A DNA stretch of 64,000 nt from Bdellovibrionales bacterium (GTDB taxonomy: Bacteria > Bdellovibrionota > Bdellovibrionia > Bdellovibrionales > UBA1609), in the NCBI GenBank assembly GCA_965261545.1, contig CBDHDF010000002.1, forward strand, positions 544,001-608,000. The letters run 5' to 3'. Both the position numbers and the translations under genes were made by a program. Under the pieces are notes generated by a model. It had not been told where the DNA came from, made no database searches, and saw only the letters and a program-made list of their open reading frames with translations. Each line of letters starts with the position of its first letter. Positions within the stretch are counted from its first letter, which is position 1. Below are positions 1 to 64,000 of this stretch, piece by piece.

Positions 1-2
1 TG

Positions 3-698
3 AAAAAGCGTCTTCTAAGCAATACCAACCATCGGAAAGCCCTTCAATATTTATTCTTTGAGAGTTTCACTGACAAAGATATACCAGAAGAAGATCGTTT
101 AAAAATTCAAATTGACCCCCAAATATTTTTACCTCTTCAGGCAGGAAGACTTGAAGACAAGGAGGCAAGTAGAATTATCCATGAAGGAAAAAAATATGTG
201 GATGATTTTATTAAGGCAACCCATGAGAGTCCTCTCTATCTAGCAGTATCTAATAGCGTATTATGGTACAAATCTTATCTTGAAAAGAAAGGAGTCCAAT
301 TTTCTGAAAATTCTATTGATTTTCAAGGGGAGGAACTGGCAAAAATGTATTATAAGACCTTTGAACCAGATATGATGATTTCATACAAAAGCGTTTTTGA
401 TGGTGACCCTGATGGAATATATCATACTATCGGAGAAAAAGGAGCTATCAGTTCGCCCATGTTATACCGCAAAGATGTGCTAAAACTTCTTGAAGAAGGC
501 CGTAAAATACTTTCTTTTAAAGATTTATCTTCACATTACGAAAAAGTGGCAAGAGCTTTTTTGCATGAAATTCCATTTATTCATGTGGGTTTCCTAAAAG
601 AAATGTCTATCATAAGAAAAGATTCTGTAAAATCAGAAAATAATTACAATCATCGTAATAGTGTTCGGTTTACAAGCTACCACCCCATGAGGAAGTAA
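3..698 (+). CDS. 5'-truncated gene, C-terminus resembling family-5 ABC extracellular solute-binding proteins
   Basis: Frame is open from nt 3 (KKRLLSNTNHRKALQYLF...) into ORF 198..698. The C-terminal pattern LLEEGRK...HYEKVARAFLHEIPFIHVG resembles SBP_bac_5 ends. Its stop overlaps the next start (TAATG). Confidence 0.5.
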   Translation, partial: KKRLLSNTNHRKALQYLFFESFTDKDIPEEDRLKIQIDPQIFLPLQAGRLEDKEASRIIHEGKKYVDDFIKATHESPLYLAVSNSVLWYKSYLEKKGVQFSENSIDFQGEELAKMYYKTFEPDMMISYKSVFDGDPDGIYHTIGEKGAISSPMLYRKDVLKLLEEGRKILSFKDLSSHYEKVARAFLHEIPFIHVGFLKEMSIIRKDSVKSENNYNHRNSVRFTSYHPMRK

Positions 699-2413
699 TG
701 AATATTATAACTCTTAAGCAATGGTTTTTTAGAAATACGAGATTCCCCCTGATTACATTAGGTTCTGTGGTAGCTCTTGTACAGATTGCCTTTCTTATCC
801 ATACTCACAAGGAATTAAGAAAAGGGCAAGACAAAGCTATTCGTAATCTTGTTGCCACAGTTGCAAATATTGGTATTCAACAAAAAAACAGAACCCTCCT
901 TGAGTCATCATTTCAGCTTGCCATTGAAGAGCTTGGAGTGAAGTCTATGATTGTGTGCAAAGGGTCAAGGCGTCTTTTTCATCAACCTGCTGGGTTTGGG
1001 AGTTGTCCAAATCCTCCGCAATCCAATTCATATCAATACATCATTGAAATTAACCCTTCGGGGTTTCATGAATACAAATTTTATTTTTATGTGAGTCGAT
1101 TCCCTCTTAATTTTTCACTTGTGGCTCTTAACGGTATTACTCTTATATTCTTAATCATTGTATTTCGCATCATATACAAAATTCAAAGAAAATTCCATGA
1201 TGATATTTTATTTCCATTAAAAGACGCATTAAAGGATGATTTATCTGAAAAAAATAAATTTCAAATTAATGAACTTAATTCTATCAGGGAAACATTCGAT
1301 GAACATCGTAAGTCAAAAGAAAAACAGGCCATTGCTGGAGCTATTGTTGAGCATAACATGAATATTAACCATAATATTAAATCCATTAAACAAACTCTTG
1401 ATGTTATCATATCGGGAGAATTTTCTTCAAACAGACAAAAGAAACGATTTCATCAAGTTTCAAATGATTTTACAAGGCTTATGGCCAAGGTGGCTGAACA
1501 AATACCCGATAGAAATCAGGCCCAACTTATTACATCAGATAAAACATTCTTTGAATATCTTGAAGAAGGAAACCAAAAAAAGACAAAAGTAAACGTCAAA
1601 GATGCCTTTGAAATTGCTATCGAGCATAAAAAAATTGAAACGAAGGCACATGCAGAAGATATTCATATTGATCTTTCTTATAAAGATGAAATCAAAAATT
1701 TATTCATTGAGGCTGTGGACCCTGAACTAAGAGGTATTCTTTCCAATTTGATGAATAATTCCATTGATTCAAAGGCCACTCATATTCAAATCGAGTTGTG
1801 CAAAAAAGATTCTAATCTTGTAGCTACCCTGGTTGATAATGGTGCAGAAATCCCTGAAGATATTAAGAAAAATATTTTCCATCGCGGTTTTAGTTGGGGT
1901 AAAGAGAAGGGGACAGGCTATGGACTTTACCATGCTCAAAAATTCATAGAGTCATGGGGTGGAGAACTGAACCTCTTAAAAAGTAAGACAAGAAGTAAAG
2001 ACGGAAGTAAAAAAGGACAAACAATTTTTGAAATAAGGCTGCCCCTATGGAAGCCCTCACCTATAAATCTTGATTCAAAAAGCCATATAGTGATAGTGGA
2101 TGATGAGGAATCAGTCCATAGCAAATGGTCTGAAAAGATAACATCCATCAATCCAAGTGCGAAAGTCCTCCACTTCAAGAAACCCCATGAGTTTCAAGTT
2201 TGGTTTAGCGGCAATCATGTCTTTTCTGACCATGTATTCTTTTTTGATAGCGACCTTGGAGACAATGAAGAAACTGGAGAACATTTGATAGATGAGATGG
2301 GTCTTAATCATATGTCCTACCTTGTCACAAACAACTATAACAATTCAAAGTTAGCAAGCTGGTGTAACAAGAGGTCCATTCAGGTGATCCCCAAGGGTTA
2401 TTTGTTGGGTTAA
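698..2413 (+). CDS. Membrane sensor histidine kinase with C-terminal receiver-like domain
   Basis: Two hydrophobic segments, a degenerate H-box (NHNIKS), HATPase boxes (ILSNLMNNSIDS, DNG, IFHRGFS, GTGYGL) and receiver motifs (IVIVDDE, FFFDSDL, LVTN). Confidence 0.85.
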   Translation: MNIITLKQWFFRNTRFPLITLGSVVALVQIAFLIHTHKELRKGQDKAIRNLVATVANIGIQQKNRTLLESSFQLAIEELGVKSMIVCKGSRRLFHQPAGFGSCPNPPQSNSYQYIIEINPSGFHEYKFYFYVSRFPLNFSLVALNGITLIFLIIVFRIIYKIQRKFHDDILFPLKDALKDDLSEKNKFQINELNSIRETFDEHRKSKEKQAIAGAIVEHNMNINHNIKSIKQTLDVIISGEFSSNRQKKRFHQVSNDFTRLMAKVAEQIPDRNQAQLITSDKTFFEYLEEGNQKKTKVNVKDAFEIAIEHKKIETKAHAEDIHIDLSYKDEIKNLFIEAVDPELRGILSNLMNNSIDSKATHIQIELCKKDSNLVATLVDNGAEIPEDIKKNIFHRGFSWGKEKGTGYGLYHAQKFIESWGGELNLLKSKTRSKDGSKKGQTIFEIRLPLWKPSPINLDSKSHIVIVDDEESVHSKWSEKITSINPSAKVLHFKKPHEFQVWFSGNHVFSDHVFFFDSDLGDNEETGEHLIDEMGLNHMSYLVTNNYNNSKLASWCNKRSIQVIPKGYLLG

Positions 2414-2535
2414 ATGGACAGCCATCAATCTCATTTACGAAATATAAGATAAATTACAAAAAGAAAACCAATTAAAAATTGATGAAATAACTTTAGCTTC
2501 GTATTCAAATATTAATTTAACTAGTTACTTAATTA

Positions 2536-5500
2536 ATGGAAGGTAAATATCTCATGTCGAATTATAAAAAAATACGAAAATTAATAGATGGTTTAATGGA
2601 AGAATATAATGATGGTAGATATATATTTAGGGGGATTAATCAAACAAATAAAAAATATAATAAGAAGCAAGTTCACTCTTCCATTTTTCGAAAATTTTTT
2701 GATAAAGGCATATGGCATAACTCATTCAATCCACTGTATATTGAAGAGCTAACTGTGGAGGGAGCAAAGAAATATTTTTCGCTTAGCACAAGAAATATAG
2801 AAATTTTAACTAACTTACGTCACTATGGTTGCGATGTTAATCTTATAGATTTTACTCATAATCCATATATTGCTTTATTTTTTTCTTGCGTTGGAGAAAT
2901 TTCAGAAGAAGAAGGCGTTGAAGAAAATGGTCAATTCATATGCCTAAAATCTAATGAATTAAAATATCTTAAAGATATTGATTATTCTTATTTAAAAACT
3001 GCTTCTAATATTGGGTTGATAGAACCTTCTTATAATTCCTCCATCTCGAATAGAATCATAGCTCAGGATAGTGTTTTTGTATGTTCACCAAAAGGATATC
3101 TTGATGATGAGATGAATGGTCTCCACATTAAAAAAATAAAACATGATGATAAAATAATGATCCTAGACTATTTGATGAAGGTTCATCATATATTTGAAGC
3201 AACTATTTACAACGATGTTATTGGATTTATTAAAAATGAAGAAAATACCAAGCCCTACATGATTCATTTTTATAAAGGGTTATCCTTAAATACTCTTACA
3301 AATGAGAGCAAAGAAAATGATACTAAATCTCTTTATAAGAAATCAATCATAGAATATGATTCATCTATTAAATCATATTCTCTTTTTCCTTTATCTTATT
3401 TAAGTAGAGGCTCTGCAAAGCAAGAATTAGGTAAGACAAAAGAAGCCATCATTGACTACGATAAGGCTATTGAGTTGCTGCCGAAGATTGGTGTATACTA
3501 TGATTATCGAGGTTCCGCAAAACAAGAATTAGGTGAATTAGAAGAAGCCATCATTGATTACGATAAGGCTATTGAATTAAACCCCGAGATTAGTGAATAT
3601 TATTTTAATAGAGCTTCCGCAAAACAAGAGTTAGGTGAATTAGAAAAAGCCATCATTGACTACGATAAGGCTATTGAATTAAACCCCAAAATTAGTAAAT
3701 ATTATTCTAGTCGAGCCTGGGCAAAGATGGAATTAGGTAAGATAGATGAAGTTATCATTGACTACGATGAGGCTATTAAATTAGACCCTAAAACTAGTCA
3801 ATATTATTCTAATCGAGCCCTGGCAAAGATGAAATTAGGTAAGATAGATGAAGCCATCATTGACTGCGATAAGGCTATTAAATTAGACCCTAAAGTTAGT
3901 CATTATTATTCTAATCGAGCCCTGGCAAAGATGAAATTAGGTAAGATAGATGAAGCCATCATTGACTGCGATAAGGCTATTAAATTAGACCCTAAAATTA
4001 ATCATTATTATTATGATCGAGGCTTGGCAAAGATGGAATTAGGTAAGATAGATGAAGCTATCATTGATTACGATAAAGCTATTAAATTAGACCCTAAAAT
4101 TAGTGAGTATTATTCTAGTCGAACCCTGGCAAAGATGGAATTAGGTAAGATAGATGAAGCTATCATTGACCACGATAAAGCTATTAAATTAGACCCTGAA
4201 ATTAGTCATTATTATCATCATCGAGGCTTGGCAAAGATGGAATTAGGCAAGACAAAAGAAGCTATCATTGACTACGATAAATCTATTGAATTAGACCCTG
4301 AAATTAGTCATTATTATCATCATCGAGGCTTGGCAAAGATGGAATTAGGCAAGACAAAAGAAGCTATCATTGACTACGATAAAGCTATTGAATTAGACCC
4401 TGAAATTAGTCATTATTATCATCATCGAGGCTTGGCAAAGATGGAATTAGGCAAGACAAAAGAAGCTATCATTGACTACGATAAATCTATTGAATTAGAC
4501 CCTGAAATTAGTGGATATTATGCTGATCGAGGCTTGGCAAAGATGGGATTAGGCAAGACAAAAGAAGCTATCATTGACTACGATAAAGCTATTGAATTAG
4601 ACCCTAAAATTAGTGGATATTATGCTGATCGAGGTGTTTTAAAATACAGATTGAGTGAAATAAAAGAAGCTATCATTGACTACGATAAAGCTATTGAATT
4701 AGACCCTAAAATTAGTGGATATTATGCTGATCGAGGTGTTTTAAAATACAGATTGAGTGAAATAAAAGAAGCTATCATTGATTACGATAAAGCTATTGAA
4801 TTAGACCCTAAAATTAGCCATTATTATTTTGATCGAGCCTTGGCAAAGATGGAATTAGGTAAGACAGATGAAGCTATCATTGACTACGATAAAGCTATTG
4901 AATTAGACCCTAAAATTAGTCATTATTATTATCATCGAGGCTTGGCAAAGATGGGATTAGGTAAGACAAAAGAAGCTATCATTGATTACGATAAAGCTAT
5001 TAAATTAGATCCTAAAATTAGTGAGTATTATTCTAGCCGAGCCCTGGCAAAGATGGAATTAGGTAAGATAGATGAAGCTATCATTGACCACGATAAAGCT
5101 ATTGAATTAGACCCTAAAACTAGTCACTATTATTTTAGTCGAGCCCGAGCAAAGATGAAATTAGGTAAGATAGATGAAGCTATCATTGACTACGATGAAG
5201 CTATTGAATTAGACCCTGGAATTAGCAAATATTATGCTGAACGAGGTCTTTTGAAATACAAACTAAATGAAATACAAGAAGCTATTTTTGATTATGATAA
5301 GGCTATTGAATTAGACCCTAAAATTAGTCATTATTATTATGGTCGAGGCTTGGCAAAGATGGAATTAGGTAAGACAGATGAAGCTATCATTGACTACGAT
5401 GAGGCTATTAAATTAGACCCTAAAACTAGTCACTATTATTCTAGTCGAGCCCGAGCAAAGATGGAATTAGGTAAGATAGATGAAGCTATCATTGACTACG

Positions 5501-6045
5501 ATGAAGCTATTGAATTAGACCCTAAAACTAGTCACTATTATTTTAGTCGAGCCCGAGCAAAGATGAAATTAGGTAAGATAGATGAAGCTATCATTGACTA
5601 CGATGAAGCTATTGAATTAGACCCTGGAATTAGCAAATATTATGCTGAACGAGGTCTTTTGAAATACAAACTAAATGAAATACAAGAAGCTATTTTTGAT
5701 TATGATAAGGCTATTGAATTAGACCCCGAAATTAGTGGATATTATTTTTGTCGAAGCTTGGCAAAGGAAAAATTAGACGAATTAGAAGGATCTCTGTTAG
5801 ATTGTGAAAAAGCTATTGAATTAGAAAAAAATAATGGAGAACTTTATTATAAACGAGCAGTTTATAAGTCTAAACTAGGTAGAAATCATAAAGAGATTCA
5901 TGACGACATAGATATATTTAAGAAGTTAGTAAATGCGCTAACAAATGACTTAATAAGTGATATTAATAATATGAAAAATCAGACTGACAAATATCCTAAA
6001 CTTAAATATTTGATAAATTATATAAAAAATAAGTTCGATATGTAA
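2536..6045 (+). CDS. FRG-domain protein fused to a long TPR array
   Basis: N-terminal FRG motifs (YIFRG, LRHYG..NLIDFTHNPYIALFF, RIIAQDSVF) followed by 25 34-aa TPR units (YY..RG/A.AK..LG...EAIIDYDKAIELDP). Confidence 0.9.
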   Translation: MEGKYLMSNYKKIRKLIDGLMEEYNDGRYIFRGINQTNKKYNKKQVHSSIFRKFFDKGIWHNSFNPLYIEELTVEGAKKYFSLSTRNIEILTNLRHYGCDVNLIDFTHNPYIALFFSCVGEISEEEGVEENGQFICLKSNELKYLKDIDYSYLKTASNIGLIEPSYNSSISNRIIAQDSVFVCSPKGYLDDEMNGLHIKKIKHDDKIMILDYLMKVHHIFEATIYNDVIGFIKNEENTKPYMIHFYKGLSLNTLTNESKENDTKSLYKKSIIEYDSSIKSYSLFPLSYLSRGSAKQELGKTKEAIIDYDKAIELLPKIGVYYDYRGSAKQELGELEEAIIDYDKAIELNPEISEYYFNRASAKQELGELEKAIIDYDKAIELNPKISKYYSSRAWAKMELGKIDEVIIDYDEAIKLDPKTSQYYSNRALAKMKLGKIDEAIIDCDKAIKLDPKVSHYYSNRALAKMKLGKIDEAIIDCDKAIKLDPKINHYYYDRGLAKMELGKIDEAIIDYDKAIKLDPKISEYYSSRTLAKMELGKIDEAIIDHDKAIKLDPEISHYYHHRGLAKMELGKTKEAIIDYDKSIELDPEISHYYHHRGLAKMELGKTKEAIIDYDKAIELDPEISHYYHHRGLAKMELGKTKEAIIDYDKSIELDPEISGYYADRGLAKMGLGKTKEAIIDYDKAIELDPKISGYYADRGVLKYRLSEIKEAIIDYDKAIELDPKISGYYADRGVLKYRLSEIKEAIIDYDKAIELDPKISHYYFDRALAKMELGKTDEAIIDYDKAIELDPKISHYYYHRGLAKMGLGKTKEAIIDYDKAIKLDPKISEYYSSRALAKMELGKIDEAIIDHDKAIELDPKTSHYYFSRARAKMKLGKIDEAIIDYDEAIELDPGISKYYAERGLLKYKLNEIQEAIFDYDKAIELDPKISHYYYGRGLAKMELGKTDEAIIDYDEAIKLDPKTSHYYSSRARAKMELGKIDEAIIDYDEAIELDPKTSHYYFSRARAKMKLGKIDEAIIDYDEAIELDPGISKYYAERGLLKYKLNEIQEAIFDYDKAIELDPEISGYYFCRSLAKEKLDELEGSLLDCEKAIELEKNNGELYYKRAVYKSKLGRNHKEIHDDIDIFKKLVNALTNDLISDINNMKNQTDKYPKLKYLINYIKNKFDM
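3391..5880 (+). repeat. 102-bp tandem repeat encoding TPR units
   Basis: Near-identical units such as gaagctatcattgactacgataaagctattgaattagaccctaaaattagt recur every 102 nt. Confidence 0.95.
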
Positions 6046-6120
6046 GTTTTTTATAATGTACCAGAGATGTTATAAAAACGGTCCCCCTCCAAGAAGGGGG
6101 TCCATAGAAACAGCTAGAAA

Positions 6121-6333
6121 TTATTTACTATTTTGTTTCACTGCCTTACCTTGCTTTTCTCTTGGCCCCTTCGAGTCGCTGAGCAGAGCATCTGTAAATT
6201 TGGTTGTTGGGGTCAAGCCACGAAGAATTTGCTTCGTAGCTGCCTCTTGGAAGAATTGAAAAACCTCCACGGCAGAAAAATACATAAAGACCCAAAATAA
6301 AGTGCCTACGATTAAATCGGTCAATGCTTTCAT
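6121..6333 (-). CDS. Small hypothetical protein with N-terminal hydrophobic segment (70 aa)
   Basis: Strong RBS (GGAGGTatatcATG) and a hydrophobic stretch LIVGTLFWVFMYFSAV. Confidence 0.55.
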   Translation of the reverse strand: MKALTDLIVGTLFWVFMYFSAVEVFQFFQEAATKQILRGLTPTTKFTDALLSDSKGPREKQGKAVKQNSK

Positions 6334-6449
6334 GATATACCTCCATTTATGATTTGAGTTTGTCTCTCATTTTTTGGTGAGGGTGTTGATTTTATCTTTT
6401 TAAATCTCAACCCTAGGTGCTAAAGCTCACAGAACAGGCCATCATTAGA

Positions 6450-6510
6450 ATGACCCAGAAATGGGTCGTCGTTCTTTGTCCCCTGGTTTATGACCCAAAA
6501 GTGGGTCATA
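6450..6510. promoter_or_regulatory. Two palindromic operator-like sites ATGACCCA-N3-TGGGTC(G/A)T
   Basis: atgacccagaaatgggtcgt (6450-6469) and tatgacccaaaagtgggtcata (6489-6510). Confidence 0.5.
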
Positions 6511-6689
6511 AGAAGAAGAGGATGCGACACAGTGTATAAAAATTTTGTGCGATCCATGGAACAAAACAGTTAAGGGGAACTCCATACAAGAAATGGGGTT
6601 CCACACCCGTCGAGCTGACCAGTTCCAATCCCGTCCGTCCGTTTTGGCCTCCTGTTAGGACAGCACCTCAAAAATCCAAGATGGGATCG

Positions 6690-6720
6690 GTCACCCAAAG
6701 GTCACCCAAAAGTCACCCAA
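6690..6720. repeat. Three tandem 11-bp direct repeats GTCACCCAA(A), candidate integrase arm-type sites
   Basis: gtcacccaaag/gtcacccaaaa/gtcacccaa located ~120 bp from the tRNA 3' end. Confidence 0.6.
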
Positions 6721-6840
6721 CTTTGAAATAGTCTGAAATTCTCACAAATACAAAGACCCAGAGAGTTTCTCACTTGTGTATTATTAAGTACTTAGAACGA
6801 TTGAGGAATTAGGAATGTAGCGAAAAGAGGTGTCGCAGCT

Positions 6841-6917
6841 TGGTCAGCCCGACTGGATTTGAACCAGCGACCTCCACCACCCCAAGGTGACGCGCTACCG
6901 GGCTGCGCTACGGGCTG
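6841..6917 (-). tRNA. tRNA-Pro(GGG)
   Basis: Reverse complement CAGCCCG TA GCGC AGCCCGGTA GCGC G TCACC TTGGGGT GGTGG AGGTC GCTGG TTCAAAT CCAGT CGGGCTG ACCA folds as a full cloverleaf with encoded CCA. Confidence 0.96.
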
Positions 6918-7130
6918 ACAACACTAGAGAAGGGTAAAAGATAAAGCCACATAGAATGAGAGGCAAGTAAAAAAGGACTCTTTGATTATATTGACTTGCC
7001 CTTTACCCGGAGGGGCGGATCAAAACCATCCATTTGTGGGCGTGTGATCCAATACTTTATTTTGACGGATTTTTCATGGGTTCCTTTGACCTCGAAGAAA
7101 TTTTTATGATTTTATCCTGACTGAGTTTAA

Positions 7131-7650
7131 GTGGACAGCTTCGCTGGTCTATATATGGCCTCTTTTAGTTACTCTGGACTTTTGATTGTATTTTTGTCAT
7201 GTATGATTCCGATACAATAAAGGATAAAGCAATAACTTATTTCTTGCGCGAAAATTCATCTAAATGCCACAGACTTGCTTGTGGTAGCTTGTTATAAGGC
7301 TTAAATGACTTAGAGGGCCTCAAAATACTGGGTTTTAAATCACGAATCCGTCCTAATCCACTCTAGGAGGTGTTTTTATAAGATGAAAGAAACTCAATTA
7401 ACGCAGTGCTCATTTTTGGAAAAAAGAATACAGCCATTCTCTAGAATTACTTATGAGAGCCAATTATAGAGTTCTAGAATTCTACTTTCCTTATTTTTCA
7501 GGTCTTCCAAGGTGTCGATCCTCTAAAAATAAGTCTAGAAAGTAATTTTAAGGGTTTTAGCTGAATTTTCGCGCAAGAAATAAGAATAACATTATTGGAA
7601 GGTGATAAGATGAGTGGCCGTTGAATAGATTGGTAATTTTAATTCCGTGA
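7131..7650 (+). repeat. ~170-bp non-coding repeat (second copy 15577-15744), here interrupted by a MITE
   Basis: gtggacagcttcgctggtcta...aattccgtga is near-identical to 15577-15744 once 7236-7589 is removed. Confidence 0.9.
7236..7584. mobile_element. 349-bp MITE
   Basis: TIR cttatttcttgcgcgaaaattca / tgaattttcgcgcaagaaataag; 5-bp TSD AATAA; empty site present at ~15679. Confidence 0.9.
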
Positions 7651-7709
7651 CGTAAGGAGGTGTAAATAAATAACTTTTCGTTTTTTAAATTCCATGTTAC
7701 ATTTAAATC

Positions 7710-7782
7710 ATGGACAAAATAAACAAGGACTGGCTAAAAGTCTTCCCCACACTCAATAAATCTCAGAAAAGATGGGTTGCTA
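7710..7782 (+). pseudogene. Possible ISAzo13-family transposase N-terminal remnant
   Basis: MDKINKDWLKVFPTLNKSQKRWVA resembles the ISAzo13 N-terminus (P.LNE.QRR..A) and is cut by an IS1634-type end. Confidence 0.4.
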
Positions 7783-8937
7783 CCTGAAATCCCTAAAAGT
7801 TGTAACTAGGTTTAATGTATTGCGTTAACTTTCCTCTCTTCCTATGGAATTGGCTGCTGTCAACGGTTTGAGAGGTTTAATAGTATTAATATATTTAATA
7901 TGATTCATAAGAATTTGCTGCGAAAGGTCCTGTCTCCATTGGATAGATGAGGCATAGTGGTAGCCACAGCCACCGTCACATTTGAAACAGATAAAAAACA
8001 TCATTTTGTCTTGGGAAGCCCATCTATTTGGAAGGCTGAAAAAATATCCTTTTGTTTTTTAGACAGCTCTCCAAGCATCAGATCACCTGTAGCTAATTCA
8101 TAAAATTTTAATCGGTCCATCATTTTGTAAATTTCTATTTTAGACATTTTTTTATATAACTTCTTATCTTTCATAACAGTATCAATATGTGAAATTAAAA
8201 TTCAAGAGAGAAAATTAATAAAGATGCTTCCCCTCATATTCATGAGAGAATGAACTCGACTTCTCCTTCCATTAATATCATGCTTGAATGAGAAAAATAC
8301 TTTCTCAATGATATCTTTGTTTCGATATAAACTCAATATATCTGTTTTCTTTAAATCATGACTATTTGTAATTAATATCATAATACCCAGCGTAGAAGAT
8401 TCTTCATTAATATTTTCTTCATTTAAAGAAATCTTAAATGGAGTGCAATCAGAGATATTGAGAAACCTTTTTTTATTTCCTAAAGTTTCTTTCATATAGG
8501 AACTAGCTTGTTCTTCTGATTTCAAATCTTTCTCAAGAAAGAGTTTCATAAAATCAAGCAACTCTTTCATTAACACAGATTCCTCATAAACCCTTCTTTC
8601 TTTGTCTAAGAAAATATGAGCCGTACAATCAAATCCTCCGATTTTTATTGATTCTTTGCAATGCGAATAAATTTCCTCATTAAAAGTAAAAGAGCATGAT
8701 GGAGATTTTATTTTCTCATTTAAAGCCACAGCAAGCTCTCTTGAGAGTTTTGTTCTAAAACTCATGGGTATCAAATACTTCAATTCCTTACGATGCAGTC
8801 CCTTAATATTTTCTACACTAGAAAAACCCTTATCCATAACTAAACAATCTAAATCTAATTTATAACTTGTTATGATCTCAATAATATTCGATAAAGTTTT
8901 GACATCCGGTATACTTCCAGGATAGATTCTGTACGCT
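7783..8937 (-). mobile_element. IS1634-family element, 3' half; transposase has an internal TGA and is truncated by IS21
   Basis: TIR cctgaaatccctaaaagttgtaactagg; motifs AYRIYPGSI.DV, MDKGF, LYRNKD.IEK.F. Homology continues in frame past the TGA at 8202-8204 to a stop at 8001. Confidence 0.85.
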
Positions 8938-10676
8938 TGCAAAATTTCACCTAGTTTGACCCACCCGATTTCACGAAGTTTGACCCACTGAATTTCACCA
9001 AACATTGACCCACTTAGATCTTCATAGATATTCTTTCTGCGCTACGCATTAACGAGGAGGTGTCTATGGGCAAACAAGGTAAGAAAAAAGGAGCAAGAAT
9101 GATCAACAATATTAAGAAATACATAGAGCTTGGACTCAGTTCGAGACAAATAGCTCGAGCTATGGGTGTTAGTCGGAACACTGTGAAGAAGTATGTGAAG
9201 GATAGTCCCGGAGGCCCTAACAGCCGCTCAAAGGGGTCGCATGGGCCCTACCAAGCCCCTGGTCATCATCCAAGGTGAATTGGACAGATGTTCGCCTCAA
9301 GCAAAGCCTAGGGACTCAATTGGCTCATTACTGGGAGCGACATATTCAGTCCGAGATTGACGGTGTGAGTTATCTTTCTTTTTGGAGAGAGTTTCGTCGT
9401 AGGCACCCAAGTATAAAGCTTGATATGCACCAGACATTCACCCCTGGCCCCTGGTGAGCGGAGTGAATTTGACTACTATAAGGGAAAAGACTCTTGTTTT
9501 GGCTATACAGATACCAAGACTGGGGAGTTCATCCCATGTCGATTATTTGGAATGATACTTCCATCGAGTCAGTTTTTCTTTCCATGCGCCACATTAACAG
9601 AGCAGCGGGAAGATGTTTTTTCCTCCATAGCTTCTGGTTTTGAGTTTTTTGGTGGTGTGACCGGAACCATTGCTTTTGATAACGCAAAGGTTCAAGTGAC
9701 AAGAGCTGATACTTATGACCCCGATATTAACTCTGAGTTTCACCTCTTGTGTGATCACTACAATGTGGCTCCTTTGGCGATGAGGCCATCTCGCCCCAAA
9801 GACAAGAGTCTTATCGAAAATACCCTTGGAGTCTTTTGGCGCTGGTCTTGGCCCCAGATAAGAGAGCGGCAAATGTATTCTCTAGCAGACATCAACGCTG
9901 AGTTGAAGCATTTGGCAGCTATTTTCAATGATCGTATTCAAAAAAAGTATGGGTTGAGTCGTCGACAGAAGTTTGAATCTTTTGAGAAGTCAAAATTGAA
10001 TCCTCTTCCTGAAAGACGCTATGAGAGTGGATTCTGGAAGCATTCCAAGGTTCATCCGGATTGTCACATTCAATATAACTACAATTTTTACTCTGTTCCT
10101 TATAAGCATCGCGGCAAGAAGTTAGATATTCGTATTAGCCAACAATGCTTGGAGGTTTATTCAGAATTAGAGCGGGTGGCGATACATCACATCCCCCAGG
10201 GAAGTCGAGGACGCTACTTTACGACAAAATCTCATCTCCCTGAGTCCCACCGGGCCATTTTAGAGCAAACGCCACAAAATGTACTTAAAGAGGCATCAAG
10301 CCTTGGAGAAAGCATTCACAAAGTTGCCGAGCGGCTTATCAAAGAGCCTCGCCATCCGCTTATGTATCTTCGTCGTGTTCAGGGGATACTCAATCTAAGA
10401 AAACGGTATTCAACAGCTTCTTTGGAGCAGGCTTGCTCATTTTTTGTAGATGCAGCTTTAAGTGACATTAGGGTTCGTGGAGTTGAGAAAGTCATTTCAG
10501 CAAAAAGTCATCGAAAAGAGGAGCCAAGAGTCTGCCGTCAACCTAATGAAAATTTAAGAGGTTCAGAGCACTGGGAGAATGCTTGCCGCCACTAATCACA
10601 TAGCCCCGGTGGGTGGTTCTCAACCACCTAACGGGTCATTTTGACCTCCATAAGAGAGGTCGTATAGGAGAAGAAA

Positions 10677-11405
10677 ATGATTAAACAAACAGAAAATTTA
10701 TTAGAGATATTAAAAATGAGGGGAGTTTTAGCAACCTTGAGCCAGAGGCTCAAAGAAGCTGAGGAGCAGGATCTTGGTTACGAGGACTTTCTAAATGTCA
10801 TCTTTGAGGACGAAAAAATCCATCGTGAAAATCAGAAGGTCTCAAGACTTATCAAAAGAGCAGCTTTGCAGCAAAAAGCAAGCCTTGAGGCCTTTGAAAC
10901 CAAATCCAACCGAGGAGTCGATCGAAGAGTTTTGAGTGATCTAGCCCTTATGAGATTTGCTCAAAGAGGTCAAAATATAATTATCTCTGGCCCAACGGGT
11001 GTTGGAAAGTCATATTTGGCTTGTGCCATAGGTAATCACGCCTGTCGCCAAGGTTTTTCCACTCAGTTCTTCAGAATGAATACTCTTGTTGAAAAATTCA
11101 ACTTAGAAAGAGCCCAGGGGACATATCTAAACTTCCTTAAAAGGCTAAAATCAGTCTCGATACTTGTGTTGGATGATTTTGGTATCAAGCCCCTTACCTC
11201 TAACCAATATCAAGACCTTTACGATGTGATTGATGAACGAGGCCCTGACCTGAGCCTCATTCTTACAACCCAACTTCCAATAAAAAATTGGAGTGAAGTC
11301 ATTGAGGATCCCATCGTTTGTGAAGCTATTATGGATCGCATAACCTCTCAAGCTATCAAAATAGCCATGTCTGGAAGCTCATTTAGGCAGAAAAAGACGA
11401 TTTAA
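10677..11405 (+). CDS. istB: IS21 helper AAA+ ATPase
   Basis: Walker A GPTGVGKS, Walker B LVLDDFG, TTQLP..W...EAIMDRI. Confidence 0.95.
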   Translation: MIKQTENLLEILKMRGVLATLSQRLKEAEEQDLGYEDFLNVIFEDEKIHRENQKVSRLIKRAALQQKASLEAFETKSNRGVDRRVLSDLALMRFAQRGQNIIISGPTGVGKSYLACAIGNHACRQGFSTQFFRMNTLVEKFNLERAQGTYLNFLKRLKSVSILVLDDFGIKPLTSNQYQDLYDVIDERGPDLSLILTTQLPIKNWSEVIEDPIVCEAIMDRITSQAIKIAMSGSSFRQKKTI

Positions 11406-11481
11406 GGAGAATCCATGCAAAGGCAGACCTTGGAAGACACCATCGGGAGACACTCCATCGGAACTATTGAATCATGTACCC

Positions 11482-11579
11482 GCCAGTTATCCACAAAATT
11501 TACCCACGGCAGCGCTGCGTTGATAGACATCGGGGTCACAGACGCAGCGTCACCATGGATAAATTTGTGGATAACTGGC
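11482..11579. promoter_or_regulatory. Long inverted repeat with DnaA-box-like 9-mers downstream of istB (also 21644-21741, ~39846-39943, ~62608-62705)
   Basis: gccagTTATCCACAaaatTTACCCACG...caTGGATAAatTTGTGGATAActggc. Confidence 0.7.
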
Positions 11580-11908
11580 TCGCTATTCTCTGCCATTTTG
11601 AGCAATGGATTCAACATCCCCATCGAAAAACCCTGCATTGAAACCTCAGAAATGGGGAGGGTCGAGATTCTCAATGACAAAGTGGCCAATTTTAGTTGGC
11701 ATCTAACATTCTGGCAAATAAGCCTTAACCCACCGTTGGGACATCGTGACATTGAGGGTGTAAAAGTTACTGAGTCAGCAGAAAAAAGAAGGTTTAAATT
11801 GACAAAGTTTGAGCCACCGTGAAATTCAAAATTGGACCTCAAATTGACTGACTGAGGGGTGGGTCAAACTTCGTGAAATTCAGTGGGTCAAACTCGTGAA
11901 ATTCAGCA

Positions 11909-14252
11909 TAATGCAGCCAAACGACTCCTTGAAGATTTTCGCAGGGAACACCCTCACCTTCCAGTGATTGTTATTGAGGATGGATTGGCTTCCAATGCTC
12001 CTCACATCACTCTTCTTAACGAATTAAAATTAAGTTATATTTTAGGCTGTAAGATGGGGGACCACAAAGTTTTATTTGAGTTTGTAAATGGAGCAGATAG
12101 CTTAGGAACAGTTTCTCACTTCACCGTGGTAGAGAATGGAGTGACACATGAATTTCGATTCATAAATGATGTTTCACTCAATGATTCAAATCCTGATTGT
12201 CGAGTGAATTTTATTGAATACAAAGAAACGAAAGCAAACGGTAAGGTTCAGCACTTTAGCTGGGTGACTGACATTGAGATCAACGAAGACAACATAATGC
12301 AAATAATGAGGGGGGGGAAGAGCACGCTGGAAGATAGAAAATGAAACATTTAATACGTTAAAGAATTTGGGTTACAACTTTGAGCACAATTTTGGCCACG
12401 GCAAGCAAAATTTGTGTAACAATTTAGCCGTGATTATGATGCTGGTATTTTTAGTGGACCAACTTCAACATTTGGCCTGTAAATTGTTTCAAAAGGCGGT
12501 AGAAAAAGAGAGGAGACTATCTTATCTATGGGATCATATGAGGGGGTATTTCCATACCCTATACTTTAAAAATTGGCAGGAACTCCTCGCCATAATGGCT
12601 TATGGGATTAAGCCCAATGCCGTTTCCTTAAGCCACCACACCCCTCTGCCTCTGCGTTAATCTATTTCTTTTAAAAGAACTCCCAGCCCTTTTGATAGAC
12701 CTTTCATAGCTTCTTTTGAAGTGCCTCCTCTTCTCCATTGAAATCTTCATCAGCAACTTTATCTGCTTCCTAAATTTCTGATAGAGCCCCGCAACAAAAA
12801 GAGGGATGCTATCCATTATGAAATCAAGAATCAGTTTAAAGTTAGGTTTTTTGTAGTCATTTTTCACCAACTGATTCACACTGTCTTCATCCTCATTTAT
12901 GCTCATTTGAATCTTTGTATAATTGAAGAGCCAAAAATAAGAATACAGCTCTTGCAATATTCCATTAAGGCTTGTTGAGTGCCACTGCTCCATTTTCATT
13001 GTCGATGTAAAATCACGAAATGTCGTTTCTATTTCCCAACGACGAGAGTAAAGAGCAACCATATCCTTCTTGTCCAAGGAGCCATGCGGAAGATTAGTGG
13101 CCAAAACAGAGAACTCCCCAGTCTTTGGGTTTTTATACTTATAGAGATGAATGACCACCCCCTCAATAACCATTCGTGAATACCAACCTGGGCCATTAAA
13201 TAAATTTACAATGGGGATAAAAGTAGAGCCTCGCTTACAACGCGCAATAAAGAAGTTACTGGCTTGAGCATGGGCCTTAATAATCTCTGTAGATAAATAA
13301 AGCCTATCGTAGAGAGTTATGCTATTACTCTCAAAACTACCTATCATTTGAATAGCATTGGCGATTTCGTTGAGGGCGGGAGAATAGCAAAGATTCTTTG
13401 TCACACCCGATAAAACGTCATAAGCATGAGATAGATACATACGTAAGAAATGAGTTTCCATCTCATTTGGGCAAGGGTACCCACAATAACCCTCCTTTAA
13501 AAGATCTTTAGAGCGAGGAAGTGCTAATTGGTCGCCATCTATGGCATAGATATAAAAACCATGAAACGTTTTTCTCAATGGTTCGTAGTCTGTAATCAGA
13601 GATTCAAAGATATCTTTGAAAAATAGGTAAGAAATACTTTGACGTATCTTGCTGAGACTGCTTTTGACTGGCATGAGAAGCAGGTCACCAAAATGAGTCC
13701 ATACCGTCTTAAGAGCGATTTGGTAGCCTTCGTAATTTGTTCCGGAAATAAGATAGATAATGGTAAAAAAGAAAATTTGAGGATTAAATTTTCGATTCCT
13801 TTTTTGTTTTTCTGGATCGACAAGGTGCTCTGGCTTGAAGGAAGAATCAAGTTTTGGTAGAATAAAATGGTCATCTGTGACGCGAACTCGTCATTTGGGG
13901 GCTTTCGAGATCAATATTGGATTGCATGTGACTTACTCCTTGGTTGAGGGTTGGGTGTAAAATAAAACAAGTCTTATTCTTGTCGATTTATCTAATAATT
14001 TCAAGAGATTTTTCTTAAGGAAACGGCATTGGGATTAAGCCTATTGCTGCCTCAGATGTTTTCGACACATCATGAGCAGCCATTTTTCTCAAAGTGCCCC
14101 AAAGAGTTTAACGTATTTGCCCTAAACTAAAGTCTGGACATTCGCCTCTAAATGGCGAAGACGGGGAGGTTTACCTTATTCGATGCAGTGCAATTCTCAC
14201 ACTGAGATTTGGAGGAATTTCAATGTTTTTTCAAGCTCGGCGGGAATTTCTG
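11909..14252 (+). mobile_element. ISNCY-like element, 5'-truncated copy interrupted by IS4
   Basis: Matches the 3' part of 33799-35441, ends in gggaatttctg, and has a frameshift in a G run near 12310. Confidence 0.88.
12615..14031 (-). mobile_element. IS4-family element type A (1417 bp)
   Basis: TIR caatgccgtttccttaag; 10-bp TSD ggattaagcc; transposase motifs AIDG, YDRLY, Y..RWEIE..FR. Confidence 0.93.
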
Positions 14253-14307
14253 GTAAATGAAAACATACATTGACTTTACTCCAAAGCAAGATGCATAATT
14301 TTTACTT

Positions 14308-15273
14308 ATGAAAAAATCCCTTCCTCCCCTTTGCTTAACCCTTGATAACACTTTTAAAGCATTTTTTAAGCACGACCAGGACTTGCTCAAGCCTTTGTTG
14401 CAGGATTTTCTTCCCTTGCCACCCGGTTGTCGGGTGGAGCATGTTCAACTGTTGGATACAGAGGAAAACTCTTCAGAGGCAAGCAAGCCTTCGGGAAAAA
14501 CCTTCATTTTGGATATGAAGCTTCGCATCTCTCGACAATTGTCCAGTGGGGAGTGGGTCGAAAATGAAACTGTGAATGTGGAGATGCAAACCGTATCCCA
14601 AAGAGACTTCACAAATCGCCTTCTTGCCTATGCGGGACGGGTCTACTCCAATCAAGTGAAAGAAGGAGAAAAATACGAGAAATTAAGAACTGTTTACTCC
14701 CTTGTTTTCAGTACTGTGGACCTTCCTGAGCTACGCAAAGACAACGATTATTACCATACATGCAGCATGAGGCAGGATCGATACCCTCATTTGAGGCTCA
14801 CCGATGGTATGCAATTTGTCATTGTAGAATTGAACAAGTTCATTGGCAAATTAGACAGCCTTGTTGACCAACGTGAAGCGTGGTGTTATTTCTTAAAGAG
14901 ATCGGATGAGTTGGATCAACAAACCAGCCAAGAGCTAGCCAAAAAAGGAAGGGATATGGGAAGAGCCGTCAAAAATTTGTGGAATTTGTCTCAAGACGAA
15001 CTCATGCGAGAGCGACTTGAAGCTGAAGATAAGCAGCGTCGAGATCGTTTATCACAGATCGACACAGCCCATGAAGAGGGGCGTGAAGAAGGGCGTGAAG
15101 AGGGGCGTGAAGAAGGGCGTGAAGAGGGGCGTGAAGTAGGGCGTGAAGAAGGGCGAAGGGAAGAGAGAGAGGCCATTGCTTTAAAGATGATTTTAAAAGG
15201 ACAGGAAGCTTTGGAGATATCCGAAGCAACAGGGTTTTCTGAAGACGAAATTAAGGCTCTTCAAAAAAAGTAA
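14308..15273 (+). CDS. Rpn-family (PD-(D/E)XK) recombination-promoting nuclease/putative transposase
   Basis: D..FK.FF, ILD, NVEMQ, RLLAY motifs; C-terminal (EEGR)n and IALKM...EISEATG.SEDEI tail. Confidence 0.9.
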   Translation: MKKSLPPLCLTLDNTFKAFFKHDQDLLKPLLQDFLPLPPGCRVEHVQLLDTEENSSEASKPSGKTFILDMKLRISRQLSSGEWVENETVNVEMQTVSQRDFTNRLLAYAGRVYSNQVKEGEKYEKLRTVYSLVFSTVDLPELRKDNDYYHTCSMRQDRYPHLRLTDGMQFVIVELNKFIGKLDSLVDQREAWCYFLKRSDELDQQTSQELAKKGRDMGRAVKNLWNLSQDELMRERLEAEDKQRRDRLSQIDTAHEEGREEGREEGREEGREEGREVGREEGRREEREAIALKMILKGQEALEISEATGFSEDEIKALQKK

Positions 15274-15279
15274 AAATTT

Positions 15280-15484
15280 TAACCTGACCTAGTTATCGTG
15301 TGTTCATTCTATGTAAACTACTAATATTATTGTGGAATAACTGTCAACTCGCACTCTATTAATATGAGATATACTGTTGTTCTATAATTTATAGGAAGTA
15401 TCAATTAGGTCGGCTGTTGGGCATATCTCTTGATTAATGTACAGAGTTTAGACACTATGAACATACGATAACTAGGTCAAGTTA
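15280..15484. mobile_element. ~205-bp MITE (second copy 47454-47658)
   Basis: Terminal inverted repeat taacctgacctagttatcgtgtgttcat / atgaacatacgataactaggtcaagtta. Confidence 0.8.
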
Positions 15485-15906
15485 GATTTTTTGTAACATT
15501 CATGGGGGCGCCTTGCTTCCCCACCCACGCCCATGAATCTTATCTAGGCCCCCACTTCTTTGCACGAAGCAACTCGGTGGACAGCTTCGCTGGTCTATAT
15601 AATTGGCCTCTTTTAGTTACTCTGGACTTTTGATGGTATTTTTGTCATGTATGATTCCGATACAATAAAGGATAAAGCAATAACATTATTGGAAGGTGAT
15701 AAGATGAGTGGCCGTTGAATAGATTGGTAATTTTAATTCCGTGAAGTAACATGGTCTTGAGCTTTGGATCGAACCCACGCATGTACCTGCACTCTGAGTG
15801 TATGGACGTATAGTAAGTTGACCTATTTTCGCTTTAGAATTTATGGCAAAATCCGAAGGCTCTAGTTTTATCACCTTCTTTTTTTCTAACAGAAAGGAGG
15901 AGTCAT

Positions 15907-16313
15907 GTGGATATTATTTATAGTTCTGTTTGTGGAATAGATGTTCATCAACATATGTTGATGTGTACGATTGTCAAAGTGGAAGACGGTAAGAAGAAGT
16001 TTTTCACAAAAGAGTTCAAGAATTTTCCAAAAAATTTTCCTAGAATGCGCTCTTGGATGAAGCCACATAAGGTTGAGAGAGTTCTTTTTGAGAGCACAGG
16101 GATTTATTGGAATTCTTTATACGATGATTTGACAGAAAAAGGTTATGAAGTAGATGTTATCAATGCCTTTCATGTCAAAAATATTACTGGTAAAAAAACT
16201 GACGTGTTGGATAGCCAGTGGATTGCAGAGCTTGGTGCTTGTGGTCTTCTAAGAGCTAGCTTCATTCCTCCACGTGAGATTCGTTCTATTAGACTTTTGG
16301 CTCGTTATCGTAC
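15907..16313 (+). pseudogene. IS110-family recombinase, N-terminal DEDD domain only, truncated by ISKra4
   Basis: GIDVH, FESTGIYW, KKTDVLDSQWIA, GLLRASFIP motifs; RBS GAAAGGAGG. Confidence 0.9.
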
Positions 16314-16365
16314 GGGTGTGCTAACGATATACTGTAGTATTTATGCAGCCACGGGATACCCATAT

Positions 16366-17645
16366 TGAGGTGGACCCCAATGTCAGACTGAAAAACTTGA
16401 TTTTTAAGCTACACCACAGCGCACAAAGAAGCCCCGTGTTAATGTGTTAAATCCACCTCTCCCATATGCACCTGATAAGGGGTGCAATCCTGAAGAGACT
16501 GGTGTGGCCTTTTATTATTATAAAAATTAAAATACGTTTTAAAACCTTTGTTGGCTTGAACCATTGATTTGTCTTGATAGCCTTTCAAGTAAACCTCTTC
16601 GTACTTAACAGACCGCCAAAGCCGCTCGATCATAATGTTGTCTAAACACCTGCCTTTGCCGTCCATACTGATCGAGATTCCATGATTTTTCAATAATTTT
16701 GTGAAAACCTCAGAAGTGAATTGGCACCCTTGATCAGTATTGACGATATCAGGGCAACCAAATGTTTCTATGGCTTCCTCAAAGACTTCTAAACAAAAAG
16801 TTGTCTCAAGGCTATTAGAAAGTCTCCAAGACAGAACAAATCGGCTAAACCAATCTATCACAGCTACCAAGTAAGCAAAGCCACCAGACAACCTTATAAA
16901 AGTAATATCAGTAGCCCACACTTGGTTGGGGGAGCAGATATTAAGCCCCTTAAGTAGGTAGGGATAAACCTTATGCTGATGGTTTCGCTGACTGGTGTTT
17001 GGACCTGGGAAGATAGCGAAAAGACACATCTTTTCCATGAGCCGCTGAATCCTCTTGCGGTTGACCCCATGGCCATTAAGTCTTAAGTGAGCTGCCATTT
17101 TACGGCTCCCATAAAAAGGGGTCTCCAAGTACTGTTTGTCAATTAAACTCATCAGTTTTAAGTTGTAGGCACTCTCAGGTATGGGCTTGTAGTACAAGGC
17201 TCCCTTAGAGAGTCCTAGCAACTCACATTGGCGAGTGACACAAATATTTGGATGTTTCCAATTGATAGCGGCTTTTTTCTCAGGCATTGAAGCTCTCAGA
17301 TTTTTTTTTTAACCAATCATTTTCAACCTTTAACTGCCCTATTTGCCGATACAATTCATCAATGGTTTTTCTTTGTTCTTCTACCTCGTTGTTGTCCTTT
17401 TTTTTGCTCGCTAAGGCCTTAGGAATGGCTTCAATAGCTTGCTTCTTCCAATCTTGGATTTGGATGCGGTGAACTCCATGCTTGGAGGCCAACTCTGCCA
17501 TTGTGTCAGTCTCACGAATGGCGTCAAGTGCGACTCTGGCCTTAAATTGTGCGCTGTGTTTCTTTCTCATTATCCCCTCCTATGAGGGGCTTTTTACCCG
17601 CTGCGGTGTAACTTAGCAACCAGTCTGTTTTTGGGGTCCACTATA
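16366..17645 (-). mobile_element. IS3-family element (orfA 17280-17570, orfB 16439-17287)
   Basis: TIR tgaggtggacccc / tatagtggacccc; 3-bp TSD TAT; WATDIT, NTDQGCQF and DN..IERLW motifs; A-run slippery site near the end of orfA. Confidence 0.95.
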
Positions 17646-18786
17646 TATTGATCAATTTTTTGCCAGAACTGACCCCATCGACAGTCCGTATGGCTTAAAG
17701 ATCGTAAAGAAATGACAGAAGCTGCTCCTTTCTCTTTCCACCTCATCCCAGAATTGCAAAGCCTTTGTTTTATTAATGTCTTACATGCTGCCTCTGTAAC
17801 ACCTGAGCCAATTGGAAGATTATTCTCCTGATTTTGTGCATATCTCATTTTAGACTTATTATTCTCAAAATATGTAATGGCAGACACTAACTCCCCTTTC
17901 TTGGCTTGACTCAGTCGATGAGTGTCTTTAAACCCCTTGAGCTCATTGAGTAAGCGGGTCGCTGCCCCTATATTATGCTTAAGCTTATGACATGCGTTAT
18001 CAAGCCACTCCTTACGTTCAGATTTTTTCTTGTCACCAGCAAACATAGCCCCCGCAGCCCTCCCCAAGTACTCTGATGCATGCCAAAAATCAATGGTCTG
18101 ATTATCTGTTTTACTCTTTAAATAATCCCAATTTGACTTGGTTCCATCTGCAATACCAATATAGGTAGACTTAGGGTGTCTCTCTTTTACCTGAGTCAAC
18201 TCCTTCTCAAATCTTGAATAAAATTTACCCTTACCATACTCTGGTGTTGCTCCTACTTGAATCGTATGCATGCGACTTCCCTTATTGTCATATAAACTAA
18301 TTGTTCCCACCATGGCTTCTCGCCAACCATCTTCAACCATTAACATACAAGTGCCGTCTACTCCTACAGCAACACTATTCACCTTCTTGGGCATAGAGGG
18401 AAGATCATAGCTCCATGATTCATCCTTTGCTAAAGCAACAGCTCCAACCGCATCACAAAGGTGCTTTAAGTAAGGTCTAGATATATTTCGACCATGACTC
18501 TCCTTCAAATCAAAAAGAACACGACTAGAACCCATATCTGAATATTTACTTGTAACCCATTTAGAAAAACCGGGTGTTGAAGTTAGAATAATTCGTGCAT
18601 CCCTTTCCAATGGGCAAAACTGACGACCACCCTTAGAGCTTTGATAAACATGACGCTCTACATCGACTTCTCCCCACATTGTTTGGTAGGTCTTATTAAC
18701 TCTACCTCTAGAAGTTAACTTACTGTCTCCTATAACAATTGGTGATCCATCTGCATCAAATCGACGTAAAGCTGATTGGGTAGCTA

Positions 18787-19380
18787 CCTGAAATCCCTAA
18801 AAGTTGTAACTAGGTTTAATGTATTGCGTTAACTCTCTTTTCCTATGGAATTGGCTACTATCAACGGTTTGAGAGGTTTAATAGTATTAATATATTTAAT
18901 ATGACTCATAAAAATCTTCTTCGAAAGGTCCTTCGTTCCCATTGGATCGACAATATAAATTAGGCATAGTGGTAGCCTGCTTCTCTTCCTTGTCCCAAAA
19001 GCTTTTAACTTTATAGAGATAGGTTTTTCTTCAGTAACCCTCTCCAAAATTAGTTTCAGCTCCTATAGCCTGTTTCATGTGTTCTTGGGAAAGATATATC
19101 GCAGATTTTTCCTCTATTTGAAACAATTTTGAGAGATATTTCTTTCATTAAGATTATTATAAGAGTACACAGTTTAAAATAGCAGTGCCAAGTTTCAAAA
19201 CGAATCTCGGCAAGAACTACTGGTTTTTTCCTTATTTTTTTGCTCAAAAGTGTATGACATCGTTAATATTGTAACTATGCTTTTGAAGAGATGAAAATCT
19301 CTTAATCAAAGTGAAGGCCTTCTCAGACAATAATCAGGACTTAAGTCCTATACCTAGTTACAACTTTTAGGGATTTCAGG
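18787..19380. mobile_element. 594-bp non-autonomous IS1634-type MITE
   Basis: TIR cctgaaatccctaaaagttgtaactagg identical to 7783; 6-bp TSD TAGCTA; empty site at ~32068. Confidence 0.92.
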
Positions 19381-19614
19381 TAGCTATACAACCTGCTTCA
19401 TTAAGGCCATCTCTTATCATCTCTTCTGTCTTTAACATTGAACTGGATAATGGAATTATCAACTCAATAGTGACTGAGTTTGAACTACTTGATTTTAACT
19501 TTGCCTTTGGTTTTGACATAATACCCTCCTTGGTCGTAAGTCCAGCTAAAATAAAGTATCCCAAGGAATAAGGTATTTGTCTACAAATAATTACAGTATA
19601 TCATTAGCACACCC

Positions 19615-22046
19615 GTCTCAATATGACAGTCTTGTTCCAAACATAGGAGGTTCTTAATGAATCACGAAGAACTTATAGGTTCTCTTAAAAAACTCCGACT
19701 TCCAGCGATGGCGGATGAATATGTTGCAACGGCTAGAGTTGCCGAAAAAACAAAAAAGACGTATGAACAGTATTTAGGTATACTCGTTCAAAATGAGCTT
19801 GCTGACAAGCATTCCCAGAGAGTGAAAAGATTGCTTAAGGGGGCCAAGCTTCCTTATAGTGGACCCCAAAAACAGACTGGTTGCTAAGTTACACCGCAGC
19901 GGGTAAAAAGCCCCTCATAGGAGGGGATAATGAGAAAGAAACACAGCGCACAATTTAAGGCCAGAGTCGCACTTGACGCCATTCGTGAGACTGACACAAT
20001 GGCAGAGTTGGCCTCCAAGCATGGAGTTCACCGCATCCAAATCCAAGATTGGAAGAAGCAAGCTATTGAAGCCATTCCTAAGGCCTTAGCGAGCAAAAAA
20101 AAGGACAACAACGAGGTAGAAGAACAAAGAAAAACCATTGATGAATTGTATCGGCAAATAGGGCAGTTAAAGGTTGAAAATGATTGGTTAAAAAAAAAAT
20201 CTGAGAGCTTCAATGCCTGAGAAAAAAGCCGCTATCAATTGGAAACATCCAAATATTTGTGTCACTCGCCAATGTGAGTTGCTAGGACTCTCTAAGGGAG
20301 CCTTGTACTACAAGCCCATACCTGAGAGTGCCTACAACTTAAAACTGATGAGTTTAATTGACAAACAGTACTTGGAGACCCCTTTTTATGGAAGCCGTAA
20401 AATGGCAGCTCACTTAAGACTTAATGGCCATCGGGTCAACCGCAAGAGGATTCAGCGGCTCATGGAAAAGATGTGTCTTTTCGCTATCTTCCCAGGTCCA
20501 AACACCAGTCAGCGAAACCATCAGCATAAGGTTTATCCCTACCTACTTAAGGGGCTTAATATCTGCTCCCCCAACCAAGTGTGGGCTACTGATATTACTT
20601 TTATAAGGTTGTCTGGTGGCTTTGCTTACTTGGTAGCTGTGATAGATTGGTTTAGCCGATTTGTTCTGTCTTGGAGACTTTCTAATAGCCTTGAGACAAC
20701 TTTTTGTTTAGAAGTCTTTGAGGAAGCCATAGAAACATTTGGTTGCCCTGATATCGTCAATACTGATCAAGGGTGCCAATTCACTTCTGAGGTTTTCACA
20801 AAATTATTGAAAAATCATGGAATCTCGATCAGTATGGACGGCAAAGGCAGGTGTTTAGACAACATCATGATCGAGCGGCTTTGGCGGTCTGTTAAGTACG
20901 AAGAGGTTTACTTGAAAGGCTATCAAGACAAATCAATGGTTCAAGCCAACAAAGGTTTTAAAACGTATTTTAATTTTTATAATAATAAAAGGCCACACCA
21001 GTCTCTTCAGGATTGCACCCCTTATCAGGTGCATATGGGAGAGGTGGATTTAACACATTAACACGGGGCTTCTTTGTGCGCTGTGGTGTAGCTTAAAAAT
21101 CAAGTTTTTCAGTCTGACATTGGGGTCCACCTCAATGTTGTGTTTTACGGAAGCTTTGGAATGGGGAAAAGTCATTTGGCCATGTCCCTAGTTCGTTCAC
21201 TCTGTGAACAAGGCTATCGATGTTTATGGGTCACCACTCATGAACTTATTGAAACAATGCGTGAAAGCAAGAAAGAACTCTCATTGAATGCTCTTTTTAA
21301 GAAATTAGACCGTTTTGATCTTATTGCTTGTGATGAACTTGGCTATACAGCTTCCTGCACAGAGGGGGCAGATCTTTTCTTTCAATTCATATCTCAGCGA
21401 TATGAAAGGAAAAGTCTCATGATCACTACAAACTTAACATACTCTGAATGGGATAAGGTGTTTCTTAACCCTATTACCACCGCTGCTGCTGTTGATCGAA
21501 TCATTCACAACTGTGAAACCCTCAACATTGAAGGAAAAGAAAGTTGGAGAACCGAATCGGCAAAAGCCAAGTCTAAACAGAGCAAAGAGGAAAGTTCAAC
21601 CAAAGAAGTTCATTAGAGATCCCCACTTTTGGGGAAGGAACTCGCCAGTTATCCACAAAATTTATCCACAGCAGCACTGCGTTGCTAGACATCGGGGTCA
21701 CAGCCGCAGTGTCGCCATGGATAAATTTATGGATAACTGGCTTTTACCGTACTATTTGCTCGTCACTCTCGCGGAGCTTTAGACATTAGCTGCGCCAAGG
21801 AATCCTGAAAAATACTCCATTTACCTCTGCCATAGGGCTGAAGGATGCATTTGGGGTCATGCCAAAAGTGGTGGGCAGAAAATCATTCCTCAGAATCTTG
21901 TGGCATAGTCCGAGTTAAATGATGAGCAAAATAAAGACACTTGACTAAACTCTGAACGAAGAATAACTAAATCAGTACATCATCAACTGGCCGTTTTTCA
22001 TTGGCGACGGCTTCTAAAAATGGCCAATTTTAATTGGCGCCTAACA
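19615..22046 (+). mobile_element. IS21-family type B, 3' part (istB split by IS3, with adjacent deletion)
   Basis: Matches 39541-40795 in reverse complement and ends ggcgcctaaca. Confidence 0.9.
19855..21134 (+). mobile_element. IS3-family element copy (orfA 19930-20220, orfB 20213-21061)
   Basis: Same ends and ORFs as 16366-17645. Confidence 0.95.
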
Positions 22047-22265
22047 CGGATAAAGATCAGCAGCGAGGAAGCCTACATGTGGGTTGTTTCTGTATCAGTG
22101 AGAAAACAGATATAGAAACAAGATTGCGGATAGTCGGGTTCAAGGACGAATTTTGAAAACAGACGATCTAAATGGGGACCTACGTCCGGGAACTCACCAA
22201 CACATCGGCGGCACTTCCATAGGTGGAGACCTCCTTACTCGACCGGGCATTTTAATTGTTAGCTA

Positions 22266-22859
22266 CCTGAAATCCCTAAAAGTTGTAACTAGGTTTAATG
22301 TATTGCGTTAACTCTCTTTTCCTATGGAATTGGCTACTATCAACGGTTTGAGAGGTTTAATAGTATTAATATATTTAATATGACTCATAAAAATCTTCTT
22401 CGAAAGGTCCTTCGTTCCCATTGGATCGACAATATAAATTAGGCATAGTGGTAGCCTGCTTCTCTTCCTTGTCCCAAAAGCTTTTAACTTTATAGAGATA
22501 GGTTTTTCTTCAGTAACCCTCTCCAAAATTAGTTTCAGCTCCTATAGCCTGTTTCATGTGTTCTTGGGAAAGATATATCGCAGATTTTTCCTCTATTTGA
22601 AACAATTTTGAGAGATATTTCTTTCATTAAGATTATTATAAGAGTACACAGTTTAAAATAGCAGTGCCAAGTTTCAAAACGAATCTCGGCAAGAACTACT
22701 GGTTTTTTCCTTATTTTTTTGCTCAAAAGTGTATGACATCGTTAATATTGTAACTATGCTTTTGAAGAGATGAAAATCTCTTAATCAAAGTGAAGGCCTT
22801 CTCAGACAATAATCAGGACTTAAGTCCTATACCTAGTTACAACTTTTAGGGATTTCAGG
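22266..22859. mobile_element. 594-bp IS1634-type MITE, copy 2
   Basis: Same sequence as 18787-19380; TSD TAGCTA. Confidence 0.92.
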
Positions 22860-23060
22860 TAGCTAACAGCAGCTAACAACCTCTTTTTGTCCATCAAAAC
22901 ATTCGAAAGGAGGTCCATTCTGGATAAATTTTCACGAAAAACTTTAGTAAGTGGATAAAACTCCGATATCTATTCTTGTACGAACTGTTTACTAAAGGCC
23001 GTAGAAATGTGCCATTCCTTGCCAGAAGAATTGTAAGCCCATTTCTGTAAAGGGGAATGT

Positions 23061-24056
23061 ATGTTTATTATAAAAAAAGCTGTATTAATATTTGTTTGTT
23101 TGTGGCTATTCGCTTGTGCAAAGGACTCTACAGATTCAAACTCTAGCCATAATCCTCCTCCCAGTGAGCCAGCCCCCACAAATCCCCCCAATGTTCCGTC
23201 TGTAAATTGTCCAGCAGGTTTCGTAGATGTTCCTGCCCTGGCAGGGTATACAAACCGAGATTTTTGTGTGGCTAAATATGAAATGAGAAAGGTGGGGAGT
23301 CAAGCTCTCTCTCAAGCTGAGGGAACTCCCTACGTAAAGATTAGTAGAGATGATGCAACGGCTGCATGTCAAGCGATGTCTTCTCCCCATGCTTCGGGGA
23401 GGTATAACTTGATTTCTAACGATGAGTGGCAAACTCTCGCTCGAAATATTGAGTCTGTATCTAGCAATTGGCGGGGTGATTTTATTGGCTCCGGCGCTCT
23501 CAATCAAGGTTATGCTTTTTTGAATATAAGTGATAATGATATTATCAATGGAAATTTTGTTCTTCTCGAAGCAAGTGCTGTTGATGATTTAGGTTGTTTT
23601 GGGATGAATGTAGATGTGAGGGATTGCAATGGTCGTACTTGGCACGAAAAGAAAAGAACTCACACTTTGAGCAATGGACAAGTCATTTGGGATTTAGGTG
23701 GAAATGTGTCGGAGTGGGTTCGAGATGACAATAGCACTCATTATGGGCCTGACAGTAAAATATCTCGAATCACAACAACAAGTCATACCCTTACTGGGCG
23801 ATTAGAGAGCGGAGTTATGAGAAATGCAAAAGGTCAGTTTGGGCCCAGTGGAAATTACCTGAATTTGGACTCTAGTCGCTTTAGTGGGCTCGGTCAGGCT
23901 CTATTAGACCTCACTAAAAACAATAGGCCTTATTATCGAGGTGCCGTCATGCGCGGGGGCTACTTCGCTCAAGGAGGTATTTTTTCTACGAGGTTGCGAC
24001 TTCACCCCTCAAGTGAGTTTCATCTTCTTGGTTTTCGTTGCACTTATTATCCATAG
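23061..24056 (+). CDS. Lipoprotein with FGE-sulfatase/C-type-lectin-fold domain
   Basis: Lipobox LFAC, Pro-rich linker, FCVAKYEM, LISNDEW, IWDLGGNVSEWV, AVMRGG and LGFRC. Confidence 0.85.
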   Translation: MFIIKKAVLIFVCLWLFACAKDSTDSNSSHNPPPSEPAPTNPPNVPSVNCPAGFVDVPALAGYTNRDFCVAKYEMRKVGSQALSQAEGTPYVKISRDDATAACQAMSSPHASGRYNLISNDEWQTLARNIESVSSNWRGDFIGSGALNQGYAFLNISDNDIINGNFVLLEASAVDDLGCFGMNVDVRDCNGRTWHEKKRTHTLSNGQVIWDLGGNVSEWVRDDNSTHYGPDSKISRITTTSHTLTGRLESGVMRNAKGQFGPSGNYLNLDSSRFSGLGQALLDLTKNNRPYYRGAVMRGGYFAQGGIFSTRLRLHPSSEFHLLGFRCTYYP

Positions 24057-24058
24057 CC

Positions 24059-24189
24059 GAATACCGTTTCCTTAAGTTTTAAGAAGTGCATTTTTGCAAT
24101 AAGTCATTTTGTTCTAGTAGCCTATGGAGGTTCAAAAGCCTAGAGCATGGCAAAAGTGAATCTGGTGACCTCTTAAGGAAGCGGCATTG
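24059..24189. mobile_element. 131-bp IS4-type MITE
   Basis: Degenerate caatgccgtttccttaag TIRs; inverted homolog at 24920-25050. Confidence 0.8.
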
Positions 24190-24274
24190 CACCATGCCCC
24201 CTAGTTCAAAGAGAAATCTGCGGGCTCATAGCCCTCAATATTTCTCTTCTTACAAGAGAGGCAAGAATGAGTCG

Positions 24275-24721
24275 TTACGATAAATGGGAATTAAGAAGTT
24301 GAGGTTTTTCAACAACTTCGATATCGGAACTGTCCTGATGAAGCACTTGGTGCACAACTCGCTCAGTCACTTGGGAAAGATAGCCTTCAAGGACCTTAGA
24401 AAATTCTAAGTATTGTGGCCACAAAGTTTCGTCAACAAAGGAGTTGGATACTTTAGCCATAACCGTTGTATAGCGTTGGCCACGATACCGATAGGGTTTA
24501 ATTCCATACCTTCGTAGAAGGGCGACGAAAACTTTTCGTGACCACATATCCTGCATTGCAAATGAATACTCAACCGGAGGTTCTTCAACTTCTAGGCTTT
24601 TTAGTCGTTCAAGAATGCGCTCTTTGGCATGCTCAGCCGCAACTCGCTCACCCTTCGTAGTGGCTCCAGAACAAAGTGCTCCAATCAAGCGCAGCTTTTC
24701 AATAAGTTTTTCTTCATTCAT
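24275..24721 (-). CDS. Hypothetical protein (N-terminus resembles DUF2786-like helical motif)
   Basis: 148-aa ORF with EKL..I.AL..GATT.GE..AA and LLRRYGIKPYRY..QRYTTVM. Confidence 0.65.
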   Translation of the reverse strand: MNEEKLIEKLRLIGALCSGATTKGERVAAEHAKERILERLKSLEVEEPPVEYSFAMQDMWSRKVFVALLRRYGIKPYRYRGQRYTTVMAKVSNSFVDETLWPQYLEFSKVLEGYLSQVTERVVHQVLHQDSSDIEVVEKPQLLNSHLS

Positions 24722-24919
24722 TCTATAGTTTCCACCATAAGATTCGTTGTGTTTTTCAAATAAAATATTTAGTAGGTTGGGAGCCTAACACTATTGTATC
24801 TGTACAAGAATATGTAATGACGGGAGTCATTACATATTCTTTGCTTCATTTCCTGCTTTTTCATGACGCAATACACATAATAAAATAGGAAATAAGCGGT
24901 AAAGTCTAGTCTTCTGGGT

Positions 24920-25050
24920 CAGTGCCGTTTCCTTAAGAGGTCACCAGATTCCCTTTTGCTATGTTCTAGGCTCTTAAGCCTCCATAGGCTACTAGAACGC
25001 AATGACTCGTCGCAAAAATGCACTTCTCAAAACTTAAGGAAACGGCATTG
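24920..25050. mobile_element. 131-bp IS4-type MITE
   Basis: cagtgccgtttccttaag...cttaaggaaacggcattg; TIRs match the IS4 type A element. Confidence 0.85.
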
Positions 25051-25843
25051 CCCCATGGGAGGTTACCAATTTATCAAGTAGGCTTGGCCTGTGGGCTTTA
25101 AGATATTTTTTTAGTTCTTCTTGCCCCCAGTCTGGATCTAAAAAGACAACTTGATCCTGATATCGTTTCATGAAATATTCGATTTCATTAGAAGGGCTGA
25201 TGCCAAAGGCAATATCGTTGAGTTTAAATTGAAAGTCTCCCTTGAGCCGCCACTCCCTCTCCCACCTAAAATCAGAATAACCATATGTAGATAGGAATGA
25301 TGGACCAAATCCTTCAAATAAGTGCATCATGGGTCTTATATCTTCCCGCCCCTTCTTATACAGATCATCTAACGTTCTGCTAAAGGCTCTATTCTTGGAA
25401 CTGAAATAAAATACGGGATTCCCTCCAGATTCTATGATCTTATCTTGGTGGAAAGCTAAACCATATTTCTGATATTGATTTTTCTTGGACTTAGTGAGTT
25501 TGCAAAAAGTATTTAATTCATTCAAAGGGGCTTCAGAAAAGCATACCGCCTTCATCCAACTGGGATCAGCCCCTCCATTATTATAGACCTTACCCCATTG
25601 AGGGCGATACATGTTAATCTTTGTTTTAAAATATCCAAATGGGGAACACGCCTTAATTCTTAAATCTCTAATGATCTTTTCAAGAGACCCCTTGGCCTCG
25701 ACAGAACTGTTGACCAATTCATATCCAGAGGGGTCATCACGAAAAACTCGAAATTCCTCATAGGCCCCATTTTTAGTTAAATGAACTAAAAAGTGAGATA
25801 AATCCGCTCTACTTCTAATCTGAGGCATATTGGGAGTTGACAT
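25034..25843 (-). CDS. AbiGi-like (abortive-infection-associated) protein
   Basis: DLS.FLVHLT, VCFSEAPL, YGLAF, GGNPVFY and DFRWEREWR motifs. The last codons and stop come from the MITE. Confidence 0.7.
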   Translation of the reverse strand: MSTPNMPQIRSRADLSHFLVHLTKNGAYEEFRVFRDDPSGYELVNSSVEAKGSLEKIIRDLRIKACSPFGYFKTKINMYRPQWGKVYNNGGADPSWMKAVCFSEAPLNELNTFCKLTKSKKNQYQKYGLAFHQDKIIESGGNPVFYFSSKNRAFSRTLDDLYKKGREDIRPMMHLFEGFGPSFLSTYGYSDFRWEREWRLKGDFQFKLNDIAFGISPSNEIEYFMKRYQDQVVFLDPDWGQEELKKYLKAHRPSLLDKLVTSHGAMPFP

Positions 25844-25915
25844 GATGATTTCCTTGTATTGGGGCTTGAAATTTCAGAAAAAATGCTGTACCTTAGCTAG
25901 AGGTAGGAGTATACC

Positions 25916-26224
25916 ATGAGCCAACCAGAGAGGTTAGATACAATTATCCTTGAAGACCAACTCAATCTCAATTCCAAAGAGATATTGGACAGAGTGCTTC
26001 ATATTGCAAACGAAAGGGCTCAACTCTATGGTTGGCAATCCTTTGAACTGAAAGCCTTAGACGACAAAGCCATCGCAAAGGATGGACTTCGTCGCTTTGA
26101 GTTTGATGTATGGGGGTTGTCTGAAGAGAGTCTCAATACTGACTCTAACAAAGGCAAGTCATCTGAATCAACCTACAAAGATGAGGGCTATGCAGCCTCT
26201 CCCTCAAAAGAGGTTGGTTTATAA
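25916..26224 (+). CDS. Hypothetical protein (102 aa)
   Basis: RBS AGGAG before ATG; divergent from the AbiGi-like gene. Confidence 0.6.
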   Translation: MSQPERLDTIILEDQLNLNSKEILDRVLHIANERAQLYGWQSFELKALDDKAIAKDGLRRFEFDVWGLSEESLNTDSNKGKSSESTYKDEGYAASPSKEVGL

Positions 26225-26336
26225 TTTCTACACTATTGATGGGTTCATAAAATCCTACTACTCCAACTGCATCAAACTTATTACTTGAATCCGTCACGAA
26301 AACATAAACATTTTTCTGAATCTCCTTTCCTAAGTA

Positions 26337-28481
26337 GTTCCTGTCCAGGGAAGAAAGTTAAGTAGTTTTAAGTATTTACATGCCTTCCCTTTAGATTTTA
26401 TGCTTTAAAATGGAGTCCATCAAACATAATCCGTGTAAATTCAGTTACTTACATAAAACGGAAAAATAAAATAAGTTCCCCCCCCTCTCTTGACGAACCT
26501 TTCACAGCCCCTCCCTTTCAGTGACTTATGTGGCTATCAACTGGTTACTTGATATGAGAGGAAGAGTTGGATCAACCTGTGTTTCCACCGTGGTGATTTC
26601 AAACCTCCTTCAGGGAAATAACATTACGTTGCGCATCAACTTCAAAAAATACTTGACGTGTTTTTTCAGAGAAATAATTTTTGATATTTTATTCTTCATT
26701 TATTTTTTATGTAGGTTTTAGGAGGCGTGGGAACCTCTCTATGAGGTAGAATTCTTATCCATGTTCTCCGAGAACCTCTCTGATTTTTTTCTTCTTAAAA
26801 GACATCCTTGCTCACTTTTTTCCCTCAAAAAAACGTATGTTAATATAAAAATTAAAGAGAAACTTTCACCAAAGGGGGGACTATGCGCCATTTGAAGAAG
26901 ACACAGTTGGGACTCTTTTCCCAATATCCTAACCACCAACTCAGTACAGAATTGCAGCAAATTAATAACATCATTGATCGCCATCCAGAGTTTGCCCATA
27001 TGGTTCATGAAGACCTTGTTAAAGAAAAGAAAGATTCTGGTGATATTGGTATGACATCGGAGCAAGTTCTCAAGGTGGCTATTCTTAAATCCATAAGAGG
27101 TCTTTCCTATCGTGCGTTAGCCTTTAATCTTGTCGATTCAGTATCCACCAGAGCTTTTCTGGGCCTTGAATTGGAAGAAAATTACGCTCACTCCACCTTA
27201 CAGGACTTGATTGTTCAAATAAGTGAAGAAACTTGGGGAATTATTAGCGCCTCTTTAGTTTCAGATGCAAGAGATCAAAAGATTGAGCCGTGTAAGAAAA
27301 TGAGAGTGGACAGTACAGTGACGAAATCAAATATTCATCATCCAACGGATGCATCGCTTTTATATGACTGCATAAGAGTTACAGAAAGAGAATTTAAAAA
27401 AGTTCGTAAAAATGTCATGAAAGATTTTTGGCGACTTATTTCAAGAGAAGATCTTAAGAGAGCAAAAACCTTGCTTTACAAAATTAATAATTCCAAAAAT
27501 GATGCGGAAAGACTACCTTGCTATAAGGAGCTTTTAAAAATCGCTACCAAATTGAACAAAGGATTACCTGATACCATCAGAAAGATAAAAAAAGAACAAA
27601 AATGTGTGAAGATGAATGCTTTGAAAAAGAGTCTAAAACAGTTAGAAAATGTTGCCTTCTACCTGGAAAAAATCATCTTTCAAACTCAAAAAAGAGTTAT
27701 TGAGGGGAAAAAAGTATCTTCTGAAAAAAAGGTCCTATCCATCTTTGAACCGCATACAGACATTATTGTAAAGGGGCAAAGAGAAGTCGAGTTTGGGCAT
27801 AAAATCTTTTTGACCTCAGGGCAAAGCAACATGATTTTAGATTGTCAGATCCCTGATGGCAACCCCGCAGACTCTGATATGTTTTTAAAAGTTATGAATT
27901 CAGTGACACAAACCTATGGGGCTTGCCCTGTAAAAGTAAGTGCAGATGGTGGGTTTGCTTCAAAAGAAAATCTTGAAGAGGCCAAAGAGATGGGGGCTAA
28001 AGATGTTTGCTTCCCAGAAAAAAAAGGAATGAAAATATTAAAGATGGTTAAAAGTGCTTGGGTCTTTAAAAATCTTCTCAATTGGAGAGCCGGAATAGAG
28101 GCTGTTATTTCATTCCTTAAGAGATGTTTTGGTATGAGAGTTGCTTACTGGAAAGGGCATGATGGTTTTAAGAGGTATGTAAAGAATGCCGTTTGTGCCT
28201 ATAATTTTGTTGTCTTGGCAAGACATGAATTATCAACTGTCACCTAAATTTATCCATTAGGAATAACAGCAATGGACCAGGTCGAAGGTGCTAAAATCTT
28301 CCAAAGGTAGGGGTGCGTCTTCAAATCGAAAAAACTAGGGCGCAAGTCGCTTAAAGACCTTTTTCCCCTTAATCTGTAGAGTTTGTGTGGCAAATCTCCA
28401 ACTCTCACTCCCCCATTGAGGCATTGGGAGGCTCAATGGGGAGTGTCAGAGAACAAAAAATGGGCCTTTCTGGACAGAAAC
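26337..28481 (+). mobile_element. ISNCY/IS5-like DDE element (2145 bp; transposase 26883-28247)
   Basis: TIR gttcctgtccag / ctggacagaaac; 6-bp TSD TAAGTA; motifs DSTV..SNIHHPTD, EFGHK, ADGGFAS, RAGIEA.IS.LKR. Confidence 0.88.
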
Positions 28482-28621
28482 TAAGTAGCTAAACGGGCAT
28501 CGATCCTCTGGGTCACCGATGATAAAGGCTTTTGACCCAATGCCGTTTCCTTAAGCCACCACACCCCTCTGCCTGCGTTAAGCTATTTCTTTTAAAAGAA
28601 CTCCGAGTTCTTTTGAGAGAC

Positions 28622-30883
28622 TGAGGTGGACCCCAATGTCAGACTGAAAAACTTGATTCTTAAGCTACACCACAGCGCACAAAGAAGCCCCGTGTTAATG
28701 TGTTAAAGGCACCTCTCCCATATACACCTGATAAGGGGTGTAATCCTGAAGAGACTGGTGTGGCCTTTTATTATTATAAAAATTAAAATACGTTTTAAAA
28801 CCTTTGTTGGCTTGAACCATTGATTTGTCTTGATAGCCTTTCAAGTACACCTCTTCGTACTTAACAGACCTCCAAAGCCGCTCGATCATGATGTTGTCTA
28901 AACACCTGCCTTTGCCGTCCATACTGATAGAAATTCCATGGCTTTTCAACAATTTTGTGAAAACCTCAGAAGTGAATTGGCACCCTTGATCGGTATTGAC
29001 AATATCAGGGCAACCAAATGTTTCTATGGCTTCCTCAAAGACTTCTAAACAAAAAGTTGTCTCAAGGCTATTAGAAAGTCTCCAAGACAGCACAAATCGG
29101 CTAAACCAATCTATCACAGCTACCAAGTAAGCAAAGCCACCAGACAATCTTATAAAAGTAATATCAGTAGCCCACACTTGGTTGGGGAGCAGATATTAAG
29201 CCCCTTAAGTCAATGCCGTTTCCTTAAGAAAAATCTCTTGAAATCATTAGATAAATCGACAAGAATAAGACTTGTTTTATTTTACACCCAACCCTCAACC
29301 AAGGAGTAAGTCACATGCAATCCAATATTGATCTCGAAAGCCCCCAAATGACGAGTTCGCGTCACAGATGACCATTTTATTCTACCAAAACTTGATTCTT
29401 CCTTCAAGCCAGAGCACCTTGTCGATCCAGAAAAACAAAAAAGGAATCGAAAATTTAATCCTCAAATTTTCTTTTTTACCATTATCTATCTTATTTCAGG
29501 AACAAATTACGAAGGCTACCAAATCGCTCTTAAGACGGTATGGACTCATTTTGGTGACCTGCTTCTCATGCCAGTCAAAAGCAGTCTCAGCAAGATACGT
29601 CAAAGTATTTCTTACCTATTTTTCAAAGATATCTTTGAATCTCTAATTACAGACTACGAACCATTGAGAAAAACGTTTCATGGCTTTTATATCTATGCCA
29701 TAGATGGCGACCAATTAGCACTTCCTCGCTCTAAAGATCTTTTAAAGGAGGGTTATTGTGGGTACCCTTGCCCAAATGAGATGGAAACTCATTTCTTACG
29801 TATGTATCTATCTCATGCTTATGACGTTTTATCGGGTGTGACAAAGAATCTTTGCTATTCTCCCGCTCTGAACGAAATCGCCAATGCTATTCAAATGATA
29901 GGTAGTTTTGAGAGTAATAGCATAACTCTCTACGATAGGCTTTATTTATCTACAGAGATTATTAAGGCCCATGCTCAAGCCAGTAACTTCTTTATTGCGC
30001 GTTGTAAGCGAGGCTCTACTTTTATCCCCATTGTAAATTTATTTAATGGCCCAGGTTGGTATTCACGAATGGTTATTGAGGGGGTGGTCATTCATCTCTA
30101 TAAGTATAAAAACCCAAAGACTGGGGAGTTCTCTGTTTTGGCCACTAATCTTCCGCATGGCTCCTTGGACAAGAAGGATATGGTTGCTCTTTACTCTCGT
30201 CGTTGGGAAATAGAAACGACATTCCGTGATTTTACATCGACAATGAAAATGGAGCAGTGGCACTCAACAAGCCTTAATGGAATATTGCAAGAGCTGTATT
30301 CTTATTTTTGGCTCTTCAATTATACAAAGATTCAAATGAGCATAAATGAGGATGAAGACAGTGTGAATCAGTTGGTAAAAAATGACTACAAAAAACCTAA
30401 CTTTAAACTGATTCTTGATTTCATAATGGATAGCATCCCTCTTTTTGTTGCGGGGCTCTATCAGAAATTTAGGAAGCAGATAAAGTTGCTGATGAAGATT
30501 TCAATGGAGAAGAGGAGGCACTTCAAAAGAAGCTATGAAAGGTCTATCAAAAGGGCTGGGAGTTCTTTTAAAAGAAATAGCTTAACGCAGAGGCAGAGGG
30601 GTGTGGTGGCTTAAGGAAACGGCATTGCCCCTTAAGTAGGTAGGGATAAATCTTATGCTGATGGTTTCGCTGACTGGTGTTTGGACCTGGGAAGATAGCG
30701 AAGAAAAGACACATCTTTTCCATCCATGAGCCGCTGAATCCTCTTGCGGTTGACCCCATGGCCATTAAGTCTTAAGTGAGCTGTCATTTTACGGCTCCCA
30801 TAAAAGGGGTCCCAAGTACTGTTTGTCAATTAAACTCATCAATTTCAAGTTGTAGGCACTCTCAGGTATGGGTTTGTAGTACA
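28622..30883 (-). mobile_element. IS3-family copy disrupted by IS4 and truncated by ISKra4
   Basis: End tgaggtggacccc; orfB fragments on both sides of 29211-30627. Confidence 0.88.
29211..30627 (+). mobile_element. IS4-family element type A
   Basis: TIRs as at 12615; TSD ccccttaagt. Confidence 0.93.
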
Positions 30884-32301
30884 GGGTGTGCTAACGATAT
30901 ACTGTAGTATTTATGCAGCCACGGGATACCCATATTGATCAATTTTTTGCCAGAACTGACCCCATCGACAGTCCGTATGGCTTAAAGATCGTAAAGAAAT
31001 GACAGAAGCTGCTCCTTTCTCTTTCCACCTCATCCCAGAATTGCAAAGCCTTTGTTTTATTAATGTCTTACATGCTGCCTCTGTAACACCTGAGCCAATT
31101 GGAAGATTATTCTCCTGATTTTGTGCATATCTCATTTTAGACTTATTATTCTCAAAATATGTAATGGCAGACACTAACTCCCCTTTCTTGGCTTGACTCA
31201 GTCGATGAGTGTCTTTAAACCCCTTGAGCTCATTGAGTAAGCGGGTCGCTGCCCCTATATTATGCTTAAGCTTATGACATGCGTTATCAAGCCACTCCTT
31301 ACGTTCAGATTTTTTCTTGTCACCAGCAAACATAGCCCCCGCAGCCCTCCCCAAGTACTCTGATGCATGCCAAAAATCAATGGTCTGATTATCTGTTTTA
31401 CTCTTTAAATAATCCCAATTTGACTTGGTTCCATCTGCAATACCAATATAGGTAGACTTAGGGTGTCTCTCTTTTACCTGAGTCAACTCCTTCTCAAATC
31501 TTGAATAAAATTTACCCTTACCATACTCTGGTGTTGCTCCTACTTGAATCGTATGCATGCGACTTCCCTTATTGTCATATAAACTAATTGTTCCCACCAT
31601 GGCTTCTCGCCAACCATCTTCAACCATTAACATACAAGTGCCGTCTACTCCTACAGCAACACTATTCACCTTCTTGGGCATAGAGGGAAGATCATAGCTC
31701 CTTGATTCATCCTTTGCTAAAGCAACAGCTCCAACCGCATCACAAAGGTGCTTTAAGTAAGGTCTAGATATATTTCGACCATGACTCTCCTTCAAATCAA
31801 AAAGAACACGACTAGAACCCATATCTGAATATTTACTTGTAACCCATTTAGAAAAACCGGGTGTTGAAGTTAGAATAATTCGTGCATCCCTTTCCAATGG
31901 GCAAAACTGACGACCACCCTTAGAGCTTTGATAAACATGACGTTCTACATCGACTTCTCCCCACATTGTTTGGTAGGTCTTATTAACTCTACCTCTAGAA
32001 GTTAACTTACTGTCTCCTATAACAATTGGTGATCCATCTGCATCAAATCGACGTAAAGCTGATTGGGTAGCTATACAACCTGCTTCATTAAGGCCATCTC
32101 TTATCATCTCTTCTGTCTTTAACATTGAACTGGATAATGGAATTATCAACTCAATAGTGACTGAGTTTGAACTACTTGATTTTAACTTTGCCTTTGGTTT
32201 TGACATAATACCCTCCTTGGTCGTAAGTCCAGCTAAAATAAAGTATCCCAAGGAATAAGGTATTTGTCTACAAATAATTACAGTATATCATTAGCACACC
32301 C
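30884..32301 (-). mobile_element. ISKra4-family element, intact transposase (30911-32206)
   Basis: TIR gggtgtgctaa; VDGT, IADG, IDFWHASEYL and PIGSGVTEAACK motifs; RBS before MSKPK. Confidence 0.9.
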
Positions 32302-35300
32302 GTGCAGCCTTTCTCTCATTGTTATGGGCAAAGAGATCAAAATCCACAGGAATCTTCGACTGTAGTTGGTACAGGCAACTGACAAGACCTTGAGGGTACC
32401 ATGCTTTTTCCCATGGTTGCTGATACCCATTATCTACGAGTTGACGTGGTAAATTTATTTTCGATCCATCCACTGCGAAAACCTTATGGCCCTTCCATAA
32501 GGTACTAGAATTGGATATACCGTCTTGTTTAAGAATTTCATCATGCAAAACTTTAAATATATTTTCATCTACTTTAGCCCGTGCACTACACATAGTGGAT
32601 GCCCGAACTGTTTTAGGTTGAGGGAGTTCAATGTCTAATATGCGACACTGCTCCCAAAGTTCAATCAAAGTTGTATCATAACCTTGTTTTCCTTTAGAGA
32701 AAACAAGTCGGAAGATGAAAAGTATAATCAACAATGTATTCAAGACACGTTGACGCTTTTGCCAGGTTCGGTCGTACTCATCTGCAATGATAACCACTGT
32801 CTTGATGATGTTTTGCCAAAGATGCACAAAAGAGTCCTCTAGCATAGGCTCAGCCAAGTTCTTATGTGGCTTGATGGTGGGTTTCCCGACGGGTTTCTTG
32901 ATAGCGCATTGGGGGCCATTCAATAAGATAGACTGATAATTTTTTGTCAGAGGTTGAACATAAACACCTTTTTGAGTTTTTCCCTTTACATTTTTGTAGG
33001 CACGACTCCCATTTGTTTTGCCCAAATAAAGCCAGTTGGCAGCACGATAGCTCGTGGCATTAAATTTGGTAAGGTCGACAAAAGTCTCCATGAGTACAGG
33101 TTTGAAAGCATGTTTTAACTCCCAGTCTGTGGGAAGTTGGCGAGTTGCCATAGATAAAGCCATCGAAGCAAGATGGCGAACCTTTACCCAGGGAAAGATC
33201 AAAAATCGACTATTGTTCACCACTAAATTCAAGTGCTTTTTGTAAGCTCGATTTTGCCAACCGATCCATTCATCACGGCAAGGCAAAGTGGATGTGCCAG
33301 CTTCAAATAAAAGACAACCCAATTTCCGCCCACAATTATCTAGGATGAAATAGCGCAAATGGGGACCAAAGGGACGTCTGTAATTGAGATAATGATGCCG
33401 ATCGACAACTTCATTCCATTCCTTAATGGCCTCTTGATCAGTTACGATTTGCAAAGAAAGTGGGGTCAATGAGTCTAGTTTATCGTTGATGAGAGGCTTT
33501 TCATCTGTTCGGTGTGTCCAAGTGATTTTTTTGGAGGGGACACTCCGCTTTGACATGTCTTTTTCTGGCAGGGATAGAATGTCAAGTTCCTCTAGCGTCT
33601 CAAGCATACGAAGGCACGATTGGATGCGATGATCACCTTTGGGAGTTAGCCAACCAAGATGTTCACAAACTGTATAACCCAGTTCACGGCGACTTAAAGA
33701 AGGAAATAGCGCCACCGTCTTTTGAATGTCGGCAATTTGCTTGCGCGTCAAGCGTCTTCCAAAAAAAGTTGTTGAAGGCAATGTCTCTATGCGTGGGTCA
33801 GAAATTCCCGCCGAGCTTGAAAAAACATTGAAATTCCTCCAAATCTCAGTGTGAGAATTGCACTGCATCGAATAAGGTAAACCTCCCCGTCTTCGCCATT
33901 TAGAGGCGAATATCCAGACTTTAGTTTAGGGCAAATACGTTAAACTCTTTGGGGCACTTTGAGAGAAATGGCTGCTCATGATGTGTCGAAAACATCTGAG
34001 GCAGCAATAGGCTTAATCCCATAAGCCATTATGGCGAGGAGTTCCTGCCAATTTTTAAAGTATAGGGTATGGAAATACCCCCTCATATGATCCCATAGAT
34101 AAGATAGTCTCCTCTCTTTTTCTACCGCCTTTTGAAATAATTTACAGGCCAAATGTTGAAGTTGGTCCACTAAAAATACCAGCATCATAATCACGGCTAA
34201 ATTGTTACACAAATTTTGCTTGCCGTGGCCAAAATTGTGCTCAAAGTTGTAACCCAAATTCTTTAACGTATTAAATGTTTCATTTTCTATCTTCCAGCGT
34301 GCTCTTCCCCCCCTCATTATTTGCATTATGTTGTCTTCGTTGATCTCAATGTCAGTCACCCAGCTAAAGTGCTGAACCTTACCGTTTGCTTTCGTTTCTT
34401 TGTATTCAATAAAATTCACTCGACAATCAGGATTTGAATCATTGAGTGAAACATCATTTATGAATCGAAATTCATGTGTCACTCCATTCTCTACCACGGT
34501 GAAGTGAGAAACTGTTCCTAAGCTATCTGCTCCATTTACAAACTCAAATAAAACTTTGTGGTCTCCCATCTTACAGCCTAAAATATAACTTAATTTTAAT
34601 TCGTTAAGAAGAGTGATGTGAGGAGCATTGGAAGCCAATCCATCCTCAATAACAATCACTGGAAGGTGAGGGTGTTCCCTGCGAAAATCTTCAAGGAGTC
34701 GTTTGGCTGCATTACGCTCACAATCATTTTTGCTCGATCCATCTGTGTTTGAAATGGGCTCTGGAGCAATAGGTATAACCTGTTTCTTATCGGGGTGAAC
34801 AATCACTCCTGCTAACATTTGATGATAGTAGGTCTTCGTCTCATCACGATGATTCTTTATACAACAATTCTCACAATGAATAGTCGAGGAGCTAAAGGCG
34901 CCTGTTCCATCAATGCTGAGAAGATATTTTCCACCCAAATATGGGTAACCCTCCAAAACCTTCCCTCTTTGAGCTACGGTAAACAAAGATTTAAAAAAAT
35001 TTTGAAACTCACGGGTTGGAACAGGATCTAAAATCTCTCGCATAGCCGTATCACTAGGAATTTGGCCTATTTGAAACAAATGGTGTAGGTTGTTTTTTGC
35101 CACTGGGTCATGGACACGATCACAAAACTGAAGCATGGATGGATCTTTCAAGGCAAACATTGCCACAGATGACATAATGGCATCGCTCAGAGGAATCCTA
35201 TGGGGACGCTGCGATCTTATATCTGGAACTGCAAGAGATTTACTGTGTAACAGGGAATACATTCCTGAAGCGGATAGACCTTTTCTAAAATGTTGATGCG

Positions 35301-35623
35301 ACATGACGAACCCTCCTTGGTCTGATGTGCAACAACAAATATTCAAACAGATACTTAGGCAAAAGTCTACGAACTCTTTTTGAGGCGAATCTTTTGGAAG
35401 CCACTACTGTGGCCTAAACTATTTTTCGACGGGAATTGCTGTGCGTGGGTCCATTTGAGTCTCTCCCCTTTGGGAATGGTTCAAATATAATGTGACACAA
35501 CGATGGGGTGGACTCAAGTATTTTTTTTCGGAAAAAGAAAAAAGATAAAAGCCCCCTTAACTCAGTATGTTAGAGGGAGTCAGAAAAATGTGGAAAAACC
35601 TTCTGCAAAAACGAATGCCATTG
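32302..35623 (-). mobile_element. IS4-like element encoding a DUF4338 (DruA-like)-transposase fusion, split by ISNCY and truncated by ISKra4
   Basis: End caatggcattcg at 35623; start MDPRIE at 35454; RHHYL, IGW, NNSRFLIFPW, ETFVD, YRAANW, then VFAVDGSKINLP. Confidence 0.82.
33799..35441 (-). mobile_element. ISNCY-like element, intact transposase (33976-35304)
   Basis: TIR cagcaattccc / cagaaattccc; 9-bp TSD tgcgtgggt; IDGTG, KNDCERNAAKRLL and RARWKIENETFNTLK motifs. Confidence 0.88.
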
Positions 35624-35700
35624 TTCTTTGGGGGTCTCTACAACAAAAAGGGCATTGACAAAAAGTAACAAAAACATTACTTTAGGAATGAGGGGGATGC

Positions 35701-36030
35701 ATGAAGAAAGTTGAAATGTACCAGTCTTCTCGTGGGAATGTCCCTTTTGAAGATTGGCTAATGAGGCTTCCTGAAAGCACCCAAGTACGAATTTTTAAGT
35801 ACATCAAACGGGTTGCTGCTGGTGGCTCCAAAAAGAATATTAAATATCTTGGAGATAGCATTTTTGAAATTAAAATGAACTATGCATCCGGTTACCGGGT
35901 ATATTTTAGCGAACTTGGGAATGTCATCATTTTGCTTCTTTTAGGTGGTGATAAGTCTACCCAAAAAAGAGATATCATAACGGCAAAAAAATATTGGAGG
36001 TTATACAATGAAGAGAACGAAGTCCTTTGA
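35701..36030 (+). CDS. RelE/ParE-superfamily (HigB-like) toxin
   Basis: PFEDWL..L, K.LGD.IFEIK, GYRVYF, ILLLLGGDKSTQKRDI..AK.YW; upstream of and overlapping an HTH gene. Confidence 0.9.
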   Translation: MKKVEMYQSSRGNVPFEDWLMRLPESTQVRIFKYIKRVAAGGSKKNIKYLGDSIFEIKMNYASGYRVYFSELGNVIILLLLGGDKSTQKRDIITAKKYWRLYNEENEVL

Positions 36031-36304
36031 TAAGATGTTATCTAAGAAACTCCACAATCCTAAGTTTGCAAGAGAGTATATTATGGCATCCATGGAAGGA
36101 GAGGAAGCACAGACTCTTATTGAAGCTATGATAGAAGTTATAAATGTTATGGGACATAAAGAGTTTGCGGAACTTGTAGGAATAGAAAGGGCTGCCATCT
36201 CAAGAATTTCAAAGAATGGGGACATTCCAAAAATTGAAACTCTTAATAATCTTCTCGCACCTTTTCGGCTAAGGGCAAAGCTTGATGTTGAAGAAGTGGC
36301 TTAA
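36008..36304 (+). CDS. HTH antitoxin of toxin-first TA module
   Basis: L.NPKFAREY, EFAELVGIERAAISRI, P.IETLNNLL (Xre-like HTH). Confidence 0.85.
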   Translation: MKRTKSFDKMLSKKLHNPKFAREYIMASMEGEEAQTLIEAMIEVINVMGHKEFAELVGIERAAISRISKNGDIPKIETLNNLLAPFRLRAKLDVEEVA

Positions 36305-36468
36305 TCCTTCTATGGGATTTGAAGACCTCCAAAAGAGGCTCAGAGAAATACCTCGAGGGTATTTTTACTACCATTGGGAAGGTATAGGACTTTGTCTCTG
36401 AAAGGTCCTTACTGCCAAGGTGGGGAGGCCCATTTGAAAGGGTATGCCCAATAGAACTTGGTAGATTT

Positions 36469-37748
36469 TGAGGTGGACCCCAATGTCAGACTGAAAAACT
36501 TGATTTTTAAGCTACACCACAGCGCACAAAGAAGCCCCGTGTTAATGTGTTAAATCCACCTCTCCCATATGCACCTGATAAGGGGTGCAATCCTGAAGAG
36601 ACTGGTGTGGCCTTTTATTATTATAAAAATTAAAATACGTTTTAAAACCTTTGTTGGCTTGAACCATTGATTTGTCTTGATAGCCTTTCAAGTAAACCTC
36701 TTCGTACTTAACAGACCGCCAAAGCCGCTCGATCATAATGTTGTCTAAACACCTGCCTTTGCCGTCCATACTGATCGAGATTCCATGATTTTTCAATAAT
36801 TTTGTGAAAACCTCAGAAGTGAATTGGCACCCTTGATCAGTATTGACGATATCAGGGCAACCAAATGTTTCTATGGCTTCCTCAAAGACTTCTAAACAAA
36901 AAGTTGTCTCAAGGCTATTAGAAAGTCTCCAAGACAGAACAAATCGGCTAAACCAATCTATCACAGCTACCAAGTAAGCAAAGCCACCAGACAACCTTAT
37001 AAAAGTAATATCAGTAGCCCACACTTGGTTGGGGGAGCAGATATTAAGCCCCTTAAGTAGGTAGGGATAAACCTTATGCTGATGGTTTCGCTGACTGGTG
37101 TTTGGACCTGGGAAGATAGCGAAAAGACACATCTTTTCCATGAGCCGCTGAATCCTCTTGCGGTTGACCCCATGGCCATTAAGTCTTAAGTGAGCTGCCA
37201 TTTTACGGCTCCCATAAAAAGGGGTCTCCAAGTACTGTTTGTCAATTAAACTCATCAGTTTTAAGTTGTAGGCACTCTCAGGTATGGGCTTGTAGTACAA
37301 GGCTCCCTTAGAGAGTCCTAGCAACTCACATTGGCGAGTGACACAAATATTTGGATGTTTCCAATTGATAGCGGCTTTTTTCTCAGGCATTGAAGCTCTC
37401 AGATTTTTTTTTTAACCAATCATTTTCAACCTTTAACTGCCCTATTTGCCGATACAATTCATCAATGGTTTTTCTTTGTTCTTCTACCTCGTTGTTGTCC
37501 TTTTTTTTGCTCGCTAAGGCCTTAGGAATGGCTTCAATAGCTTGCTTCTTCCAATCTTGGATTTGGATGCGGTGAACTCCATGCTTGGAGGCCAACTCTG
37601 CCATTGTGTCAGTCTCACGAATGGCGTCAAGTGCGACTCTGGCCTTAAATTGTGCGCTGTGTTTCTTTCTCATTATCCCCTCCTATGAGGGGCTTTTTAC
37701 CCGCTGCGGTGTAACTTAGCAACCAGTCTGTTTTTGGGGTCCACTATA
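36469..37748 (-). mobile_element. IS3-family element copy
   Basis: 1280 bp with the same TIRs; TSD TTT. Confidence 0.95.
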
Positions 37749-37878
37749 TTTCCCACCACCGGGGCCTCCCTTTGGAGAATCTTGTATGATACGGCATAGT
37801 TTAGCCGCCCAAGTCCTCCATATGATTCTGAGGATTATTATAAAATAATCGTCTCTGTCAAGGGAATGTAATCATTCG

Positions 37879-38356
37879 CAGAAATTCCCGCCGAGCTTGA
37901 AAAAACATTGAAATTCCTCCAAATCTCAGTGTGAGAATTGCACTGCATCGAATAAGGTAAACCTCCCCGTCTTCGCCATTTAGAGGCGAATATCCAGACT
38001 TTAGTTTAGGGCAAATACGTTAAACTCTTTGGGGCACTTTGAGAGAAATGGCTGCTCATGATGTGTCGAAAACATCTGAGGCAGCAATAGGCTTAATCCC
38101 ATAAGCCATTATGGCGAGGAGTTCCTGCCAATTTTTAAAGTATAGGGTATGGAAATACCCCCTCATATGATCCCATAGATAAGATAGTCTCCTCTCTTTT
38201 TCTACCGCCTTTTGAAATAATTTACAGGCCAAATGTTGAAGTTGGTCCACTAAAAATACCAGCATCATAATCACGGCTAAATTGTTACACAAATTTTGCT
38301 TGCCGTGGCCAAAATTGTGCTCAAAGTTGTAACCCAAATTCTTTAACGTATTAAAT
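37879..38356 (-). mobile_element. ISNCY-like 3' end fragment
   Basis: Identical to 33799-34276. Confidence 0.88.
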
Positions 38357-38570
38357 CCCGAGTTTGACAGCAGCATCGTATTGGGTCATAAGTAAACGAC
38401 ACCAAGGAGCGGTTTGTCATTTTGCTCATCTTATGCCACCTCCTTGATATTTTCCTGTCGTACTAATTTGAAAAACTCTTTAAGTTTTAGTTCAAGTCCC
38501 CTCTTTAGCTCAAAGGGGTTGAGTTCAGCTTTACGCCTCCTCAGTGCTTCATCCTCCTCATGGTTTAATA

Positions 38571-41500
38571 CCTGAATTCTACAAAAATGGTAACAAGGAT
38601 TCTGGCCTAAGGTCCTGACATTGTGAAGCGACGGCTGGGATTAATATTTGTACTTACATTGAACGCCTTCAAAATATCTTTTTGCTTTTTTGACACTTCA
38701 CCAAGTATGGGAGTGCCTGTGGCTAGCTCATACAACTTGAGACGGTCTAATATCTTATAAAGTTCGGCTTTTGTCATTTTTTTGTATAGCTCATTTTTCT
38801 TCATCACATGATCAACCCATGTAATCAAAATTAAAGAGATAAAATTAATGAAAATACTTCCTCTCATTGCGATCAACGAATGTGTCCTATTTCTTTTCTC
38901 ATCTATGTCATGCTTAAAAGCACGAAAAACTTTTTCTACACAATCTTTTCTTCTATATAATCTTAAAATTTCATCCCGATCCATTTGAATGTTATTAGTG
39001 ATGAGAATCAAGCAGCCCATCTTTATCATCTCATCTCGAAAAACATTGAGGTTTCTCTCAATTACAAATTTATTCTCGGATTCTTCAATGAAAAAAAAAT
39101 TTTTCTTAGTTTTTAATGTCTCTTTCAAATAAAGAGATGCATCATCCTTACTTGAAAAATTTTTTTCTAAAAAAAGATTTTCTAAATCTGATATCTTTCT
39201 TATAAAAATAGACTCCTGATCAGACCGCCTCTTACCTTCTAAAAAAACATGAGCCATACAACTTTCACTTCCAATTTCTATTTCTTTCTTAGAGTAGGAG
39301 TATACTTGCTCATAGAAAGCAAATAATGATCCAGGAGATAATAACTTGTCATGCAAGTCAAATAAAATTTCTTTAGATTTCTGAGTGCTGAAGCTCATAG
39401 GAACTATATAGCTCAAGCCTTGTTTGTTCATATTCTTTATGTTTTCTTGACTATAAAACCCTTTGTCCATCACTAAAATATCAAGATTTAACTTATATCT
39501 ACCCACAAGATCTGTTACATTCCTCAGTGTCGTTACATCCTGTTAGGCGCCAATTAAAATTGGCCATTTTTAGAAGCCGTCGCCAATGAAAAACGGCCAG
39601 TTGATGATGTACTGATTTAGTTATTCTTCGTTCAGAGTTTAGTCAAGTGTCTTTATTTTGCTCATCATTTAACTCGGACTATGCCACAAGATTCTGAGGA
39701 ATGATTTTCTGCCCACCACTTTTGGCATGACCCCAAATGCATCCTTCAGCCCTATGGCAGAGGTAAATGGAGTATTTTTCAGGATTCCTTGGCGCAGCTA
39801 ATGTCTAAAGCTCCGCGAGAGTGACGAGCAAATAGTACGGTAAAAGCCAGTTATCCATAAATTTATCCATGGCGACACTGCGGCTGTGACCCCGATGTCT
39901 AGCAACGCAGTGCTGCTGTGGATAAATTTTGTGGATAACTGGCGAGTTCCTTCCCCAAAAGTGGGGATCTCTAATGAACTTCTTTGGTTGAACTTTCCTC
40001 TTTGCTCTGTTTAGACTTGGCTTTTGCCGATTCGGTTCTCCAACTTTCTTTTCCTTCAATGTTGAGGGTTTCACAGTTGTGAATGATTCGATCAACAGCA
40101 GCAGCGGTGGTAATAGGGTTAAGAAACACCTTATCCCATTCAGAGTATGTTAAGTTTGTAGTGATCATGAGACTTTTCCTTTCATATCGCTGAGATATGA
40201 ATTGAAAGAAAAGATCTGCCCCCTCTGCAGGAAGCTGTATAGCCAAGTTCATCACAAGCAATAAGATCAAAACGGTCTAATTTCTTAAAAAGAGCATTCA
40301 ATGAGAGTTCTTTCTTGCTTTCACGCATTGTTTCAATAAGTTCATGAGTGGTGACCCATAAACATCGATAGCCTTGTTCACAGAGTGAACGAACTAGGGA
40401 CATGGCCAAATGACTTTTCCCCATTCCAAAGCTTCCGTAAAACACAACATTACAGGCTTTTCTGACCCACTCTCCCTCTGCCATCCAATTAATTTGCTGA
40501 GCTGTCACTCCCGTTCTTTTCTGGAAGTTATAAGTTTGGAGTGATTTAAGTTGAGGAAGCTTGGCCCCCTTAAGCAATCTTTTCACTCTCTGGGAATGCT
40601 TGTCAGCAAGCTCATTTTGAACGAGTATACCTAAATACTGTTCATACGTCTTTTTTGTTTTTTCGGCAACTCTAGCCGTTGCAACATATTCATCCGCCAT
40701 CGCTGGAAGTCGGAGTTTTTTAAGAGAACCTATAAGTTCTTCGTGATTCATTAAGAACCTCCTATGTTTGGAACAAGACTGTCATATTGAGACAATCTAG
40801 GTTGAAGTGGTTTTTGTTGGTCATTCAAATTAATTTTGGTGGGATTGCCTAAGAGCAAATCTTTTATGGATTTAAAGTCGAAAATCTCACGACTTTCTAA
40901 TTGAAGCTCCATGGCTGTAGATAAGTCCTGCCAACTCACATGCTGAATCAAGTTGATAACTCTTAAATATTCATGCTCGGCACGGCTTGAATCTTGTTGC
41001 TTGAGGTATTGATAAAAATTTTCAAACACATTTGTTGGAAAAAGAATGGATCGGTGAGCCCATCTTACCATGGCTTGCGGCTTACGAACTAAAGAGGGAA
41101 GGATATGTTCAAGAAGAAGACTATGCTCCCCATCAGGTTTTCTTTGATGGCGAGCGACAATTTCTTGCTTCCCTCCTGCACGATAGATCGTGACATGATA
41201 GGGACCCTGTACGGTTTTACAGGGAGCTTGGATCACCTCATCAGGTATGGAATATGTGGTTTTACCTATTCTCAAAGTCCCATAACCATTACTTTGACAA
41301 ATATTCACCTTACAGAGAATATCTTCATCTCGTGGAGGCAAAGGCTTAAGAACTTTGGCCTCCTCCTCAAAGCGAGATTTGGTGGAGTCACTCTGATGCT
41401 GATCCATATAAGACTCTAAAAACTGATTCAAATGATCCCAGTCTTTAAAAACAATTCCTTTGTTTCTAACAATATTTTTTATCCGAGAACTGAAGGTTCG

Positions 41501-43273
41501 AATATCACGCTCCACATCTCCCTTGTCAGAGCCCTTCCCTGCGCGGCAGGGAAGAACCTTAAATCCATAGTATTGGATGGCTCGATCAAAAGATTGGGTG
41601 TAAATTCGCTGATTTCCTTTAAGAACTTTCTTCACACAGGGAGATAAATTATCAATACGGATGTTCGCACTCATCCCACCTATCTTTTCAAAAAAAGCAT
41701 GCACCCCATCGATGAAACACTCATAGACAAGAAAGGGGTAGGCACGAACCCAACAGGTGCCACTACAAGGCAATGTTCCAAAATGGAGATGAACGATCTG
41801 AACACCATCGGCAAATGGTAAAGCAACCTTCTCCTTAAAATCAAACTGAGCCTGTTCTCCAGGATCATATCTTTGGCTGAAAAAACGCTCCTTGGGGCGA
41901 GAACCAAGAATCTCACACACTCTTCTCTGAACCGTTCTCTCACTCCCACGATAACCCTCCTCAACTAATAGCTCATATATTTCACGGGCGGTGTTACTTG
42001 GGTTCAACTTCAAAAAGTACTTCACCCGATCCATATATCCATTAAGGGGATCTGGGCGAGTTCTTTTGGACCTCGCCTTGTACTTCGGTGGGGTGTTGGA
42101 CTCACAGTACTTGCGCACCGTCTTACGATTGATCCCTAATTCACGAGATATTTCTGTCTTATTTTTACCACTGTGACTCAGGTCACGAATGCGGCCGAAA
42201 GTGTATTGACTAATCATAAGATCCTCCTCATTGCTAACCTTTTGAGTTGCAAGAGGGAGGGACTCTGTGAGCTTAGTATCTATATCAGAAGAAGAGACTT
42301 CATTGTCTAGTATTTGAACACTCCCTGAAGATTGGTCACTTTTCATTGGCGACAACCTCCATATTGAAAGTGGGACATTTTAATTGGCGACGGCTTTAAG
42401 GGAAGCCTGTCTTTAGAAAGAAATTCCATGAAAATTGAGGCAAATGTTGGAATCTTGTGGAATTTAAATACTTTAGAAAATGGGCACAGCCTAAACAGGC
42501 TTTTCTTGACTATATATTTAACCTCATTGAAATCCAGAAACAGTCTACAAATGACAAATATGGAACCTGAATAGGCTGTCATGGAAGGACTCTCCAACAC
42601 GGAGCCCCTTTCCAGGTCGACAAGAACCCAAAAGGAGTTCTTATCAGCTCGGAGCCTTTTTATGAGTAATATCAATTGATTATATGCGTCTCGGTTGACA
42701 ATGCCAAAAATCACCATAGGTCCTCCTCTGAAAAGTGGCCACTTTTCATTGGCGACGGTGGGGCATTTTAATTGTCAGCTAACACATCCGTAATACTGCC
42801 AGGGTATACCCTGTAAGCTAAAGGTAAGCCTATTGAATTAGTGCTGGAAGCTCGTGCAATCAAACCCAAATTTACTTGTTCTAAATTTTCGCCATCTCTA
42901 TTGTAACCTCGTTCCAAAAATTCATTTTTGGACCCATAAGAAGAAATAGATGTAATATCAAATAGGATAGAGCCAGTAGATTTAAGCTCTTTTATCCAAT
43001 TTGTAAAAAAAATATCTATTTTTTTCTCGTCTTGACCAATAGAGTGTAAAAGTCTACTAGTTTTGGTCGATCCCATAGAAATTTCTTTGGAAACGTAAGA
43101 CTCTTCACACCAAGACTTATAAAAATAATAAGGCTCTTTCTTTATAATCTTAAAACATGACAAATGAAGAATCTTTTCATATTCCTCAGGAAAAACTTGT
43201 TTGACAACTTTAAGTAGTTTGGATTGTTTACAAATTTCTTTCAGAAAATATAAAGATCCAACAGTATAGGAGC
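38571..43273 (-). mobile_element. IS1634-family element, transposase split by IS21 type B and 5'-truncated by IS4
   Basis: End cctgaattct; ORFs 42768-43163 and 38607-39506 join across the insertion (FDITSISSYGS, GYNRDGE, DKGFYS). Confidence 0.88.
39541..42784 (-). mobile_element. IS21-family type B, complete ends (istA 40751-42217; istB frameshifted)
   Basis: tgttag...ctaaca ends; 5-bp TSD catcc; istA PGEQAQFDF, DN, KGDVER; istB GSFGMGKS, DELGY. Confidence 0.92.
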
Positions 43274-46200
43274 CAATGCCGTTTCCTTAAGAAAAATCTC
43301 TTGAAATCATTAGATAAATCGACAAGAATAAGACTTGTTTTATTTTACACCCAACCCTCAACCAAGGAGTAAGTCACATGCAATCCAATATTGATCTCGA
43401 AAGCCCCCAAATGACGAGTTCGCGTCACAGATGACCATTTTATTCTACCAAAACTTGATTCTTCCTTCAAGCCAGAGCACCTTGTCGATCCAGAAAAACA
43501 AAAAAGGAATCGAAAATTTAATCCTCAAATTTTCTTTTTTACCATTATCTATCTTATTTCCGGAACAAATTACGAAGGCTACCAAATCGCTCTTAAGACG
43601 GTATGGACTCATTTTGGTGACCTGCTTCTCATGCCAGTCAAAAGCAGTCTCAGCAAGATACGTCAAAGTATTTCTTACCTATTTTTCAAAGATATCTTTG
43701 AATCTCTGATTACAGACTACGAACCATTGAGAAAAACGTTTCATGGTTTTTATATCTATGCCATAGATGGCGACCAATTAGCACTTCCTCGCTCTAAAGA
43801 TCTTTTAAAGGAGGGTTATTGTGGGTACCCTTGCCCAAATGAGATGGAAACTCATTTCTTACGTATGTATCTATCTCATGCTTATGACGTTTTATCGGGT
43901 GTGACAAAGAATCTTTGCTTTTCTCCCGCTCTCAACGAAATCGCCAATCCTATTCAAATGATAGGTAGTTCCTGTCCAGGGAAGAAAGTTAAGTAGTTTT
44001 AAGTATTTACATGCCTTCCCTTTAGATTTTATGCTTTAAAATGGAGTCCATCAAACATAATCCGTGTAAATTCAGTTACTTACATAAAACGGAAAAATAA
44101 AATAAGTTCCCCCCCCTCTCTTGACGAACCTTTCACAGCCCCTCCCTTTCAGTGACTTATGTGGCTATCAACTGGTTACTTGATATGAGAGGAAGAGTTG
44201 GATCAACCTGTGTTTCCACCGTGGTGATTTCAAACCTCCTTCAGGGAAATAACATTACGTTGCGCATCAACTTCAAAAAATACTTGACGTGTTTTTTCAG
44301 AGAAATAATTTTTGATATTTTATTCTTCATTTATTTTTTATGTAGGTTTTAGGAGGCGTGGGAACCTCTCTATGAGGTAGAATTCTTATCCATGTTCTCC
44401 GAGAACCTCTCTGATTTTTTTCTTCTTAAAAGACATCCTTGCTCACTTTTTTCCCTCAAAAAAACGTATGTTAATATAAAAATTAAAGAGAAACTTTCAC
44501 CAAAGGGGGGACTATGCGCCATTTGAAGAAGACACAGTTGGGACTCTTTTCCCAATATCCTAACCACCAACTCAGTACAGAATTGCAGCAAATTAATAAC
44601 ATCATTGATCGCCATCCAGAGTTTGCCCATATGGTTCATGAAGACCTTGTTAAAGAAAAGAAAGATTCTGGTGATATTGGTATGACATCGGAGCAAGTTC
44701 TCAAGGTGGCTATTCTTAAATCCATAAGAGGTCTTTCCTATCGTGCGTTAGCCTTTAATCTTGTCGATTCAGTATCCACCAGAGCTTTTCTGGGCCTTGA
44801 ATTGGAAGAAAATTACGCTCACTCCACCTTACAGGACTTGATTGTTCAAATAAGTGAAGAAACTTGGGGAATTATTAGCGCCTCTTTAGTTTCAGATGCA
44901 AGAGATCAAAAGATTGAGCCGTGTAAGAAAATGAGATTGGACAGTACAGTGACGAAATCAAATATTCATCATCCAACGGATGCATCGCTTTTATATGACT
45001 GCATAAGAGTTACAGAAAGAGAATTTAAAAAAGTTCGTAAAAATGTCATGAAAGATTTTTGGCGACTTATTTCAAGAGAAGATCTTAAGAGAGCAAAAAC
45101 CTTTCTTTACAAAATTAATAATTCCAAAAATGATGCGGAAAGACTACCTTGCTATAAGGAGCTTTTAAAAATCGCTACCAAATTGAACAAAGGATTACCT
45201 GATACCATCAGAAAGATAAAAAAAGAACAAAAATGTGTGAAGATGAATGCTTTGAAAAAGAGTCTAAAACAGTTAGAAAATGTTGCCTTCTACCTGGAAA
45301 AAATCATCTTTCAAACTCAAAAAAGAGTTATTGAGGGGAAAAAAGTATCTTCTGAAAAAAAGGTCCTATCCATCTTTGAACCGCATACAGACATTATTGT
45401 AAAGGGGCAAAGAGAAGTCGAGTTTGGGCATAAAATCTTTCTGACCTCAGGGCAAAGCAACATGATTTTAGATTGTCAGATCCCTGATGGCAACCCCGCA
45501 GACTCTGATATGTTTTTAAAAGTTATGAATTCAGTGACACAAACCTATGGGGCTTGCCCTGTAAAAGTAAGTGCAGATGGTGGGTTTGCTTCAAAAGAAA
45601 ATCTTGAAGAGGCCAAAGAGATGGGGGCTAAAGATGTTTGCTTCCCAGAAAAAAAAGGAATGAAAATATTAAAGATGGTTAAAAGTGCTTGGGTCTTTAA
45701 AAATCTTCTCAATTGGAGAGCCGGAATAGAGGCTGTTATTTCATTCCTTAAGAGATGTTTTGGTATGAGAGTTGCTTACTGGAAAGGGCATGATGGTTTT
45801 AAGAGGTATGTAAAGAATGCCGTTTGTGCCTATAATTTTGTTGTCTTGGCAAGACATGAATTATCAACTGTCACCTAAATTTATCCATTAGGAATAACAG
45901 CAATGGACCAGGTCGAAGGTGCTAAAATCTTCCAAAGGTAGGGGTGCGTCTTCAAATCGAAAAAACTAGGGCGCAAGTCGCTTAAAGACCTTTTTCCCCT
46001 TAATCTGTAGAGTTTGTGTGGCAAATCTCCAACTCTCACTCCCCCATTGAGGCATTGGGAGGCTCAATGGGGAGTGTCAGAGAACAAAAAATGGGCCTTT
46101 CTGGACAGAAACTAGGTAGTTTTGAGAGTAATAGCATAACTCTCTACGATAGGCTTTATTTATCTACAGAGATTATTAAGGCCCATGCTCAAGCCAGTAA

Positions 46201-46841
46201 CTTCTTTATTGCGCGTTGTAAGCGAGGCTCTACTTTTATCCCCATCGTAAATTTATTTAATGGCCCAGGTTGGTATTCACAAATGGTTATTGAGGGGGTG
46301 GTCATTCATCTCTATAAGTATAAAAACCCAAAGACTGGGGAGTTCTCTGTTTTGGCCACTAATCTTCCGCATGGCTCCTTGGACAAGAAGGATATGGTTG
46401 CTCTTTACTCTCGTCGTTGGGAAATAGAAACGACATTTCGTGATTTTACATCGACAATGAAAATGGAGCAGTGGCACTCAACAAGCCTTAATGGAATATT
46501 GCAAGAGCTGTATTCTTATTTTTGGCTCTTCAATTATACAAAGATTCAAATGAGCATAAATGAGGATGAAGACAGTGTGAATCAGTTGGTAAAAAATGAC
46601 TACAAAAAACCTAACTTTAAACTGATTCTTGATTTCATAATGGATAGCATCCCTCTTTTTGTTGCGGGGCTCTATCAGAAATTTAGGAAGCAGATAAAGT
46701 TGCTGATGAAGATTTCAATGGAGAAGAGGAGGCACTTCAAAAGAAGCTATGAAAGGTCTATCAAAAGGGCTGGGAGTTCTTTTAAAAGAAATAGCTTAAC
46801 GCAGAGGCAGAGGGGTGTGGTGGCTTAAGGAAACGGCATTG
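43274..46841 (+). mobile_element. IS4 type A interrupted by the 2145-bp element
   Basis: Both TIRs present; flanks do not share a TSD. Confidence 0.92.
43968..46112 (+). mobile_element. ISNCY/IS5-like DDE element, copy 2 (transposase 44514-45878)
   Basis: TSD TAGGTA; near-identical to 26337-28481. Confidence 0.9.
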
Positions 46842-47446
46842 ACTCCAATCAAGTGAAAGAAGGAGAAAAATACGAGAAATTAAGAACTGTTTACTCCCTT
46901 GTTTTCAGTACTGTGGACCTTCCTGAGCTACGCAAAGACAACGATTATTACCATACATGCAGCATGAGGCAGGATCGATACCCTCATTTGAGGCTCACCG
47001 ATGGTATGCAATTTGTCATTGTAGAATTGAACAAGTTCATTGGCAAATTAGACAGCCTTGTTGACCAACGTGAAGCGTGGTGTTATTTCTTAAAGAGATC
47101 GGATGAGTTGGATCAACAAACCAGCCAAGAGCTAGCCAAAAAAGGAAGGGATATGGGAAGAGCCGTCAAAAATTTGTGGAATTTGTCTCAAGACGAACTC
47201 ATGCGAGAGCGACTTGAAGCTGAAGATAAGCAGCGTCGAGATCGTTTATCACAGATCGACACAGCCCATGAAGAGGGGCGTGAAGAAGGGCGTGAAGAGG
47301 GGCGTGAAGTAGGGCGTGAAGAAGGGCGAAGGGAAGAGAGAGAGGCCATTGCTTTAAAGATGATTTTAAAAGGACAGGAAGCTTTGGAGATATCCGAAGC
47401 AACAGGGCTTTCTGAAGACGAAATTAAGGCTCTTCAAAAAAAGTAA
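46842..47446 (+). pseudogene. 5'-truncated Rpn-family gene copy
   Basis: Near-identical to 14645-15273 with two fewer 12-bp EEGR repeats. Confidence 0.9.
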
Positions 47447-47453
47447 AAATTTT

Positions 47454-47658
47454 TAACCTGACCTAGTTATCGTGTGTTCATTCTATGTAAACTACTAATA
47501 TTATTGTGGAATAACTGTCAACTCGCACTCTATTAATATGAGATATACTGTTGTTCTATAATTTATAGGAAGTATCAATTAGGTCGGCTGTTGGGCATAT
47601 CTCTTGATTAATGTACAGAGTTTAGACACTATGAACACACGATAACTAGGTCAAGTTA
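47454..47658. mobile_element. ~205-bp MITE, copy 2
   Basis: Same as 15280-15484. Confidence 0.8.
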
Positions 47659-47708
47659 GATTTTTTGTATCTATTCAGGGGGGGCATGAGTTTACAGAGA
47701 GAGATTTA

Positions 47709-49597
47709 GAGCCTGTAAACTATTTTGTGTAACTGCCGAATCATATTAGGATGAACTATCATCCTGAAAGGAGAAGGCAGAATGGATATCAAGACAATAG
47801 GCAAGGAACTAGCGAAGAACGTCAAGACCCAAAAGGATTTATCCGACATAACGGGTCAACTGATGAAGGTTGTTTTAGAGACGGCCCTTAATGCGGAAAT
47901 GGACGATCACCTAGGTTATGAGAGGCATGAGAAGTCTGAGACCCGCAAATCCAACACTCGCAATGGTTACAGTAGAAAGACCATAAAGGGAGAGAAAGGC
48001 GAGGTGGAGCTTCAGGTCCCCCGTGACCGAAGTGCCTCCTTTGAACCTCAAGTCATTCCCAAGGGTAAGACTCGTCTTGAGGGCTTTGAAGACAGTATCC
48101 TGACCCTCTATGCGAGGGGAATGACGACCAGGGATATTCAAGGAGCTATCAAAGACCTCTACCATGGTGCAGAGATATCCCACTCAGTGATAGCCAACGT
48201 GACGGATGCTGTTATTGATGAAGTTACGGCTTGGCAGAACCGCCCCTTGGATAGCACTTACCCTATCGTATTTTTGGACTGTATCGTGGTGAAGGTCCAT
48301 CAAGACAAGAGAGTTATTAATAAGGCGATTTACCTAGCTCTTGGTATTACAGAGGAGGGTCAGAAAGACTTGTTGGGCCTATGGATTTCTGAAAATGAGG
48401 GTTCAAAGTTTTGGTTGAGTGTTTTGACTGAGCTGCAAAATCGAGGGTTGAAAGATGTATTTATATTTTCTGTAGATGGTCTTACAGGTTTTCCTCAAGC
48501 CATTTCAGCGGCTTTTCCCAAGTCTAAAGTGCAACTGTGCATTGTCCATATGGTCCGCAATTCCCTTCGCTATGTTCCTTCCAAGGATATGAAAGCTGTC
48601 GCCCAAGACCTCAAGTCCATTTATGGCTCTACGACTCTGACAGAAGCTGAAAAGGCCCTTGAGGAATTTTGTACCAAGTGGTCTTCAAAGTATCCTAATA
48701 TTGAAAAGTCTTGGCGTAGGAATTGGGACAATCTCATCACTATTTTCGATTATCCGGATGAAATCAGAAAGATTTTTTATACCACAAACGCCATAGAGTC
48801 GTTAAATAGCGTGATCCGCAAGGCGATCAGAAATCGTAAGATATTTCCCAGTGATCGGTCGGCTTTAAAAGTTGTATATTTAGCGATAAAAATGGCCTCT
48901 AAGCGATGGACACGACCATTACACAACTGGAAGCCAGCCATGAACAGGTTTGCCATTGAATACGGTGATCGTTTTGACAACTAAGTTTTTTAATAAGGTC
49001 CACCACCTGCCTTATAAGGGGGCTTAAAAGCCCCTCTAAGGCGTTGACAGAAGTACTGGAATACCGAGACTATGGTTAGGGTAATATAGTATGGGAACCT
49101 AAATACATGCCCTCTTGGTGCAGATTTGGGTTTCCATTTTTTTTCATATTTCATCCCAATTCTGGTATTTCTCGAATATACTAAGTTAAAAAAAATAAAA
49201 AAAAGGGGGTAATATAGTATGGGAACCTAAACACATGAACCCTTTGATGAGATTGGAATTTCCATTTTTTTGAGAGAGCCATTGCTGATTTTTTTTCAAC
49301 CAAGATGATAATTATTTATTTGAGTTCTTTCCAGTTCTGATATGATCCCATTACGGCTCCATAATACAATCAAAAGTCCAGAGTAACTAAAGAGGCCAAT
49401 TATATAGACCAGCGAAGATGTCCACCTCCCCATTAACTTATAATGCATTGTGACTGACAAAATCGCTTGAAGGAAAAAATGTCAATTATACATTGACGAA
49501 TAATATGGGACTGTGCTTTTTACCAGGAGTGGAGCCACATAAGTGGCTTTAAGATTTAAGAAAAAAATTGCAGTTACACAATTATTTTTACAGTCCC
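47709..49597 (+). mobile_element. IS256-family element (transposase 47782-48984) with ~610-bp 3' non-coding tail
   Basis: TIR gagcctgtaaa / tttacagtccc; 8-bp TSD gagattta; RNGY, VPRDR, QLCIVH and YTTNAIES motifs. Confidence 0.95.
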
Positions 49598-49661
49598 GAG
49601 ATTTATATTTTCTCTGATAAGAAGGAGCAATTTACCTCTTGAACTCTGCTACCCCCTGAAC

Positions 49662-51078
49662 CAATGCCGTTTCCTTAAGCCACCACACCCCTCTGCCTCT
49701 GCGTTAAGCTATTTCTTTTAAAAGAACTCCCAGCCCTTTTGATAGACCTTTCATAGCTTCTTTTGAAGTGCCTCCTCTTCTCCATTGAAATCTTCATCAG
49801 CAACTTTATCTGCTTCCTAAATTTCTGATAGAGCCCCGCAACAAAAAGAGGGATGCTATCCATTATGAAATCAAGAATCAGTTTAAAGTTAGGTTTTTTG
49901 TAGTCATTTTTTACCAACTGATTCACACTGTCTTCATCCTCATTTATGCTCATTTGAATCTTTGTATAATTGAAGAGCCAAAAATAAGAATACAGCTCTT
50001 GCAATATTCCATTAAGGCTTGTTGAGTGCCACTGCTCCATTTTCATTGTCGATGTAAAATCACGAAATGTCGTTTCTATTTCCCAACGACGAGAGTAAAG
50101 AGCAACCATATCCTTCTTGTCCAAGGAGCCATGCGGAAGATTAGTGGCCAAAACAGAGAACTCCCCAGTCTTTGGGTTTTTATACTTATAGAGATGAATG
50201 ACCACCCCCTCAATAACCATTCGTGAATACCAACCTGGGCCATTAAATAAATTTACAATGGGGATAAAAGTAGAGCCTCGCTTACAACGCGCAATAAAGA
50301 AGTTACTGGCTTGAGCATGGGCCTTAATAATCTCTGTAGATAAATAAAGCCTATCGTAGAGAGTTATGCTATTACTCTCAAAACTACCTATCATTTGAAT
50401 AGCATTGGCGATTTCGTTGAGAGCGGGAGAAAAGCAAAGATTCTTTGTCACACCCGATAAAACGTCATAAGCATGAGATAGATACATACGTAAGAAATGA
50501 GTTTCCATCTCATTTGGGCAAGGGTACCCACAATAACCCTCCTTTAAAAGATCTTTAGAGCGAGGAAGTGCTAATTGGTCGCCATCTATGGCATAGATAT
50601 AAAAACCATGAAACGTTTTTCTCAATGGTTCGTAGTCTGTAATCAGAGATTCAAAGATATCTTTGAAAAATAGGTAAGAAATACTTTGACGTATCTTGCT
50701 GAGACTGCTTTTGACTGGCATGAGAAGCAGGTCACCAAAATGAGTCCATACCGTCTTAAGAGCGATTTGGTAGCCTTCGTAATTTGTTCCGGAAATAAGA
50801 TAGATAATGGTAAAAAAGAAAATTTGAGGATTAAATTTTCGATTCCTTTTTTGTTTTTCTGGATCGACAAGGTGCTCTGGCTTGAAGGAAGAATCAAGTT
50901 TTGGTAGAATAAAATGGTCATCTGTGACGCGAACTCGTCATTTGGGGGCTTTCGAGATCAATATTGGATTGCATGTGACTTACTCCTTGGTTGAGGGTTG
51001 GGTGTAAAATAAAACAAGTCTTATTCTTTTCGATTTATCTAATGATTTCAAGAGATTTTTCTTAAGGAAACGGCATTG
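49662..51078 (-). mobile_element. IS4-family element type A
   Basis: TIRs as at 12615; TSD ccccctgaac. Confidence 0.93.
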
Positions 51079-51093
51079 CCCCCTGAACAGTTA

Positions 51094-52982
51094 GAGCCTG
51101 TAAACTATTTTGTGTAACTGCCGAATCATATTAGGATGAACTATCATCCTGAAAGGAGAAGGCAGAATGGATATCAAGACAATAGGCAAGGAACTAGCGA
51201 AGAACGTCAAGACCCAAAAGGATTTATCCGACATAACGGGTCAACTGATGAAGGTTGTTTTAGAGACGGCCCTTAATGCGGAAATGGACGATCACCTAGG
51301 TTATGAGAGGCATGAGAAGTCTGAGACCCGCAAATCCAACACTCGCAATGGTTACAGTAGAAAGACCATAAAGGGAGAGAAAGGCGAGGTGGAGCTTCAG
51401 GTCCCCCGTGACCGAAGTGCCTCCTTTGAACCTCAAGTCATTCCCAAGGGTAAGACTCGTCTTGAGGGCTTTGAAGACAGTATCCTGACCCTCTATGCGA
51501 GGGGAATGACGACCAGGGATATTCAAGGAGCTATCAAAGACCTCTACCATGGTGCAGAGATATCCCACTCAGTGATAGCCAACGTGACGGATGCTGTTAT
51601 TGATGAAGTTACGGCTTGGCAGAACCGCCCCTTGGATAGCACTTACCCTATCGTATTTTTGGACTGTATCGTGGTGAAGGTCCATCAAGACAAGAGAGTT
51701 ATTAATAAGGCGATTTACCTAGCTCTTGGTATTACAGAGGAGGGTCAGAAAGACTTGTTGGGCCTATGGATTTCTGAAAATGAGGGTTCAAAGTTTTGGT
51801 TGAGTGTTTTGACTGAGCTGCAAAATCGAGGGTTGAAAGATGTATTTATATTTTCTGTAGATGGTCTTACAGGTTTTCCTCAAGCCATTTCAGCGGCTTT
51901 TCCCAAGTCTAAAGTGCAACTGTGCATTGTCCATATGGTCCGCAATTCCCTTCGCTATGTTCCTTCCAAGGATATGAAAGCTGTCGCCCAAGACCTCAAG
52001 TCCATTTATGGCTCTACGACTCTGACAGAAGCTGAAAAGGCCCTTGAGGAATTTTGTACCAAGTGGTCTTCAAAGTATCCTAATATTGAAAAGTCTTGGC
52101 GTAGGAATTGGGACAATCTCATCACTATTTTCGATTATCCGGATGAAATCAGAAAGATTTTTTATACCACAAACGCCATAGAGTCGTTAAATAGCGTGAT
52201 CCGCAAGGCGATCAGAAATCGTAAGATATTTCCCAGTGATCGGTCGGCTTTAAAAGTTGTATATTTAGCGATAAAAATGGCCTCTAAGCGATGGACACGA
52301 CCATTACACAACTGGAAGCCAGCCATGAACAGGTTTGCCATTGAATACGGTGACCGTTTTGACAACTAAGTTTTTTAATAAGGTCCACCACCTGCCTTAT
52401 AAGGGGGCTTAAAAGCCCCTCTAAGGCGTTGACAGAAGTACTGGAATACCGAGACTATGGTTAGGGTAATATAGTATGGGAACCTAAATACATGCCCTCT
52501 TGGTGCAGATTTGGGTTTCCATTTTTTTTCATATTTCATCCCAATTCTGGTATTTCTCGAATATCCTAAGTTAAAAAAAATAAAAAAAAGGGGGTAATAT
52601 AGTATGGGAACCTAAACACATGAACCCTTTGATGAGATTGGAATTTCCATTTTTTTGAGAGAGCCATTGCTGATTTTTTTTCAACCAAGATGATAATTAT
52701 TTATTTGAGTTCTTTCCAGTTCTGATATGATCCCATTACGGCTCCATAATACAATCAAAAGTCCAGAGTAACTAAAGAGGCCAATTATATAGACCAGCGA
52801 AGATGTCCACCTCCCCATTAACTTATAATGCATTGTGACTGACAAAATCGCTTGAAGGAAAAAATGTCAATTATACATTGACGAATAATATGGGACTGTG
52901 CTTTTTACCAGGAGTGGAGCCACATAAGTGGCTTTAAGATTTAAGAAAAAAATTGCAGTTACACAATTATTTTTACAGTCCC
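51094..52982 (+). mobile_element. IS256-family element, copy 2 (transposase 51167-52369)
   Basis: TSD aacagtta; protein identical to copy 1. Confidence 0.95.
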
Positions 52983-53107
52983 AACAGTTACGATTTTTTT
53001 AAACAAGAGATACGAACAGTTGCAGACGATGGGCTCATTCAAGTGGGAAACAGTTACTATTGCGCCTACCCTTCTGATCTAAAGAGCCAAGTCATTGTAC
53101 GTATTTA

Positions 53108-54947
53108 CCTGAAATCTTCTTCAGTTATCGCTAGGTTGTGGATTAAAGTCTAGTTTTTGATCTGAAGTCGAATATATTGAATGCTTATCCTTTTAAAGTC
53201 TTGACAACGCGTTGCATTCATATCCATAATTGTGGTCATGTCTTCTATATATGAGCAAGAAATAAAGGGCCAAACTTACCTCTATAGGTCCACAAGCTAT
53301 TGGGACAAAGAGAAGAAACAATCTCGTTCTAAAAAGGTTTACCTTGGCAAAAAGGACCCATCAACAGGTAAACTAATTCCTAAATCTCAACCCAGTATTC
53401 CAACATCTTCCCAAGATATTGGTTCTCTCCATTTATTGAAATATATTAGCAAGAGATTAGGTTTGATACAAATACTTAAAAAATCTTTTCCAGATGATTA
53501 TGAACAAATTCTTTATTTATCTTTTTTTAAAATCATTACAAAAGAGCCCTATTACCTTTACCCTTTATGGTGTGAGGCTTCTTATGTTTCAAATGATCAT
53601 AATCTGAATTCAAAATTAATAAGTAAATTTCTATCTATTATTGGTAATGATGAAGATGCTATAGAAAATTTTTTTATGAATTGGATTCAAAGCCATAAGG
53701 ATAGTTCTCAAGCCGTCATGTTCGACATTACTTCTATTTCCTCTTATGGTTCTGAGAATGACTTCTTGGAAAGAGGTTACAATAGAGATGGCGAGAATTT
53801 GGCTCAAACCAATTTAGGTATTTTAAGTCAAAACTTCAAAGTAGATTCCAATATTAAGAGTGCTAGCCTTCCAATAGCTTACAGATTATATCCGGGAAGT
53901 ATTACAGATGTGATAACATTAAGTAATATTATTCTTTTGTCCAAAGAATATAATCTAGATTTAAAACACCTTATTTTGGATAAAGGTTTTTATAGCCAAG
54001 AGAACATTAAAAGTTTACATAAACAGAATTTATCTTATATTATTCCTATGAGTTTTAGCTCCAAGCTACCAAGAGCCCTTATAAGTTCTCTATCAGATCA
54101 TTTATCATCAGCAAAATCAGCTTTTTCTTTTCATGATGAAACTTATTGGTATTGTCAGCAAAGAGTAGAAATAGGGTCAATAAATTGTATGGCTCATATA
54201 TATTTAGATAAGAGAAGGCAAGTGGAACAGGAATCTAATCTTATTAAGAAAATATATGAATTTGAGAATATTTTTTCTCAAAAAGAGTTCAAAAATAAAG
54301 ATGATTGTAATACATACATAAGTGAAACTCTTAAGGGTCAAAGGAAGTTTTTTACTGTTCAAGAAAAAGGCGGTTGTTTTTTTGTAGAAAGAGATTTGGA
54401 GAATATTGAAGAAGAAATTAAGCGAATGGGTTGTATTATTCTTTTAACTGATATTAATACAAATATTTCGAGAAATGATGTATTATCCTTATACAGGAAT
54501 AAAGATAGTATAGAAAAAATATTTTCATCTTTAAAACATGATCTTGGGGAGAGAAGGAACAGAACCCACTCCCTCCAAAATATGAGAGGAAGTTTGTTCA
54601 TTAACTTCATTTCTTTAATTCTAATTTCTTGGATTGATCATGTTATGAAGGAGAAAAAACTTTATAAGAAATTTTCTAAATCTGAGGTTTATAAAATTTT
54701 GAACCAACTCAAGTTTTATAAAATGGCAACGGGTAAGGTCTTTTTAGGAGAGTTATCAGCGAAACAAAAAGTCATTTACTCAGCCTTTAACGTAGATAAG
54801 AGGATAGACTCTACTTTCAAATTTTAAGCCAAGTGTGAATTTATCCACTTGCCTTTTAAGAGCATACACAGACCTATATCTAGGTGTTTTACACTTTGCC
54901 CAAGACTTTAGGCCCGAAGCCTAGCGATAACTGAAGGGGATTTCAGG
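53108..54947 (+). mobile_element. IS1634-family element, intact transposase (53232-54827)
   Basis: TIR cctgaaatc...gttatcgctagg / cctagcgataac...gatttcagg; YLY...YWDKEKKQSR...YLGK, FDITSISSY and DKGFYS motifs. Confidence 0.92.
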
Positions 54948-55037
54948 TTTAAACGGTAAATCGAAAAAGATGGTAATTTTTTGCAACATGGATAGGTATA
55001 TTTTCTTGACATACTTTTTCATAGACGAATGGCATTG

Positions 55038-55415
55038 AGCGTCTCAAGCATACGAAGGCACGATTGGATGCGATGATCACCTTTGGGAGTTAGCCAACCA
55101 AGATGTTCACAAACTGTATAACCCAGTTCACGGCGACTTAAAGAAGGAAATAGCGCCACCGTCTTTTGAATGTCGGCAATTTGCTTGCGCGTCAAGCGTC
55201 TTCCAAAAAAAGTTGTTGAAGGCAATGTCTCTATGCGTGGGTCCATTTGAGTCTCTCCCCTTTGGGAATGGTTCAAATATAATGTGACACAACGATGGGG
55301 TGGACTCAAGTATTTTTTTTCGGAAAAAAAAAAAAGATAAAAGCCCCCTTAACTCAGTATGTTAGAGGGAGTCAGAAAAATGTGGAAAAACCTTCTGCAA
55401 AAACGAATGCCATTG
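55038..55415 (-). mobile_element. 5' fragment of the DUF4338-IS4 element (empty site for the ISNCY insertion)
   Basis: Matches 33594-33798 joined to 35451-35623. Confidence 0.88.
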
Positions 55416-56292
55416 CCCCCAAGAGTCTTTGAGATGATTGTCGAAAATATTTTTAAAAAAATAAAAGGATATTTTTTGTCTGAAGACACATAAAGAGCTT
55501 TGTGCAAGAGAGGGAAACTCCTCAATAAGGGTTTGAAGTATTTGGGCATTTGATGAGTAACCTGCAAAGGTCATATTGCAGGCGAGTTGAAGAATGAAAA
55601 AGAAAAATATTTTTGGGGTGATTTTCCTGTTTCTTAGAGTTTTATTTTCATTAACGCAGTGATTCTTGTTGAATTCTTTGGGTAAATAAGAAATAATATT
55701 CTTGTGGTTTGTGATGCGAACTTGTCATTTTGTTCGCTCCTTTGTAAATTTAAAATTTTGAAGTCTCCAATGCTCCTTTAAAAATAATGTCACATATTTT
55801 ATTTGCTAAAACAACACCTTTCTTAGGATAAATTCAACCATTCTTAAGCGGTAAATCGAAAAAGATGGTCACCCAAAGTCTCGTTCAAACATACATGCCA
55901 TATGCAAAAAAAATAGTCTTGAGCCTCCGAGTTCCCCAAGAGAACTTCAAGCATTTAAATGTGACTAAAGTACAGAAATCGCTTAGGAACTTGGTTGCCC
56001 TCACACAATTTAGATGTAGACAGCCGATCAAGATGCTTAGCACTCTTTTCCCAGTCCTCAATTATCGTGGCCAGCCGCTCCGCGTCCGTCACTCTAATTG
56101 CCGCTTCGCTAGACGGACTGGGGAGTGCAGCGCATCTTTCACTCTTTCCCTTGCTCGCTGGGGCCTCCTCTCACGGGTGAGAGGCCCCAAACGAGCAAGC
56201 CAAAAACCGATAAGCAGGCGAAAAATTTATTATTACAATGAATGGCAGAGAACAAATTTAGTTACAAAGAACCACCTAAGGAGGAGGAACCT

Positions 56293-57300
56293 ATGAAGTA
56301 CGATCATTATATCGCCGTTGACTGGGCGCAAAGCAACATGGCCATTGCAAGAATGACAGTCAAATCTAATGCCATCAAGGCCACTGATGTGAAAGCTGAT
56401 GTTAGTGAACTCCAAATCTACTTGAAGAGTCTCAAAGGCACAAAAGCTCTCACCATTGAAGAAAGTACGGCTTCACAGTGGCTATATACAGAGTTAAAAG
56501 ATCATGTTGATGAACTCTTGATTTGTGATCCCTGTCGCAATAAATTACTGAGTGAGGGACCCAAGAATGATAAAATTGATGCTCAGAAGCTGGTTCATCT
56601 GTTGCGTTCAGGTCTTTTAAAAAGAGTCTTTCATTCAGGGGATGATTTTATTTATCTTAGAAAAATTATCAGTGGATATGAAGATGTTATCAAAGCAGGA
56701 GTTCGAAGCAAAAACCAGAGATCAGCATTGTTTCGAGCCTCCCATGAAAATGCGAAGAAAAAAACAGAGTTAAAAAGATCAGAAGATATATTCGTACTCC
56801 TTGGATTGGATACGAGCATTGCCTTTTATGAAGAAGAGAAAAAGCGTTATGACGCAGAATTCAAGAGACTGGCCAGAAAACACAAAGAAATTAAACACCT
56901 CCAGGGAATTCCAGGAATTGGACACATCAATGCTGTTAAAATCGTAGCTCGTGTTGTAGACCCTCATCGATTTGAACGCAATTCTTGGTGGAGTTACTGT
57001 GGACTAGTGAAGCTGGCTAGAGTTAGTGGTGGAAAAATTTATGGAAAGAAAAACTCTAGATCTTGTCGGCAAATGAAATGTGTTTTTAAGGTGGCTGCAT
57101 TGACAGTTATTGGTGGGAAAAATGAATTCAATGACTGGTATGAGCAGTTAATTACAGAAAGAAATTATCCACCACACAAAGCCAGGAACGCCATTTCAAG
57201 AAGAATAGCTGCTTTAGCATTAGGAGTTTTGAAGTCTGAAGAAAAATTTAAACCCTACAGGAAATACAAAAATGTAAAATATATTAAAACAGCCTCATAA
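56293..57300 (+). CDS. IS110-family recombinase/transposase, intact
   Basis: IAVDW, TIEES, KNDKIDA (DEDD), L.GIPGIG and YCGL.....SGG motifs; RBS AGGAGGAGG before the ATG at 56293. Confidence 0.92.
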   Translation: MKYDHYIAVDWAQSNMAIARMTVKSNAIKATDVKADVSELQIYLKSLKGTKALTIEESTASQWLYTELKDHVDELLICDPCRNKLLSEGPKNDKIDAQKLVHLLRSGLLKRVFHSGDDFIYLRKIISGYEDVIKAGVRSKNQRSALFRASHENAKKKTELKRSEDIFVLLGLDTSIAFYEEEKKRYDAEFKRLARKHKEIKHLQGIPGIGHINAVKIVARVVDPHRFERNSWWSYCGLVKLARVSGGKIYGKKNSRSCRQMKCVFKVAALTVIGGKNEFNDWYEQLITERNYPPHKARNAISRRIAALALGVLKSEEKFKPYRKYKNVKYIKTAS

Positions 57301-57840
57301 AAATCTCAGTAGTTCTTTAAGCATATAGCGAAAAGTAGACAATGACTTTATTATGAGGTGAGGATAGATAGCTCGTGCGCCACGAAGCGCAAATACATCG
57401 GTGGTGAAAGTCCACACGAGGAAGTGCCTCAGCACACCTCGCAGCGAGTCTTGGGCTCAAGGAGGTAACGACATGAGTTAAGCGTAGATAGCAAGAAAGA
57501 AGGGCCGTAAGCCGCAAGGTTGAAGTGATTGAGCCTCGAAAGCATTCCATGTGTGGTGGTCGACACTGTGAGTAAGGTGGAAGACAACATCATTCTGCTC
57601 TCACTGAGGAGGACAGGGTGGCACCGCCGGGGTCTGAGAGCACGGCACTTCTTGAAGATGTATTTGTGAACGTGGGAGACCCTCATAGTTCCCTAGGATG
57701 GGGTATTGCCAAACAAGCCTAAACAGCAAGGATGGTGAAATAGCTGTGGGGGAGTCAGCGAATCCATAGTACTGATGAAGCGAGTAATGATCGTGGAGGG
57801 AAGGGATTCAGGTAATTTTAACTTTGGAAGGGAAACGTAA

Positions 57841-59435
57841 ATGGGAGAGACAAAGTCCAATAACATTACGGAAACGAAACTGAAGAAGGTAGCTCAACTA
57901 TCTGGTAAGAATCCCGAGATGGTTTTCATGGGGCTTATGCCTCACGTGAACAGGGAGTCACTCACCAGATGTTTCCACGAGTTGGATGAGAGGAAGGCCG
58001 TGGGAATAGATCGAGTGACCAAGGAGGAGTATAGGCAAGACCTTGCCAAGAATATAGATAATCTAATTCTTCGCATGAAAACTATGACCTACTGCCCCTC
58101 CCCGGTCAGAGAAGTGCTCATTCCCAAAGACCTCTTTCAACGGCCAGTTCAGGCCACTGGGGATCAGCAACCTAGAGGATAAGATGGTCCAGCGTATGTT
58201 CAGTAAAATTCTCGAAGCCATCTATGAACCGATTTTCCAAGACTGTTCATTTGGATTCCGTCGAGGAGTAGGCTGTCACAAGGAGAAATCCTGCCATCAG
58301 GCAGTGCTACCAGCATCTCTATCATGGGAAAGTGGGCTATATCATTGATTTGGATTTAGAAAATTACTTTGGTTCTATCGACCATAAGAAATTAGTGTCC
58401 ATACTCAAGATGAAAATCACGGATGATCGGATGAAGATCTGAGAATCAAAGTTCAGCAGAAAATATCTGGGTGCTTTCGTTCGTTGATGGGAGCCAAGAC
58501 ATTTTGTAGAAACCGAAGCTTTCTCCTGACTTGCCAGAAAAATGGCATAGAACCTAAAGATGCTAAATATGCTATTTCAAGGAAAACTTCCCTCATTTAT
58601 GACTCGAATTCGCCCACCCCCTGAATAGTTACGATTTGGATTTAGAAAATTACTTTGGTTCTATCTGTCCATACTCAAGATGAAAATCACGGATGAAAGA
58701 TTCATAAGGTATATTGTGAGAATGCTGAAGGCTGGAGTTTTGTCTGATGGGGAGCTCAGGATGACCGATGAGGGTACACCTCAAGGCTCATGTGTCAGCC
58801 CCGTCCTTTCGAATATCTTTGCACACTACGCCTTTGACATTTGGTTCAAAGGTGCAGTCAAGAAGTACACGAGAGGACAAGTGGAAATGTATCGCTACTG
58901 CGATGACATCATATTCTGCTGTGAACTTCAGGAGGATGCTGAGAAGGTTTACAGATCACTCCAAGGACGAACCGAGAGGTTTTCCCTTAAGATGAATGTA
59001 GAGAAAACCAAGCGTATCACCTTTTCTAAAGCCAAGGCTCGACGAGGTGAGAAGCAAGGTACCTTCGACTTCTTAGGTTTCACCTTCTACATAAGTAAAC
59101 GCAGAGGGCGCATACTGCCCAAGATTAAATCCAATGGACGTAGAATAAGGAAGAAGCTACAGGTAGTCAAAGAGTGGTGCCGAGCCAACCGTCACAGAGG
59201 TACATTGTGCGAGCTGTGGGAGAGGTTTTGCAAGAAGCTCAGAGGACACGCCCAGTACTATGCTGTCTCCGATAATTACAAAGGAGTGAAGAATTTCTTT
59301 CACTACGCCATTAGGATTTTCTTCAAATGGATGAACAGACGTAGTCAGCGAAGATCTTTTGATTGGAATAAGTTTAACAGGTTCCTTGCTAACTTTCCTC
59401 CACCAAGGGTTCGCATAGTACACAAGCTGTATTGA
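57841..59435 (+). pseudogene. ltrA: Group II intron reverse transcriptase/maturase, disrupted
   Basis: KAVGID, V.IPK, RPLGI (shifted frame), SFGFR, GTPQG..SP.L.NI, RYCDD, FDFLGFT; frameshifts near 58130 and 58280 plus an IS66 fragment. Confidence 0.88.
58427..58632 (+). mobile_element. IS66-family right-end fragment
   Basis: Encodes LRIKVQQKISGCFRS..GA..FCR.RSFL.TC.KNG and ends cctgaatagttac. Confidence 0.8.
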
Positions 59436-60197
59436 TATAGTTGAGTGAGTAGAGTTATCGTCCGCCTATTGCCTTAATTGGGCACGATGGGTGGGAACGG
59501 GGGTTGGGTCGGGTAACCGGCCCTTCTACCCAATAATCCATTCGATAGCCATAAAGGTTCATTTAAGCGATTAGTACGTCCTCTATTCCTTAACATTTAC
59601 GATGACCCAAATTGAAGATTGTAGGAAGGAGCATTTTCCAACCGGTCTTGAATTAAGAGTGTCCAAATAGACGAATCATAGGAATATGTTGTTTTAGAGA
59701 TGTAAATAAAAAGCCATTAACCATGAAGAAGAAGTGCTAGAAAGAACTTGGTGAGAGATTTCGGAAGGACGGGTGACCGTATGCAGCAAAAGATGGTAAT
59801 TTTTTGCAACATGGATAGGTATATTTTCTTGACATACTTTTTCATAGACGAATGGCATTGATATCTAGTAGTTCTTTTATATTAAGCCATTTATGTTAGC
59901 TGACAATTAAAATGCCCCACCGTCGCCAATGAAAAGTGGCCACTTTTCAGAGGAGGACCTATGGTGATTTTTGGCATTGTCAACCGAGACGCATATAATC
60001 AATTGATATTACTCATAAAAAGGCTCCGAGCTGATAAGAACTCCTTTTGGGTGCAAAATTTCACCTAGTTTGACCCACCCAATTTCACCTAGTTTGACCC
60101 ACCCGATTTCACGAAGTTTGACCCACTGAATTTCACCAAACATTGACCCACTTAGATCTTCATAGATATTCTTTCTGCGCTACGCATTAACGAGGAG

Positions 60198-61721
60198 GTG
60201 TCTATGGGCAAACAAGGTAAGAAAAAAGGAGCAAGAATGATCAACAATATTAAGAAATACATAGAGCTTGGACTCAGTTCGAGACAAATAGCTCGAGCTA
60301 TGGGTGTTAGTCGGAACACTGTGAAGAAGTATGTGAAGGATAGTCCCGGAGGCCCTAACAGCCGCTCAAAGGGGTCGCATGGGCCCTACCAAGCCCCATG
60401 GTCATCCAAGGTGAATTGGACAGATGTTCGCCTCAAGCAAAGCCTAGGGACTCAATTGGCTCATTACTGGGAGCGACATATTCAGTCCGAGATTGACGGT
60501 GTGAGTTATCTTTCTTTTTGGAGAGAGTTTCGTCGGAGGCACCCAAGTATAAAGCTTGATATGCACCAGACATTCACCCCTGGTGAACGGAGTGAGTTTG
60601 ACTATAAGGGAAAAGACTCTTGTTTTGGCTATACAGATGCCAAGACTGGGGAGTTCATCCCATGTCGATTATTTGGAATGATACTTCCATCGAGTCAGTT
60701 TTTCTTTCCATGCGCCACATTAACAGAGCAGCGGGAAGATGTTTTTTCCTCCATAGCTTCTGGTTTTGAGTTTTTTGGTGGTGTGACCGGAACCATTGCT
60801 TTTGATAACGCAAAGGTTCAAGTGACAAGAGCTGATACTTATGACCCCGATATTAACTCTGAGTTTCACCTCTTGTGTGATCACTACAATGTGGCTCCTT
60901 TGGCGATGAGGCCATCTCGCCCCAAAGACAAGAGTCTTATCGAAAATACCCTTGGAGTCTTTTGGCGCTGGTCTTGGCCCCAGATAAGAGAGCGGCAAAT
61001 GTATTCTCTAGCAGACATCAACGCTGAGTTGAAGCATTTGGCAGCTATTTTCAATGATCGTATTCAAAAAAAGTATGGGTTGAGTCGTCGACAGAAGTTT
61101 GAATCTTTTGAGAAGTCAAAATTGAATCCTCTTCCTGAAAGACGCTATGAGAGTGGATTCTGGAAGCATTCCAAGGTTCATCCGGATTGTCACATTCAAT
61201 ATAACTACAATTTTTACTCTGTTCCTTATAAGCATCGCGGCAAGAAGTTAGATATTCGTATTAGCCAACAATGCTTGGAGGTTTATTCAGAATTAGAGCG
61301 GGTGGCGATACATCACATCCCCCAGGGCAGTCGAGGGCGCTACTTTACGACAAAATCTCATCTCCCTGAGTCCCACCGGGCCATTTTAGAGCAAACGCCA
61401 CAAAATGTACTTAAAGAGGCATCAAGCCTTGGAGAAAGCATTCACAAAGTTGCCGAGCGGCTTATCAAAGAGCCTCGCCATCCGCTTATGTATCTTCGTC
61501 GTGTTCAGGGGATACTCAATCTAAGAAAACGGTATTCAACAGCTTCTTTGGAGCAGGCTTGCTCATTTTTTGTAGATGCAGCTTTAAGTGACATTAGGGT
61601 TCGTGGAGTTGAGAAAGTCATTTCAGCAAAAAGTCATCGAAAAGAGGAGCCAAGAGTCTGCCGTCAACCTAATGAAAATTTAAGAGGTTCAGAGCACTGG
61701 GAGAATGCTTGCCGCCACTAA
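60198..61721 (+). CDS. istA: IS21 transposase
   Basis: HTH (S.RQIA..MGVSRNTVKKY), PGERSEFDY, FDNAK, RPKDKSLIE, YSVP. Confidence 0.94.
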   Translation: MSMGKQGKKKGARMINNIKKYIELGLSSRQIARAMGVSRNTVKKYVKDSPGGPNSRSKGSHGPYQAPWSSKVNWTDVRLKQSLGTQLAHYWERHIQSEIDGVSYLSFWREFRRRHPSIKLDMHQTFTPGERSEFDYKGKDSCFGYTDAKTGEFIPCRLFGMILPSSQFFFPCATLTEQREDVFSSIASGFEFFGGVTGTIAFDNAKVQVTRADTYDPDINSEFHLLCDHYNVAPLAMRPSRPKDKSLIENTLGVFWRWSWPQIRERQMYSLADINAELKHLAAIFNDRIQKKYGLSRRQKFESFEKSKLNPLPERRYESGFWKHSKVHPDCHIQYNYNFYSVPYKHRGKKLDIRISQQCLEVYSELERVAIHHIPQGSRGRYFTTKSHLPESHRAILEQTPQNVLKEASSLGESIHKVAERLIKEPRHPLMYLRRVQGILNLRKRYSTASLEQACSFFVDAALSDIRVRGVEKVISAKSHRKEEPRVCRQPNENLRGSEHWENACRH

Positions 61722-61802
61722 TCACATAGCCCCGGTGGGTGGTTCTCAACCACCTAACGGGTCATTTTGACCTCCATAAGAGAGGTCGTATAGGAGAAGA
61801 AA

Positions 61803-62531
61803 ATGATTAAACAAACAGAAAATTTATTAGAGATATTAAAAATGAGGGGAGTTTTAGCAACCTTGAGCCAGAGGCTCAAAGAAGCTGAGGAGCAGGATCT
61901 TGGTTACGAGGACTTTCTAAATGTCATCTTTGAGGACGAAAAAATCCATCGTGAAAATCAGAAGGTCTCAAGACTTATCAAAAGAGCAGCTTTGCAGCAA
62001 AAAGCAAGCCTTGAGGCCTTTGAAACCAAATCCAACCGAGGAGTCGATCGAAGAGTTTTGAGTGATCTAGCCCTTATGAGATTTGCTCAAAGAGGTCAAA
62101 ATATAATTATCTCTGGCCCAACGGGTGTTGGAAAGTCATATTTGGCTTGTGCCATAGGTAATCACGCCTGTCGCCAAGGTTTTTCCACTCAGTTCTTCAG
62201 AATGAATACTCTTGTTGAAAAATTCAACTTAGAAAGAGCCCAGGGGACATATCTAAACTTCCTTAAAAGGCTAAAATCAGTCTCGATACTTGTGTTGGAT
62301 GATTTTGGTATCAAGCCCCTTACCTCTAACCAATATCAAGACCTTTACGATGTGATTGATGAACGAGGCCCTGACCTGAGCCTCATTCTTACAACCCAAC
62401 TTCCAATAAAAAATTGGAGTGAAGTCATTGAGGATCCCATCGTTTGTGAAGCTATTATGGATCGCATAACCTCTCAAGCTATCAAAATAGCCATGTCTGG
62501 AAGCTCATTTAGGCAGAGAAAGACGATTTAA
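61803..62531 (+). CDS. istB: IS21 helper ATPase
   Basis: GPTGVGKS and LVLDDFG. Confidence 0.95.
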   Translation: MIKQTENLLEILKMRGVLATLSQRLKEAEEQDLGYEDFLNVIFEDEKIHRENQKVSRLIKRAALQQKASLEAFETKSNRGVDRRVLSDLALMRFAQRGQNIIISGPTGVGKSYLACAIGNHACRQGFSTQFFRMNTLVEKFNLERAQGTYLNFLKRLKSVSILVLDDFGIKPLTSNQYQDLYDVIDERGPDLSLILTTQLPIKNWSEVIEDPIVCEAIMDRITSQAIKIAMSGSSFRQRKTI

Positions 62532-64000
62532 GGAGAATCCATGCAAAGGCAGACCTTGGAAGACACCATCGGGAGACACTCCATCGGAACTATTGAATCA
62601 TGTACCCGCCAGTTATCCACAAAATTTACCCACGGCAGCGCTGCGTTGATAGACATCGGGGTCACAGACGCAGCGTCACCATGGATAAATTTGTGGATAA
62701 CTGGCTCGCTATTCTCTGCCATTTTGAGCAATGGATTCAACATCCCCATCGAAAAACCCTCCATTGAAACCTCAGAAATGGGGAGGGTCGAGATTCTCAA
62801 TGACAAAGTGGCCAATTTTAGTTGGCATCTAACATTCTGGCAAATAAGCCTTAACCCACCGTTGGGACATCGTGACATTGAGGGTGTAAAAGTTACTGAG
62901 TCAGCAGAAAAAAGAAGGTTTAAATTGACAAAGTTTGAGCCACCGTGAAATTCAAAATTGGACCTCAAATTGACTGACTGAGGGGTGGGTCAAACTTCGT
63001 GAAATTCAGCATGGGTTCTTGTCGACCTGGAAAGGGGCTCCGTGTTGGAGAGTCCTTCCATGACAGCCTATTCAGGTTCCATATTTGTCATTTGTAGACT
63101 GTTTCTGGATTTCAATGAGGTTAAATATATAGTCAAGAAAAGCCTGTTTAGGCTGTGCCCATTTTCTAAAGTATTTAAATTCCACAAGATTCCAACATTT
63201 GCCTCAATTTTCATGGAATTTCTTTCTGAAGACAGGCTTCCCTTAAAGCCGTCGCCAATTAAAATGTCCCACTTTCAATATGGAGGTTGTCGCCAATGAA
63301 AAGTGATCAATCTTCAGGGAGTGTTCAAATACTAGACAATGAAGTCTCTTCTTCTGATATAGATACTAAGCTCACAGAGTCCCTCCCTTTTGCAACTCAA
63401 AAGGTTAGCAATGAGGAGGATCTTATGATTAGTCAATACACTTTCGGCCGCATTCGTGACCTGAGTCACAGTGGTAAAAATAAGACAGAAATATCTCGTG
63501 AATTAGGGATCAATCGTAAGACGGTGCGCAAGTACTGTGAGTCCAACACCCCACCGAAGTACAAGGCGAGGTCCAAAAGAACTCGCCCAGATCCCCTTAA
63601 TGGATATATGGATCGGGTGAAGTACTTTTTGAAGTTGAACCCAAGTAACACCGCCCGTGAAATATATGAGCTATTAGTTGAGGAGGGTTATCGTGGGAGT
63701 GAGAGAACGGTTCAGAGAAGAGTTTGTGAGATTCTTGGTTCTCGCCCCAAGGAGCGTTTTTTCAGCCAAAGATATGATCCTGGAGAACAGGCTCAGTTTG
63801 ATTTTAAGGAGAAGGTTGCTTTACCATTTGCCGATGGTGTTCAGATCGTTCATCTCCATTTTGGAACATTGCCTTGTAGTGGCACCTGTTGGGTTCGTGC
63901 CTACCCCTTTCTTGTCTATGAGTGTTTCATCGATGGGGTGCATGCTTTTTTTGAAAAGATAGGTGGGATGAGTGCGAACATCCGTATTGATAATTTATCT

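Follow-up and report, generated by a model that had tools for sequence, protein, structure and literature searches.

The closest described relatives of the locus reported here are the bridge RNA or seekRNA elements of the IS1111 group, such as ISEc11 (PMC11187229, PMC11208160), which combine a DEDD and serine recombinase with a guide RNA located 3′ of its gene. They also display 7-bp subterminal inverted repeats, a single internal loop with two target-matching stretches, a right-end −35 hexamer and natural retargeting through changes in the guide, all of which are found again below. For ISEc11, the 3′ region is described as essential, and a short target-binding RNA suffices and acts in trans (PMC11187229). 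The other partner of the locus also has known counterparts. RmInt1 and RmInt2 of Sinorhizobium meliloti are endonuclease-less group II introns nested in ISs, which home repeatedly into one conserved target; RmInt2 is described as targeting a non-coding IS feature, the inverted repeats of ISRm17, with relaxed specificity, and intron control of IS spread has been proposed in this setting (PMC4615759, PMC5894124). In IStrons (IS607/IS605), which associate a group I intron and an omegaRNA, a transposon transcript likewise links splicing and guide-RNA function, the whole element being the intron, splicing competing with the guide and the arrangement being presented as evolved and conserved (10.1101/2023.11.20.567912).

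In the window (the whole 64-kb stretch of DNA analysed), a group II intron interrupts the guide gene of an IS110-family element of IS1111 type, which sets this element apart from its group. The intron occupies positions 57375-59534 of the + strand (2,160 nt), in the same sense as the recombinase gene, whose stop codon ends at 57300; its GTGCG start thus lies 74 nt 3′ of the stop, as the first-pass annotation had stated, and its terminus is ...CCCAAT at 59534. These ends agree with the group II consensus (GUGYG at the 5′ end, AY at the 3′ end), and the Rfam model group-II-D1D4-6 (RF02005) recognizes 57407-57642 with 135.6 bits for a cutoff of 49. Four copies of the 24-nt 5′ exon are present in the genome. 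In one the intron comes next, and in the other three (C10:515057, C10:506300 and C11:785184) the 3′ exon follows without interruption. The intron is therefore inserted precisely between exons that are contiguous in three alleles out of four, and the ligated junction predicted in that annotation is exact to the base. The same skip from 57374 to 59535 is present in contigs from all four public runs compared, which represent a single sample and whose contigs drop minority alleles and break at repeats.

Comparison of the filled junctions with an empty target places the IS110 element at 55851-59848 between two copies of a CG core (55849-55850 on the left). An end had been proposed at 59787; this is wrong, since the inverted repeat at 59771-59780 is an inner one and the element extends to its right end at 59848, which is followed by the right core CG 59849-59850 and by 10 bp from the outer side of an IS4-like terminal repeat (together 59849-59860). 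On the other side, 55416-55850 (− strand) is the 5′ part of the IS4-like host element and matches the IS110-free sequence C4:3518-3951 at 97.5%. This IS110-free element (C4:3518-4888) carries two terminal repeats with a one-base difference next to the CG, and the IS110 target is the left one. The host is called IS4-like from the transposase of the copy on contig C10, which matches NF033592 (IS4) at 92 bits, under the cutoff of 115. IS4321 and IS5075, by comparison, target Tn21.

The recombinase gene (56293-57300, +) is intact and encodes 335 aa, or 352 aa from an upstream ATG at 56242. Both Pfam domains, PF01548 and PF02371, score above cutoff, and the protein combines the RuvC-like DEDD domain and the Tnp domain with catalytic serine that define the IS110 family. 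Residues D10, E56/E57, D93, D96 and S245 are invariant in 30 homologs and align with D11, E60, D102, D105 and S241 of IS621. The enzyme is nevertheless distant from those with solved structures (profile E value of 1.5e-9 to IS621), and NCBIfam NF033542 gives 100.6 bits, below its cutoff of 140.

Among three IS1111 features taken from section 12 of PMC11208160, two are observed. The guide RNA lies 3′ of the gene, and a 7-bp inverted repeat (55858-55864 in the left end, 59837-59843 in the right end) brackets a 14-bp donor junction, within the 7-17 bp of the group. The third, a tendency of the right end to be much longer than the left, is not seen, the left end measuring 442 nt (55851-56292) against 388 nt for the right end without the intron; the metagenome homologs shown have short left ends. 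In the part of the right end that follows the RNA (59687-59848), a −35 hexamer at 59829-59834 lies 14 nt inside the end and, by analogy with PMC11187229, is predicted to contribute a promoter at the circle junction; a promoter scan found 7 candidates for 7.8 expected, which is the chance level. An extra feature with respect to the IS1111 group is the inner inverted repeat (55865-55874 and 59771-59780), which is conserved in the clade at 56 loci among the homologs L052-L131, its distances from the ends being about 16 nt on the left and 64-71 nt on the right. A third copy, present in the homologs shown, overlaps their ribosome-binding site and might base-pair with the left copy. As a separate observation, the left end has about four times the length that it has in the metagenome homologs shown, and its part 55875-56292 includes, near 56150-56200, a long imperfect hairpin with a 74% match elsewhere in the genome.

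That the guide RNA is located in the 3′ non-coding region and spans the intron junction, as had been supposed, is borne out by flank matches, covariation and model scores. We compared 80 metagenome loci with 54-63% protein identity, of which 76 had sufficient 3′ sequence to be anchored. Directly after the equivalent of the intron site, a first variable stretch matches the right flank of its own element with a mean of 5.87 positions out of 7, compared with 3.14 ± 0.18 (maximum 3.87) in 2,000 permutations of 39 distinct guides from 59 loci, the best of four registers being taken both ways. A second variable stretch matches the left flank (4.39 of 5, against 1.61 ± 0.17 and at most 2.22 when permuted; 41 distinct guides from 60 loci). 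As the homologs are mutually related, these permutation figures, like the shuffle figures below, are not to be read as probabilities. The donor side shows the same correspondence: in 59 of 59 loci the right end finishes with the same base as the guide has, and in 68 of 68 the left end starts with a base compatible with its guide (62 A:T, 3 G:C and 3 G:T wobble pairs).

RNAalifold on 47 sequences pairs columns 19-32, which all belong to the 5′ exon, with columns 99-114 of the 3′ exon. We scored 16 named target-loop pairs, including 12 from the closing helices at the junction: 96.6% of the cells pair and 11 pairs change on both sides; none of 500 shuffles reaches this covariation, and slid controls pair at 29-66%. 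The resulting RNA model gives 89.6 bits on each of two complete intron-free cassettes, one of which is within the alignment used to build it, and 42.5 bits on the interrupted copy. A location 5′ of the gene was considered and rejected, no match to the model being found at E≤1 in 55851-56292. The model matches 3 of 151 genomes of the order, the source genome included, and gave no match on five genomes with distant IS110 relatives; a search of genome contigs with the single recombinase returned distant relatives only. As a by-product, this provides a well-resolved bridge-RNA model for an uncharacterised IS1111-type clade.

In the window, the 5′ exon part of this RNA (57345-57374, the 5′ limit being approximate) contains the 5′ arms of the basal helices of the target-binding loop (57360-57365 and about 57369-57373), and the 3′ arm at 59578-59583 pairs with 57360-57365 across the intron. 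The first target guide (59538-59544) matches the core and the flank outside the right end at 7/7, and the second (59562-59569) matches the flank outside the left end and the core, also at 7/7. The donor-binding loop (59584-59686) lies entirely in the 3′ exon, with guides at about 59595-59600 and 59667-59673, so that the RNA displays both the target- and the donor-matching loops expected of the IS110 family. The insertion point falls on a bulge of the stem by which the target-binding loop is closed, 3 nt ahead of the first guide; the intron parts the 5′ arm of this stem from all four guides. This loop is contiguous in 73 of the 76 homologs, and two of the remaining three are cut by contig ends.

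To characterise the intron, we compared it with an intact copy of 1,873 nt at C7:389650-387778, which encodes a 435-aa RT/maturase (TIGR04416 at 315.9 bits, cutoff 300) in which a search for an endonuclease domain gave no match. The window copy differs by eight substitutions and by insertions of 7, 10 and 270 nt (58132-58138, 58281-58290 and 58396-58665) which break its RT/maturase gene (57841-59435, +). The intact ORF that autonomous mobility calls for is thus found in the C7 copy and not in the window copy. The 270-nt insertion consists of a multicopy-element fragment of about 200 nt between short duplications of the intron's own sequence, which look as if they came from template switching.

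Domains V and VI (59461-59534) were located by folding, an Rfam search having returned no domain V/VI match in the intron, and are identical in sequence to those of the C7 copy; domain V (59461-59495) has a 5-nt loop and the bulged A of domain VI is at 59528. EBS1 (GAGUAA, 57570-57575) was placed by covariation: this intron and two others have different hexamers at the same register of the loop, and each hexamer pairs at 5-6 of 6 positions with its own 5′ exon. Inspection by eye gave no consistent placement of EBS2. In the window copy, EBS1 pairs at 5/6 with the local IBS1, the last 6 nt of the 5′ exon up to 57374. The terminal loop 57602-57609 had been another candidate for EBS1; it was rejected because this loop holds alpha-prime (57604-57609), complementary to alpha at 57427-57432. 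Also rejected was the idea that the two changes of the window copy in this loop hide EBS1, as the accessibility calculation did not favour the intact copy. EBS1, alpha, alpha-prime, domain V and the bulged A are all preserved in the window copy.

A 5-nt domain V loop and an alpha-prime in a terminal loop are described as marks of group IIE/IIF introns, which also lack the endonuclease and have about 570 nt outside the ORF (PMC3753933). Since the intron shares all of these, we call it IIE/IIF-like, a likeness judged from structural marks, while noting that the ORF of the window copy is broken. RmInt1 and RmInt2, in contrast, belong to class D. Another relative in the genome, an ORF-deleted intron of 729 nt (C11:956222-955494), carries another EBS1 sequence, and all of this is complementary to the 5′ exon of that intron. 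A comparison of the intron protein with viral contigs found no relative.

The first-pass annotation had suggested that the intron homes into the guide RNA and rides on the IS. The distribution of the intron supports neither. Near-identical intron ends mark five unrelated genome sites with one insertion each: the window bridge RNA (occupied in one of four alleles), an antisense position in an IS1634 gene (one of seven, counted by the 5′ exon), an antisense position in another IS1634 gene (one of two, split in halves between two contigs), a repeat of ten copies next to an ISNCY fragment (one of ten) and a two-copy region (one of two, in halves and somewhat more diverged). Pairing with EBS1 reaches 6/6 at two of the other sites, against 5/6 at the window and C7 sites and 3/6 at the two-copy region. 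The window IBS1 hexamer is the same as that of the C7 site and is followed by A; EBS1 is unchanged in the window copy and pairs at 4/6 with the hexamer of 60 of 76 homologous bridge RNAs, and 54,380 positions of the genome match it at least as well as the window site does. No second intron-bearing IS copy or homologous bridge RNA was found in the genome or among the homologs, and no RT in 148 IS110-related loci, many of them on short contigs. Of the 26 viral sequences that matched a strict junction pattern, none had an RT or IS110 match, and the pattern was absent from 401 genomes of another phylum, a set without positive control; a loose pattern matched these genomes at about the level of the reversed control. 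The repeated occupancy of one conserved target that characterises RmInt1 and RmInt2 is thus absent, and the guide RNA is not a homing site of this intron.

If the intron is set aside, the window IS and its sister in the right terminal repeat are identical over 1,537 compared bases except for one, G59567. This base belongs to the second target guide, is private to the window copy and matches its own left-repeat target; since the lone difference is the guide base matching the element's own target, the element was therefore retargeted recently. It also represents a natural one-base guide switch tracking the left or right terminal repeat of the IS4-like element. Both complete intron-free cassettes carry A at this position, which mismatches the target of the window copy, and the assembly contains no intron-free parent with G59567. 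The sequence fits either order of intron arrival and retargeting move, and with an IS body otherwise identical to that of the intron-free sister, a recent move with the intron aboard is conceivable.

We propose, with a probability of about 0.72, that a relaxed-specificity IIE/IIF-like intron retrotransposed once, at an ectopic position, into the bridge-RNA gene, that its maturase then decayed and that this IS copy is likely dampened or silenced. The IS1111-type bridge-recombinase element lies in the terminal repeat of the IS4-like element, and the endonuclease-less, loosely specific intron would have entered its RNA gene. The site is usable, its hexamer pairing at 5/6 with EBS1 and being followed by A, and the intron, which has four other sites, is not specialised for it. 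Reverse splicing would here be ectopic, in a mode such as that described for endonuclease-less introns at replication forks (PMC5894124). The maturase gene would have broken afterwards, the ribozyme landmarks being kept as far as the sequence indicates. Bacterial group II introns are described as mostly truncated and situated among mobile DNA, and related maturases as able to splice in trans (PMC4424553); for the window copy, a working guide would probably require splicing in trans by the C7 maturase or a guide supplied by another copy. Among the IS110 copies examined in the assembly, none but that of the window combines an intact recombinase gene with both ends and a complete guide sequence: the copy at C10:516557 has lost the second guide and everything downstream, that at C10:517929 is cut inside the gene, and neither of the two complete guide cassettes has an intact upstream gene or a left end. 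The intron thus likely damps the family, unless it is spliced in trans. It would be one of several nested insertions crippling this family. The same RNA has been struck by further elements. At C10:515006 it is cut by an IS4, and among 28 matches in G008, which is a genome from the same family as this one, at least two complete and three one-sided cases show an IS1634-like element only a few bases away from the position of the intron.

It is a reasonable inference that recombination would be splicing-dependent in cis for this one copy. In one alternative, which we regard as unlikely, the intron was aboard before the last move, trans-assisted splicing yields the guide and the intron is IS cargo with splicing as the switch of recombination. 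In its fuller form, given the same low likelihood, this would be a natural splice-gated bridge recombinase, in which trans-assisted splicing completes the target loop, the last jump, into the left terminal repeat with the private G allele, took place with the intron, and the intron both uses and throttles the IS. The sense orientation and the intact ribozyme landmarks agree with this reading, as does the intact maturase at C7, splicing in trans by related maturases being known (PMC4424553); IS1111 elements can carry 745 bp of cargo (PMC11187229), and the guide allele fitting the window target is found only on the intron-bearing copy. However, only one of the four junction alleles contains the intron and neither a second copy nor a homolog does; the window copy's own maturase is broken, and the C7 maturase gene, whose expression this reading presupposes, lies antisense in an IS1634 gene. 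Less probable still is that splicing is irrelevant, the unspliced RNA guiding as such or the intron-free cassettes supplying the guide in trans. When the unspliced precursor is folded at minimum energy, the intron forms a side branch and neither the basal helix nor the two loops are lost. This prediction counts against a strict requirement for splicing; together with the two complete intron-free cassettes at 89.6 bits and the activity in trans of the IS1111 non-coding region (PMC11187229), it weakens the dependence on splicing. Yet both cassettes are without an intact upstream gene and left end, which makes their transcription doubtful, and both carry the A allele mismatching the window target. 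Furthermore, the catalytic core of group II introns grips the exon bases flanking the intron. Here the intron joins 3 nt from the first guide, and the core would have to grip the same exon bases.

It is also very improbable that repeat mis-assembly created the intron-in-IS arrangement or the private alleles. The junction between IS and intron is known from a single assembly, and the listed contigs from the public runs show the intron-free IS, the intact intron and A at 59567, none of them spanning from IS to intron. Collapsed contigs of this kind, however, lose minority alleles and break at repeats, and runs and assembly also disagree at the C10:814944 flank, where the runs show an intact intron. 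Each of the two junctions coincides to the base with an intron boundary, the exons on either side being contiguous in three alleles, and the IBS1 hexamer is identical to that of the C7 site.

The surroundings are rich in nested elements. About 83% of the 64-kb window is repeated elsewhere in the genome, 72% with three or more matches, and it is made up almost entirely of transposases of IS1634, IS21, IS3, ISKra4, ISNCY, IS4 and IS256 types. At 54956-55025, a single-copy mini-element of 70 bp consists of just two IS110 ends joined via a 10-bp direct repeat; it is flanked by CG cores within what is left of an IS4-like terminal repeat and could be mobilisable in trans. The region C10:505950-519150 contains an IS4-like element with outward-facing IS110 copies in both terminal repeats, both later broken by IS4, IS21-like and IS256-like insertions, with a nest of unrelated group II introns between the IS110 pieces. 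Further on, at C10:533800-534068, a 65-bp unit from the IS110 right end is present in four tandem copies. In G008 (L132-L189), a related IS110 with about 73% protein identity has expanded to 44 protein matches, mostly frameshifted. It shows several guide variants, each tracking a target of its own, and IS1634-like elements have inserted repeatedly where the first guide begins.

The locus also departs from two known arrangements that combine introns and ISs. In IStrons, the ends of the element are the group I splice sites, whereas here a foreign group II intron is internal to the element, in one occurrence, and its splicing would restore the guide instead of competing with it. Compared with RmInt1 and RmInt2, the part interrupted is a guide RNA and each of five unrelated sites was entered once. 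Our literature search, which covered mainly open-access main texts and included parts of PMC13626964, PMC7923331 and PMC11208158, returned no report of an intron within a bridge RNA or seekRNA; supplementary tables of surveys could list interrupted elements. The arrangement is real, precisely placed and apparently undescribed, and it is most likely a one-off, a chance hit rather than a dedicated partnership.

Group II introns nested in ISs are ordinary, and what appears new here is the bridge RNA as the interrupted part. The insertion point indicates where, within the stem of the target loop, splicing might be harnessed as a gate for RNA-guided recombination, and such gating could serve conditional bridge editing. 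The idea that introns restrain the spread of ISs is extended from transposase mRNAs to guide RNAs. Biologically, it represents so far one event within a decaying, IS-saturated genome.
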